From positions 25,738 to 89,737 of the forward strand of contig ADNK01001574.1 of the NCBI GenBank assembly GCA_000320545.1: a DNA stretch of 64,000 nt, given 5' to 3'. Positions within the stretch are counted from its first letter, which is position 1, and each line of letters starts with the position of its first letter. Below the pieces are notes generated by a model that did no database searches, was not told the origin of the DNA, and worked only from the letters and a program-made list of their open reading frames with translations. This document shows, piece after piece, positions 1 through 64,000 of the stretch. The DNA comes from Bigelowiella natans CCMP2755 (lineage: Eukaryota > Protista > Cercozoa). The position numbers were made by a program, and so were the translations under genes.

Positions 1-1575
1 CGTCAAGGATCAGCAGAATATTTGCCGACTAGGTTATTATCATCACCCTCACCACCACCACCACATTATCATCAATATCATCATCAGCGCCGATATATCT
101 ACTACATGCATCTGGCCACCTGGCTCTGCCCTATATTTTCCTCTTTTATCAGCTTTGTGAACAAGGAAATGCTACATTTGTACAAACAAACAACAAAATC
201 GACAACATTCAAAATAATAACAAATACTAATAATGACAACAACAATAATCGGACTACACCTACGAAGCGAGCCAATCGTTTCAACTGAATGGTTGTGTAC
301 TTGGTGGCATAATTCCTCAAATTGCCTCACCACGCACTACTCCTACAACTACTAGTACTACTACTACTACTAATAATAATAATAATAGTAATCACCTCCC
401 AGAATGGACAAAGGGAATGGTGAATGCAAGCCAGCAGCACCCAATATAAAACATCCTAAAAACGAAGAAATTGCTATGAGTGCTGACGCAACCTCTGTTG
501 CCTTTTATGAGGCGAGAAAGAACAAAGACATGTGAGCAGTAATAGCACCATGATGCCATCGTTGGAACCCATAACACGATCGATACAATGCAGCCTGATA
601 TTATCAAAGATGGTAGCGATGATGATGATGATGATGATACAACTTTAAAGAGAGGATGCACAACTACTTCTACTACTACTGCTACAACTACTATTAAATC
701 ATCATCTTCATCATTGCTGCTGCTGCTACTAATAACAGCATATGATTTCTTACAGTTAGAAATCGTAATCATCATCAGCATCAACATCATCAATAATCAA
801 TGTCGGTAACATCGCCTCTCTCCTATCACCACCACAACCACAACCACAAACACCACACAATCTGACGATGCCTTGACGACCGGATATCTGCAATGTCAAC
901 CCTATGAACACCAAGGCCGCATCGGTGTAGCACTTGGACAGCATTTCGGCCACAAAGGCGCCGATAATCAACGACGCTGAGATCACAGCAAAGACAATGC
1001 TGTTACGAAGAGGCCCCCACGCAAATGCCTAGATGATGTAGTAAACAAACAACAGGGAAGTCACCAAAAGAGGAGCGGGGGGGGGAGGGAGGGAGGGGGG
1101 GGATAACAACCTCAGAATAATACTAACAGGAAGTAATGCAGGATATTGAAAGAGAAAACCAACACTGCAAGATGGTTAGCGTGATACGAATTATATTATA
1201 TATCAAAATATATAAAATATATGCACATGTGATGTAGTAGTTGTTTTTGTAGTAGTATTAGTATTAGTAGAAGTAGTAGTTAAATATTCTTCTTCCGTTT
1301 CAATAGCTCTACTACTACTACTACTACTACTACTACTATGTTCCTATCCATAAGCTCTACTACTAATACTACACAGACACACTCCTCCTCATTCTCCTCC
1401 TCGCTTTGAGTTGTTGCATTGTCGTATCTCCTATGATACTCGAGGGAATAACTACTACTACTACTACTACTGCTACTGCTGCTGCTACCCTTTGGGTGAC
1501 GGGGGTTAGAACCGTCTCGAAGCTGCCGAGAAAGAAGAAGGAACACCATTGAATAAAGAATACCTCCTGCAAAGT

Positions 1576-1620
<45 letters not shown>

Positions 1621-3371
1621 TAAGCAGATAGACGATAGACTGATCAGTTTATAAACAGATCTTAATTCAGAAGCAAAAGGACTGCTGCTAGTTTGATGTC
1701 CGATTCTCATTTTCGTCGTCAATCATCCCTTCTCTGCATTAATAATTACCAGAAGTATCCGTCTATACTCGAAGTTAGACATCGACTTTGTAGAATTTTG
1801 GCACGCTGAGTGCTCGCTATTTATTGAGTAATAGTTTGTTACTCTGCTATCCGGATTGCTGCTATTCTGTTGTTCTTGGTCCTCTCCTTTCCCATCATAA
1901 TCCTTGCTCTCACCACCACCAGCCCCCCCATTGTTTCTAGGTCGTTTCCTGTTCGTCGGCTCCTCGAGAATGATGTTGATAGCGATTAACAGTACGAGAG
2001 CCCACAAGCACATGAAATATCTGATGGGTAAATGAATACATATATGCAGAGGTGGTCGTCATCCATTGTGCTCTCTCATCTTCATTGGTGGGAGGAGTGT
2101 TATTGTATTATGAACGAGGTAATATCAAATGATTTCTTCTTTTATAACCCTGGGGCAGTGACAGCATTCATCCACGAATTTCTTGGTAATATGTGCGGCT
2201 CGAAAGTGCTCTTTTCCCAGTCGTTGATATGGCTGCTCTGCTTTGCACCAATGATGGTTTGCCCGCTGCTACTACTGCTGTTTTCAACCGACCCTGCATC
2301 ATCGAGAAACGAGAAGAGTAGCTGAAATGCAGGACCGAATACCATTCCTAACATCCGTGGAATCTGTGAAGGGGAAGGAGGAGGAAGAGGAGGAGGAGGA
2401 GAGAAAAGAGAAATAAAATGAGGAAACCTACAGTAGAATCCTTTCCACCATGTTATCAAATGCAAAACAAATGTTTCGTAATACATCATCATCATCTTCT
2501 ATCCATCCACAAGTGAAGTGGGGATCCCATACCTGCATTCTCATGATCCATCGTGTACGATCTTCTTTCCTCGTCACTCTTGCTGTATATGAGATGGCAA
2601 GGTCGACATTCGATCCCCCTATCCCTGCCAGTGCTCTTCCCATTATCAGTAACATGAGAGACCGCATTCCCCACGCACTTCCGTACATTGCCTAAATTAT
2701 TTGAATAGCCTCGTTATCAGTCACACACTGGGAAATGCCACTACATGACATACAGAAGTACATCATATGAAATAAGAAAGAAAATATGAATAGAGCAAAT
2801 CCAATTCATCACGGATTCGTCGTACGTTTCCAATGATGACGAAGGTAATAGTGACGTTGAAGATGCCACGGAATGAGAACTTGTCCGATATCCAGCCTGT
2901 AAGGAAGAAGTTGGTGATATTTAAGGGGACTGTGTTCAATAGTAGTCCTGTTGCAGTGTAAAACTTGCAAATATTCGTCAGAGATTATGGGAAATTACAG
3001 TGATTCCTAACCTGCAATGGGACGACTGAGCATCGATGCGACCGAGAACACCTGCATAGGTGTGCGTTAAAAAACATATCTATTCCACTCTTATTGAGGA
3101 TCGAGCATTGAGAATATCTTACAGATATGGAAACGGCGAAGGCGGTCTTTCCGCCATTAAGCCCCCCGACGTACGTGAGAAGAGAGGGCATGATAATACT
3201 AAGGTTATGTGTCAGGCATGATTTACCAATGCAACGTCTCAATAGAGTACATGGCTCATAAAGAAAGAACATATTCAGGGCAAAGTTCACGTACCTGTAC
3301 TCTACGCTTAACGTCATGATAATCCATCCGTTAAGAAACAGGGATCTGAGGTAGCGTTGCCCCTCCCCCAT
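1..3371 (-). CDS. Major facilitator superfamily transporter (MFSD8-like), multi-exon, 3' end runs off the window
   Basis: Exons translate to SIIMPSLLTYVGGLNGG, GWISDKFSFR (MFS motif A-like), LLIMGRALAGIGGSNVDLAISYTARVT (motif B-like), RMLGMVFGPAFQ and further hydrophobic segments. The true start may lie in an upstream exon near 3480. Confidence 0.85.
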
Positions 3372-4118
3372 GATTCTCTCACCCTACTCGATGTCAAATT
3401 TAATGAGTAGGACTTCCGTCTTTGGTCTTACAATTTAAGCTCATTTCTGGTAGATGTTTTCTCTTGACTAATCCTCATGCTCCAGCGTAAAGCACTTTTT
3501 ATTGCGAGAGTCTCATATCTACAGTTGTCGCAAACTTAAAAAACTGGAAACCGAGAACATCTGAGATTTCTTATCCGTTTGGTGTTATATCTTAGGAGCA
3601 TTTGTGAACACCAGGTGCTCTATTAGTAAGAACGGGTTGCGATAAATCTTAATATCGAACATTCCGAACAAGATATTTCAAATATGATCTGATATTTTCA
3701 CATGAGACAAGGAGACGGAGATCAGTATTACGTGTGTTGTCGCAGGATAAAATCGCTGTGCTCACGTATAGTTTTTCGTTGTCGCAGGAGTGAAAACAAG
3801 CACGCTTTTCGCACACCGTTGAAACTACGAGCAGGAGCTCCTGCCCCCTCCCGTGTAATGTGCAGAAATTAACAAGATAGGCAGCAATGGTATAGTTTGA
3901 TCCGAAAATATTATTCAACACATTCTGTTAGTGTCCTCAAGAGTTTGTTGCTGTGATACCTTTTTAATCGACACTTCCTTGGCTCTTTGAGCAAACGTTT
4001 CGACCTACCCTCCCCCAATACACCTCACACCATTTTCGGCTTTAAGTACACCGCCACTTTTCCCAAAATATCGTTGGACATTCTCATGGGCATCCTGAAC
4101 CAATAGTCCCACATCTAG

Positions 4119-7100
4119 ATTTGTCAGAAGGCCTGAATTAATCAGTGATACTGGACAAATAATTATCCTTCCTTATCTGGTAGTCCCCATACAGAGATTG
4201 ATCTAGCACTTGCCGAAGAAAAGCGTGCTAAAGATTGCCATGGAAAACGGACTTCTAAGCCCGGCACATGAGATTTCGAACAGTGCATGCACAGGTCCCG
4301 TAGTACTGCCCTATCCAGAACGGAGCAAAAAACTGTTATTCACTGCGATTAATAATGTTCTCACAGGTCAGTTGCTTCGAAAGTGTCCGAAAAGGGTGCT
4401 AGGCAAGCGTGTGTGGCAAAAGCGCTTCTTTGTATTGGAGCCAGAGAAGAGGACAATTGCCTATTATGCTAACTCGAAGACAGGAACAATGTAATTTGCG
4501 TATCAGTTGGTCATTAGGAAGCTAGTAGTTAGTATTACAAGAAGAGGGAAGAAGGAGATTGGTGGGCATGCTAGGGCTGAGTACAATCTAGATAGTCCTG
4601 TTTCAAAGATTAAATTTCATGGTAACTGGTTTTGTTTTTTTGAAGGCCAATGGGAGTAATAGCTGTACAAGCTATACGCGGTGTCAACAATGTAGAGGAG
4701 AGTAAGAAGAACTACACCTCTCGATTCACAATCGACCTTACAGGTAATAAATAACGAATGAATGATTTGAAACCCATCGAAGCAGCAGCAAGAAAAGTGT
4801 AGAGTATGCTCCCACTTCACTGTGTCTAATTGTAATCATCACCCCAATAGGAGATTGGTTGTTTGAGCTCCGCGCTCAGTCCCGAGCCGAGAAGGAACGA
4901 TGGTTACTGGCCGTCAAGGATATGCTCAAAGTGATGATATTACCCTTCATTCAAACTCAAAAATATATTATAAGAGTATAATCTCCTCATCTTACTTTTG
5001 TGGTTTGGTGCTTTTCATGCTGTCTCCCATAGGAAAACGTGGAGTTTCGCCACATTTTAGAGAAGTTCAAACACTCGAAGGTATGGTGCTCTCACCCAAA
5101 CTATCGTAATTCATATTGCATCGCGTGAGAGAAAGAATATCAACAAAAGATCACAGCTGGAAGCTGATGAATACTAATGCCGTCTACATATATATAAACT
5201 GCAGTGTGCACGTATGTATCAGTGTGTCTTTTGCCATTCACAAGACATAGAAGGACATCTCAATAAACTGTCCTCTGCATGATATATTCCTTCTCGTTAG
5301 TATTGGAAGCCAAGCATTTACCAGAAGCTGGCAGATGACATAGAGAAGGAGCGAAAGAGAACACAGAAGATCTACGGTACATGAATAACATACAACGCCT
5401 TTGTCAGGATATCAACAACGCAATGGGTTACAGAAAAATGGATTTCTTCTCACTCCAAATTGCAGATGATATTATTCAGAGTAGCATGTAATAGCGTATG
5501 TCCTTGCCATCCTGTTTTTTGGTTTGTCCCTTCTCCTCCCAGATGCTGATGCGAAGAAGGCTACGAAAGACTCACACAGACGGTATGTGTACTACGTGCC
5601 ATAGTAGGAGATAGAGAAGTAGCTTCACGGTATTATCGATAGTATCGAAGATGAGCATGAGGATGAAGAGGATGACGACGAGTGATGATGGTGATGATGT
5701 TCATGTGAAAAATTGGTGTTGCACTGAACGCGAGCTGTTATATATCATATTGTAGTAAAACCATTGCCCGTGAAGTCCAAAGCGCCGTAGAGTCGTATGC
5801 CGGCGTTAGCCGAGTCAATAGCCAGAGGTACAAAGTCATTACATCTATCATAACAACGATGGTAGCAGTAGCATTCGCATCGGGATCCCCTTATTCTATA
5901 GCATGTGCACACACTATGAGAGAATCTTGGGGTTGAACGATTTGAATCCTCATGAAAATTAGTGTGTAATGCCTCGTTTCGCCACCCCCCTCCCCTATTC
6001 CTGGCCTCCCTTTTCTCTTATTTTGTTCGTTAGGAGATCGAAGATCGGTGGGATGGGTGAGTAGTAGATCCCCTTATTATTGATATTTGCGTAAGTGCCT
6101 CGTTGCATCTTAATATATTATTAAGCTATGTTTATTGCTCTCGGGTTAGCAAGTCAATGCTTTCTGTGCTCATGCTTTCTTTTTGCTTTTTATCGTCGTA
6201 GTATCAGAGGTAGGTGGCTCGCATTCAAGGCAGATATCAGGTAGGGGGGGAGGGGGCCAACGGCATTACAATCTTGTTTTTTAAATTTGAAGGAAAGAGA
6301 GGAGGAAAAGGAGAAGGATCGAGGAAAATCAGCAGAATATACACCTCCAACATCATTAGAATAGTGATATCCTGATGACGACGAAGTATGCTATGCCTCT
6401 GATAATTTGTGATATCTTCCTTGTTTTAGAAGTATGGTTTGTGTGATTATTCGTTTGTAGGCCTGCCCCCGAAGAAACGACAACAAATGAAGTCGCTGCT
6501 GTCCGTTATCCAATCACGGGAAGCAGTTCCTGGTTTAAGAGACTCCATGTAAGTTTTTAGGCCAACGATAGAAACCTAACCATGCCACCGACGATGAAGA
6601 CGATCATAAGGGAGGAAACACTCCGATGTATGTTCGTTGCTGATCTCTCGCAAACACCTTCTTCTTCTTCTTCTTCTTCTTCTTTGTCTTCTACGTATTG
6701 TCGTAGGCATTCATCGCAAGAGGCAGGCCGTGCAACGGGGGTTGCATCAACAATTTCCCATAACGACACGCTACAAATGATGAAGAAGGATCGTAGCAGC
6801 AGCAGCAACAACAATAACAACAATAGTAGTAATGATAGTAATAATGGTACGTTGAAAGGGAGATCACCTTTGGCAGACGTTACTCAGAAAGCTAGCAAAG
6901 GAGGAGGGGGGGGAGAAGGAGGAGGTGACGCGAGAGGAAAAGAAGACGGAGGAGGAGGAGAAGGAGGAGGAAGCAACGACAACAAATTAAGGTTCGTCTC
7001 CGATAATAAGCAGCCCAAAGAATAAAGTACAAAAACATGAACAACACACATACGGAGGAAGGAATTCGGAATAGTTCTCAAAGACAATAGCTGTGGGAAA

Positions 7101-8193
7101 GTGCCAGATTGTTCCATAAATTCCAACCACCAAAACGCCAAAACGTCCTTTTATCATTTTGGCAGATTCTTCCTCTTTTTCCTCATGATCTCCGTACTGT
7201 GATAGATAGAAATAAGCGCTGCTATTTCATTGGCCATCCACAACAGGCATTCCCGTGGGCGCAGTCGTGGAGCTCTTACAACGGATAATAATAACCGATC
7301 TCCTCGCAGTAGAAGCCACTCAAGATCTCGTAGTAGCAGAGGTAGTAGTAGTAGTAGTAGCAGTGGTGGTAGTTTTAAGTCTAGTTAGTGGTAGTATCCA
7401 TAGCAGCTGTCTGTAGGGGAGGGGAGGAAAGGAAGAATACAAAGCACGAGGAGGAGTCGTTCTGCTGCCATCTACCACCCCGCTGCTTTGCGTATTTAAC
7501 GATACTAGGTGTATGGTAATAGTAGCTTGCAGAGATGTGGCTTTGGGAATCGTCGTCGTCTTCGTCTATCTCTTTTAATCCGCCATCATCATCGTTATCA
7601 TTATCATTGTTAGGTAAAAGTAAGGGTGGTGGTGGTAACGGTGATAGAATCGTGGCAGCACCAAACCAACAGCCGTTTGAGATCAAAATGAGTGAGGTCG
7701 TGGGTTCTCAGCAGCAGCAGCAGCATCATCGTCCTATTGTCAACATCAAAGCAGGTGACAGCAGCAGAAGAAGGAAAAGAAGAGGAAAAAAAAAACAAAC
7801 TAAAACCTGATGAGACGCTATGTAAAGAGGCGGGGAGATCGAAGCTTTTATTTCTCATGCAACCCAATTAACGCAACATCCACATAACCAAGAAATGCTT
7901 GTTTGTTATAATATTAACATACAAATACGTATGCATACATGTTCGTGGTTGTTTGCTGCTTGATTATATGAATAGAGGCCTCCTTGTGAAGTGAATCGTC
8001 ATCTATCTACATTCTGTCGTCATCATCATCCTTCTCACGCAACAACCAATAGGACCTGCGGAAACGCCATTCCCCACGAAAAGTAGGACATCGTCAACTA
8101 ATCATAGGACCGACGATAATAAGCTGCCGCCATCATCATCCTCCTCCGGAATCATGCCGAATCCGGTTAAAGGTTTGTATCGCTCTTCCTCTG

Positions 8194-8242
<49 letters not shown>

Positions 8243-9984
8243 ACACACACACACACACACAAACAAATCCTTCTTCCTCGGATGCCATCATCCTCTTCTG
8301 TCACAAATTGACTACTAATATGAATATCATGCTGATGGTGATGATGATTCTGATGTGTATAGGCTACAACAACAACTCCAAGATTCCATTGATCGTCAGC
8401 GAGCAGCCACAGCAGCAACAACGACAGCAACATCGTCATCATTATCTACGCGGCCATAGAGCTCCCAACTATGACAACATGATCAGTAGCAATAATCTCC
8501 ACACGCGGCTTCAGCAGCCGATAATACTAAACAGCGGTATAAATCTAGACGACCAGCTGCTGCACACGGGGGGGGGCAGCACCCTCATTACCACATCAAC
8601 CCAGCCCGGTAATAATACAAGCTCTTCACATAGCAATGAAGCACATCCAATGCAGCCACGGCCTAATCACCACCAGCAGGTAAAAAAGAAGATCAAACGC
8701 TACTCACTGAATAACCACAGGAGGAGGAGGTTGAGGGGGGGTAGGAAGAGAATGGGAGTTGGCAAAAAAGGAACAGAGATATTATGATAGCAGAAATAGG
8801 ATGTGGCCAACAGCACAATGTTTGACAAAATAACCAATCGATTCTTCGGTTGATTAAGCAACAGCTGCAACGCCGATTGATAGTTATTGCTTAAATAGTG
8901 AGACAGTATTAGCAAGTATATGATTACATTTTCTTATGACAAAAGTTGTGTGATTCTACACTCAGCAGCCGCGCGATCATAATCATCATCAAGCCCGAGG
9001 CGAGTCGTCTCCGATAAGTCTCGTCATCGATAAGGCAACCAGTATGCCGACCGCCACAAACAATGGGGAGGCGAATAGACATTCTCATAACCACCGCTAC
9101 GGTAACAAGGAAAGCGTGAGAAAGGGGGGGGGGATGGAAGGGGGGGCGGAAGAAGAAACAGAAAATCCTGACGCATCGAAGAGCAAGCGAAAAAAATGAA
9201 AAACGAATACTATACAAAGTGACTCAGTCCGTAGTACGAAAGTGGGGAAGATATTGATTGAGTTGCTGCCAATTATTATGTATTCTATTCTGATAAACAG
9301 CGGGAAATAGATGTAGCAGTATTCCTAGTGAGTGGGGTCCTTCTTCATCATCGTGATACCGAATAAATTAAATAAAGAATATGTATTTTAGAGGCCTGTA
9401 GCGACAACGCAAATAGCAGCAACAACAGCCAGCAACCTAGTCACATGGTAAGGAAAGTAGCGTCATTACTATTAAAAATCGTGGATATTGTGGTGATGCT
9501 GCTGCTACTGCTGAGAGCACCATACTGCTAAATGCCACGCAGCAAAGCGCACATGCTTACTAATATCGTCTACTTCCTCCTCATCCTCATCAGCGTCTTT
9601 TGTTGTGTGGTTGATGTTAATCAGAACAACCACCATCGAGGCCGGAGGTCTCGGGTAGTATCAATCGATGCATTCGACAAAGTCCTGACGAGGAATAGGT
9701 CCGATTTCGCTGCTGTGTGTCGTTGTAGGCTTCTCCTGTTCGCGTGCTTAGATTCTTGATTGCGAGAGAAGGAGAGGCGGGGTGCTTGTCATGTCGCCAC
9801 ACATGTGACAATGATGACTACTTTTCAAACGTCGTGATATGAGAACTCCTTTGAGTTCCTCAGAATCCTTCAACACCCGTGTTTACACTGCGCCAAAATT
9901 GGCAGACGTCTCGAATATAAACCTACTCTCGCATCATAACTGCTCGTTAAAGTTGTTCGCATGAATTTTCAGCACTAGTACAAA

Positions 9985-10015
<31 letters not shown>

Positions 10016-10893
10016 GTCACCACCTGATTCTTGTTACTATCACTCCAAATCTCCCCGAGCATTTTTGGTCGATCAGCAAATTCCTTAGATCGTTCGAAAG
10101 TACACTAAAAAGAACCCTTTTATTTAATTTTACTTTCCCCTCCCCCTTTCACCTCTCCTCAGAACACACCGAAGACGTAGCATGAGCAATGTGGCCATGC
10201 AGCAAGATGATCAAAGAGGGAGCGCAGCAGCCCCAAGAATAGACAAGATACTCTTCTCAGAATCTGCAGATTCGATAAGAAGCTTTGGGAGGCTATCCGA
10301 GCAGGCACATAATAATAATAATAATAATGACGGGAAGGACAACATGCAACGCCTCTCCCGTTTTAGAGAATCGAAAGGTCAATCAACGAATAAGAGGAAT
10401 GAAAGGAAGAAGACCGTGGTGACGACGATAAATATAGATTATATTGGCTGTGGCTCGGTAGCCAAATCACTCCTACTTCTTGAAATACCCGCCTGTCTGT
10501 TGTCGTGTGATCTGCTTACGTGTGGGTGTTTGTGCGTGTGCGTGTGTGTGTGTGTGTGTGTTTGTGGATGTTCAATCTTGGTTTGCATCTTATTGATGGG
10601 TGGCTCTGGCAATGGTGCTGCTGTAACAGATTGGCCGCGGGCGAAATCGTCGGTTGTGAACTCAATTTCTACGTATGGACAACGATCAAGCTCCTTCATG
10701 AGGCCTAGCGTCGGATCAGAAGCAGGTTTGGGAAAATTTTATTCAATGATTGTAAGGATGGTGATAATGAGGAGAATGGGGGGGGGCAAGGATGTGACTA
10801 TTAGTGGATGCAAGTTGACTAAAATTAATGTTTCTTTTAGGCAATAAAGAGGTGCAGAGGCATGATATCGACCAAATGTTTAATGATCTCTGA
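4119..10893 (+). CDS. PH-domain protein with long low-complexity/disordered C-terminus, about 20 exons, 5' end uncertain
   Basis: GQLLRKCPKRVLGKRVWQKRFFVLEPEKRTIAYY ... FELRAQSRAEKERWLLAV is a typical PH domain. Downstream exons at 6461, 6707, 7210, 7533, 8053, 8363, 8966, 9392, 9625, 10162 and 10841 can be joined with mostly phase-compatible GT-AG introns to a TGA at 10891-10893. Joining them into a single gene is inference. Confidence 0.65.
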
Positions 10894-10899
10894 GAGTAT

Positions 10900-11520
10900 T
10901 ATTGTAATCTTTATCTCAACGCAAATGCAGTAGCGCGTGTACGTCTGTGTAGCACCCAATGCACCACATGCTGTTCAACAGAGGCACTGCGTACTTGTGC
11001 CTCGGTTATGCAAATCGCAACGACAGGCATGCATGTGCAGAATAATCGGGGTAGGGCTCAAGTGATTACTCGTGCAAGATGTGCGTCATGCATGCATTGT
11101 TGCATTGCGCGCTAGCGCGGGCTCGATTTCGACTTTGCGACCAGCATATATTTAGATGTCATGAACGCTAAACATCGTCGCATCGTAGCCTTCTTGCGCG
11201 TTGCGACATTGCAGAGTAGCCACCAAAGCTAGAAAGCAGCATCGTTACTGCTAAAAGCTAATAACTAGCAATAAAGGCTGGCGCATTCATCACAAGCCGT
11301 GCATGCCTATATATGCACGCGACTTATTATTGTGCCGTAATATTACGCTATAATTATATTATACATTAACGAAGACGTATACACATGGCTGACGCCCATT
11401 ATTAGACCATGACACGCACAGTAGCGGCGCAATTAAGCAGCATGATAATGTGCACGGGAATTGAATAAGTGGTAGTTCGTTCCTCTAGTATACAATAAAA
11501 TTGTACATTTAGTCAGCTAG
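10900..11520. other. Palindromic-tetramer-rich intergenic zone 1 (convergent 3' ends)
   Basis: Dense TGCA/CATG/CTAG/CGCG, e.g. catgcatgcatt and gcgcgctagcgcg; no exons or microsatellites. Confidence 0.65.
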
Positions 11521-11521
11521 G

Positions 11522-11922
11522 TCATGAGGGGGGGCGAGGTGGAGGCTTCTGCCGTTTAAATAGCTTACTAGGTTTTGTTGAATCAACCTCTCCCTTCAAA
11601 GCTGCTGCCATTCTGCTGCTGCTATTGGGATCTGATGTCTCTAATAAACTATTATTATCATAATAATCGCTTCTAATAGTTGCTTCATTTACTACTTGTC
11701 CACGTCTTCCGACCATCCAGGACAAGATCTGCAATTTTATGATTATTCCAATGAGGAGGAGGAGGATGAGGAGGAGGAGGAGGAGGAGGAGGAGGAGGAG
11801 GAGGAAGAGGATCAAGATTTGATGAAAATGGAGGGGGAAGCAGCATATCTTTTTGCATACGCACACGCACCATAAACACACAGCTACATAATATATGAAT
11901 TATATATGTAGAGAGAGAGAGA

Positions 11923-11958
<36 letters not shown>

Positions 11959-12968
11959 CTAAAGCACACCTTTCTGAAACGGCCGCGCAGTTCTGGACGC
12001 CTTCATATTCAAAGTAATCATCATCAAATTGACGTTTTTTATTCAAAGAAATCGTCTCGTATCAGCATCGATCTATTTGTTTGTGCGATAGTCGAATACG
12101 GGAACCATAGAAGAGTTGCTTTCTATTTATCTCCTTCCCCTCCCTCCTCATATACTCCCCTCTTTCGTCGTCGTCGTCTTCTTCATCATCACCATCGTCA
12201 AGAGACGCAATAAAATTGACCTAAAACTTGAAAAATAAGGGCGGGGGCGAAGGCTCGCATGTGCAAATATAGCCAGGCCTGTCCAAACCTACAAGGAATG
12301 AAGCGCGTCCGTCACAAAAGAAGTACATCACGAAGCTGAACACACGAGGAGACTTACTATTCCATCAAATGCGGATATGAAGCCGAGCTCATATGACACT
12401 AAACTCATGAAACTTAGAAGAGCGTAGTTTCCACAGTAGTAGCTCAAATTATCAGATATTCTGCAGTGAAAGGAGGACAGATCAGGCGCGACAAGATTGG
12501 GAAGATACGTGAAACACGCCAACACGCGAATAAGTAAAATGAAAGAATGGGGGCGATGTGCTCTTATTTGCATTGAAGTGTAATGATGATGATAATGATG
12601 ATGATGAGAGTGATGGCTGGTGTTAAGTGCGGACGATACATAAGTAGTGCGCTCGTGTTGCTACTTAAATACCTTTGGTTGAGTCGCTCTGGGTCTTTCC
12701 ACGCAGCAGTGTTGAATCGGAACATAAATTCTCGTAACGGTCGGACGCTGCCAAAAGGAAGAAAGCGCAAGAATGTGACAATTGTGTACATGACAATCAT
12801 AGTTGTCGCCTTGTACAGTATGGCAATAAGGGAATGATCCGTACTTGATGGATGGAGGAGATTGGGAGGCAGTAGGGAGTGGGGATCCAACAGCCGCATG
12901 CCTTTCACTACTTGTTCTGGAAACTACGACATGACAGCACCAGCAAGCACAGTGAGGGAGAGAGAAAT

Positions 12969-13009
<41 letters not shown>

Positions 13010-13329
13010 CTTCTCGGAAATCCAATCATGGTGTTTACTGAACTCTCCATAGTACTCTCTCTACGATAGGCAAGTTACAAATCCAATTACGTATATATAT
13101 TCCGGCTCTGCTACCTACCGCTGCTGTGTCTTGATAGAGGATGATTTCTGTCGTCGCCATTTCCTGCCCCGCCCCTAATCGTGAAGATCTTGCTTCGCAC
13201 CCAGCGGTTTCGAGAGATTCCCGCCGCCGCTACTGCCGCTACCGCTGCTTTCGCCGCCCCCGCTATGTTGTTTACCAGCAAAAAAACAACAAATGCGCGA
13301 GCAGAGCATCGGCGACGCGGATGATTCAT
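11522..13329 (-). CDS. PRA1-family (prenylated Rab acceptor-like) membrane protein with N-terminal signal-like extension
   Basis: SVRPLREFM and RISDNLSYYCGNYALLSF resemble the PRA1 RPWxEF and RxxxNLxYYxxNY motifs, followed by hydrophobic segments. The N-terminus has a hydrophobic stretch followed by IRGG. Confidence 0.6.
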
Positions 13330-13499
13330 CCGGAGCGGAGGGGGCTGCCACCACTTCTTCTTCTTGACTGTGCGAGTGAGAGTTGGATGTTCGTTTGTTT
13401 CTTTTTTTTTTGTGTCAATGGCATTATTATTAAGCGGGACATTATCCGGTTGTCGCAGGAAGAATGTCGCAGCCTTTTCGGGAAAAGTAGTGTCAAAGC

Positions 13500-14550
13500 A
13501 AAATTACACAGCAGCTTCAGAGCCCAAACTTGCACTGGTGCATGTGTGTGCTCGGTCGTCGACGTCACGATGTGCAGTTTGCTTGGTTGAACACACATGG
13601 TGAAAGACAACTTTGCACTTGATTTAGTTTTCACAGTTCGCTCACTCACCTCCTTGTGAATGTCCTTGCTCCGCCAATGAGCCCGGCTAGCCGGTCTGTT
13701 TTGTTCTTGGATGGTCGACAGGTTTCATCATGGTTGCTTTCGTTCACTTTGCGACGTGTGCAAGCTCATGTCATCAAGGCCAGCTAGCTTCATTGCACGC
13801 GCGCATGCACAGTCGTGCACCAGTGCAGTGTGGTGGCTGCCGATTGGCGCGTTTTTGCGCCCTTCGACTTCTTCGATTTGCACTGCTGACTGCGCATGCG
13901 TTCCAGAAGTGTGCGCGGCACGTGCAAAACTCTGTCTAGTGCTAGAAATTGCCTCCAGCCAGAGCACATGCGCTAGCATGGACTGCAAGTAGTAGCAGAG
14001 GGCAGCGGAACCCACAACACGCTAGCACCTGCGCACGCGCACACACGACCGCCATGCTAGCATGGCAGCCTAGCAGCGACAGATCGGACAGCGGATGACA
14101 ATGATGACACCTGACATGACTCAAATGGACACAAACCAATGAGACTTGTTGAGCGCTGTGGCCGCTACTTTGCATGCATGGCTACATTAGGATGCCTGTT
14201 GAAAAGAAGTGATCCCTTCACTGCGTCCGTCTCACATGTAATTTGTTGCATGCTAGCTGCTAGCTAGCTTGTGCGCACCACATGCGACATTGAAGAATCT
14301 CTAGTTCTAGCTTGCTAGCTCGGTTAGATCGATCTATCTAACCTGCACATGCCACCGGTAAGTCGCATCAGCATTCCGTCATAGCAAGATAGGAGTGCGA
14401 TGGAATCAGGAAAAAACACCACAGCTAGTACAGCCGCGATGCACAGTGTGCTGGTGTGCTAGCTGCGCAATTCGATTGGCTACTACATCAGCAGCACATC
14501 ACCATGCATATCTAACACTTCGCTATGCACATGCTAGCATGGCTAGGTGA
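13500..14550. other. Palindromic-tetramer-rich intergenic zone 2
   Basis: GCCATGCTAGCATGGC at 14051-14066, CATGCTAGCATG at 14530-14541, gctagctgctagctagct near 14250, many TGCA/CATG. Confidence 0.7.
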
Positions 14551-14628
14551 CAATCAACTGCATTATTTGGTCCAGTAGTCGGCATACGCGCTCCGATCGA
14601 GACATTTCTTCGTTATTGTGTTTTCTCA

Positions 14629-14734
14629 ATAATAGACACAGCAATACACTATATATATTATATATATTGTGTATTCGAGCCATACTTATAATAGACACAG
14701 CAATACACTATATATATTATATATATTGTGTATT
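14629..14734. repeat. Two 47-bp direct repeats (period 59), each containing a hairpin
   Basis: ataatagacacagcaatacactatatatattatatatattgtgtatt at 14629-14675 and 14688-14734; the stem gcaatacac/gtgtatt(gc) flanks an AT run. Confidence 0.9.
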
Positions 14735-15216
14735 GCATGTCTATCATCTCACTCAATTGCTAGTCCCGCCCCGCTAAGGACGCTTCTGCATTCGACAACT
14801 CTGTCTTCATGATCTTAATCTGTTGGAAGGGAGGGGGAGAAAGAGAGGGAAAGAGAGAAGAAAGAGGAAACGAGGAAGAAACAAAATAAACAGCTTCTGC
14901 ATAGTAAATGCATAATGCTGCTTATCTTAAAACACGCTGTGCTTCACATAAATCACCGTACGTGACTCGTGACTTCAAGCGAAATCCTCTACACCAGCCA
15001 CCCCCCCCTCATCTCCATTTCCCGCACTTTTCGCGTCCAAATGTTGTACAAGCAGTGACACTCCATGGTATTCAGAGTGTATCAACAATACCATGCTAAC
15101 CACAAGTCCGCCACGCAACAATTCCACAACAACACTATCAGGTGGTGTTGAGCTGGTTAGATACCGTCTCTATCCAGGATCCGTGTATCGTGAAATCACA
15201 TGACTGACAATGCTCG

Positions 15217-16335
15217 TTACACTCGTTTGCTACGAAACCTGTGCCCGTTGTGTGGACATGGTGATGAGAAGTTTGTACTCTCCGCTGGGAAACAGTTGGA
15301 AGCAGCCTTTCTGGGCTTCATTCCCAACGCCGTAGTATTAGCTGCTTCTTCCCCGGTAGTCCGACTACAGCGCATCATCTTCTGATGCGTGATAGAAGAT
15401 GAACCGATCACAAACGAGCGAACCCCATGACTAAGGGACGATATGATATTGTTTCCTTTCAGAAAAGGTCCATCGCTCTCATTTATCTTGTCGTTTCCCG
15501 CTGTCTCGCTGCGTTGAGCAGACGTAGGTATCGGCAGGTGAGAACGCCCCCGAACACCATCTTTAGCGCCCGGGATGTAGCTAGCAGCTGTTTTGATGAT
15601 GCTGCTCTTACTGTTGCCCTTTTCCTTGAGAGCTAAAACAATGAGAATTCTGCTCCACGTACTACTCATCAGCTGTGTTAACGCAGAACAAAACACGTAC
15701 AACAGCACACTCTCACACACGGTCATATATTGCATGTATTTTTTGAATTGGAAAACAACAACTGAGAAAAGCTGAGAAAATTCCAATACATAGTAGTCGA
15801 TTCGATAGAAAAGTAGTACCTGACGACTCACTGAAATCACCGAAAACGACTCTGCCAGGTTTCCCAAAAGAGCATCTTTTAAATCTCGAAGCTCTGCTTT
15901 AGGGGGGGGGGTAGATGGGCGGACATGTAATACATATCTAGAGATGCTGCGGTGTAAGTGTGAATGGATTTGATCTTCATTCAGACGCTAACCGATTCCG
16001 CTGCATCTCGCGAGAAATTAGTTTGACTTCCGACACAAGAATTGGTGTATCTGTCTATTTCATCATCATCAGACCGATGTTTGGAGAAACAGCCGGAACC
16101 CAGAACACCAAACGGCCATTGGGCGTTAAGGAAGATCCTGTTATTAGTGCAAATGATTACAAATGATAAATAGGCTGTTGGCTATGGTAGGATATCATTG
16201 ACAAAACAATCACTATACAGCCGTTTAAGTAAATAGTACTTGCAAGATCGAGCAAGTGTTTCGATATCTCTCCGAACGATGCGTCGTGCTGAAGTTGATA
16301 AATATTCGCAAATTGTGTTTGATAATTGACATTAA

Positions 16336-16376
<41 letters not shown>

Positions 16377-16716
16377 ATCATAATACATAACATACACTAA
16401 TTTTATCTTTCCACGTGGTTAATCACCACCTTTCGATCTGACCCGTTAAAGCGTTCTACTAGCCTGAATGATACAGATTCAAAGTTAAATCTAAGAGTAT
16501 GTATGATCTCTTAAAAATACTATTATTTCTTTTGCCCTCAAGGTTCACTGCATACATATATAAAGACTGCGAGCACTACCGGATTCCTTCTCTGATGCCG
16601 TAGGGAGGGTCAGTGATAATGGCGTCAAAGACGGGCCGATTTCGTACAAAAGGCGGAGCGTGAATAGAACTTCTTACGATTCCACAGGGAAGGGAAACTC
16701 CTATTACGTGCAAGAG

Positions 16717-16764
<48 letters not shown>

Positions 16765-17239
16765 ATCTAATATTATAATGTGTATCTGGGGGGGGAAGGA
16801 GGGAGAGTTGGTTTCTATGAAAGATGTAGTAGTACCAAGTTCCTTAAAGTTCTCATCGAAGGAAGAATTCGTGAGCTTAGAAAGCTTACTACCTATATTT
16901 TCGAGCACAGGCAAACGCGCATAGATAGATAATACAAAAAAAGACATTAACAAGCATCATCACACGTGCCCAAATCACGTAGTAGAAACTAACAATAGCT
17001 CCAGCTTCTGAGAAGATACGTTGTCACCGATAACAACAAATTACTACCCGAGAAATATCCAATGATCCCTCCATTTACATCGGAGCCTATTCGCAGCAGG
17101 GGACTTGCGTGAATCATCGTGCTACTGCACCCTCGCACTTTCCACTAGGAATTGCTATCGCTCGTTAACTAGAGAGGCTATGAAATCTGCAGTTTCATTC
17201 TCAAATCCTCCATGCAACCATTAATTTACATCATATTAC

Positions 17240-17273
<34 letters not shown>

Positions 17274-17496
17274 TATCTGTATCTTAGTAGCAGTTGTATG
17301 AATCCATCACCGATGGTGTGCGCGCCAAGGTTTGCTGCAGCAAGGAGGAGGGATCCTGTTCCTTTGGTTTGAACAGTAGAAAAACATACACCAGTAACAC
17401 TAAATTTAGCAGCAGCAGCAGCATATAAATGCGATTAGGGGTCGATCACATGTCCAGGCACTTATCTGGTCAGAAAACTTCACACACAGACACACA

Positions 17497-17540
<44 letters not shown>

Positions 17541-19703
17541 GAGGGGTTGATCTCGATCCTGTGTAAAGAGATGTCCTGCTACGCTTCTTACCGCATTCTC
17601 ACTAGTTAGCATTGTATTTTATTTTTTCAAAAAGGAGAAAAATGAATTAAGCAAATCTGTCTAGTCAAAATCCTCTAACCTACGAAGGGGTCAAGTACTA
17701 GGGAGCCCCTCTTCACCTGGTGAGAAGAAGAAACAGAAGAAGAAGAAGAAGAAGAAGAAGAAGAAGAAGAATAGAATGGGAAAGGATATGAGATATACAG
17801 CGGAGGAGAGAGGGAGAGGGTTGCACCTTTGCGAAATTGCACATGATAAGAGCAAGCTCAGGATCCATCGTTGTTGGGCCTCTGTATCTACGGCTTTTCA
17901 CATCGAGAGCTCTGAGCTGAGAAGAGAGACGTCGATTCACTGCTATCTAAGGTTTGGAGAGAATAACAAGAAAGCATAGACAAACGTAGTAATGCCGCAG
18001 TAAGTCTCTTTCTGAGTTGTCCATACATGGTTAATTTAAGCACACCATAGCGAATGATAATGACCTGTCGCAAGAGGAAGAAACGAGGCGATTCGAATCC
18101 GTATGGTAAAGACTGCACGCCGCAATAGCTAACCACGAGATAAACCTGTTCTGGATGCTGGGCGATGGGGGGGGTGAGGGGGGGGGGGGGGGGGATATCA
18201 CACAAGTTGGTCTCTACTGAAAAAAGGTACGAGGCGAATCAACATAGGAAAGAAGCAAAGGTTCTTTTTTTGAGTGTCATTTTAAAAGTATACGCACTAC
18301 TACCAACCAATATCTCTATCTCCTTTCATAACGATATATTGGTGTCTTAATGTTGGCGAGGTAGTAATCTAACCATCATCATGCCATGAGTCAATCGCTG
18401 TAATTATATCATCTTTACCGTAAGATTTACCCTCCCCGTTGGGTTTAAGTAAGTATGAATGTGCTTCATAACACCATCTCTCTCCTGCAGGGGAGGGGAA
18501 AGATGGTGAGAAATTATTATTTGATTGGCATTCATGAAAGGAAGAGACGGATAGGGAATACCTGCTTAGACGTGAAGAGCTTTCTTCCAACGCTTGTTAG
18601 AGCAATCGAGAAAGTACGATTAGAGGAATGGCAAGCGTGAAAATTAGCACGCGTTTCATCATCTGAGAGGAGGGCTTGTATGTCCTCAGCTGGGCCTTAT
18701 CGATATATTATATCAGCATATATGCAGAGCATCGTTAGGTATGAGGAATCATTAAGGTCTTACGTACGAATGTAATGGGCTATCGTTAATAAGAGCTGGC
18801 ATCATACCTCCAAGGACCTCATAGAAGCCTTTTATTAAGACCGACGATTCACAAGCCTGAGATGGTGTATACGTTAGTCAGACAACCAGTACGGAAGGAC
18901 GTAGTTTGCATAGTTATTCATTAAAAAAATAAAGCACCTTTTTGCTAACTCATCAGTTTTCACTCTAAGAAGTGCATTTCTTCAGGAATAATACGAGAGG
19001 GGCGGCGTATTACATCGTGTTACATATAATATGGTGTAGTACTCTTAGAACCTCTCGAAGGATATTGTCTTTAAGTATGCTTTCCCCAGGATTGCCACGG
19101 TCGCCAATCCACCTGTAGTCGGTGAAAATGACCACGAAGAAAATGAAGAGAAGAATGGTGAATAGTAAGGCTTTCTAATCGTAAGGCTCTTTAATCGAGC
19201 TGGCATTGGAGTTTAATAGCAATCAATTTTTCTTTTGTTGCGGAATCTAATTTTCTCGGCAAATATTGGAATTCACCATAAGGGAGAGTATTGGTCGTTA
19301 TCCAGCACAGGGCGCAGGAAATCATTCCTTATTGATATTGTCCGAAATATATTATATCAATTAAGCTTCTTCCGATCAATTGTAATAATATGGGAGATGT
19401 TTGTACTACGATAACGGGGGGGGTGATACCAACAGTAGCCATAATGACAATGGCAACAATAGTGATGACAATAGCAAAGCATATCGGAATAAAATTGAAG
19501 ATCACATTCGAAAACTTTTCGGAAGACAACTTACGCATTCATACCCAATGTTGTATCCTTCGAGAAGAGTCTTCGTTTCATCCTCCCGAAAATCCAGATA
19601 TTGGTGCCGATACCAGCAGAGCAATGCTGAGGGGGAGACATCATGTGCATCATCCGTGTAAGTCCGAGCACATCTTCGAGTTGAATATATGATGAACACT
19701 CAT
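15217..19703 (-). CDS. TRMT11: tRNA (guanine-10-N2)-methyltransferase TRM11, multi-exon
   Basis: N-terminal LLCWYRHQYLDFREDE; RRYRGPTTMDPELALIMCNFAK; SAM-binding VLDPFVG/TGSLLLAAA; DAIITDPPYGIREG; C-terminal WSRILIVL. Confidence 0.92.
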
Positions 19704-20410
19704 GTCGCACTCCCTTATTCGCCAATTTTGGCCCCACAGATGAGAGGATAGGGGGGAAAGGAGAGGGAGGGGGAAATCCGCAAGATATTCGCACATGCTG
19801 TGATCTGCATGCATTGTTAATGTTCAATTTGAGCTGCGTTGGTTGCAGTCCTCCATTATTTCTGCAGGCCAGGCGGCTTGTTCCATCATTTCCTATTCTT
19901 CCGGACGCAACCTCATCAGATGTTTCGGGCTTCAAATATTGCCCAATTTTTTCTGAACATTCTCATGAGATTCCCAATTTCAAACTGCATTCAAATTTGA
20001 CATGCGACCGTTGACTTCAGCGTGTCACCATGTTGAACGCAAAGTGCAGTAAATTACTGCTCTGCGACAATGAAAGTACGAAATAACACCCGGAGATTCT
20101 CTCGAGATGGTATAGGAATCACAACGGGTCACACATCCGATACGAGTACCGGAAAATAATCTCTATTGTTGTTATCATACTGTTGTGCTGCCGATCATGT
20201 CGTCAGCTGAGTGTTAGATTGGGAATAGTAATATCTCTTGTCATAGTACATATTTTACAACAACGGAGAATATCCTATTTTTTTTGACAGAATAGAGACG
20301 TTACACATATCTCAAAAGGGGCTAACGGAAGAATGAAGCCCCCACACCCTCCACGCAGTTCCTACTAAAAAGATCGTCGAGAGGGGAGGACTTGGCTGTA
20401 AAGCTTGACA

Positions 20411-22903
20411 ATGAGTCAGCTTAGCCGAAGAAACACTGGACTAAATGATTCTTCATATTACAACAATCTTGGTACCTCTCGCTTTTCTCCTTCCATCTAT
20501 CTATCATTCCCCCATTGACTCCCAATTTGGAAACTCAATTTCTTCCAGACTTAAAGCAGAGTTCAAGGACCAAGGAGGATGATATCATTGTGAACCAGCA
20601 CCAAACGATATTTCACACGCTTCGAGAGCACGGGAAGCTGTTCAGCATCATTTTCGACAATTGGTTTCAGTTTGTAGCACTGTTGCTTACGATTAGCGGA
20701 GTAATAGTGAGCATGACTCTTATCATCAACTACTCCGTATCTGATTATTTACATCGGAATAACAATCCCACGACTGCGTTCGAGAGGCTCTTCATCAAGG
20801 AGCAAGAAGATTTCGGATTCTTGCTTTGCATGCGTATGATATTCTAGATAGATTTGGCAAACAAATTCTCAGTCTTCCGTGCATTCTTTTTACACTATGG
20901 CACTCTCACCCTTCTGCCTGTCGTGCGCGAGTTTAACCTTTAAAGTATCCTGCAAAGCCATTTCTGCCGCCGCTTCGCCGCCAATCTACTTCAAATGCAC
21001 AATCTCTATTCTAATATTAATACAACCTTGCAATCACCATTTCCTTTATCTTTTAGGAAAGCAAGATCAAGAAGGGAATACCTGTCCGGATGAAAATTTT
21101 GCGTTTCGTACAAAGTCAATATTCAATGTGACGCGTGAAGACTTCGACCATACATTACCGGTGGACATCGATACGTGGCCATTGTCTATTGGGGTAAGTG
21201 ACTTACTAGTGCAGTAGCCAGGCGCTTACAAATACATTCCATACATAAAAAGAGGTGGAGACAGCATAGAGCGAGGGACACGGAGACAAGAATCAAACAA
21301 TATTGCACCCTTTAACGATAACATAACATGAAAACTCAAGAAGTACCGTGTTTTTCTTCATCTAGACGGTGCCAGATGCGTACGTCGCACTTATGAAGAA
21401 ATGCTGGCAAATAGAGCCTTTTCATTGCAACTCATCAACGATTAATTGTGCTCTGAATCGGAATTTCGATGTGGTTAACAAGATACCAGAATACGTCACT
21501 TTCCGGTAAATTTGCTCTCCCCCGCCACCTCTTCTGTCTCTTTCTCCCCTCCTCCCCTTCCACTTGACCTATCTCTACCTAAGAACCAAGGTCTTACATG
21601 ATTTTTTATTCATACTAACTATCTCGTTGTCAATCGTTCGAAAGTCAGAGTGTGACTACTGTTTATACCAAAAACTACAGAGAATGGAAATTTTGATGAA
21701 TTTTCTATGATAAATTTCCTTTATCGTCAACAGTACACGGAAGCGTGTATTTGTGTGTGTGTGTGTGTGTTTGTGTGTGTTTGTGTGTCTATATTATCGT
21801 GTTTGGTGGTGAATTCCCTTTGTGCAGGTTCAGCTGGGGCACACGAGAATTCATGCGTGATTCGACGTGCACGCGCCTGTACATCGTCGGCTACCACACT
21901 AGCAACAAGGTTTTTGTTGCTGTTGTTGTTGTTGTTGTTGTTGTTATACGTGTAGTGGGAAATCTTCCATTCTTTCCAGCACACCGACGATTTCATTCCT
22001 GTGCATTGTATACATGCTGTTCGTCGGCATGAGAATAGGAGGAGGTGCCTTGTTCGCTGCTCGTTTTTGCGTATCATGAGTGTCTTTAGAAGCAGGAAGC
22101 AGAGTTTTTGACGACGCTCGGAAATCATACAAAACGCACTATATTTTTCATTATTTTCCCCCGTAAAAATCGGAGTATGCGCCACACCATTGATATACCA
22201 AACCCATCTTCACAGAACATAGAGCTAAACGACGCTATCTCGACTGCCACGCCTATTTATGGGTGAGACCTGTGTGACTTCAACGCCGCGTGTTTTCCAT
22301 TCCAATCCTCCTAACTCATATCACACTCATTAGGTACAACCAAGTGCTGGAAGTGCAGGCGCATTTCTCCAAATTCGTGAGGTTGAATGGTGAGGAGGAC
22401 AATCGAGTCGAAGTCCATACTTACCAGGGCAATCCCGTGGCTATCAACGACACTTGGGTGGGGGAGAGGCAGTATCTGGCTGATACGCCGGTGGCAACAC
22501 TTGACCTCTACATGCTTAGCCCTGTCGGTATGCTATGGTTTATTGATGTTTCAAAGGAGCAAAGCACCTTCGACTACAAAACAGCGCTAGCTGCTGTTCT
22601 CTCAGTCGCCGGGTTCGTGTGATATTGTGTGTGCGTGACGACGCTACTTATTCACATGAATAACATCATTTTAGGTTTTTGAACATCGTCGCCAAATGCT
22701 TCTGGAAGAAGGACAGGAGTGGATTTTGGCTCTTCAGATATGGACACAGAAACAGAACACTTGAGAAAAGCTATCGGCGACGGCACTTCAGGGTTTTGAA
22801 TGACGATGAATTGCTTGACGAAGATAATAGTGGCAAACTCCATTTCAACCGCGGTGATAGTATTTCTATGACAACTAGTATTGCAGGCTCAGCTATACAA
22901 TAG
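20411..22903 (+). CDS. Two-TM protein with large extracellular loop (~420 aa, 8 exons); candidate PAC/TMEM206-like ion channel
   Basis: Phase-compatible exons at about 20411-20471, 20549-20833, 21057-21193, 21366-21505, 21829-21909, 22217-22262, 22333-22612 and 22675-22903. TM1 WFQFVALLLTISGVIVSMTLIINYSV, TM2 TALAAVLSVAGFLNIVAKCFW. The gene is well supported; the family call is inference. Confidence 0.6.
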
Positions 22904-22929
22904 CCAACAGTACTTTAGTAGTAAATCAA

Positions 22930-23880
22930 GTGATCGAAATGTGATGGCATCATGTATATCTCGACCACACATGTATCATTACCCACGTACATGCAAGCAA
23001 GCATGTGTGCAATCATTTTTCCAAAGCCAAGCATGGCCTAGACGGAGTGTGTGGCATGGAATCTGACTTTTGGCGGTGATGATGAATGCATAGCTAAGTG
23101 ACAATTTAAAAGCAGCACAGGCCAGCAGCTATCTAACGTATACGCACGTCTAGAGGCCACCGAATGCATACAACATCTAACATGATGAAGCAATATGTAT
23201 CGTAGTGTGCAGTGCGAAACAACCGCATTTGTCAAACGCGGTGTGTGTGTGGTTTTAGTGCGCTAAATTGAATCTGGATCCCATCATTGCGACCAGTGCA
23301 ATTACTTTGACTCGCAGCTGCGATGATGGGCTAGTTGCCAAGATCAGCATGTACATGTAATGACTATTCTTGGGGGGAAAATGAAAAAAATGAGGAATTG
23401 TTCTTTCAGAAGCCATGCTGTGCATTATTGTGATTGGAGTTGTGTTGCTTCCATGCATGTTGACACAATGAACAATGTGAACTTGCATCGCATAGGCCCG
23501 CAACACTCGGCTCGCTGCGTTGCACGTTATGTCATCGCAACATTGAGATGGCGCACTAAAAAAGTCGAGATGAGGGGCTACTAGCTAGCCCGATAATGAC
23601 GCGTCTTCCAAGCATGCATGCTGAGCGCTGCAGCCGGCGACTACCGACTTCATGTTGCAGTGAACCACACACACTATGCAGTGCATGGCATCATTCATCA
23701 ATGCACCAACAAGTAGCAGATTTTGCACAGCTGTCAAAGCGCCCATCACGAGGATGCTGAACATGCTGCATTTTTGCACGGTCATTCGCGCATTAGCACA
23801 AAAATCGAGAAAAAAAAGCAGGTGCTGCATGATCTTGATCTTGATTAAACGAGTTCTGCTGATGTATCATTAGCTTGAGA
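22930..23880. other. Palindromic-tetramer-rich intergenic zone 3 (convergent 3' ends)
   Basis: Rich in CATG/TGCA/CTAG, e.g. gcatgcatgc, ctactagctagc, catgtacatg. Confidence 0.65.
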
Positions 23881-23915
23881 TTTATCTGTTACACGTACAA
23901 CTGTAACTTTGATGT

Positions 23916-24403
23916 CTATTTCGACTTAAGGGCCTTAATCTCAGCCTTAAGCCTAGCAATCTCCTCGTCCCTTTCCTCAAGAGCCTTGCTATTGCTTTCG
24001 CTGTTCTTATCAGCGCTATTCTTTACCATTTTGACCCTCGTAGCATAGTTGAGAGCGTTTATCGTCTCGTCCGTGTTATATCTGTAACAACGAGGAGTAA
24101 TGATAAGGAGCGAACGTGAATGGTGGACTAATCCCTATGGTAAACGGGAAGGGTGTTCTGTTGCTTCTACGCTGCAATTTGGTATCGAGTGATTGTTTCT
24201 TACCCTGACGGCGAGACATTGACAAACATAAGCGTCTTAGCATTCCCTCCAAGGGAGTCGGACATTAAGTTCGTCAGAACGTGCGATCTGCAGCAAATTG
24301 CTCGACTTAGTGCGGAAAGGAGAGATTGATGGTAAGAAGCCTAATGAGCATCAGCTAGTGTAGGTGTAAACAAGCGCGCGCGCACACACATATACTCACA
24401 CCC

Positions 24404-24447
<44 letters not shown>

Positions 24448-25344
24448 GAGAGGGGATAGTGCATCTGAAGTAGCACCGAACCGAATAACTGACCTATATG
24501 GCACATGCTTCGATCCAGATGACAGCGCTGCAATGACGTTGCCTTTTGTTCCCCAACCCCGTCCCAAATGTATCAAAAAAATAAAGAAATCATTCGTACT
24601 CCCTCGTAATGCAGCAAATCTCGATAACTTTTTTCTCGTAAAATCACTATTTCCCTCCAAAACTGGCAAGGTTCTGGTTGGGGTATATTTAGATATGTGG
24701 TGATTGCATTTGTTGTCTTCAGTGATATTACCAAGAGCTGAAAGGGATTGGTTGATGCTCTGAGCTTCTTTCATCTGTTCCGCTGTCGCGCCTAAATGTC
24801 CAAAATGCAGTAATATATGGCTACGCATTCATTTAAAATCCTAATGTTAAAGAGCAGCATACAAGATGCTTGCGCCGCTCACACGAAATGGGGTCATTAG
24901 CATTACTGTTCGCTCGCAAAACCTACAACGCTGCTTGTCGCTAGTACCTGTTTTGGAAGCGCGCTCACAGCCTGCAAGGTCTACGAGTGATAGCTTGCCG
25001 AACGTCGCTTTCCCTGCACACCATAGATGCATTAGACAAACGTTTATAACGACGAAAATGTCAAATTGTTTCAAGATTCTTCCTCTAAAGGAGCAGAGCA
25101 GTCCAGGAGCGAGATATGGCAATGAAGCACATGGTTGATAGTTATCAAACCTTTCTTCCCTTGTTTCTTTATTAGAACTGACAGGATCAGGTGTGACCTA
25201 GAGCTACCAGCATTCATCAACGTTGAAGATACCTATAAATGCCGAGGGTGACAAAAGAAAGAGATAAACTCAAAGCCCCTCGCAGGGTTTATTCTAATAA
25301 AGTTAAAAAGTAGTCCTGGATTTTAAATCAACAGGACCGAGATT

Positions 25345-25380
<36 letters not shown>

Positions 25381-25934
25381 TGTTCCAATTCGCTGCTATT
25401 CGGTAGTAGTGGTGTGCTGCGCTGATGATACTTGCCTTTCTATTTTCGTTTCCTTGCTGCATAATTGCAAAGAGATCCTTCTCTTTTGGTGCCAGCTTGA
25501 TCTCAGCACCTCGTACCTGTGAGGAAGACGCCATTGTAATGATGATGATGATGATTAGGATAATGATCATGTCAGCTGTTCTTACTTCTACAATGCCTCG
25601 TCGATCTTTGGTCACCTTCAGCTTATTTTTACCACGGTTCTTCTCATCGCAGAGCAAATCCTGCGAAAACACATCTTTATCAAAGAACTTACCATATATC
25701 AATATATAAAAATGTAAGTATATATGTATATATAACAATCAGGGATTCTATACACGCGCAGATGCAAGACAAGGGTAAGTACCTGCAGTTTCGCCTTGTA
25801 AAGCTCCACCATGTAACAGCTGACTTCTACTTTTCCTGAAGAAAGAACATTTTAATTTAATAAATGAGAAAATTATAGTAATCGTAGTGATGTGATGAAA
25901 ATATTTCAAATCAGCGACTCACCACGCATAGTTT

Positions 25935-26010
<76 letters not shown>

Positions 26011-27400
26011 AATCACCAGTCTGTCTTCCCTTTTCAACGAGTTTATAGAGCGATTGTATCGCTCTTGGAGCAACACCAGGGTTTTCGTCCGAACCGTACC
26101 TAAAACGGCGATTTCAGTACGAAGTCAAATAAGCATGGTAGTAGTAGTATTAGTCGTAGTAGTAGTAGTTGTTGTCCAAGAGGGAAACAGATTATGACAC
26201 GCCTTAACCATCAAATGGTGGGTGTTCTTCATCAACGCTATCCCACTTGTAAGAGACTTCATTGAATGGATGCAGTGCTGCGGCTGTTATCGCACGCTAA
26301 TACTCACATTGTGTACGTCTTTCCGGTCCCTGTTTGGCCGTAGGCAAAAATGCACACGTTATACCTGCATGTTGAACAGACAAAAATCAATCGCAAATGA
26401 GCGTCACTGGCTCTTTCGGGCACATCAGGAAGCGACATCTCTCATCTACTCTTCTACTCTCTCTCTCTCTCTCTCTCTCTCCCTCTCTCTCCTCTCCCTC
26501 CCCCCCCCTCTCTCCCTCTTTCCCTCTCCACAACAAGAGATGTTGATTACGATTGAACTCAAGTTGTTTTGGAAGATTCGTTCGTTAGCTTTTATGTTCC
26601 CTACCCGTCATACGCCGATTGAATAAGATGTGATGTGTTCGCATAGACTTGTTGTTGCGTGCTCGAGGGCCCATACACCTCATCGTAGCTGAACGTTTTC
26701 TCTCTATCTCTCCTACGGTACAATGGTAGATGATAAGGCAAGTACGATAGAGACCAAGATCAACACGCGGCGGAGGGGAGGGGAGAGGGTTATAATTAGA
26801 CAACATACCCCGTGTCTTTGACTACGGAAATTGTGTATTTATCCGACGGGGTGGCGCTAATCGAATCTTTTCTCTTTTTCTCACTTCCACTGAGAGGCCG
26901 AATCCTGCAGGCATTCATTCCCCCACGAGTGCAGAACAAACGTTAACTTTCACCCAGACAGTATGCATTTTTTATTGTTAGGATTATGATCGAAACCACA
27001 TATATTAGTATTTATGGTACCAGCCACCCTATTTTTAGTTTGGCTGGAGGGGGGGGGGAGAAGGAAAATGAAGAGCTTTTGACCTGCAATACACGCGGAT
27101 TTTGCCCTTCATATCTTCTAGGATGTTGTGGTAGCGAATACGCTTTTCTCTTTCCTCAACGTACCTACAAATGTCTCAAGCATCTTCATACTGCTGATGA
27201 CGATGGTGGTGGTGGTGGTGGTGATGATGGCTATGATTTGGTTTTTTAAACACTCACAAACCATCAGTGGAATTTGCAGTATATGTGAAAACACCGACAA
27301 CTTTGATGGGCGATTCACCCATAGATATCATGGGAACAAAACCTCACTCAAGAAGTTTTGGTCCGCATTACTGCCTTCTATGAATTTATATAACATTAAC

Positions 27401-27445
<45 letters not shown>

Positions 27446-28112
27446 AATATTTCTCGAAATGTTGCCTACGTTTCGCGAGTCAAATCTACTTGCTCCTGGC
27501 ATTGCTTCACCCTTCCCTCGAGAATTTTCTTCATTTCTTTTGCCCGTTTGACTTCTTCTCGGAGTTTATCCACATGCTTGCTTGCGCCTTCTGCCATTGT
27601 GACCTGGTATGATGGAGATATGGGAAAGAAAGTGAAAGTCTTCTCTGACGACGTGTCATCCATAAATTTTGCCACTGCTGCAATTACCTTGGCGGCTAAC
27701 TTCTCGTTCTTTGCCGCTAGATCCGAGATTTCCTTCTTAAGGAGGCGATTCTGCTCCTTAGAGTCTTTTGTAAGCGTCTCAAGCATCTTGTGTTCTCTCT
27801 GTGCGTCGGCCTGCAGCTTGTCCATCTTCATCTGCATGATCTTGCGCTCTTCTTCGAATTCATGGGTCTTTGCAGCAATAGCCGCTGCGGACTCCGATTC
27901 ATTGTTTTCCTGTGAAGTGCTGGCGTTTTTGAGCTGCCCTTCTAAAATCGCCACGCGTTTTGCCCACTTGGCCTCGATTGCCTTCTCATACTCTTTGATA
28001 TAGCTTTCCTGCTGCTCCTTTGATTTTGCCAATGCGTCACTGACCGTCTTATTTGTTGCCTAAGGGAAATTGGTATGTGAGTTTATCTCTCCACATGGAT
28101 ATTTCTGCTCTG

Positions 28113-28183
<71 letters not shown>

Positions 28184-29648
28184 CGACTGGAAATGTACCG
28201 ATGTGTCCATCTGCGAAAGCTTGAGCTGCGATTGAAGATTTTTTATCACGAGCTTACGTCGCCGCATGCACAATTTCATCCACCGGAATACCGACTTGTA
28301 CCTATATTATGTTTGCGGTGAGGCGGGGGGAGTCTAGCTGCTATTGCAGTTGTTTTTTGCCCATCGTTCGTCTCTTCTGGCAAGGATTTTGAATGTATAT
28401 AATTCACACACACGCGCACGCGCGCGTGTGTGTGTGTGTGTTCCAATATCATTTACAATAATCGGCAAGAGCTGAGTGGCGAGGGAAGCAAGATTCTATC
28501 AACGTTGTCTTCTTACATCCTGCTATCCTTTCTCTCCCGTCCTGATATCATATTCACGAGTTTTCCAAATCCCTTTGAGTCTCTATTCACTACTAATACT
28601 TTGGTCGCTGCTGTCGAGCTAAGCTTTTTAACGAATTCCGACTGGCCCTGCTCACGAAGTCGGCTTGTCATCAGCAAGATCTTCTGGGAAAACTCGAGGT
28701 TGTCTTTGCGCAGCTTTGCGATCTTTCCCTCCAACTCTTTGCGTTCATCCTCACGTTGGTCCTGAAGTTCTTGAATCTTTAGAAACCTGCACGGACGGAG
28801 AAGTAACTACGTGATTGGGAATGCTGTGAGGAAAGAAGGGGGTTGGGGGGGGGAGTGCATCCTTTGACGGTTTATGAGGTTCTTTTCATATCCTGAAGCT
28901 CTGACCTCAAAAACGTAGTCACAGCTAACGGCTATTGCTTTGTATAGATTCGTTTGTTATGTACGAACGTGTCTCGCGACTTTAACGTAAGTTGCCCTCC
29001 CCTCCCCTCCTCCCGCTCGTAGTGTTATTTAGTTGTAATACTTGGCTCTATCTGCTGCAATAGCGTTTTCTCGTGAATTAAGAATCGCCTTAACAGCATC
29101 CTTAGCGTTCTGCATTTCCTCAGGAGTGGAGTCGGAGTTGAGGTTCATAAAATCGTCGATTGAGACGTTCCCGTCGTTTTCGCCATCATCAGGTCCAGCG
29201 TCTGCTGCTCTCGCCTTTACATTCGTTTCACTTCGGGCAATCATCGACTTCTTTTGGTCAGTCGTTGCACCCTTTCCACCGGTTTTGTTGATGAATTGGC
29301 CGAGCTGCGTCTCTGCGTGGATGAAACGGTTCTTTACACGCTTATACCTGCGTTTTTGGGGGATGCCACGGAAAAAGTAGTAGGAGAAGAAGAAGAAGAA
29401 GAAGAAGAAGAAGAAGAGCAGTATTGAGAAACGTTCAGAAGTATGCCTCAACGGAGTATCAAGTCAGAAAACATGTGATAAATTTAAGATTCGTTAAATG
29501 TGACTAAGTTAAGATTCGTTCAATGTGACTCAGCATATTGATTGGGTACTTGAGGCGAGCTTTGGAGTATTTGTCAATGAGGTATTTGTTAGCCGCTTGA
29601 AGCTTATGAATGTTATCCAAATACCTATGCATGCATATATCAGACTCG

Positions 29649-29695
<47 letters not shown>

Positions 29696-30400
29696 ACACA
29701 TACACATACACATGGATATTATATTGTCCAGATTTGCTTGAAATCGAGGGGGGATAGGGGCATGATGGAACGGAGGAGGAAGGGGGAGAGGAAAGAGGAT
29801 ATTAAGTGGAAATACATCTCATCAACAGCCTTAAGTTTGGCTCTGAAGTCCTGCTCAGCTCTTTCCTTTGCTTCCTGCACGTCATGATCGTGGCTCGATC
29901 TCATGATTTGCATCTCGTCCTGTGTTGACTGTCGCGAGATATAAAGTTCTCGGCACAGCGCAACAAGGTCGTGGTACTTACCCTGAAGCTCGTTTAGATC
30001 ATTGCTCACTTTCCCATAGAGCTCTGTGTCCTCGAATATGTCAAGATTCACCTCTCGGATGCTGTCTCCTAGCACTTTTGAAGGACGAAACTTTAACTTC
30101 GCGCCCTTTCCTTTACCGCTACCATGTAAACGCTCGGACTCTCGCATCATCATTACGTGTTGGATCAGCTCGCCAATCTTTCTCTGGCTACTCTTCAATG
30201 CAGGTGGCATGTCTTTTCCGTCTATCGACGATTGTACAATGCTGCCGTCTCCTCGAACAAACTCTAATGCATCCTGGTATTCGAATCATCGCAAACCGTG
30301 TGAGGGAGAGACATGTGAAAGATGGTGTATGTATTCTGAGAGAAAGCGTTTCCGAGAAAAAGCATGGAAGCGAGAGAGAAAGAAAGAGACAGAGACAGAC

Positions 30401-30456
<56 letters not shown>

Positions 30457-31122
30457 AATACATGGTTGCTACATAGGCATCATGACCTCAGTGCAGAAGA
30501 GCGGGTTTAGGTGTTGAACCAGACTGAAGAATGATATCTCATCCCATGCAGCAAACAAATCAACTAGCTCTTTCACGGGGTGCACCCCCACCTCGGTCCC
30601 TTTCAGTATAGCCCTTTCGAGCCCCTCTTTTAACCGCGCGGTCAATGGACGAATGCCAGTTGCGCTGATAAACAATAAACGATGGTCAAATTTAATTACA
30701 TCAGGAAGACAAAAAACGTGAATTGGTAAAGTATGGCGGCAGTTGGGCTGTCGTTAACTCAAGAAGTATTGATTTCAGGGAAGGGAATGTTTACTTGAAG
30801 AAGGCATCGATTTCCATCCACTTTTGCAGCGAAGCCGGGATGTAGGTGACGTTGCAGAAGTCAAGTTCGAGAGAAGGACCGTCATACTTTTTCGAGTCTG
30901 CGGAAAATTTTCAAAGTAAGTTCAATAAATATAATAAAGCATGGAAGAAACACACAACGCTGATGACTTAACACACAAGCGTGGTGCGGCATGTCGGAAC
31001 ATTGCATTTTGCACCATTTCACCTGCAGGAGTCGTGAAGGACGTTGCTCTTTCATTCCGTTTTCCACTAAATGAATTGTCTCTTAAGGTTGTTTGGGACT
31101 TGACGCTCGCGCTGCCTCCCAT
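23916..31122 (-). CDS. C-terminal-motor kinesin (kinesin-14 family) with coiled-coil stalk, multi-exon
   Basis: Neck EDMKGKIRVYCRIRP, P-loop IFAYGQTGTGKTYTM, switch I MNAGSSRSH, switch II GKLSLVDLAGCER, INQSLSALGNVI, HVPYR, GGNAKTLMFVNVSP. Coiled-coil exons at 27466-30210; stop TAG at 23916-23918. Confidence 0.95.
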
Positions 31123-31664
31123 CCTGTCAAAAAACCCTCTTGCAGAATCGTTCGTTACAACACGTTTCCAGCGAACTCGGCACCCATTTCAGCCGTGTAT
31201 GACGCTGAATAAATACGCCCTGATTTCCTTCTAAAATATATTTGATTTGAGTATATTAATCCAAAATCGCCTTTCTTCTTTTCCCCTCATTTGCAGCACA
31301 TTAAGACGATACGACCTAGACAAAGATCCCAGAGAGTTCGAAAAACGATCGAAAAGGACACGTTCTCTCATACAAAAACGCATAATAGATATTAACAGCG
31401 ACATAGATATAGGATATTTCATCGAAGAAATAGCCTAGAGCTTCTTTGTCTGTGAACATCACGTGCTTGAATGCATCATCACGTGATGAGAGACTAAAGA
31501 ATGTAGGAGAAACCGTGTTAGTCCTGACATTTCAAACAAACATGAAACAAAAAGGACCAATGTGAACAAAGATAGGAAGTATTGCCATGTCGCTATTACA
31601 ATTTCCAATGTATTTACTGAAAACATCCTGGACATTTATTGAGAAATCATCTTAATTGTGAATT

Positions 31665-32648
31665 TTGCCCGTGGTCGATAGTCGTTTACAGAAACTAACT
31701 TGCCACAACTCAAAAGCACACATCATCATCATCATCATGCGAAGACACCACACACAAGCATCACGTACCTGCCGCACCCGTGCCCGATCAAACTCATCAG
31801 CTATACAAGAACTTGCTGTCGGTTCGGTGGCGGGAATCTTATCCACAGCCGTAGCTTATCCTTTTGACACGATCAAAACGCGAATACAGCTTGGAATTGG
31901 CAACTCGACCTCTATGGGCGGTACATTGGTACACAGTGTGCGAAATGAAGGCCTGCTGAGCCTGTTTAGAGGTTGGCACGCGCCCGTTGTTTCTTCTGGA
32001 ATCACGAGTGGGGTGAGCATGTTCTGTAAGAAGATCTGGACACGTGTGTTAAGGCGCCAAGCTGGTTACAGTGCATCAGACAAAGTTCCATACTCGCTGA
32101 CGGCGATCTCTGGAGCACTTACGGGAATGACAATTGCCCCTATAATCATTCCCTTTGACCTAGTGAAAATTCGGATGCAGGGCAGAAGCTTGCAGGGAGG
32201 GAATGCTCAGAGATTAACGACTTTACAGTGTGCCTTAAGGATTGCACGGACGGAAGGAATCATGGCTCTGACCTCTGGATCAACGGTAGGGGTATTACAA
32301 TTGACGACGATGTGGGCAGTCGTTTTTGGTGGTTATGAATATCTCATGGACAAGCTGACTTCCCACAAGATCCAATGCGACAAAGGTGTAGCATCAATCA
32401 CAGCCGGTAGCATTGTTGGCGTGCTTTCTTGGGGCTCTAGCATGCCGTTCGACATCGTCAAAACGAAGATGCAGATGGATCCCGAGAAAAATAATAGTTC
32501 TGTAAAGGTCTTCCGCGATATATTCGGCCGTGATGGAATTTTGGGTTTCTATCGTGGATTTACGACTGTAGCAAGCAGAGCTGTCGTATGCAACGCCTCA
32601 TTCTTTTGGGCTTACGAGGCGTTGAGTGGCACATTAGCGATGCATTGA
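31665..32648 (+). CDS. Mitochondrial carrier (SLC25), carnitine/acylcarnitine or basic amino acid carrier-like, intronless
   Basis: Three PX[D/E]XX[K/R]X[K/R] signatures (PFDTIKTR, PFDLVKIR, PFDIVKTK) plus EGLLSLFRG and DGILGFYRG. The first ATG is near 31737. Confidence 0.93.
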   Translation: MPVVDSRLQKLTCHNSKAHIIIIIMRRHHTQASRTCRTRARSNSSAIQELAVGSVAGILSTAVAYPFDTIKTRIQLGIGNSTSMGGTLVHSVRNEGLLSLFRGWHAPVVSSGITSGVSMFCKKIWTRVLRRQAGYSASDKVPYSLTAISGALTGMTIAPIIIPFDLVKIRMQGRSLQGGNAQRLTTLQCALRIARTEGIMALTSGSTVGVLQLTTMWAVVFGGYEYLMDKLTSHKIQCDKGVASITAGSIVGVLSWGSSMPFDIVKTKMQMDPEKNNSSVKVFRDIFGRDGILGFYRGFTTVASRAVVCNASFFWAYEALSGTLAMH

Positions 32649-32699
32649 AGCTAATTTTCGACTCTGCCCTCTAGACACAAGATCTTATTAGAATTGTAA

Positions 32700-33600
32700 A
32701 ATTGTAAAACTCGTCTCAACATAAAGTTAGGATGAGCGTACAAAATATGAGCTTTAGGACACACAGACGCCTACCGCGTAGACGTACACATTGAATAGCA
32801 TTATGTGCTACCCAATGAAGAAGTTGTCCTTATTTTATTATCTCTCTCCTATGATAACTATTTGAAGACCTGTTTCCATTAAGCATGTGAGAGTGAAATT
32901 AGTTTACTATCGCGCTTGCGCTATTTTGGACGCTAGCAAGCCGCATTGTAGCTAGTGCTTTAGCGTTGCTGTCATTTGTGTTCAAAAATGTAGGTCACGG
33001 AATTGTGCATGGTTACCATTATAGCCATGTACGTATATCTACTGCATACATATGGGTAAATCTGCGCTAGCTAGGGTGCATGCTATGCTAACAATGCTGC
33101 TCTACAGTTTCTAGAAGCTGTTTTGCCACATGCATGCACGCAAGTAAGGAGAAGGGCTCATCCTACACATGAAATTTGAGTATATGAGTGCATCTTGCAG
33201 ATGGACGTACTACACAATGCAAGCATGACAGACAATGCATGCATTGTTACATGTGTCTAAACATTGTGCATTGAGCTAGTGAGGTCATCCTCATGGCATC
33301 ATCTAATCTAGTATACTAGTCATCACATTGGCGGCTACATAGCGGCACGCATGACACGTATACACGCATTTGCTTGCACTTGCAGTGTTGATCACAATCG
33401 TCAACTGGAGCTGATGGACCATCGCGCCCCACCGCCTGCTGTGGCATGCAATGACCAATGGCAATGCACCACACTAGCACATCTGAACGACATGCATGAT
33501 GATAGACATGCAATATCATGCCACATGTGCATGAGACGCGGATGTGATGATATGAACACGTTATACTAGCCATGCGTACATGTGATATATATGAGACGGA
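32700..33600. other. Palindromic-tetramer-rich intergenic zone 4 (convergent 3' ends)
   Basis: gctagctagg, catgcatgca, aatgcatgcatt, ctagtatactag. Confidence 0.65.
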
Positions 33601-33654
33601 TGTAATGAAATGTTTAAATTTTTTCAATTGTCATCCTAATGTAGCTGTGCAATA

Positions 33655-33696
<42 letters not shown>

Positions 33697-33885
33697 GTGT
33701 GTGTGTGTGTGTATACATTATACATACTGTGTCTATTGTCATTTTTTTAAAAAGTCGTCGTATATATGGCTATGCAGAGCAGCGGCTACAGCGCTTATAA
33801 TGTGCCTTATCGTTTCTGCAATGCTGTATTTCACGCTCGTAAATGCATGTGCAATATCTCGTGTGGTGCGCAATAGTAATCTGTT

Positions 33886-34013
33886 TTAGATGTCAAGGTC
33901 ATCATCGTCTTTCTTTTTTTGTGCTGCATCCGTGCCAGCCGTTTTCTGCTTATTTTTCGTTCCGTCTCCATCGCTCTGCATATAATAAACATCCAAAGAT
34001 GGTTCCGATGCGG

Positions 34014-34050
<37 letters not shown>

Positions 34051-34310
34051 CATCGTTTCATAATCATTGATACTTAATCCGCATATGCAGTAAATTACAA
34101 TCTGATCTTACTTGAAAAGGACAAAATTAACTTTTATAGTCATTTTTTGCATCAAGACGGCATTCATTTTGTAAATGTGGGAGAGTTAAAAAGATGTAGA
34201 ATACCCTATTGTTACCTCTTTCAGCTGCTCGTCGCTATCCAACGGAAGCATTGGCATTAAATGACGAATAACCTCATCTCCTTCTGTCCAATTCTATGGT
34301 TATCAATAGA

Positions 34311-34348
<38 letters not shown>

Positions 34349-35600
34349 ACAAATAGACAAATGAAAGGAGGGGAGGGAGATTAGTCCATAGAATCTTCAT
34401 TCACAACTGTCTCCTACCGTGTGGACATAAAAAGCGCTCTGTGTACGCGTGTTGATCCAATTGCTCATTGGGTGCGTTATCTTGACCTGATTGCCATCAC
34501 CAGTGCATATGTGAAGAACTATATTGCGGTGACACACTTCAAAATACTTTCAAATCTTATCAAAATACTTTCAAATCTTATGGATGGGACGATAAACTAT
34601 TTTTTGCATGGCTTTGTCCTTTTACATCTGGTAATGTCTTCAGGGATTCATCAACATTATCGTCGTTGTAACCATCATCACCGTTAAGAACATAATCTCT
34701 CTCCTGCTTCTTGTTATCACACATCACCACAGAACTATGGATTCCCCATCGACATCGCACCCATCTGACACAATCACGGTAGACACAACTACTTCGATGT
34801 CTTCCAGCGCCAGTTCTTCAGTTCTCACCCTCCCAAAAAAGGTGAGTGTTGAGACGATTAGTTTATCATCTTTGCGCTCCATGCGTAGAACGTAGGGCTT
34901 AAACAGCCAATTCAACACTGATGTAGTGCCGACAGCTGCTGCGACCACCGTAGCGCCTATGCCGATCTTGGCGCCAAAAGGGACGCTAGACGTTGTGCTC
35001 AAGAAGATAAGGACCGGTGTACAGGCGATGGAAAATACGCATGATGTGATAGAAAATAGCTTTAACGCTCGAACAGGCTGATGAATCGAGGAGAAGAGAA
35101 AGTACAGGAGGGGGGGAGAAATGGCAGAACAGGAAGAGAAGAGCAATTATTTTAAAGGTTAGCTTCTTCTCCAACGATACGTTGCCAGTTATCACCTGAG
35201 CGAAAGGGGCGACGTAGATCTTTTCCTCTTCCTCCTCTTTTGATTGCATTCCCCTGTGTGTGGGGGATGTCGTCAAAAGTCGCCGTCTACCCGTCTGTTC
35301 GTTGGAAGAGTGCACACATAGTCGAGCTATTCGGGCAAACACAAGCTGTGGCGGCAATGGAAAAGATGTAACAGAGCGCCTGAGGCCCACCATAGTCTTA
35401 GTTTTGGGTGTGACGCTAAAAGCTTTGCCCCCTCCCCGATTTGCTAAACGTAAAAGCCGAACTGGTCGTTGGTATACGACGCTTTCGATGAATTTAAGAG
35501 GGCTATTACTGCTACTACTGCGACAGAATGTCCCAGATAGAACGGTGGATCGGTTGGAAATGGCACAGGAAGATAGACGGTGAATGAAACGGCTTGCCAT
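33886..35600 (-). CDS. TMEM70: TMEM70-like mitochondrial membrane protein
   Basis: Arg/Ser-rich mitochondrial-type presequence; IYVAPFAQ/PVRALKLFSITSC; two TMs; LNWLFKPYVLRM ... STLTFFGR pattern typical of TMEM70; last exon ends DDDLDI* at 33886. Confidence 0.75.
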
Positions 35601-36747
35601 TATTCCTCGACCTCTGGGGGGGCAGGGTCTGTGTTCGATTGTTGTTTTAAGTTGTTCTGTGTTATTGGGTTCTTTGAATTAGATATATTCGGGTATATTT
35701 ATTTTCTAAAAAAAATGCGTTCGAGCAGTTCCCGACTAGCCGAGCGAATTCGGAGCAAAATCAGTCCAGCTATTCTCTCGATGGTTAAGACTTTACGTGC
35801 AGCAGGGATTCTCAAATAGTAGATGATGTATGATAAATATAGATAACGACATGAAAAATGAGCATTACCTTCTCAAAAACTACCTTCCAACAAGATTTGT
35901 GACATTTGAGATGAATACCTTGACGAAATTTCTCTCCCAAAATTTCTCGATTTTCAAAAACTATTCTAATATGCTCAAGCGACAACAACATACAAAAGAC
36001 TACATTGCAAAAAGAATGGAGTTGACTTACCGAGAAAGAAGACTAGCCCTAATTGGGTCTGAGTCTCTTCTTCGCAATCTCGACCAGGGGCCCTGATTCC
36101 TTTAATTAATTTGAAGAAATATATGAATGTAAATGCTTCTAATACATACGACAGGAATATTTCGTTGTCGTTAAATATGTTTTATCCGGTGTTTCCTTCT
36201 TTTAACGCCCATCGCAGAAATACGAAAGACTGATAATCAGTCTGAGAGCTCTCTGGCCTTTCCCCCCTCTCTGGTTTTGGAAACTGGTATTGAAACGTGA
36301 AATAATGCTCCGCACAATCTAAGATGTGTCACGCTACATTGGGAGTGATAACATGGTACCTAAGGATTTTATGGGAGATTCACCATGCTTGGAATCTCCC
36401 TTAAAATACTGCGTGACCTACCATCTGTCTTCCTACTTTCCTCGCCCTGCAAGATCAGTTGCTTGTGACTTGCACCTATGCGGCTATTTTTCTAGACATT
36501 TAAGAAGTCAACATTTGAACGGGAGACGAGAATGGCCCCACAGATGTTAGTAGGAGAGCAAAAAACTCATCTTCTTCACCATTGCTTCCTTCATGCCAGT
36601 CATTTCCTCATTTCGGTTAGAACCGATTACTAGTCCTTATCAAATCTTAAATTTTTCTTGTGAAAAGGTAGCGTTGTTGAAGGAGAAGAAGTAGAAGCAT
36701 AAAGGAAGTTATTTTGGAGGTGTATAATAACTAAAAAGAGCATAAAG

Positions 36748-39063
36748 ATGGCCCTGACTTCGGCGCAAGGGGTGCTCGCGCTGCTCGACGAGCCAGAAAC
36801 AGAAATCAAGGTCCATGCAATTAAAAAACTGGACAAGATGGTCGACAACTTCTGGGCGGAGATCGCAAACGCGATTGGAAAAATGTAAACCGATCTGATC
36901 CAATGATTCACAAATGCCGATGACCTCATGAAGCATCAATAATTGAAACTCAAGAACACTGATTACATCATAATAAATTGACCAGAGTAGCCATACTTTA
37001 TTTCTATCAAGCTTTGACGGCATTATTTTTTCTAACTTCGATACATTCTTCTCCAGAGAGTCTTTATATGATGACGAGAAATTTCAATCCCGTGACGTCG
37101 CTGCTTTGGTGGCTTCAAAAGTCCGTAAGCCCCTTCCTTTCACGTTTTCCAAACTCAAAATTAAATTTAGCCATTGCTCTCACATCAGTGTTTAGACCTT
37201 TGATTTAATTTTCTCAAATTTTCGCTTCTCACATTGTCGCTTGCTCAGGTCTTCTATCACCTTGAGGAGTTGGACGATGCATTGCGCTACGCACTTTGCG
37301 CGGGAAATGCATTCAACCTCACCGTCAAGAACGATTACGTCGATACCTTACTAGGTCTTATAACTGAAAAGTAGGGGATTGTACATTGGGAAGGAGAGTA
37401 GAGGGAACGTATGAAACCAAAGTAAATATCACGCACTAAATCAATTTCACAACTTCAGCTAAGTGTATCGATGAATACATCCGAGTGCGCTCGGCGGGTT
37501 TTGCTGCCAAGTTAAAAGGCGGCGAGGACGCAAAAGTAGAGCCAATGGATCAAAGACTCGAATCAATCGTCGATAAGATATTCGGGAAGTGCTTTGCACA
37601 CGGCCAGTTCGAGCAGGCACTTGGCATCGCTGTGGAGAGCCACCGTCTAGATAGAGTGGAGGAGAGTATCAAACTAAGCGGTAGTGCAAAAACTGTTCTA
37701 CTGATTTTTGCCAGCGCGCGTAACATTCTTGGCATAGTACGAATGAATATTACATAATAGAAACAAAAAATCATCATCCATCGCAAATCTTGATTCCCTT
37801 CCACCATGATTGTTTAGGCGACAAACCGAGGATGTTGTCTTACTGCTTGAAGTTATGTAAGACGACTGTAAACAACCGCAGATACCGTAACTTACTGCTA
37901 CGGTCAATGGTGAAGTTGTATCAAGGACTTGCCAACCCAGATTATCTGAACATGTACTGCCACTGCTACTACTACATACTGCTGCTATCAAACTAAAATA
38001 TAGGTTATAATAGCTGTGGTCACCGTGTACAATTATAGGTAACATATTCATCTAAAATCATACTTTTTGTAATAGGTGCCAGTGCTTGTTGTTCCTGAAC
38101 GATCATGATTCAGTGGCTGACGCTCTCGATACATTGATCAATGGCGACGAATCGCAGGCGGTTATGGCCTACCAAGTTGCTTTTGACCTCAACGAGAACC
38201 AAAACCAGCCCTTCCTCCTCCGCGTGCGGAAGAAGCTCACTGGCGAGGAAAGCAATAGTGCGAAGGAGGCTGATGCAAGTACTGGGGAGAATGATATGGA
38301 GGTTGAGAAGTCTGCGAGTGCCGTCGAAAAACCAAGTGGAGAGGGGGGGAAAGGACCCGAATATGAAGGTACAATCGTTTGGGACTTGATTTATGCAAAA
38401 GAACAAATATTAATATGGGTATTTTTTTAAGAACGACTGGCGAAGCTTAAAGATATTCTCTCCGGGAAAACTCCTACGGACCTCTACTTGCACTTCTTGT
38501 AATGAGGCATTCATTGCTTTAAATCATACTCATGACATGATTATTATAGAGCTCAAAATGCCCATGCTGCGAAGACGTTTTTTGTAGTGAGAGCCTCTTT
38601 TGAATAATCTTTCCCATCTTCACCTCTTCATCTTGTGCTCTTGTTTCCACTCACTCATTATTACACATATTTATCAATTATTCGCAGATACATCCATAGC
38701 AAAACAGACCTGCTCATCCTCAAATCGATCAAGGATAAGCTTAAGCCTAGGAACACCGTTACGCACATCGCTACCATTATGTCGCATGCGATCATGAACA
38801 GTGGAACGACGATCGACACCTTTCTGAGAGACAATCTGCAATGGCTTGCTAAGGCAACGAACTGGTCCAAGTTCACTGCGACAGCTAGCATTGGCGTGAT
38901 TCATCGGGGTCATTATAAGGAGAGCTTGAAGCTGTTACAGCCCTACCTGCCATCTGGTGAAATGATTATGAATCAACCAATAGATCATATTTATGATAAT
39001 AGCAGTGAAACAGTGTTTTTTATTAAGAATAATACACACATACACCCACACACACACACATAC

Positions 39064-39110
<47 letters not shown>

Positions 39111-39505
39111 CTGACCATTAACTCTTCTCACCAATCTCCCACACCCTTTCTGCAGGCAACTCGAACTCCAATAGCCCGTACCAAGAGGGAGGTGCCCTCT
39201 ATGCTCTTGGCCTCATACATGCGTGCGATGGGGGAGAGCAAGCCAGCTTTCTCCAGGAAAGTATAAAGTCAAAGAACGAGATTATTCAGCACGGTGCTTC
39301 GTTGGGCCTTGGCCTTACGGCCATGGCCACAGGGGACACTGCCATCTTCGAGGAGCTCTACGAGATCATCGTGTCAGATAACGCTGTGTCGGGAGAAGCT
39401 GCGTCTATTGCAGCGGGCCTCGTCATGCTTGGCACTGGTTACGAGGAAGGAATTGAAAACCTCATAGTAAGTCAAAGTCCAACTTCGTTACTGCCGTCGC
39501 CGTCG

Positions 39506-39545
<40 letters not shown>

Positions 39546-41846
39546 AGTAGTAGTAGTAGTTGAAGTAGAAATAGTAGTAGTACTAGCAGTAGGAACAGTC
39601 AGCATTGATGTATCTGTGTTTGTATTGATGGCAATTGTGACATACTTCGACATTTGGTTACTTTTGTCGATATTCAATATCCCTTTTTGTTTTGCGTTTC
39701 CTACCCCTCTCCATCCATCTACTATTCCCCCCCTCCTCTAAGGGCTACGCACACGACACGAAGCACGAAAAAATTATCCGCGGTATTGCCATGGCCGTTG
39801 GGCTGATTGAGTACGGGCGGGAAGAGGCAGCAGATCCGACCATCGAGGAGCTTGCTTCGGATACGGACGCTATCCTCCGGTTTGGGGCTATGAACACCAT
39901 TGCTCTAGCTTACGTCGGTACCGGGAACAACAAGGCAGTGAGGAAGCTCCTTCATGTTGCTGTTAGTGATGTCAGCGACGACGTCCGCCGTGCCGCTACT
40001 ACTGCACTCGGATTCGTACTTTGCAACGACCCCAAAAAGGTTAGTTGGTTCGTATTACCGAACTACCCACCAGGATTAGAAAGAGCCTTACACTGCCTGT
40101 TATCGAATGTGATTGATGAAGAAGAATACCAAGATGGCGGGGAGAACAAGCAGCTGTTGTGTGCAACCTCTTATCTTTGTGTGTATGTGTTCTGGTGTAG
40201 GTTCCTACCATTGTCTCGCTTCTCGCAGAAGGCTTCAACCCACACGTGCGGTACGGGGCAGCTCTGGCTGTTGGTATCGCTTGTGCTGGTAGCGGGATGA
40301 AGGAAGCGTTAGACCTGCTTGAGTCTCTCTTGGATGATTCAGAGGAGTTCGTGCGGCAAGCGGCCTTCATTGCCACTGCCATGGTAATCAACGATGATGC
40401 ATTAAATGGTTTGTACCTCTCGTGGATGTGCTGATTTATCATCACCACCACCACCTCAGGTCTTGATTCAGCACAACAAGTCTAAAGAACCGCGCGTAGC
40501 TACTTTCCGCAACAAGATCGATGAGGCGTTGTTGTCCAAGGGAGATACTATGGCCAAGTTTGGCGCTATCATCTCTGCTGGAATATTGGACGCGGGCGGA
40601 CGCAATATGACCATATCCCTGTTGTCGCACCACGGGCACAAGAAGATGACTGCCATTGCTGGAATGGCTGTGTTCTTGCAGTTCTGGTACTGGCATCCTC
40701 TCATTCACTTTTTGTGCCTCTCCTTCGCTCCTACCGCCGTGATAGGCCTCAACAAAGACCTCAAGATGCCTCAGAACTGGACCGTCAAATCAGCAGCGAA
40801 ACCGTCGCTGTTCGCATACCCCGCCCCGCGCGTGGAGAAGAAAGAAGAGAAGAAGGAGCTGAAAACTGCCACCCTTTCTGTGACGAAGAAGCAGACATCG
40901 AAAACCACGACCACCACCACGGATAAGAAGGAGGGAGAAGGCATGGAAGTCGAGGAGAAGGGGAGCGCCAAGGAACCTACTAAGGACATGGAAGTTGAAG
41001 GAGGTGTCTTCTAGCACGGGTGTTGGTTGGGAGGGGGGAGGAGGAAAACCGTCATTTAGATGTGTGCGTGTATGTAACAGCAATACACATAAATTGAAAG
41101 TTTCATTGTAATATTTTTCCCCCCCTGGCTTTCAATGACTCATCCCCGTTTCCCCGTTAGAATCAAAAGAGGAAGGCAAGGAGGAGGGCAAAAAAGAGGA
41201 GGAGAAGAAGGCAGAACCGGAGCCGGAGTTCGAAATCCTCTCAAACCCTTCTCGCGTGACATGGGCGCAACAGCAATACATCGAAGTAGTAGCTGAACAA
41301 AGATATAAGCCTGCCAAAGAGGTTCGTACCTATGTACCACAACAAAACGAAGAAATGGAGGAACAATAACAAACACGAGAAGAAGAAAAAGACTAGTTAT
41401 GTGGGATCATTTGGCATAGTAAGGAGAATTAGAAGAGTAAGCATGAGGTTGTGCGGATGATGATGATGATGATGACAGATGGTAATTATAATTATTCTAA
41501 CCCGTGTGTCATTGCGCTCTTCCCTTATCTTCCTCCTCCTCCTCCTCCTCTTCCGATTAACATAGATGCCGGCGGGCATCGTAATGCTAATCGACAGTAA
41601 GCCGCAGGAAGCAGAGGACTTTGTGGTTGCGAAGGCCCCGAAAATAGGTGGCCATCTGCACTCACACACACACCCCAGCACAACACCGCTCGAATGTTAA
41701 AAAAATTATTGTAGTTCTATGTGCAACTTGGGCATTTACAAAGCACTTCTCACCCACTAATTGGCATGATCATTCGTTTATCAGGAGTTCCAGGCGTTTC
41801 AGACGATGAGCCAGATCCACCAGAGCCCTTCCAATTCGTGCGATAA
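36748..41846 (+). CDS. PSMD1: 26S proteasome regulatory subunit RPN2/PSMD1, multi-exon
   Basis: [103 protein letters not shown]-terminal EPDPPEPF. Confidence 0.98.
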
Positions 41847-41899
41847 CGATGAGATATCATTTATGATGATGAGGAAGTGGAAGATTCTCACGATGGATT

Positions 41900-42950
41900 A
41901 CTGTCCGGCCGTGAAATGCTGCTAGTACATCACTAATTATATGTTCTTGAGAAATATCTCAATGCGACATCTATTACACATTGGCATGCAATACATAAAC
42001 GGAAAGTTGATGTACACACTTGCATGCTATCTAGCTATGGTATGTACGTAGAGATGCATAGAATTGCAGCATGCATGGCGGTGTGGATGCCACTACATGT
42101 TATATACACGCCTCAAAATGAGATATCTGGATATCTCTCTGCTATCTCTCTACTCATCGATCACAACAATAGACTAGTAGACATCATCGCTAGATCGCGT
42201 ACTTCTCGACTTATCGCATCGCTTATAGCATAGCTAGATCTCTGCTTATTAGTTTGGTCTTCGTCTCTAGGTCTAGTCATGCTAGCATGCGCTGATCGAT
42301 AATAACTTGGCCAACTCTAAAACTCTAGAACTGCTCAAATGCGTGTGCGTTCGATGCCGTTGCACGTACATGCTAGCATGTGCTGCACTCTACTAGCTCT
42401 AGCGCTAGCTAGCTATAGCGTGCACGCTTGCACGTTCTAGCGTTGTGTGCTAATTTGATCTTGGCACGCTGTCGTTTGCGAGCCAATTTAGCTAGAATTA
42501 CGCTGCGTACTGTTCTAGCGTTGCACCTTGCTTGATATCTTGCTAGTGCTACGTACCCGCGATGTGTACGAACACACGTGTCATCGCTCCAAAAGCCACA
42601 AGCCCGCCCATGCAGACGTACTGCGCCAACAACAGTATAAATCACAGGGCTTGCTAGCTAGCTAGCTTGTAGCTCGGGAAAATTCACGTAGGAGCAGCCT
42701 GATTATGATGTGTCTATGGCTAGCTAGCTAGACATGCGAACATGCTTGTGCAGGCGACACAATGATCTAGATGATGAAGCATCGGTACATGCTATTTGCA
42801 CATTTTCTAGATTTGTACAACTAGCACGTGTAATACTGAATGACATTCTTTTCTAGACGACGCTCGTGCATGGGTATCGATCAGTCGATCAGCCCGCGTA
42901 CGTACTACATGCATGCAGGCCTTCTTTCAATATAGGCCTTATTCCATATG
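41900..42950. other. Palindromic-tetramer-rich intergenic zone 5 (convergent 3' ends), the strongest example
   Basis: CATGCTAGCATG at 42278-42289 and 42369-42380; gctagctagctagc; gtacgtac; catgcatgca; atcgatcagtcgatc. Confidence 0.75.
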
Positions 42951-43408
42951 CTATATATCCTACCTACTACCCTAATACAAAAAAACACAGTAGCTATTAA
43001 GGGCTGCGATGTATTGGATTGCTCATGACCGGGCTTTGGCCTTAATCCTGGTCTTCATTCTCTCATTTTGTGAAATTTCGTGAAATGTGTTTGACTTCTC
43101 TTATCATTGTTGTTAGTAGCTCCTATGCTGTTGTCCAATAAAAGTTCTTCATATGCCAGCATGTCCATTCCTAGATTAATCGAGCTCCTGAGATGTTGTC
43201 ACAGTATATCGATACCAACAGTACATTTATCACCACTAGTGCCAGCATCAACACCAGCAAAATTCGAACAATACAGTTTTTGGTTTCACACATAGTAGGT
43301 GGATAAAGCTTAGAAAATATAATTCATTGTGCACCTTGAAAGAGTTTCCCTACATATTTTGGCCTTTTCAACATATCAGGAAAGGATATTAAAAAATGAT
43401 AGCATCGT

Positions 43409-44288
43409 TAGATTTGTTTAGAACAGCGTGCATGTGAATGTTTGATTCGATGAAATGGCATCTATGAGTACATATAACCTATCTATGAAAAAGAATGTGT
43501 TAATTCTAAAGTTAGCACCTGCAATTGACTGTCTCGGAAGGATTTAGAGGCATCCACTTCGTTCCAACTAATGCACAAATTCAAACAGAAGCACAACGAT
43601 GTATCACATATTTATATCCCCCCCCCACATATATGTATGTATACACATGTATGTATGTGTATATGCATAGCTAACAAAGAGCGAAAATATAATTGTAACA
43701 TTATACACCATTTTTATGGTCGCAATTGAGAGCACTTCCTCTTACAGAGTGTTTATTTCATAAACAAGCACCTTTTCCCCACTTTCCTACTAAGTTTTCT
43801 TGTGTTCTGGCTTTGATAGAAACCCATGTAAATTTTCCCTTCTGCAGAGAGCATGTCATAGGTAGGGGAACAAGCAACGCAGGGCCATGTTCAATACATA
43901 AAAGTTGCTGCATGTAAAAGCGATGGGAAAGGGGGGAACAAGGGCGAGGAAACACTACAAGCTGAAAATATCGGACGTCTTGGTGATTCTGGACATCTGA
44001 CCAAAGTCATGTTGTTTTTGAGATTTTGGAGAGAAATTTTTGTATTTCTTTAGGAATTCGATCTGCCACTTGGATCTAGCCCTGAACACATTGATGAAAA
44101 GCGATATCATCTCAAATTCGGTCGTGTGCGAAATTCAGTCGACTACAGCTTGCTGCCTATCGACCTGTTTTCAGAATTCACCATCTCCCTGTGGATCTTC
44201 AACTTCCTGGTGTTCCTTCAAATGTTCAATGCATGGAAAGACAGTAAGTAGATCTGCACGAATGGAGGCACGAGTAGCGGCCTTACAT
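43409..44288 (-). CDS. Small hypothetical protein, left paralogue of the head-to-head pair (3' end uncertain, possibly to about 43000)
   Basis: Phase-compatible GT-AG model: MNTRKLKIHREMVNSENRARSKWQIEFLKKYKNFSPKSQKQHDFEGKIYMGFYQSQNTRKLSRKVGKSWNEVDASKSFRDSQLQ...; indels relative to the right copy are multiples of 3. Confidence 0.5.
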
Positions 44289-45385
44289 GGCGTGGAGCAG
44301 CCTAGAAGAGTTTGAAGAGTGCGAAGGCAGTGACCATCCATCATGCGGTAGTCGGTAGTCAGTAACTGCAATGAGGTAGCGAGGTAGCCGTCAATGTCGT
44401 CAACGGTCGGAACGTACATCATTTCAAAAAAATCATGCATTTTGATCGTAGATTATCCGCGGACTCCGATCCTGCGACAGGCAGAATCAAGCATTTAAAT
44501 CAACTGGCCAAAAGGCTAACAGTGACTGCGGCCTGCGGCCGTATCATGAGGGCGTTTTTTGCAAGCGACAGCTTCTCCGTCGACAAATTAGGGACGATGT
44601 GCCGTCGATTCTAATTGCAACGACAAGAAGTTAGATCTACTGTTGCTTTTTGTCGTAAAAGATGCTCATACAGTGCTCTGTTGAGAGCCGCACCACATCC
44701 TTGATGGCTACCGCAGTTACCGCTGCCTCGCATTACAATTCTCTAAGCCCTGCTCTACCCAGATCCAAGCTTGCTCTAAGCCAGACCCACGCAATGTAAG
44801 GCCGCTACTCGTGCCTCCATTCGTGTATATCTACTTACTGTTTTCCCATGCATTGAACATTTGAAGGAACAACAAGATCCACAGCACGATGGCGAATTCT
44901 GAAAATAGGTCGATAGGCAGCAAGCTGTAGTCGACTGGATTGTGCACACGACCGAATTTGAGATGATATCGCTTTTCTTCAATGTGTTCAGGGCTAGATC
45001 CGAGAGGCAGATCGAATTCCTAAAGAAATACAAAAATTTCTCTCCAAAATCTCAAAAACAACATGACTTTGGTCAGATGTCCAGAATCACCAAGACGTCC
45101 GATATTTTCAGCTTGTAGTGTTTCCTCGCCCTTGTTCCCCCCTTTCCCATCGCTTTTACATGCAGCAACTTTTATGTATTGAACATGGCCCTGCGTTGCT
45201 TGTTCCCCTACCTATGACATGCTCTCTGCAGAAGGGCGAAGCCAGAACACAAGAAAACTTAGTAGGAGAGCGGGGAGAAGGTGCTTGCTTATGAAATGAA
45301 CACTCTGTAAGAGGAAGTGCTCTCAATTGCGACCATAAAAATGGTGTATAATGTTACAATTATATTTTCACTCTTTGTTAACTAT

Positions 45386-45388
<3 letters not shown>
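43665..45388. repeat. Large inverted repeat: arms about 43665-44295 and 44787-45388, spacer about 490 bp
   Basis: The arms are reverse complements. 43837-44067 is identical to the reverse complement of 45006-45236 (231 bp). The flanks carry scattered substitutions plus a 21-bp and a 9-bp indel. Confidence 0.97.
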
Positions 45389-45419
<31 letters not shown>

Positions 45420-46392
45420 TGTTGTGTTGTGTGCGTGTTTATGTGTGTGTGCGTGCATTAGTTTGAAGAGGACTTTACGACGTTCAGTGTCATTGCGGTA
45501 TATAATCATCTTATTCCATTTGAATATATTCATAGTCAGCGTTTTTCCTCCTTACACGTTGATTAACGCTATATTTATTTATTTGATTCTCCTACGACTT
45601 TTGCTCTAAGTTTACTCAAATTCCTCCCTTGTTAGCCGGTGGTTGTGATGATGATATGATGATGTGATGATCATGACGATGATATACGGATAGGGTATGT
45701 ATGTATACGTGTACGGACTCTTATTGGCTGCATACTTCATGGAAAAAGAATCAAATTTATGCTGTATTATCCTACCCCGAAGCATTCACCTTACTTTTAT
45801 TAATGTCGTTTGGGCAGAGACGACTTGTTGAGTACAGTATACGAGGAAGACGAGGTAAAGAAATTCTAAATGACGCTAAGAGAAGCTGTAGTTTAATTAA
45901 TACTTTATCAGGATGCTTACAGTCAATCTCCATGAATTATTTTGAATGATTTATTGTTTATATAAGGTGGTTGAACGAGACCATAACATCTCTCCAACAT
46001 CAGACAACAACCAAGCAAAAGGTTCATTAGTTGGAATGTCATCATCATCATCGTCATCATCATCATCATCTCTTTGATCTAAAGCAAGCTCAGTTCCAAT
46101 ATGTGTGCTGCGCTAATTCTGCTTATTTGTAGAAGTAGCTTGTATTTCACACTCTTAGTCATCATTCTCTGAACTTCTCCTTCATCAACTTATTTTCCAA
46201 TATTCATTCGTTTTACTAGGACTAGGCCAGCCATTCTCATTCGACATCGAAAGTGAGAGCGCGGCAAAAATACACTCCAATAAACAAAGTGCTGAGATCA
46301 AGAAGCAGATTGTGGAATTAATGGCCCAGTGTGAGGAGAGAATTAACCAAATTGAAGGAAAATATAGGGAAAAGGTACTGTTGTATCATTAA
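44794..46392 (+). CDS. Small hypothetical protein, right paralogue with a distinct coiled-coil-like C-terminus
   Basis: Model MNNKIHSTMANSENRARSERQIEFLKKYKNFSPKSQKQHDFEGRSQNTRKLSRRAGR..., then phase-compatible exons at about 45471, 45818, 45967 and 46220, ending ...EIKKQIVELMAQCEERINQIEGKYREKVLLYH*. Confidence 0.45.
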
Positions 46393-46479
46393 AATTGCGC
46401 GCGTAGAAATAGAGGAAGAAGAGTATGTATGCTCGTTCAAAATATAAGGAACCCTTATCCCATCTTTTCGTTGTTAAGA

Positions 46480-47690
46480 TTTTTTTCCTGCACGTCTAAA
46501 CGTGGACGTCACGTACTGCACTTGCATAGCTCAGGCAAGACTACTCTGATCAAGATGTGCCAGCATCATCTGTGCTAGTGTGATCCAATCTGATATTGTG
46601 CGCCTGCTAGCCTGGCGCATGCGGTGAACATGTGCGATGCATATGTCGTTGCGATCTGCTTGCGTGGGACAGGCTCACAACACCGTTAGATGAATGAGTG
46701 TGAGGCCTACATTGCCCAGATACAGTATATGAAGTATGCAATGATAAAGGTACTGCCACGTATGTCTCCGTTAGCATGAAGTTATTGAGTGCGAAGTCGT
46801 ATCAGAAGAAGAGCTACTTTAATGCTGTGCATAATCTTGTTGCGAATTATAAACAAGGTGGAATTTTACGCGACGTGTTTACTGAGAGAAGAGGGAGGGA
46901 TACACTTGTTATTTTCAGTCGAAATCATAATTTCCCATCATTATCCACAGTGAATGCATGCGATACACTTTTTGCATGGAATGGAAATTGTAGGCCAAGC
47001 AACAACGTCGAATGGAAAGACCTCCTTCATTAACTCACATGCAAGAAGGTAGTCTAGAGCCGCCAAAATCTAATTGTGCATGCATCATGAGCTAGGAGAA
47101 ATACCTAATGGTGCTTTCATCAAAATGTCAAATTTTGAGCATGTCAGTTGGCCCGCTATATTGGTCATGCTAGCATGGTGCTAAGCTAGCAAGCCTAACA
47201 AAAAAAATAAAGTGTGTGTGGCCGTGTCACATTGCTGCCTCATGCACATCTAGTCATGCAACGGCAAGGTGCATTGAAGCAATCTATCATTGCCAGAATA
47301 GAACTCGTAACAGCCAGACATTGATGATATAATAACCACATGTATAAGATTAAATTCATTCCCGTTGTTGCGTTTATTTACTTACTATTCTCTGTCGTGC
47401 CAATTGAAAATTCCATCCACCGAACACGCTCTTATGAGAACATGTCGGACTGCGCGAAACTGGTGGACACGTACGTAGCACACACATGCTACACAGGATG
47501 CGATTTATGATTGCACGTGCTAGCGTGACTCAGTCTGTGGGACTAGGGAACGTAATGCGTGGTGCATGATGAGCATGCTGCATGATGCTTTCTAGCTTTG
47601 CACAGCTAGCTAGACAGCTACATCAGGGTGAGAAAATGTGATCATTTCATGGCATCCGTCTCACACACAGTGCTTTGATGATGACCAATG
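46480..47690. other. Palindromic-tetramer-rich intergenic zone 6 (convergent 3' ends)
   Basis: CATGCTAGCATG at 47166-47177; cagctagctag; gtgcatgcatc; acgtacgta. Confidence 0.65.
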
Positions 47691-47777
47691 CAAATTCAAC
47701 TTTTAGCCGTCTTTCTGGAAGCTCTTGATGACAATCCATTACAAGTCCTTAGTGTATCGCATTTTTCGCCATCACAG

Positions 47778-48536
47778 CTAATTGCCACGTGTTGCCGCAG
47801 CACCGGCCTTTGCTGCCTTGTTGTCGTAATACTGTTTAGTTAGCGAATACACTAGAGTACCCGGGATAGCTATGGAAGCTCCTGTAGTAGGACAACATTA
47901 CATTACTAAGACGCATTAATACATTAAGAATACTCTGCATCCACTCATGAACGTGGCCAAAAACAATTTCAAACAATATTCTCACGGACCGATGATTGAT
48001 GTTGGGGACATGCTGGTATGAAAGATGATGACCTGATAAGGTAGTAGCAATAAAGAAGATGAATAAACACGGATGTAATGGGCTGAAGAGCCAATTCCGA
48101 AAACAGGAAGAAATCGCTACGACTATCTTCAAGAAAAGATAACCATGTTTAAAGCATGAAATGTGATGAATTCTTACGCTTGCGACGAGGATGAAGACCC
48201 TCTTTAGCGTATTTCCGACAGCAAGGGTTACAGGGTGAACTTACCAAAACCGCAACACACACACACACACACGCACACACACACAAACCACAAACACTTT
48301 AGAATATTTTTTAAAAACAATCGATCGATGATGCTACCTACAAATGTATATTTTGATTTTTCTATGTCTTTGGAAAGGAACGAAGCTAAAGGGGGTATGT
48401 TAGCATTCTTTTCGATTACGACGCTTTTACCTTTATCGAGAGCTAGGTACATGACCTGTTGTCATTCATGTTAATACCATCAGATGATTGCCAAACACAT
48501 GGAGAGAGCAAGACATTAAATACAGCACATAACAAG

Positions 48537-48590
<54 letters not shown>

Positions 48591-48778
48591 TTGTGTGTGT
48601 GAGCAGATAGAACATTTTTACTTCTCAATACCTCATTATTCAAGTAGTGGAATAGTCCTGTAAAGCAAGAAACGAAGAAACACGCAACGTCTTCAGAACA
48701 ACTGATAACGGCTTAAGATAACATGTGAAATTTATAGAGTACATGATAGCCCTCTTATTAACTCCCTCCCCCCCCCCC

Positions 48779-48833
<55 letters not shown>

Positions 48834-49018
48834 ACACACTATCATGATTTTTGATACATGTATTATTATTGTGGGTACCTGCCGAGAGCGACAAGTATAG
48901 TACCGCTGAAGCGCTATACGTCTCCATGGCTGTCTCCCACCTACGGATACGTGATGGACCAAGAGGAATCAGATAAAATATGTTGTCGTTGATAGTTTAT
49001 GTGTTTGCATTTATAGAG

Positions 49019-49060
<42 letters not shown>

Positions 49061-49309
49061 AACTGATGTAAGATTATTGTCGTGAGCGCTGCTGTGAGTA
49101 CGAGCTTACACAGGCAGGTATCTAGTCCATTCCACAGCGATTGAAATCTGAATCATCATCATCATCGTCATCATCATCATCGTCGTCATCATCATCATCG
49201 TCGTCATCATCATCATCATCATCATCGCCATAATCATCATCGTCATTATCATTACCACCATCATATGTCAAAACAAAGGCCATGGTACAAATTCATAAAC
49301 ATTTGCACG

Positions 49310-49344
<35 letters not shown>

Positions 49345-51049
49345 TTACACAAACGTAGAAAGAGAAAGAGAGGGAGGGGGGGCGGATGGAAGGGGGAGAG
49401 AGAGGGAGAAAATCGACGAATTTTGGACATGTAGCATGCACAACAGATGCCCGCATTGGTTCTTATCTTAACCCGTTTTTATTTCAGTGCAAAGAGTAAG
49501 GAATAGTCATCGTCGGGATAAATACCGGAAGAAGAGCAAAGAACGCCATTCCAGTCACGACAGCTGTCATTTCATGCATCGAAATGTGAACACAGGCACG
49601 GACAGAGAGGAGTGGAGAGCCGATAAACAATACAAATATTTTATTTCTTTATAATACGCCTTTGCGTGTAACAGCGCGCGGCTACTACCGAATAAATTGG
49701 GAGCGGAAATCTTCTCCGCACTTTGAAGGGCTCGTTTGGAGAAAATTGCCTGAGTAGATGCTCGCAATCGTCAGCTATGGCGTAGTATGAATTAAATGGC
49801 AAAATGCATTGGTCACAGCCTAACATCGTCTCAGTGAATCCTTCTCATATGTTTCTCGATATTTGAGTATAACTACGCCATTGCTATGTATATATTTGGC
49901 AAGCGCAAATTGTCATTATTATTCATTCTGCTGCGTCTATTCTCACCCTCAAGGCAAAAGCCGCATTCGAACCCATAGCTGTCAGAAACGATAGCCACCT
50001 AGTACCAAGCACCATTTATATATTTTTGTAATCCAATAGGTATTGTCTGTGTTTGGAGATAGATCTTTTAACGTGCTCGCAGTGCACAGGATAGAGCATC
50101 AAGAGTTCAGATTGAATATCTCCCTCTCTTCTTGCGGCTGCTGCATAAACTCAACTATCACTTAAGCGAAGTCTCTTTCTTATACCCCCCCCCCCCCCCC
50201 CCCTTTTTTTTTTTTACGAAAAGGAACGGGTTTTTAAACATGCAAAAACAACTCCTCCTACGACAGGGACCAAACTTAAATAAACCGGCAAGGGAAAAAT
50301 CTGCCCTAGTATTATCGATGAAAGCACGGCCGAAAAAAATCTGCAACGGGAGCAAACATCGTCAGCCCCCAAGCCCCCCGGCGATATTCTTCGCCAACGA
50401 GAATTCAGCAGCCCGTATTCAAACGCTACTTTCCCCCAAAAACAACACCAAAAAACAATCGATTTGATTTCTTGAGGGGCTGCTTTTAGGGGGACGCAAA
50501 TCATATCACGAGCTTCATTCCACCAAATTAAACTTCCTCGTCGTTGTGCGAAAATCGTCACCGTACGCCCCATGCTATGCTACTATGAGCTTCATGTTTG
50601 TTTAGACTTTATATATTACGGGTCGAGGGCTTTGATGATGTGCACAAAAGCGACCGTCGAGCCTCCGAGCGCACATACAGTACAAACCTTCCGACGTTAA
50701 TAAATAGAGAATAACGATGAGCTTTAAATGCAGTTGAAGAGCGGCGTGTTTAGCGACACTAACGGTTACCTGGCCAACTGCGTGTGCAAAGGCGATCGGC
50801 GCCCATTTCTCCACTGTCCGCTCCGTCAATGCCTGTGTATATAAGCGACATGTTCTCATAAGAGCGTGTTCGGTGGATGGAATTTTCAATTGGCACGACA
50901 GAGAATAGTAAGTAAATAAACGCAACAACGGGAATGAATTTAATCTTATACATGTGGTTATTATATCATCAATGTCTGGCTGTTACGAGTTCTATTCTGG
51001 CAATGATAGATTGCTTCAAGGAAAAGCATCATCACTATGTAGAACTTAG

Positions 51050-51102
<53 letters not shown>

Positions 51103-51486
51103 TCCGTTTAATTGATGTACAGGAGGGGGCTTGCGCAGCTTCAGTAGCCACAACAACGAGGCGTATGTGAAACCTATGAGAGAGAAAGAGAAGAAGGGGG
51201 GGGGGGGGGGGGGGGGAAAAAAGATAGTGGTTTGTTTATCAAATGATGATTTAACGTGGCGTTATGAATTCGAAATGGAACTGAGGTGATGATTATACTG
51301 ATATTGTAGTACGAAATACGACCTACGCCCAGCTGCAAGGTTGCATGGCTCCTGTAATCACAAAATTGTAGTACATACATATGATGTAAGATTTGCTTTA
51401 AACGTTGTCGGGTAGGAGTATATTGGCGATTGCATGCTGTATCCCTTTTTCCTCTTTGAAGCCTCTCTCCTCCCCTTGCTCTCTTT

Positions 51487-51538
<52 letters not shown>

Positions 51539-51686
51539 AATTTATGTTTGTATGGAGGGTGTGAATGTGTATGCGTGTGTGTGGAACATACTACCAAGGA
51601 AGGGGAAGAGCATTAAGTGCTTGCTTATTGTAAACATTATAAACCACATTCAATGCATACCTGTACCCAAATATTCACACACACAC

Positions 51687-51728
<42 letters not shown>

Positions 51729-52796
51729 AATAGTGCATAAGACAGCAAACACAAACTTCCATTATCTCATGACTTCAATATTGCGTAGTGCACATTCAAT
51801 GCTTGCAAAATCAGTTTTGGCTCATGTACATCTCACTTCTGAGGGATAGCAGCCTAGGATGTATCGAGGGTTTTTGTATATGATGTGAAAGTTGTCCTCG
51901 TAGATAAATAGTATTTGGAATATTGCATAAACAACGACCCTGTAATCATGCGATTATAGTGATGTAAAGAACAAGCCGGTAGTATGTTCAAGCTATTTCC
52001 TCAAACATTAGATTTGTTGTACTAATTCAACGAACCACAGCAAAAATGTTAACGATATTTTGAGAGAATCCATCACTGCTGAAGCAGTCCCCCCCCCTCT
52101 CTCGGACAGAGACTGTTCATCCGCATCACCAGCACTATTTATCTGTGACAAGCGTAGTCATTCATGCCTCAGTTACCGCGAGAATAGACTCATCGCCTTT
52201 TGCGCGAATGTGTGTGGATGGGATAACTCCAAGTTCATTTAGAAGTTTGAAATTTGTGTATTAGTTGCGTGTACAGCGTTGTGTAGCATGGAAGTTCTGC
52301 GATCTGGAGCGAAAACAGCTTTGCCGTCCCCCCCTCGGTACTTGGGTTGCCAAGATAAAGAACTTTGATGAATTTGCTGCATGAAAAGAGGCGAATTCAT
52401 ATTTCATCATTCTGTTCCCGGATTGTGCATGTGTCAAACGAGCGCATAGAGCTGACCAGCTGGCGAGATACTCCAGGTTCGCTATCAGGGTTCAGCGCGC
52501 TTGAGGTTCGTATCCGAGCATGCGAGTTAAGTGTGGGTAAAGGTAGCGTCGAAGCACGATGGCGTAAGAGTGCCTAGAATATAAATTTATGAATATGGGT
52601 AAGCAGTAGGTAAAACATAACGAATTCAATGGGGCACCTGTGGAACTGGCCTTGCATCCGATAATGTTAGCAAAAATGCTACGATTGCCTATTTTTATTA
52701 TGAGACGGGATGTACATGATGACTGCTTATAGGGTTTGTTATTATGTGTTAGATATATTTATTATAATACGCTAGTCTCACCGCTCTAGAATTCAT
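47778..52796 (-). CDS. Plastid-type triose-phosphate/phosphate translocator (TPT/DMT family) with bipartite presequence
   Basis: LWYALNVVYNVYNKQALN, VAFVHIIKALDP, VYLSLVPVVGGV, SNAAFALR, LFHYLNNE, PVTLAVGNTLKRVF, GTLVYS. The N-terminus MNSRAAIVAFLLTLSDA is a signal peptide followed by an Arg/Ser-rich transit-like region. Confidence 0.92.
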
Positions 52797-53613
52797 TGCC
52801 CCTTTCGAACAGCAGCGAATGAGCAATGACTTTGATCCCGGTGGGGGGGGAAAGGATAGTTCGATTTCAGGCCCTTTACGATTGTTGCATAATTTAAATA
52901 AGCTCACATCACAGCGCATTAATTGAATACGACATCCAAAAACCTCATTTTCACTTCAATACGGATCTCAAATTAGGGTATTTACCAACGGGACTCAGCA
53001 ACCTTGATTTTCTTTTTATCTAGACAATAATCTTAAGTTGTTTTTGCGGTAAAATATTTTCACAAATAGTCTCCAAAATCTCCTTTAGTTTTAATGCGAA
53101 ACATCAAAGTTTAGTCGTAAGCGGAAATCTTTCCCTATCATACTAGATTAACTGATAAAAGAAAAGAACTCTTGCCGTCAACATAAAATGAAAGTCGCAC
53201 TTTCTTCTATGAAAGCTTTTAAGAAGACCATCTTGCTCACATTTAAATAAGGTCAAACCTTCGAAAATAAAACACCGTAGTGCTCACTTCCATTAATAGA
53301 ACACCTATAAAATTAAGGTAATTTCTCGTTCTAGTCCTTTTACGACTGGGAATGTATCCTGACGCAGAGACAAAACAAAGCCATTTTCACTCGATGCAAT
53401 AGCTACGAGAAAAAAAAAGGGAGTCACATCATCATTTCAACCACCAACTCTGCTTCTTTCTTATGCCCGTGAACGAGATTTGTAGCAAAAAAAAAAGCTT
53501 TTTCATGAAAATGGTTGTGTCGCAATCTTCAAATGCGTTGCCTTTCGGCGGAATCAGTGTCACTTCGTTTGAGCGTCACAGTTCTCAAACACAACTCAGA
53601 AAGCGATTTGAAG

Positions 53614-54252
53614 ATGGGCTGTGCCGAGTCGAGGTAATTCCCCCCCCCCTCCCCCCCCCCCACCCCACCCCCATCCCTCTCCCTTTTCCACCCCCAAGCC
53701 TCCATACTAGTGAGTCTATAGATATTTAGATTAGTATGGCTAGATAATAAATTTGTAGTAGTAAACTCAACATTACTTTTCAGCGAATGCCCTTCCGATG
53801 ACGAGTGTAACATGTCCCATGGATTGCTTTATTTTAACGGTGAAAAAAAATCTTGAAATCTTTTGCGTTCTTCCTAAAAATACTCCAGGGAAGGCATTCG
53901 AATTCCAGACCCTCCAGAGCTTCCGCCTTCAACGATGCGACGTACGGGGCTTCGATCAGTACTGCAGGTATCTACTATATGGCCCCGTTATTGTTTGTGA
54001 CTCAAGAACTCCATCTTCTGCATAGATCATGTGAAAAATGCCATTATATTTTTATGCGATAAAGGATGCCATTATAACATACATGCTACTGGCTTATTTC
54101 CTTGCTGCAGGGACGGCTTTATACACCGCGGTACAACCGTGAGATGTACGATGAGGTCAGGAACTCTTGTGTGTGGAACATCGAATCTGTTGGGAAGCCA
54201 GTCGCTATCGCCACGTGCAACTCGGCAGATGACGTCGCAACTTGTGTCAAGT

Positions 54253-54292
<40 letters not shown>

Positions 54293-55329
54293 TATATATT
54301 GCTACTGTGTGGTAGTCAAAACAGCTAGCATTGGCTCCTTTCTATTCATAATATTTCTTTCATCATTATCACTCTGTCGGTCGTGTAAGTTGACATCGAG
54401 GTATTTTCTACCGCTTCTGCCTAGGTATGTGGGGAAGTACTGTGTAAAGCACGGGATCTTCCTTTGCGTGGCAGCAGGGAAACACTCAATGAACTGCATG
54501 AGGACCGGCTCCTTCGTAGTGGATTTAAGCGGCATGCGAAACGTAATCGCTGTCATAAACGATTTTCTTTAAAGCAAAAGGAAAAATCATTAGGAGCATG
54601 ATTGCTCAATAGTCACATCCAAGTTTGTATCTGCTGAACATTATTAAAGTAGTAAATTCCTCTCGCTCATTCCCTCATTCCCGCATTAGAAACAAAGGCC
54701 TATAACTGTGTGGTGCTATAGCATACCATCCATATCAAACACTCCCCCCCCATTCACAGGTACGTGTGAATGAAAAGGAACAGTGGGCAGATGTCGATGG
54801 GGGGGCGACCTGGGAAGATGTTACTGAGGCAACCAAATGGTATAAGATGGCCACGACGTCAGGCATTGCAGAAGCTACAGGTGTTGGAGGCACGATCACG
54901 CAGGTAGTATTTGGATCTCCGTCTCTTCGGTTCAACAAATAAATGCGAAATCACCTCAAATATCTACTCACCTCCTTCTCTCTACTCATACACTCCTCTC
55001 TCTCACCCGAGGGTCATTACTAATCGGTCGCACGTGCATTGTGTGGTGGTTCTGCTTATCATCTTGCCTCTCTTCGATGTGTGATGAACCGACCGGCATA
55101 CCAGGGGGGGCATGGCTACCTCGAGCGTGTGCACGGACTTGGAATCGATAACTTGCTTCAGGCCGAAGTCGTCACCGCTGATGGCTCAATCTTAACTGCG
55201 AGTGGAAAGGAAAATCCAGATCTCTTTTGGGCTATAAAAGGCGGAGTAATATTTCCTTTAAATGACGGAGAGAATAAATAGTATTTTTTAACATCTCTCT
55301 TTCTCTCGGTCTCTCTCTCTCTCGGTCTC

Positions 55330-55372
<43 letters not shown>

Positions 55373-55720
55373 ATCTCTCTGTCTATCTCTCTGTCTCTCT
55401 GTTTAAGGGAAGCAACTTTGGCGTTGTTACGCGATTTCGTCTCCAGCTTCATCCTATCCCTGCGAGCATCTTTGCAGGGCGACGTGTGCATGCCCCAATG
55501 GGGATAGGATGGTTTCCTAACCGTGCAAAGCTCATTGAGCAGTTTGCAAAGATAACCGCTGAAAGCAAGGACAATAAGGTGTGCGGTCATTTCAGAAGAA
55601 TGCCGGTAGTGGTTGGAGGGGGGGGATGGGAGGCGCGGTCTCCGACCTCGTGCTATGGAGAATATGAACATCTATTTTATTGAAGTTATACTCCTAGAGG
55701 GGGGGGGGGGAGAGAGAGAA

Positions 55721-55751
<31 letters not shown>

Positions 55752-56024
55752 AGAGAGAGAATCCTTTACGAAATTCGCTTCTTGAAAGTCGTGAAAGTCT
55801 GTTTACTATCGTACCGTCACCCTCCACCCTCACCCCCTCCTAGGCAACTGGCATCCTTACCCTAGCCGTGGGGGGATCAGTCGTTGAGTTCTTGGCCTAT
55901 ATTGACGAAGGGAACAAGGGCAAATCTTACTTTGCTGTGCATAGAAAGCGAGTAGGATTTCCAGTAAAAGACAACATGAGGGGGATGGACTATCATAAAG
56001 AGATTCAGAAGGTGTATTATTCTT

Positions 56025-56065
<41 letters not shown>

Positions 56066-57672
56066 CTTAAAATTTCGAGGAAGAAGCAGCAATATCGTCG
56101 TGAACAATAGCAAACAACAAGAAGTAGTGAGGAGGAGGACACAACAAAATAACCTTTACAGTTACTCTCATTGCAGCACCATTGCTAGCAAGGGCATATG
56201 CAAGTACAGAGAGTATAATAATAATCTGTCTATTCAACCTCATTTCGGTGTGTATCTTCCCCCCCCCCCCCCCCCCCCCCCTCTCTAAATTTCCTTCCCT
56301 CTACTGGGGTTACCCGCTCTTCATTCGACGTGGGTGGTGGCATTAGACGGTCCATAGTGCTCGAGGCAACTACTACGTGAAAGGGAAAATAGGTGGAGAA
56401 GATGACCCACGAGCTGGCAAAGGCCCTGGCTAAGATCACAGCTAAGGAAGAGAAGCCGGGCCACGGATGCAAGTGTCAGATTCGGATAATTGCTATTGGA
56501 GGCAAAGCGTCGATTCAAGGACATGACTGCTGTGCCTTCAGAAATGGGAAGTAATAGAGACTGTGCAGATGAGGCCTCCAGAAACGATGTGGGGAGGGGG
56601 GGGGGCGGGGGCGGGGAGCGTGCATGCACATGCAATGGGATACTGATGACAATAATAGACACACGGAACAGATGGGTTATCACCATCATCGTCAGTAGCA
56701 GTAGATCTTATACTGGGAGAGCTGGACAGGGGACTATAGAGGGGAGTGATGATAGTAATTGGAACGTCTACTGATGTGTGAAGATGTGAGGGATGAGGGG
56801 GGGGGGCAACTCCAAGTACGATTGTGTACCATGATTGGCGGTGATAATGACGGCGACGACGATGATGATGATGATGATGATGATGATATTGATGATGATG
56901 CTATTCTGGTTATGATTGCAGGTTTCTGGTGGTCATCGAGGCAAGGTGGACGGGGAAAGGCTTCACGAAGATATACGTCGATAGGCGTTCTAAGTGCACG
57001 GCTTGGGTATGCGATTCAGCACAAGAGTAGTAGTAGCAGTAGTAGTAGTAGTAGTAGAAGCAGTAGTTGTGGTGGCCGTGCTAAGTCGACTTGGACTTTG
57101 GAGTAGTAGCAGCGCGTTTTTGTTTCATCTACCGCATCATCATCATCATCAACAACAACAACAACATTACCATCATCAAGCCTACCACCAGCACGCACCA
57201 AGATTATATAATCTCGTCACTGCTAACTACTTCCCACTACCACAAGGCGAGCAGGGCCATGAGCATGCTCAACCAGCTATCGAGCATTGGCCCCAAGATG
57301 TCGTGTAGCTCCTCTATCCCCCAGGCAATAGGAAGTCTCTCTACCGCCAAGGCAAGAGATAAGGAGGCTGAAGAGGGGGAAGGAGAGAAGGAGGAGGGGG
57401 GGGGTCCTAACGGCATAAAGAAGGCGTTTGAGGCAAAAGAAGAGCTTAAGAGCGAGGAATATGATGACTCAAAGCACTTTGGGGTAATTGGAAGCAAGTG
57501 GTAGGACGGATGGTTGAGGGAGGGGGCTTGTCGCAGATAGTACGTACTACTCGATTGGCCTTTGCCGAATGAACTTGGGTGCAAAGTCGTGCCTTTGATA
57601 ATGAAGTTAACCCCAGAAAAAACATTAGATAAGTATCTTCGCCATGTCCACTAATCAAATATCGGCTGTGTA

Positions 57673-57713
<41 letters not shown>

Positions 57714-58006
57714 CAAATATATGTAAATAAATGTGTATATACATACGCGTTTGGCAAAAAATGCAAATCAAATACCGGCACACACACAAGCACACATGCA
57801 CACACACACACACAAGCACACGTACGCAATGCCACCATTCGCTTCAGGTGGAAAGCGGGAATCTCCGAGTAGCTCTTGGTGTTCGAAATGTCTACGGTGA
57901 TAAGTTGCCACGATTGCAGAACCTTAAGGCAAGATACGATCCTGGAAATGTCTTTCGGTACAACGACAACATTATTCCAGTCGTCCCTTCAGAGACAGAG
58001 AAGTAG
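53614..58006 (+). CDS. FAD-linked oxidase, berberine bridge enzyme / 6-hydroxy-D-nicotine oxidase-like
   Basis: [20 protein letters not shown] (FAD-attachment His), [49 protein letters not shown]-terminal [21 protein letters not shown]. Confidence 0.93.
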
Positions 58007-58009
58007 CAG

Positions 58010-58500
58010 CGGTCAGCAGTTGAGTATACGATGCAATGCATTGTGTCCTAATTATGACTTTTGCATGCACGCAATGGCAAAGAGACGATGTGGCTTTCTC
58101 GCTAGCAATGTGCACGTCGAACAAGCGATAGGGACTAGGTCACCCATTCTAGCATTGCAAAGATCAATTACTAGACTACAATCGCATGAAGTGTAAGCAA
58201 TACACTATAGCTGCATGCAATACTAGAATGGTCATTTGTAGATGCGTCATTGTGCACTGATGTAGCACGCATCATGCAACAGAGTAAACACATTGGCTGT
58301 GCAAAAAATATAGGACGTGTAAGTGACGGCAGTGACCTACGTCGCTAGCGACAAGGTCTCACAATGCACTTTTGGCACATGACGAGATACGCGACGTACA
58401 TGCTAGTATGTCTACTTCTTGCATCGTATTGATCTAGTCAACAACACGGTACATTGTGCGCATATCATGCACTTATATTCGCATGCTCTAGCTAGCTAGA
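58010..58500. other. Palindromic-tetramer-rich intergenic zone 7 (convergent 3' ends)
   Basis: ctagctagctag, gtcgctagcgac, gtacatgctagtatg at 58396-58410, many TGCA/CATG. Confidence 0.65.
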
Positions 58501-58707
58501 GGCCGTGTTTGTTTGCATGCGTATTGCGTACGCCGTATGCAGGCTGAAACAATGCCAATAAACAATAGTCTCCTTCCAATGTTCTGGCAAAAGCGTCCAC
58601 CAATCATAATAACAGATTTTCTTGTTAGATTTTGGATGTAGCTCGACCACATATGCATGCGGCAACCACACTGCCACTACGGAACATATCCGTCTACTAC
58701 TACCCGA

Positions 58708-59036
58708 TCAGAAGAGGGTTCTCCCAGGCCCTGCACCGCCTGTGTGGCGCGAGGATGACGACCCAACGTTCATCATGTCATATGCCGCGCCCCCCCCCAT
58801 CTGTATATCCGAGAACTCCTGGTCGCGCATGGCCCCCAAGCCGCTGCGCCGTCCCTCCTGTTGGGGTGAGGGGGAGAGCAGGAGGATAACGATGGTGTGA
58901 GGCATTTTTATGTAATCACAAAGGAAAAATTTTCCGCCCTTCGGTCATTTCACGGGAAGAACCGAATTATTTTTCTATATGCACATATAAATATGCACTT
59001 TTAGATATATCAGTATATATCAATATATCAATATAT

Positions 59037-59075
<39 letters not shown>

Positions 59076-59912
59076 CGCCCCCTGTCTGACCGGTTGCGGC
59101 ATGCTCTTCCGTGCGGATTCGATGCTGTACGCCCAGGTGGAGAGCGCTCTGTACTTGGCCTTCTCGAGCTGTGAGAGGGTGTTCCGCCCTTGTCGTAGGT
59201 CCAAGATGCCCTCCACCTGCGTTGTTGTGATCGGCATCATCATGTACCATACGCGCTCAGTGCTAGTGATAGAAGTAGTGGTGGTAGTAGTAGTAGTGAT
59301 CGTACCTCGTTGATACGACCATTTATCCTTCCGTCTAAGATGAGCTGTATGAGGATATCCATTACTCCTTCCTTGCTCTCCCCCAACGAGGTGCTCAGGA
59401 ACTCTGTTGTTGGTGGGAAAAACATATCATAATTACTAGTGCTCTACCCCCATTCTTGTAATAACCATCTAGCGCAGATCAAGACACACGACTATGGATG
59501 GTGTCCAAAAAGGACGTTAGGCGAAAAAGGACGCATGGAAAAACATCAATCAGCCCACGTGCATAAAAGAAACAATTGCCCTTCCTTTCCTCGTATCACG
59601 AACGTTGATTCAACTTGCATCGCGCTATTAGATACTAAAGCGAAGCGCATCGTATATGCATACTACAGGATTTCAAAACGTAATGACTGGACGCTTTATC
59701 TCGCAAGTTAGGGGGACAATCATCATCAATCTATGTTCTCTGCCTACTATTTGACTCACCAACACGCACGCGCTGATACGGGATGATGAGGTCGCAGATC
59801 GCACGCTCATGGAAATCACGGACAACAGCATGGAGATGCTTTGACACGTACCTGAAAAACAAGCGGATTGAGGGGGAAAATCGAACAGAAACAAGCGTGC
59901 GCGCGCGCACGA

Positions 59913-59951
<39 letters not shown>

Positions 59952-60903
59952 TCAAAAAAGAAGTCTTCTATCGATTTTTGTCTTGCGACATTACGATTCG
60001 CCATGTCGCACATCTCAAATTAGCCTAATGACACTATTAGGTTTTAGCCTATACCAGTCAGGGCGAATGGCCTCCAAAGCAGCTTTGAATCGCGCAACGT
60101 CGCACTTCTCGTACGCGTTTCGGAGGTCTTTGATAGCTTTGATGTCGAGATCGTTGTCAAACGCACGAGCTTCCTGTTTACGATGGATGGATGGGAACAA
60201 CAATGACGACGACGACGACGACGACGATGATGATGAAGATTATTAATGTGATATGTCGCACCATCATCAAACACACCGAGCAGGGGCGAAACTATTTTGG
60301 CGGTGACGATTTCAAATGACAACGTAGGAAGATGACCGAAGAACAACCGAACCAAACCCCATCAAAGCAGCTGTTTCTTTTACGGAGATACTTGCGAAAT
60401 CGCCGATATCGTCATCATCATCATCTCGTAATGAAAGGAAAAACGCCGACGAATGCAAATCCTAGACAGCATGCATCGATGCGTTTGCAAGGTGCTGCTG
60501 GTGAAGCTACTTCCTATTCTCACCGCAACGAGGAGTAACACACACTCATATCTGACCTGCTGATCGAAGGGGTTCTCTGTCGTGTCGCAGAGCATGTTTG
60601 CCATGACCGTGTACTGATTGATGGTATTGGGGTGGGAGGAGTAGCAGTAGCATACCGACGATGACGACGATGATGGTATTGAATTAGTGTTGGATCAAGA
60701 GGCGGATTCAGTGAGAAGGACTGCTGCGAACATACGTCGGTAGGCAAATATCGCCACTAGCAGCAGCAGCAGCAGCAGCACACACCTGCAAAGAGCGCCG
60801 TGCACTATCGTTATTCCCAATCGTTTGGTAGTTCTTGAAGGCGGTCAGGAAGTGGCCGAATGCAGCCTCCCAATGCCCCTATTTATTGTGTTGTGTCACC
60901 GGA

Positions 60904-60944
<41 letters not shown>

Positions 60945-61300
60945 GGAGGGGGGGATGAATGGAGATAAAACAATTCAATATATACTTCGTGAGTCGATGC
61001 TAATAGCCAAACAAAGAATTAGTTAAATTTTATTCTATTGGTAGCCGAAATGTTATCATTGCTCTTAATTGAATTCTTGAATCTTCTCTCCTTCTTTTGA
61101 TTTATCTCCTTCTTCTCCCCCCCCATCCCTCTTTTTTCCTCCTCCCCCTCCTCCTCCTCCTCCTCCTCCTCCTCCTCCTCCTCCTCCTCCTCCTCCTATG
61201 ACGACCTCATTTCCGAACTTCTTGCCCCAGCATTCTTTGATGATCGAGTCGTTCTTGGGATCCATCACATTCGTGGTCAGCATGCACGTTTTACTATACA

Positions 61301-61339
<39 letters not shown>

Positions 61340-61555
61340 GATGGTGATGGTGGTGATGTGATGACGATGAAGATGAAGATAAAGGTGATAATAACGACGT
61401 TTAATAAGATCACCAGGAATAACCGAATTGGATATTAACATATTGCACGTTTTTCTCACATATCCAATACAAATTGGAAAATCACCGTAAAGACGAGGTA
61501 AATCCTCCCAATGAACTATAATTCTGAACTTCTTCTTCCTCGGAGAATCGTAAAC

Positions 61556-61613
<58 letters not shown>

Positions 61614-63069
61614 GATATCATCCTCATCCTCATCATCATCATCATGATCATTATTACCGATAAACATGTTGGAGAAAGGAGTCATCTTCGCTCTTCGACT
61701 CGAAGCGTATCTGAGCTAGCCGTGCGTAGATCTCACTCAACTGATCGGGCTTCGATAAGTCATCTTCACCATTTATCTGACACTTCTTGTGCACCCTGAT
61801 GACGATGATAATGATGATGATAATGATGATTCAGTGCATTCAGAGAAATGTTTTTGACGAAGCGGCTATAATTCCTCATCACCACCATTATCATCACTTA
61901 TGATCGCTCTCTTTACTCATCGTCGCTATTATCATCATCATCATCCTCATCATCGTCGTCGTGATTAGAGTACCTCTCGAGAACTTGCTCTGCATTCTTC
62001 AGATCCCCCTCCTGCGAATACAGCGTGCAGAGCCTAAAGGACGTCTCGTCCATCAAAGATTGATTGCCAAGCTCCTCCAGCTTCCGCAGCGCCTTGTCAA
62101 AAACACTGATAACGGCCTCGACTCCCCGTTTGCGTTGATCTGCTGCAGCAGTAAGAACCTATCGATATCATAGAGCACTGAGGTCAGGAGGTGGGGGTAT
62201 TGTATAAAACGACGACGAAATAGCAATGCGGTATTCATTCAAAGCAGCGATGATGATGCTTTGAACGAGATTCTCGTGTTGTGTCATCATAGGCTGCTGT
62301 TGCTCATCCATCATCTCTCTCTCTCTCTCTCTCTCTCACACACTCTCTCATCAGAGTTGCGACATCGCATCATAGACGACGACACAGCAGAAGGAATGAG
62401 CGTGAGGAAAAGAAAGAAATATCTCAGTTGCTCGGGGAGCAGTTGGGGGGGTTGGCGAGACGGGGCAGGAGGAGAGAAATGTACGCAAGGAGGAGAGAAA
62501 TGTACGCACACACCCCGAGCACAGCAGATCGGAAATCGGACTCCGAAATAGCAGCATCGTTCGCAAAGGAAAACACTCTGTCGTAGACGCTAAGTGCATC
62601 TTTATCCTTTCCCATGTGAAGTAAGATCCCAGTCTCTGCCACCAACGCCTACATACCAGCACCATCATGTCAAGTCACGCCGCGACTAATCATCATTCAC
62701 CGTCAATTCATTCATGATGGGGGGGGGGGGGGGGGCAAGGGCAATGATGATGACGGGCATGATAAACATTCTTCATTCTCAACGTGCAAAAACCCGCGAT
62801 TGCTCTGGGTGGAAGAGAACCTCTCTCACACACAAAGCACCTCTCTCACTTTGGTGTGTGAGCTACTCGTACTACTGCTATTGTCGCGTCGTCATAATCA
62901 CCCTCATGATCGATCATTATCACGCGATTTGCCGCAACCAGCAGCATGCATCACCCATCAGCACCCTCACGTACCTTCATAGCGAGAGTGACCGTGTCGT
63001 CATCTACTTCTTCTGTGATCTCCCCAGAATCAAACTTGGACTTCCATTCCTGAACGACGACGATGACGA

Positions 63070-63109
<40 letters not shown>

Positions 63110-63205
63110 TATATGTGTGTGCAATCAGTATCACCATTGTTATTATTGACACCTACAGACGTGGTCAGCGATTGGCCTTTTTACCCACCGTCACAGCTGC
63201 CGCTT

Positions 63206-63239
<34 letters not shown>

Positions 63240-63412
63240 CCCTTTTACCTCGTATGCAGATACGCACTGTCGATACAGCTCCAGAGCTTCCTTTTGATCT
63301 TCCTTTCTCTTATCTTCGGCGTTGTAATAGATCTGAATCTTAGCAACGTAAGAGTCCTCCTCGTCCATCATCCCTGGCCCGTCATCATCATCACCAGCGT
63401 TGTTCCACGCAT
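58708..63412 (-). CDS. COPS2: COP9 signalosome subunit 2-like PCI protein (divergent); start codon probably in an upstream exon near 63730
   Basis: IQIYYNAE, IIKECWGK, FLTAFKNY, MANML...NPFDQQEARAFDND, LIIPYQRV and LIQLILDGRINGRINE match CSN2 landmarks. Confidence 0.8.
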
Positions 63413-64000
63413 CCTGTGGGGGGGGGGGGGGGGGGGGAGCCGTCCGGGTTGGCCCTAATAAGCGGGGAGTATTGTTGCCTAAAAGTCTTCGGGGCACCAT
63501 TCTCCCCAATGCTCTCCCCCCCCAGCGGTTCAAAGCCCCTCTCCCAATGCACGTTGGGTTTATGGAGGTAGGCGCGAAAGTTTGATGGTTTTGAATGTTC
63601 TTGTGTTGTTGTTGGTGGTGATGGGCTTGATAACGAACAACAAAATGACGCTTCGTGCCACTGGGGAATGGGGGAGCGGCTTTGGGGACCCCCAGACCAA
63701 TACCATAAACTAGGAATTACCCAGCAATCCATCGCTGATGATCTTTCGCCGAATGAAATAACAAGAACAGAGAAGATACATCCTTTACACTTCAGGAGCC
63801 CTCTGGTAGGGGGATTACATTCTGATATACTATTATTTTGTTTGCGGTACATACCCGCGTTCCCCCCATGCGCCCCCCATAAGACTGATGTACCCGCATA
63901 ATATAACACGTCAGCTGTTATGTTAAAAAAGGTAGCTATGCGAGCTGCGCATCTCTGTCTGAGATTTTTTAAGTTGTTCGCTGTGAGATGGCCATTCACG

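What the first reader, a model, noticed from the sequence alone, without database searches (positions are those of the whole stretch)
20411..22903. Candidate PAC/TMEM206-like proton-activated chloride channel in a non-animal alga
Seen: an 8-exon, ~420-aa protein missed by the ORF track, with a cytosolic N-terminus, TM1, a large Cys-containing loop, TM2 and a basic tail. Established: this topology is shared by the trimeric PAC (PACC1/TMEM206), DEG/ENaC and P2X channels, and PAC is generally described as an animal family. Inference, from comparison with my recollection of human PAC: post-TM1 SVSDYLHRNNNPTTAFERLFIKEQEDFGFLLC lines up without gaps to PAC's TITDF...HPVMSV...APGIAL segment (D, P, G, L spacing kept). 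GYNQVLEVQAHFSKFVRLNGEE parallels its GFRTWVKMSLVKTKEEDGRE strand, and FIDVSKEQSTFDYKTALA parallels its pre-TM2 FIQKVQDIVTANPWNTIA. The GG..GL/GxS TM2 motif of DEG/ENaC is absent. If real, it extends PAC-fold channels to a distant eukaryotic lineage.
Basis: partly seen in the sequence, partly recalled or inferred. Interest (0 to 1): 0.8.

Follow-up and report, generated by a model that had tools for sequence, protein, structure and literature searches.

The report
PAC-like two-pass channel gene in alga
The marine alga Bigelowiella natans expresses this spliced gene, one of at least six related loci (five with gene-like structure), for a two-pass membrane protein whose predicted fold most resembles the proton-activated chloride channel PAC, reported so far only from vertebrates and an acorn worm; no channel activity has been tested.

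Summary
Observation confirmed. The eight GT-AG exons at 20411-22903 (+) give a 419-aa protein. Two independent transcript contigs carry exactly this spliced product, so TM1 and TM2 lie in one ORF. The public JGI model (Bigna1 88663) is cut short at the N-terminus and uses a wrong sixth exon.

Interpretation partly supported.
- By sequence there is no link to any known family. Pfam (TMEM206, ASC, P2X), the PDB sequences, a 1.84-billion-protein HMMER search with exon 7, two word searches, and metagenome and viral scans found nothing outside B. natans.
- The genome holds at least four paralogous loci plus one pseudogene-like fragment.
- AlphaFold2 with an alignment of these paralogues gave a model with pLDDT 62.7.
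- In Foldseek the top 19 PDB rows are all PAC/ASOR/TMEM206 (E 2e-9 to 2e-6). DEG/ENaC/ASIC follows at 1e-4 to 1e-2, and P2X is not credible.

I conclude it is a new sequence family with a minimal, PAC-type version of the PAC/ENaC fold. Channel activity, trimer formation, selectivity and gating are inferred, not shown.

The scan's first readers flagged three other pieces of this genome as PAC/ENaC-like; these are probably the paralogues found here.

The parts
20327..20410 (+). 5' UTR (minimum extent)
   Evidence: Transcript contig L014 starts at 20327 and L015 at 20334.
20411..20471 (+). Exon 1: start codon and cytosolic N-terminus (aa 1-20), including the Y17-N-N-L motif
20549..20833 (+). Exon 2: pre-TM1 helix, TM1 (aa 57-82, 20656-20733), the family-invariant Pro94, first beta strands, Cys114
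21057..21193 (+). Exon 3: loop segment with invariant Cys125 and Phe132 and the N139-V-T sequon. This part of the model has low confidence.
21366..21505 (+). Exon 4: the conserved C-W-x-[IL]-[DE]-P-F motif (Cys174, Pro179, Phe180) and the Cys182/Cys189 pair found only in this paralogue
21828..21909 (+). Exon 5: invariant Trp211 and the Cys222-T-R-L-Y strand
22216..22262 (+). Exon 6 (true exon, 47 nt): small helix at aa 239-245. The public JGI model lacks this exon.
   Evidence: Both transcripts use it. P0001 uses 21953-22044 instead.
22334..22612 (+). Exon 7: Tyr252-Asn253, four long beta strands, the pre-TM2 strand, and the first half of TM2 (from 22575)
22675..22903 (+). Exon 8: second half of TM2 (to 22705) with Lys351; Lys355-Lys356; the conserved post-TM2 motif (Asp357, Phe364, Gly367); a basic stretch; the D387-D-E-L-L motif; stop codon
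22904..22940 (+). 3' UTR (minimum extent)
   Evidence: The transcripts end at 22939/22940.
21953..22044 (+). Intronic stretch that the public model Bigna1 88663 wrongly uses as an exon. It is not part of the mRNA.
   Evidence: The P0001 peptide maps to 21956-22042. It is absent from both transcripts.

Best explanation
The gene encodes one member of a previously unrecognised Bigelowiella natans family: at least five gene-like loci, plus one pseudogene-like fragment. The proteins cross the membrane twice and have both ends in the cytosol.

The 250-aa extracellular or luminal loop is predicted to fold into the 12-stranded beta-domain of the PAC / DEG-ENaC-ASIC channel fold. It appears in the small, PAC-like version, with only short helical insertions and no thumb, finger or knuckle domains. 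Two family-invariant cysteine pairs probably stabilise it.

By analogy with every solved protein of this fold, I infer that three subunits assemble around a central pore lined by TM2. A stimulus sensed by the beta-domain would then be transmitted through the Pro94 wrist and the pre-TM2 strand to open the pore.

In this paralogue only, a lysine (K351) lies in the cytosolic third of TM2. That is roughly where PAC has its anion-selectivity lysine, which would fit an anion preference.

Shown: the gene, its splicing and expression, the paralogue family, the topology, and the fold match of the model.
Inferred: trimer formation, channel activity, selectivity, the gating stimulus and the cellular location. 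A Y-N-N-L motif and a D-D-E-L-L motif in the tails hint at endosomal or vacuolar sorting.
For: - Splicing and expression.
- Topology and positive-inside charge.
- Paralogues: C3597 (E 5e-21), C2648 (E 3e-19), C3193 (P0005), C1984, C3131 (intron-free 590-aa ORF) and a fragment on C1391. Family-invariant residues are P94, C114, C125, C174, P179, F180, W211, C222 and N253.
- Model: AF2 with alignment A5 gave pLDDT 62.7, with 187 residues at 70-90. Between the two TM helices it has exactly 12 strands and three short helices.
- Foldseek against the PDB: the first 19 listed rows are all PAC/ASOR/TMEM206 from human, frog, pufferfish and cow, at probability 1.00.
- Control: a useless single-sequence model of the mis-annotated protein gives no PAC hit.
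- The ESM Atlas lists a PAC cluster among the nearest neighbours.
- The PAC architecture, and the conserved TM2 lysine as its selectivity filter, are described in PMC7904269.
- From my own knowledge, the AF2 ptm weights predate the first PAC structures (2020), so the fold was not memorised.
Against: - No sequence or profile similarity to PF15122 or to PAC chains in the PDB, even at E<=10.
- The model has only medium confidence (pTM 0.48) and comes from an alignment of about five effective sequences. Loops 133-161 and 290-302 are unreliable.
- K351 is not conserved in the paralogues (F, S or A at that column).
- PAC's His98 maps approximately to Asn93.
- No oligomer prediction and no electrophysiology.
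- No relatives were found in other chlorarachniophytes. This is odd for an ancient channel.
Confidence: 0.6

Rival explanations
1. It is a stripped-down member of the DEG/ENaC/ASIC cation-channel lineage rather than kin of PAC. DEG/ENaC is already reported in a few protists. On this reading the protein resembles PAC only because both are the bare common core.
For: - DEG/ENaC homologues are reported from heterokonts and a filasterean relative (PMC10507113).
- PAC and ENaC share the same 12-stranded core (PMC7904269).
Against: - PF00858 gives no hit for the protein, its exons or any paralogue.
- Foldseek E-values are 5-7 orders of magnitude worse than for PAC.
- Only about half of each ASIC/ENaC chain is covered.
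- There are no thumb, finger or knuckle domains.
- TM2 has no G-x-S / GAS motif (read directly from the sequence).
- An H48-G49 pair before TM1 is not conserved in the paralogues.
Confidence: 0.2
2. It is not a channel. It is a two-pass membrane glycoprotein with a beta-rich luminal or extracellular domain and another role: a cargo receptor of the Erv41/Erv46 kind, a receptor, or an adhesion or cell-surface protein in a fast-evolving lineage-specific family.
For: - The family is restricted to B. natans in every search. It also has recent duplicates and a pseudogene-like fragment, as fast-evolving surface families do.
- The pore-relevant lysine is not conserved.
Against: - PAC and DEG/ENaC stand 3-5 Z units above Erv41p and cover both TM helices plus the whole ectodomain.
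- Every protein of this fold listed in the searches is a channel subunit.
- TM2 and the motif just after it are conserved across paralogues that share only 20-30% identity.
Confidence: 0.15
3. The fold assignment is an artefact: AlphaFold2, given a very shallow alignment, imposed an ASIC-like core that it knew from training on a two-TM, beta-rich protein.
For: - Mean pLDDT is 62.7 and pTM 0.48.
- The other four models have pLDDT 52-59.
- ESM Atlas recognition is low (1830) and its own model of P0001 has pLDDT 0.30.
Against: - The core strands have pLDDT 70-85.
- The model matches PAC better than the ASIC structures that were available at training. By my own knowledge of the training cut-off, PAC had not been seen.
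- The ESM feature search is independent of AF2 and also lists PAC.
- The single-sequence control model does not produce the match.
Confidence: 0.1
4. It is a divergent P2X-type ATP-gated channel.
For: - The two-TM topology and loop size are the same.
- B. natans does have P2X genes.
Against: - PF00864 detects other loci in this genome (C465, C2421) but not this one and not P0004.
- Foldseek probability for P2X chains is 0.08-0.30, with TM-scores of 0.22 or less.
- No P2X chain appears in the exhaustive VIA list.
Confidence: 0.01

Closest known systems
PAC / ASOR / TMEM206 (PACC1), proton-activated chloride channel (Pfam PF15122; PDB 7JNA, 7JI3, 7SQF-H, 8H8D)
   Same: - Two TM helices with cytosolic ends.
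- A similar ectodomain size: about 250 aa here against about 200.
- A 12-stranded beta-domain with only a small helical insertion.
- Best structural match in three searches, covering more than 90% of the PAC chain.
- A lysine in the cytosolic third of TM2 in this paralogue.
   Different: - About 10% identity and no HMM or profile hit.
[quoted passage not shown] Here there is a multi-locus family in a rhizarian alga.
- By range mapping, the His98 pH sensor is not kept.
- Four invariant ectodomain cysteines and a conserved D-P-Y-T-G..F-F-x-F-G motif after TM2 are features of the family itself.
DEG/ENaC/ASIC superfamily (Pfam PF00858), including FaNaC, PDPNaC1 and BRTNaC1
   Different: - No thumb, finger or knuckle domains.
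- No G-x-S / GAS selectivity motif.
- No conserved HG motif.
- No PF00858 hit.
- Foldseek E-values far weaker than for PAC.
P2X receptors (Pfam PF00864)
   Same: The two-TM topology with a Cys-containing loop, and the trimeric-channel logic.
   Different: A different ectodomain fold. There is no credible structural or profile match, and true P2X genes lie elsewhere in this genome.
Unnamed 'Transmembrane protein' clusters of Mucoromycota, and a ciliate cluster carrying PF27811 (Y80K_N), in the ESM Atlas
   Same: These are the nearest neighbours by language-model features (0.94-0.89), with similar lengths of 297-417 aa.
   Different: Their sequences could not be fetched with the tools here, PF27811 is not in the local Pfam copy, and the recognition score is low. 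Homology is untested.

Membership tests
PAC / TMEM206 (PF15122) | Match to the family profile HMM above Pfam's gathering score | tested here: not met
   No hit at E<=10 for the exons, P0001, P0004 or any paralogue. A six-frame scan of the whole genome with PF15122 was blank, but it was uninformative because the control genomes were blank too. phmmer and a profile search against the PDB, which holds PAC chains, were blank.
PAC / TMEM206 (PF15122) | Two TM helices, cytosolic N- and C-termini, and a beta-rich ectodomain of about 200-250 aa | tested here: met
   Hydropathy peaks at 57-82 and 332-354, net charge +8 after TM2, and sequons and Cys in the loop. The model has helices 30-92 and 332-353.
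PAC / TMEM206 (PF15122) | A 12-stranded beta-domain with only a simple helical insertion, superposable on solved PAC | tested here: met
PAC / TMEM206 (PF15122) | Homotrimer with a central pore lined by TM2 | not testable with these tools
PAC / TMEM206 (PF15122) | Conserved lysine near the cytosolic end of TM2 (human K319) as the anion selectivity filter | tested here: inconclusive
   P0004 has K351, K355 and K356. The alignment ranges place K319 between model residues 348 and 355. No residue-level alignment was available. K351 is F, S or A in the paralogues.
PAC / TMEM206 (PF15122) | pH-sensor His98 at the TM1-ectodomain junction and its acidic pocket | tested here: inconclusive
   By ranges, model residue 94 corresponds to PAC 99, so His98 falls near Asn93. 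Only the C3131 paralogue has His before the invariant Pro. The acidic-pocket residues could not be mapped.
DEG/ENaC/ASIC (PF00858) | Match to the ASC profile HMM | tested here: not met
   Searches were blank. The genome scan hit only an unrelated weak site on C1119.
DEG/ENaC/ASIC (PF00858) | Large ectodomain with thumb, finger and knuckle domains around the beta core | tested here: not met
   The ectodomain is about 250 aa. The alignments cover only 168-268 of 342-525 residues in these chains.
DEG/ENaC/ASIC (PF00858) | G/S-x-S (GAS belt) selectivity motif in TM2 and a conserved HG motif before TM1 | tested here: not met
   TM2 (aa 332-354) has no G-x-S motif. H48-G49 occurs in this paralogue only.
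P2X receptor (PF00864) | Match to the P2X profile and to the P2X ectodomain fold | tested here: not met
   The HMM finds C465 and C2421 but not this locus, and P0004 is blank. Foldseek probability is at most 0.30. P2X is absent from the VIA wide list.

The most novel reading that the evidence does not exclude
This family, together with the unnamed two-TM 'transmembrane proteins' of Mucoromycota and ciliates that the ESM Atlas places next to it, are true homologues of vertebrate PAC. PAC would then be the animal remnant of an ancient, pan-eukaryotic family of trimeric (possibly acid-gated) anion channels of endosomes, phagosomes and vacuoles. It would not be a deuterostome invention or a convergent look-alike of ENaC.
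Probability: 0.2. Interest if true: 0.85.

Novelty: new variant of a known kind. Interest (0 to 1): 0.72.

Why it matters
PAC/TMEM206 is described as a single-copy channel of vertebrates and one hemichordate, with no homologues in other kingdoms (PMC6663466). Its likeness to ENaC has been called structural convergence (PMC7904269).

An expressed, multi-locus family with the minimal PAC-type fold in a rhizarian alga would do three things:
- It would show that this trimeric-channel architecture is much older or more widespread than sequence searches suggest.
- It would give an outgroup for asking whether PAC and DEG/ENaC share ancestry.
- It would offer natural variants (with and without the TM2 lysine, with and without the wrist histidine) for dissecting selectivity and gating.

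It also corrects a public gene model.

Tried and rejected
- Exon-by-exon Pfam scan and PDB sequence searches: blank or noise only.
- Word search with exon 7: blank.
- The one large HMMER search, with exon 7: found only the genome's own annotated protein, plus two repeat proteins (P0002, a bacterial LPXTG-type protein; P0003, a RanBP-like protein). Their E-values come from 4-10 repeated weak stretches, so I rejected them as artefacts.
- Word searches with P0001 and with the paralogue alignment A2: only B. natans proteins.
- Metagenome scans with P0004 and A4, and a viral scan with A4: no relatives.
- Single-sequence AF2 of P0001: pLDDT 32, useless. Its Foldseek run served only as a negative control.
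- ESM Atlas with P0001: no usable hit.
- BFVD viral structures: nothing.
- PF27811 could not be tested because it is absent from the local Pfam copy.
- Exact-sequence look-ups of P0005 and of the C3131 ORF: no transcript contigs.
- The joined spliced model was never typed or sent to any search tool. Exons were joined only inside a local script, read from the window file, for translation, hydropathy and an equality check. All full-length searches used P0004, a database protein returned by a tool that proved identical to the model.

Full report
**1. What is in the sequence**

The window is eukaryotic DNA, about 43% GC. The source names of the matching database proteins identify it as Bigelowiella natans: EukProt EP00466, JGI Bigna1 88663. 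Earlier notes of this scan agree.

Reading 20000-23400 gives eight exons with canonical GT-AG borders:
- 20411-20471
- 20549-20833
- 21057-21193
- 21366-21505
- 21828-21909
- 22216-22262
- 22334-22612
- 22675-22903

Together they make 1260 nt, or 419 aa. The introns are 62-322 nt, and two of them carry microsatellites.

**2. Is the spliced model real?**

Yes. The word search returned P0004 (419 aa, source JGI). It is identical to the spliced model.

P0004 is encoded on two intron-free contigs from two JGI samples (L014, 1380 nt; L015, 1374 nt). These align at 99.7-100% to exactly the eight exons. They add a 5'UTR from 20327 and a 3'UTR to 22940. So transcripts join TM1 and TM2 in one ORF.

The public model Bigna1 88663 (P0001, 358 aa) has two errors. 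It starts inside TM1. It also replaces the true 47-nt exon 6 with an intronic stretch at about 21953-22044.

Searches were made exon by exon by reference. Once a tool had returned P0004, full-length searches used that id. Exons were joined only inside local scripts, read from the window file, for translation, hydropathy and the equality check.

**3. Anatomy**

- Hydropathy gives two TM helices, about 57-82 and 332-354.
- The stretch after TM2 has net charge +8, so both termini are cytosolic.
- The loop of about 250 aa carries 6 Cys and three N-x-S/T sequons.
- The tails contain a Y17-N-N-L motif and a D387-D-E-L-L motif. These are short motifs, so any sorting role is inference only.

**4. Sequence searches for relatives**

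All of the following were blank or gave only noise:
- Pfam on the exons, P0001 and P0004 at E<=10.
- The PDB sequence set, which contains PAC, ASIC, ENaC and P2X chains.
- A six-frame scan of the whole genome with PF15122. This was blank but uninformative, because the controls were blank too.
- A genome scan with PF00858, which hit only a weak unrelated site.

A genome scan with PF00864 found real P2X loci on C465 and C2421, but not this gene.

The single large HMMER search, with exon 7 against 1.84 billion representatives, found only P0001 and two repeat-protein artefacts. Word searches and metagenome and viral scans found nothing outside B. natans.

**5. A paralogue family**

Searching the genome with the full-length P0004, and then with profiles, revealed relatives:
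- C3597 (E 5e-21) and C2648 (E 3e-19), which are near-duplicates of each other.
- C3193, which is P0005 = Bigna1 69801, 452 aa.
- C1984.
- C3131, an intron-free 590-aa ORF (L004:82-1851:-).
- A pseudogene-like fragment on C1391.

All full-length members have the same plan:
- a D-G-W motif before TM1;
- an invariant Pro after TM1;
- four invariant ectodomain Cys (114, 125, 174, 222 in P0004);
- a C-W-x-L-D-P-F motif;
- Trp211;
- a [YW]-N pair at 252-253;
- a conserved D-P-Y-T-G..F-F-x-F-G motif just after TM2.

The invariant columns are listed.

Pairwise identity to P0004 is 17-28%. No member hits any channel family in Pfam. The family profile finds no PAC, ASIC or P2X chain in the PDB sequences.

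Three other first-reader notes on other pieces of this genome carry PAC/ENaC-like titles. They prompted the full-length search of the genome and probably describe these paralogues. I could not see their coordinates.

**6. Structure**

Single-sequence AF2 of P0001 was useless, with pLDDT 32.

With the 11-row paralogue alignment A5, AF2 (no templates) gave a model of P0004 with these features:
- mean pLDDT 62.7 and pTM 0.48;
- 187 residues at pLDDT 70-90;
- a long helix 30-92 that includes TM1;
- twelve beta strands and three short helices between residues 95 and 327;
- TM2 at 332-353.

Foldseek against the PDB:
- The first 19 listed rows are all PAC/ASOR/TMEM206, from Xenopus, human, pufferfish and cow. 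E-values are 2.2e-9 to 1.7e-6 at probability 1.00, with about 10% identity.
- Next comes PDPNaC1 at 1.8e-4.
- ASICs follow at about 1e-2.
- P2X chains appear at probability 0.08-0.30.

VIA-align second look:

The exhaustive VIA search of 48,161 representative chains does not depend on Foldseek:
- Ranks 3-11 are DEG/ENaC relatives.

Two checks on the result. As a control, the bad single-sequence model yields no PAC hit, with best E 0.26. Independently, an ESM-Atlas feature search with P0004 listed a PAC cluster at rank 20 (score 0.87, 173 of 256 features). It came behind unnamed Mucoromycota and ciliate 'transmembrane protein' clusters at 0.94-0.89. The recognition score is low, so this is a lead only.

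From my own knowledge, the AF2 ptm weights were trained before any PAC structure existed, so the PAC-like result is not memorised.

**7. Interpretation**

The fold is the PAC / DEG-ENaC beta-domain between two TM helices. It appears in the minimal form that Deng et al. describe for TMEM206: a 12-stranded core plus a simple helical insertion, with ENaC/ASIC carrying extra domains (PMC7904269).

Structural similarity to PAC exists, and no other fold or family matches better.

What fails is membership by sequence profile. I therefore file this as a new sequence family with a PAC-type architecture, not as a TMEM206 orthologue.

Functional residues:
- PAC's selectivity lysine (K319 in human) maps by alignment ranges to model residues 348-355. 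P0004 has K351, K355 and K356 there. K351 is not conserved in the paralogues.
- PAC's His98 maps near Asn93. Only the C3131 paralogue has His before the invariant Pro.

Proton gating and chloride selectivity are therefore open.

**8. Comparison with the literature**

DEG/ENaC homologues have been reported from a few protists: heterokonts and Tunicaraptor (PMC10507113).

My full-text searches found no description of PAC-like proteins in protists, fungi or algae. The library does not cover all journals.

**9. Verdict**

- Novelty: a new variant of a known kind.
- Interest is high for channel evolution. It is tempered by the medium-confidence model, the shallow alignment, the absence of relatives outside one species, and the lack of any functional data.

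Noticed in passing
window 20411-22903; false exon at about 21953-22044: The public JGI gene model Bigna1 88663 (P0001) is wrong. It starts inside TM1, so it lacks exon 1 and most of exon 2, and it uses an intronic stretch in place of the true 47-nt exon 6 at 22216-22262.
   Followed up: yes
G000:C465:33953-35500 and G000:C2421:49667-51273 (loci L007-L010, L012, L013): The genome carries genuine P2X-receptor-like genes. The PF00864 exon hits reach 39.7 bits. They are unrelated to the gene studied here.
   Followed up: no
G000:C3597:154218-155462 (L021) and G000:C2648:39417-40697 (L022): Two paralogues of the family are near-identical recent duplicates on different contigs. Both have one long exon plus one C-terminal exon, and both seem to lack the strand region equivalent to P0004 residues 286-322.
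   Followed up: partly
G000:C1391:77501-77647 (L040, about 1978-2163, minus strand): A short, isolated fragment resembling the C2648-type paralogue (the C-P-N-P-D-L-P-F... segment), without the rest of the gene. It is probably a pseudogene remnant.
   Followed up: partly
G000:C3131:49238-49852 (L004:82-1851:-): An intron-free 590-aa member of the family with a long, Ser/Arg-rich C-terminal tail.
   Followed up: partly
window 24412-25122, minus strand: Two ORF pieces match the kinesin motor domain (PF00225, E 3e-5 and 2e-6), so a spliced kinesin gene lies downstream on the opposite strand.
   Followed up: partly
window 21752-21767 and 21922-21945: A (TG)n microsatellite lies in intron 4 and a (GTT)8 microsatellite at the start of intron 5. 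Read as protein, they produce the misleading poly-Cys/Val and poly-Val ORFs in the ORF list.
   Followed up: no
window 43409-46392: Another first-reader note on this window describes an inverted repeat with a head-to-head pair of small paralogous genes. I did not examine it.
   Followed up: no
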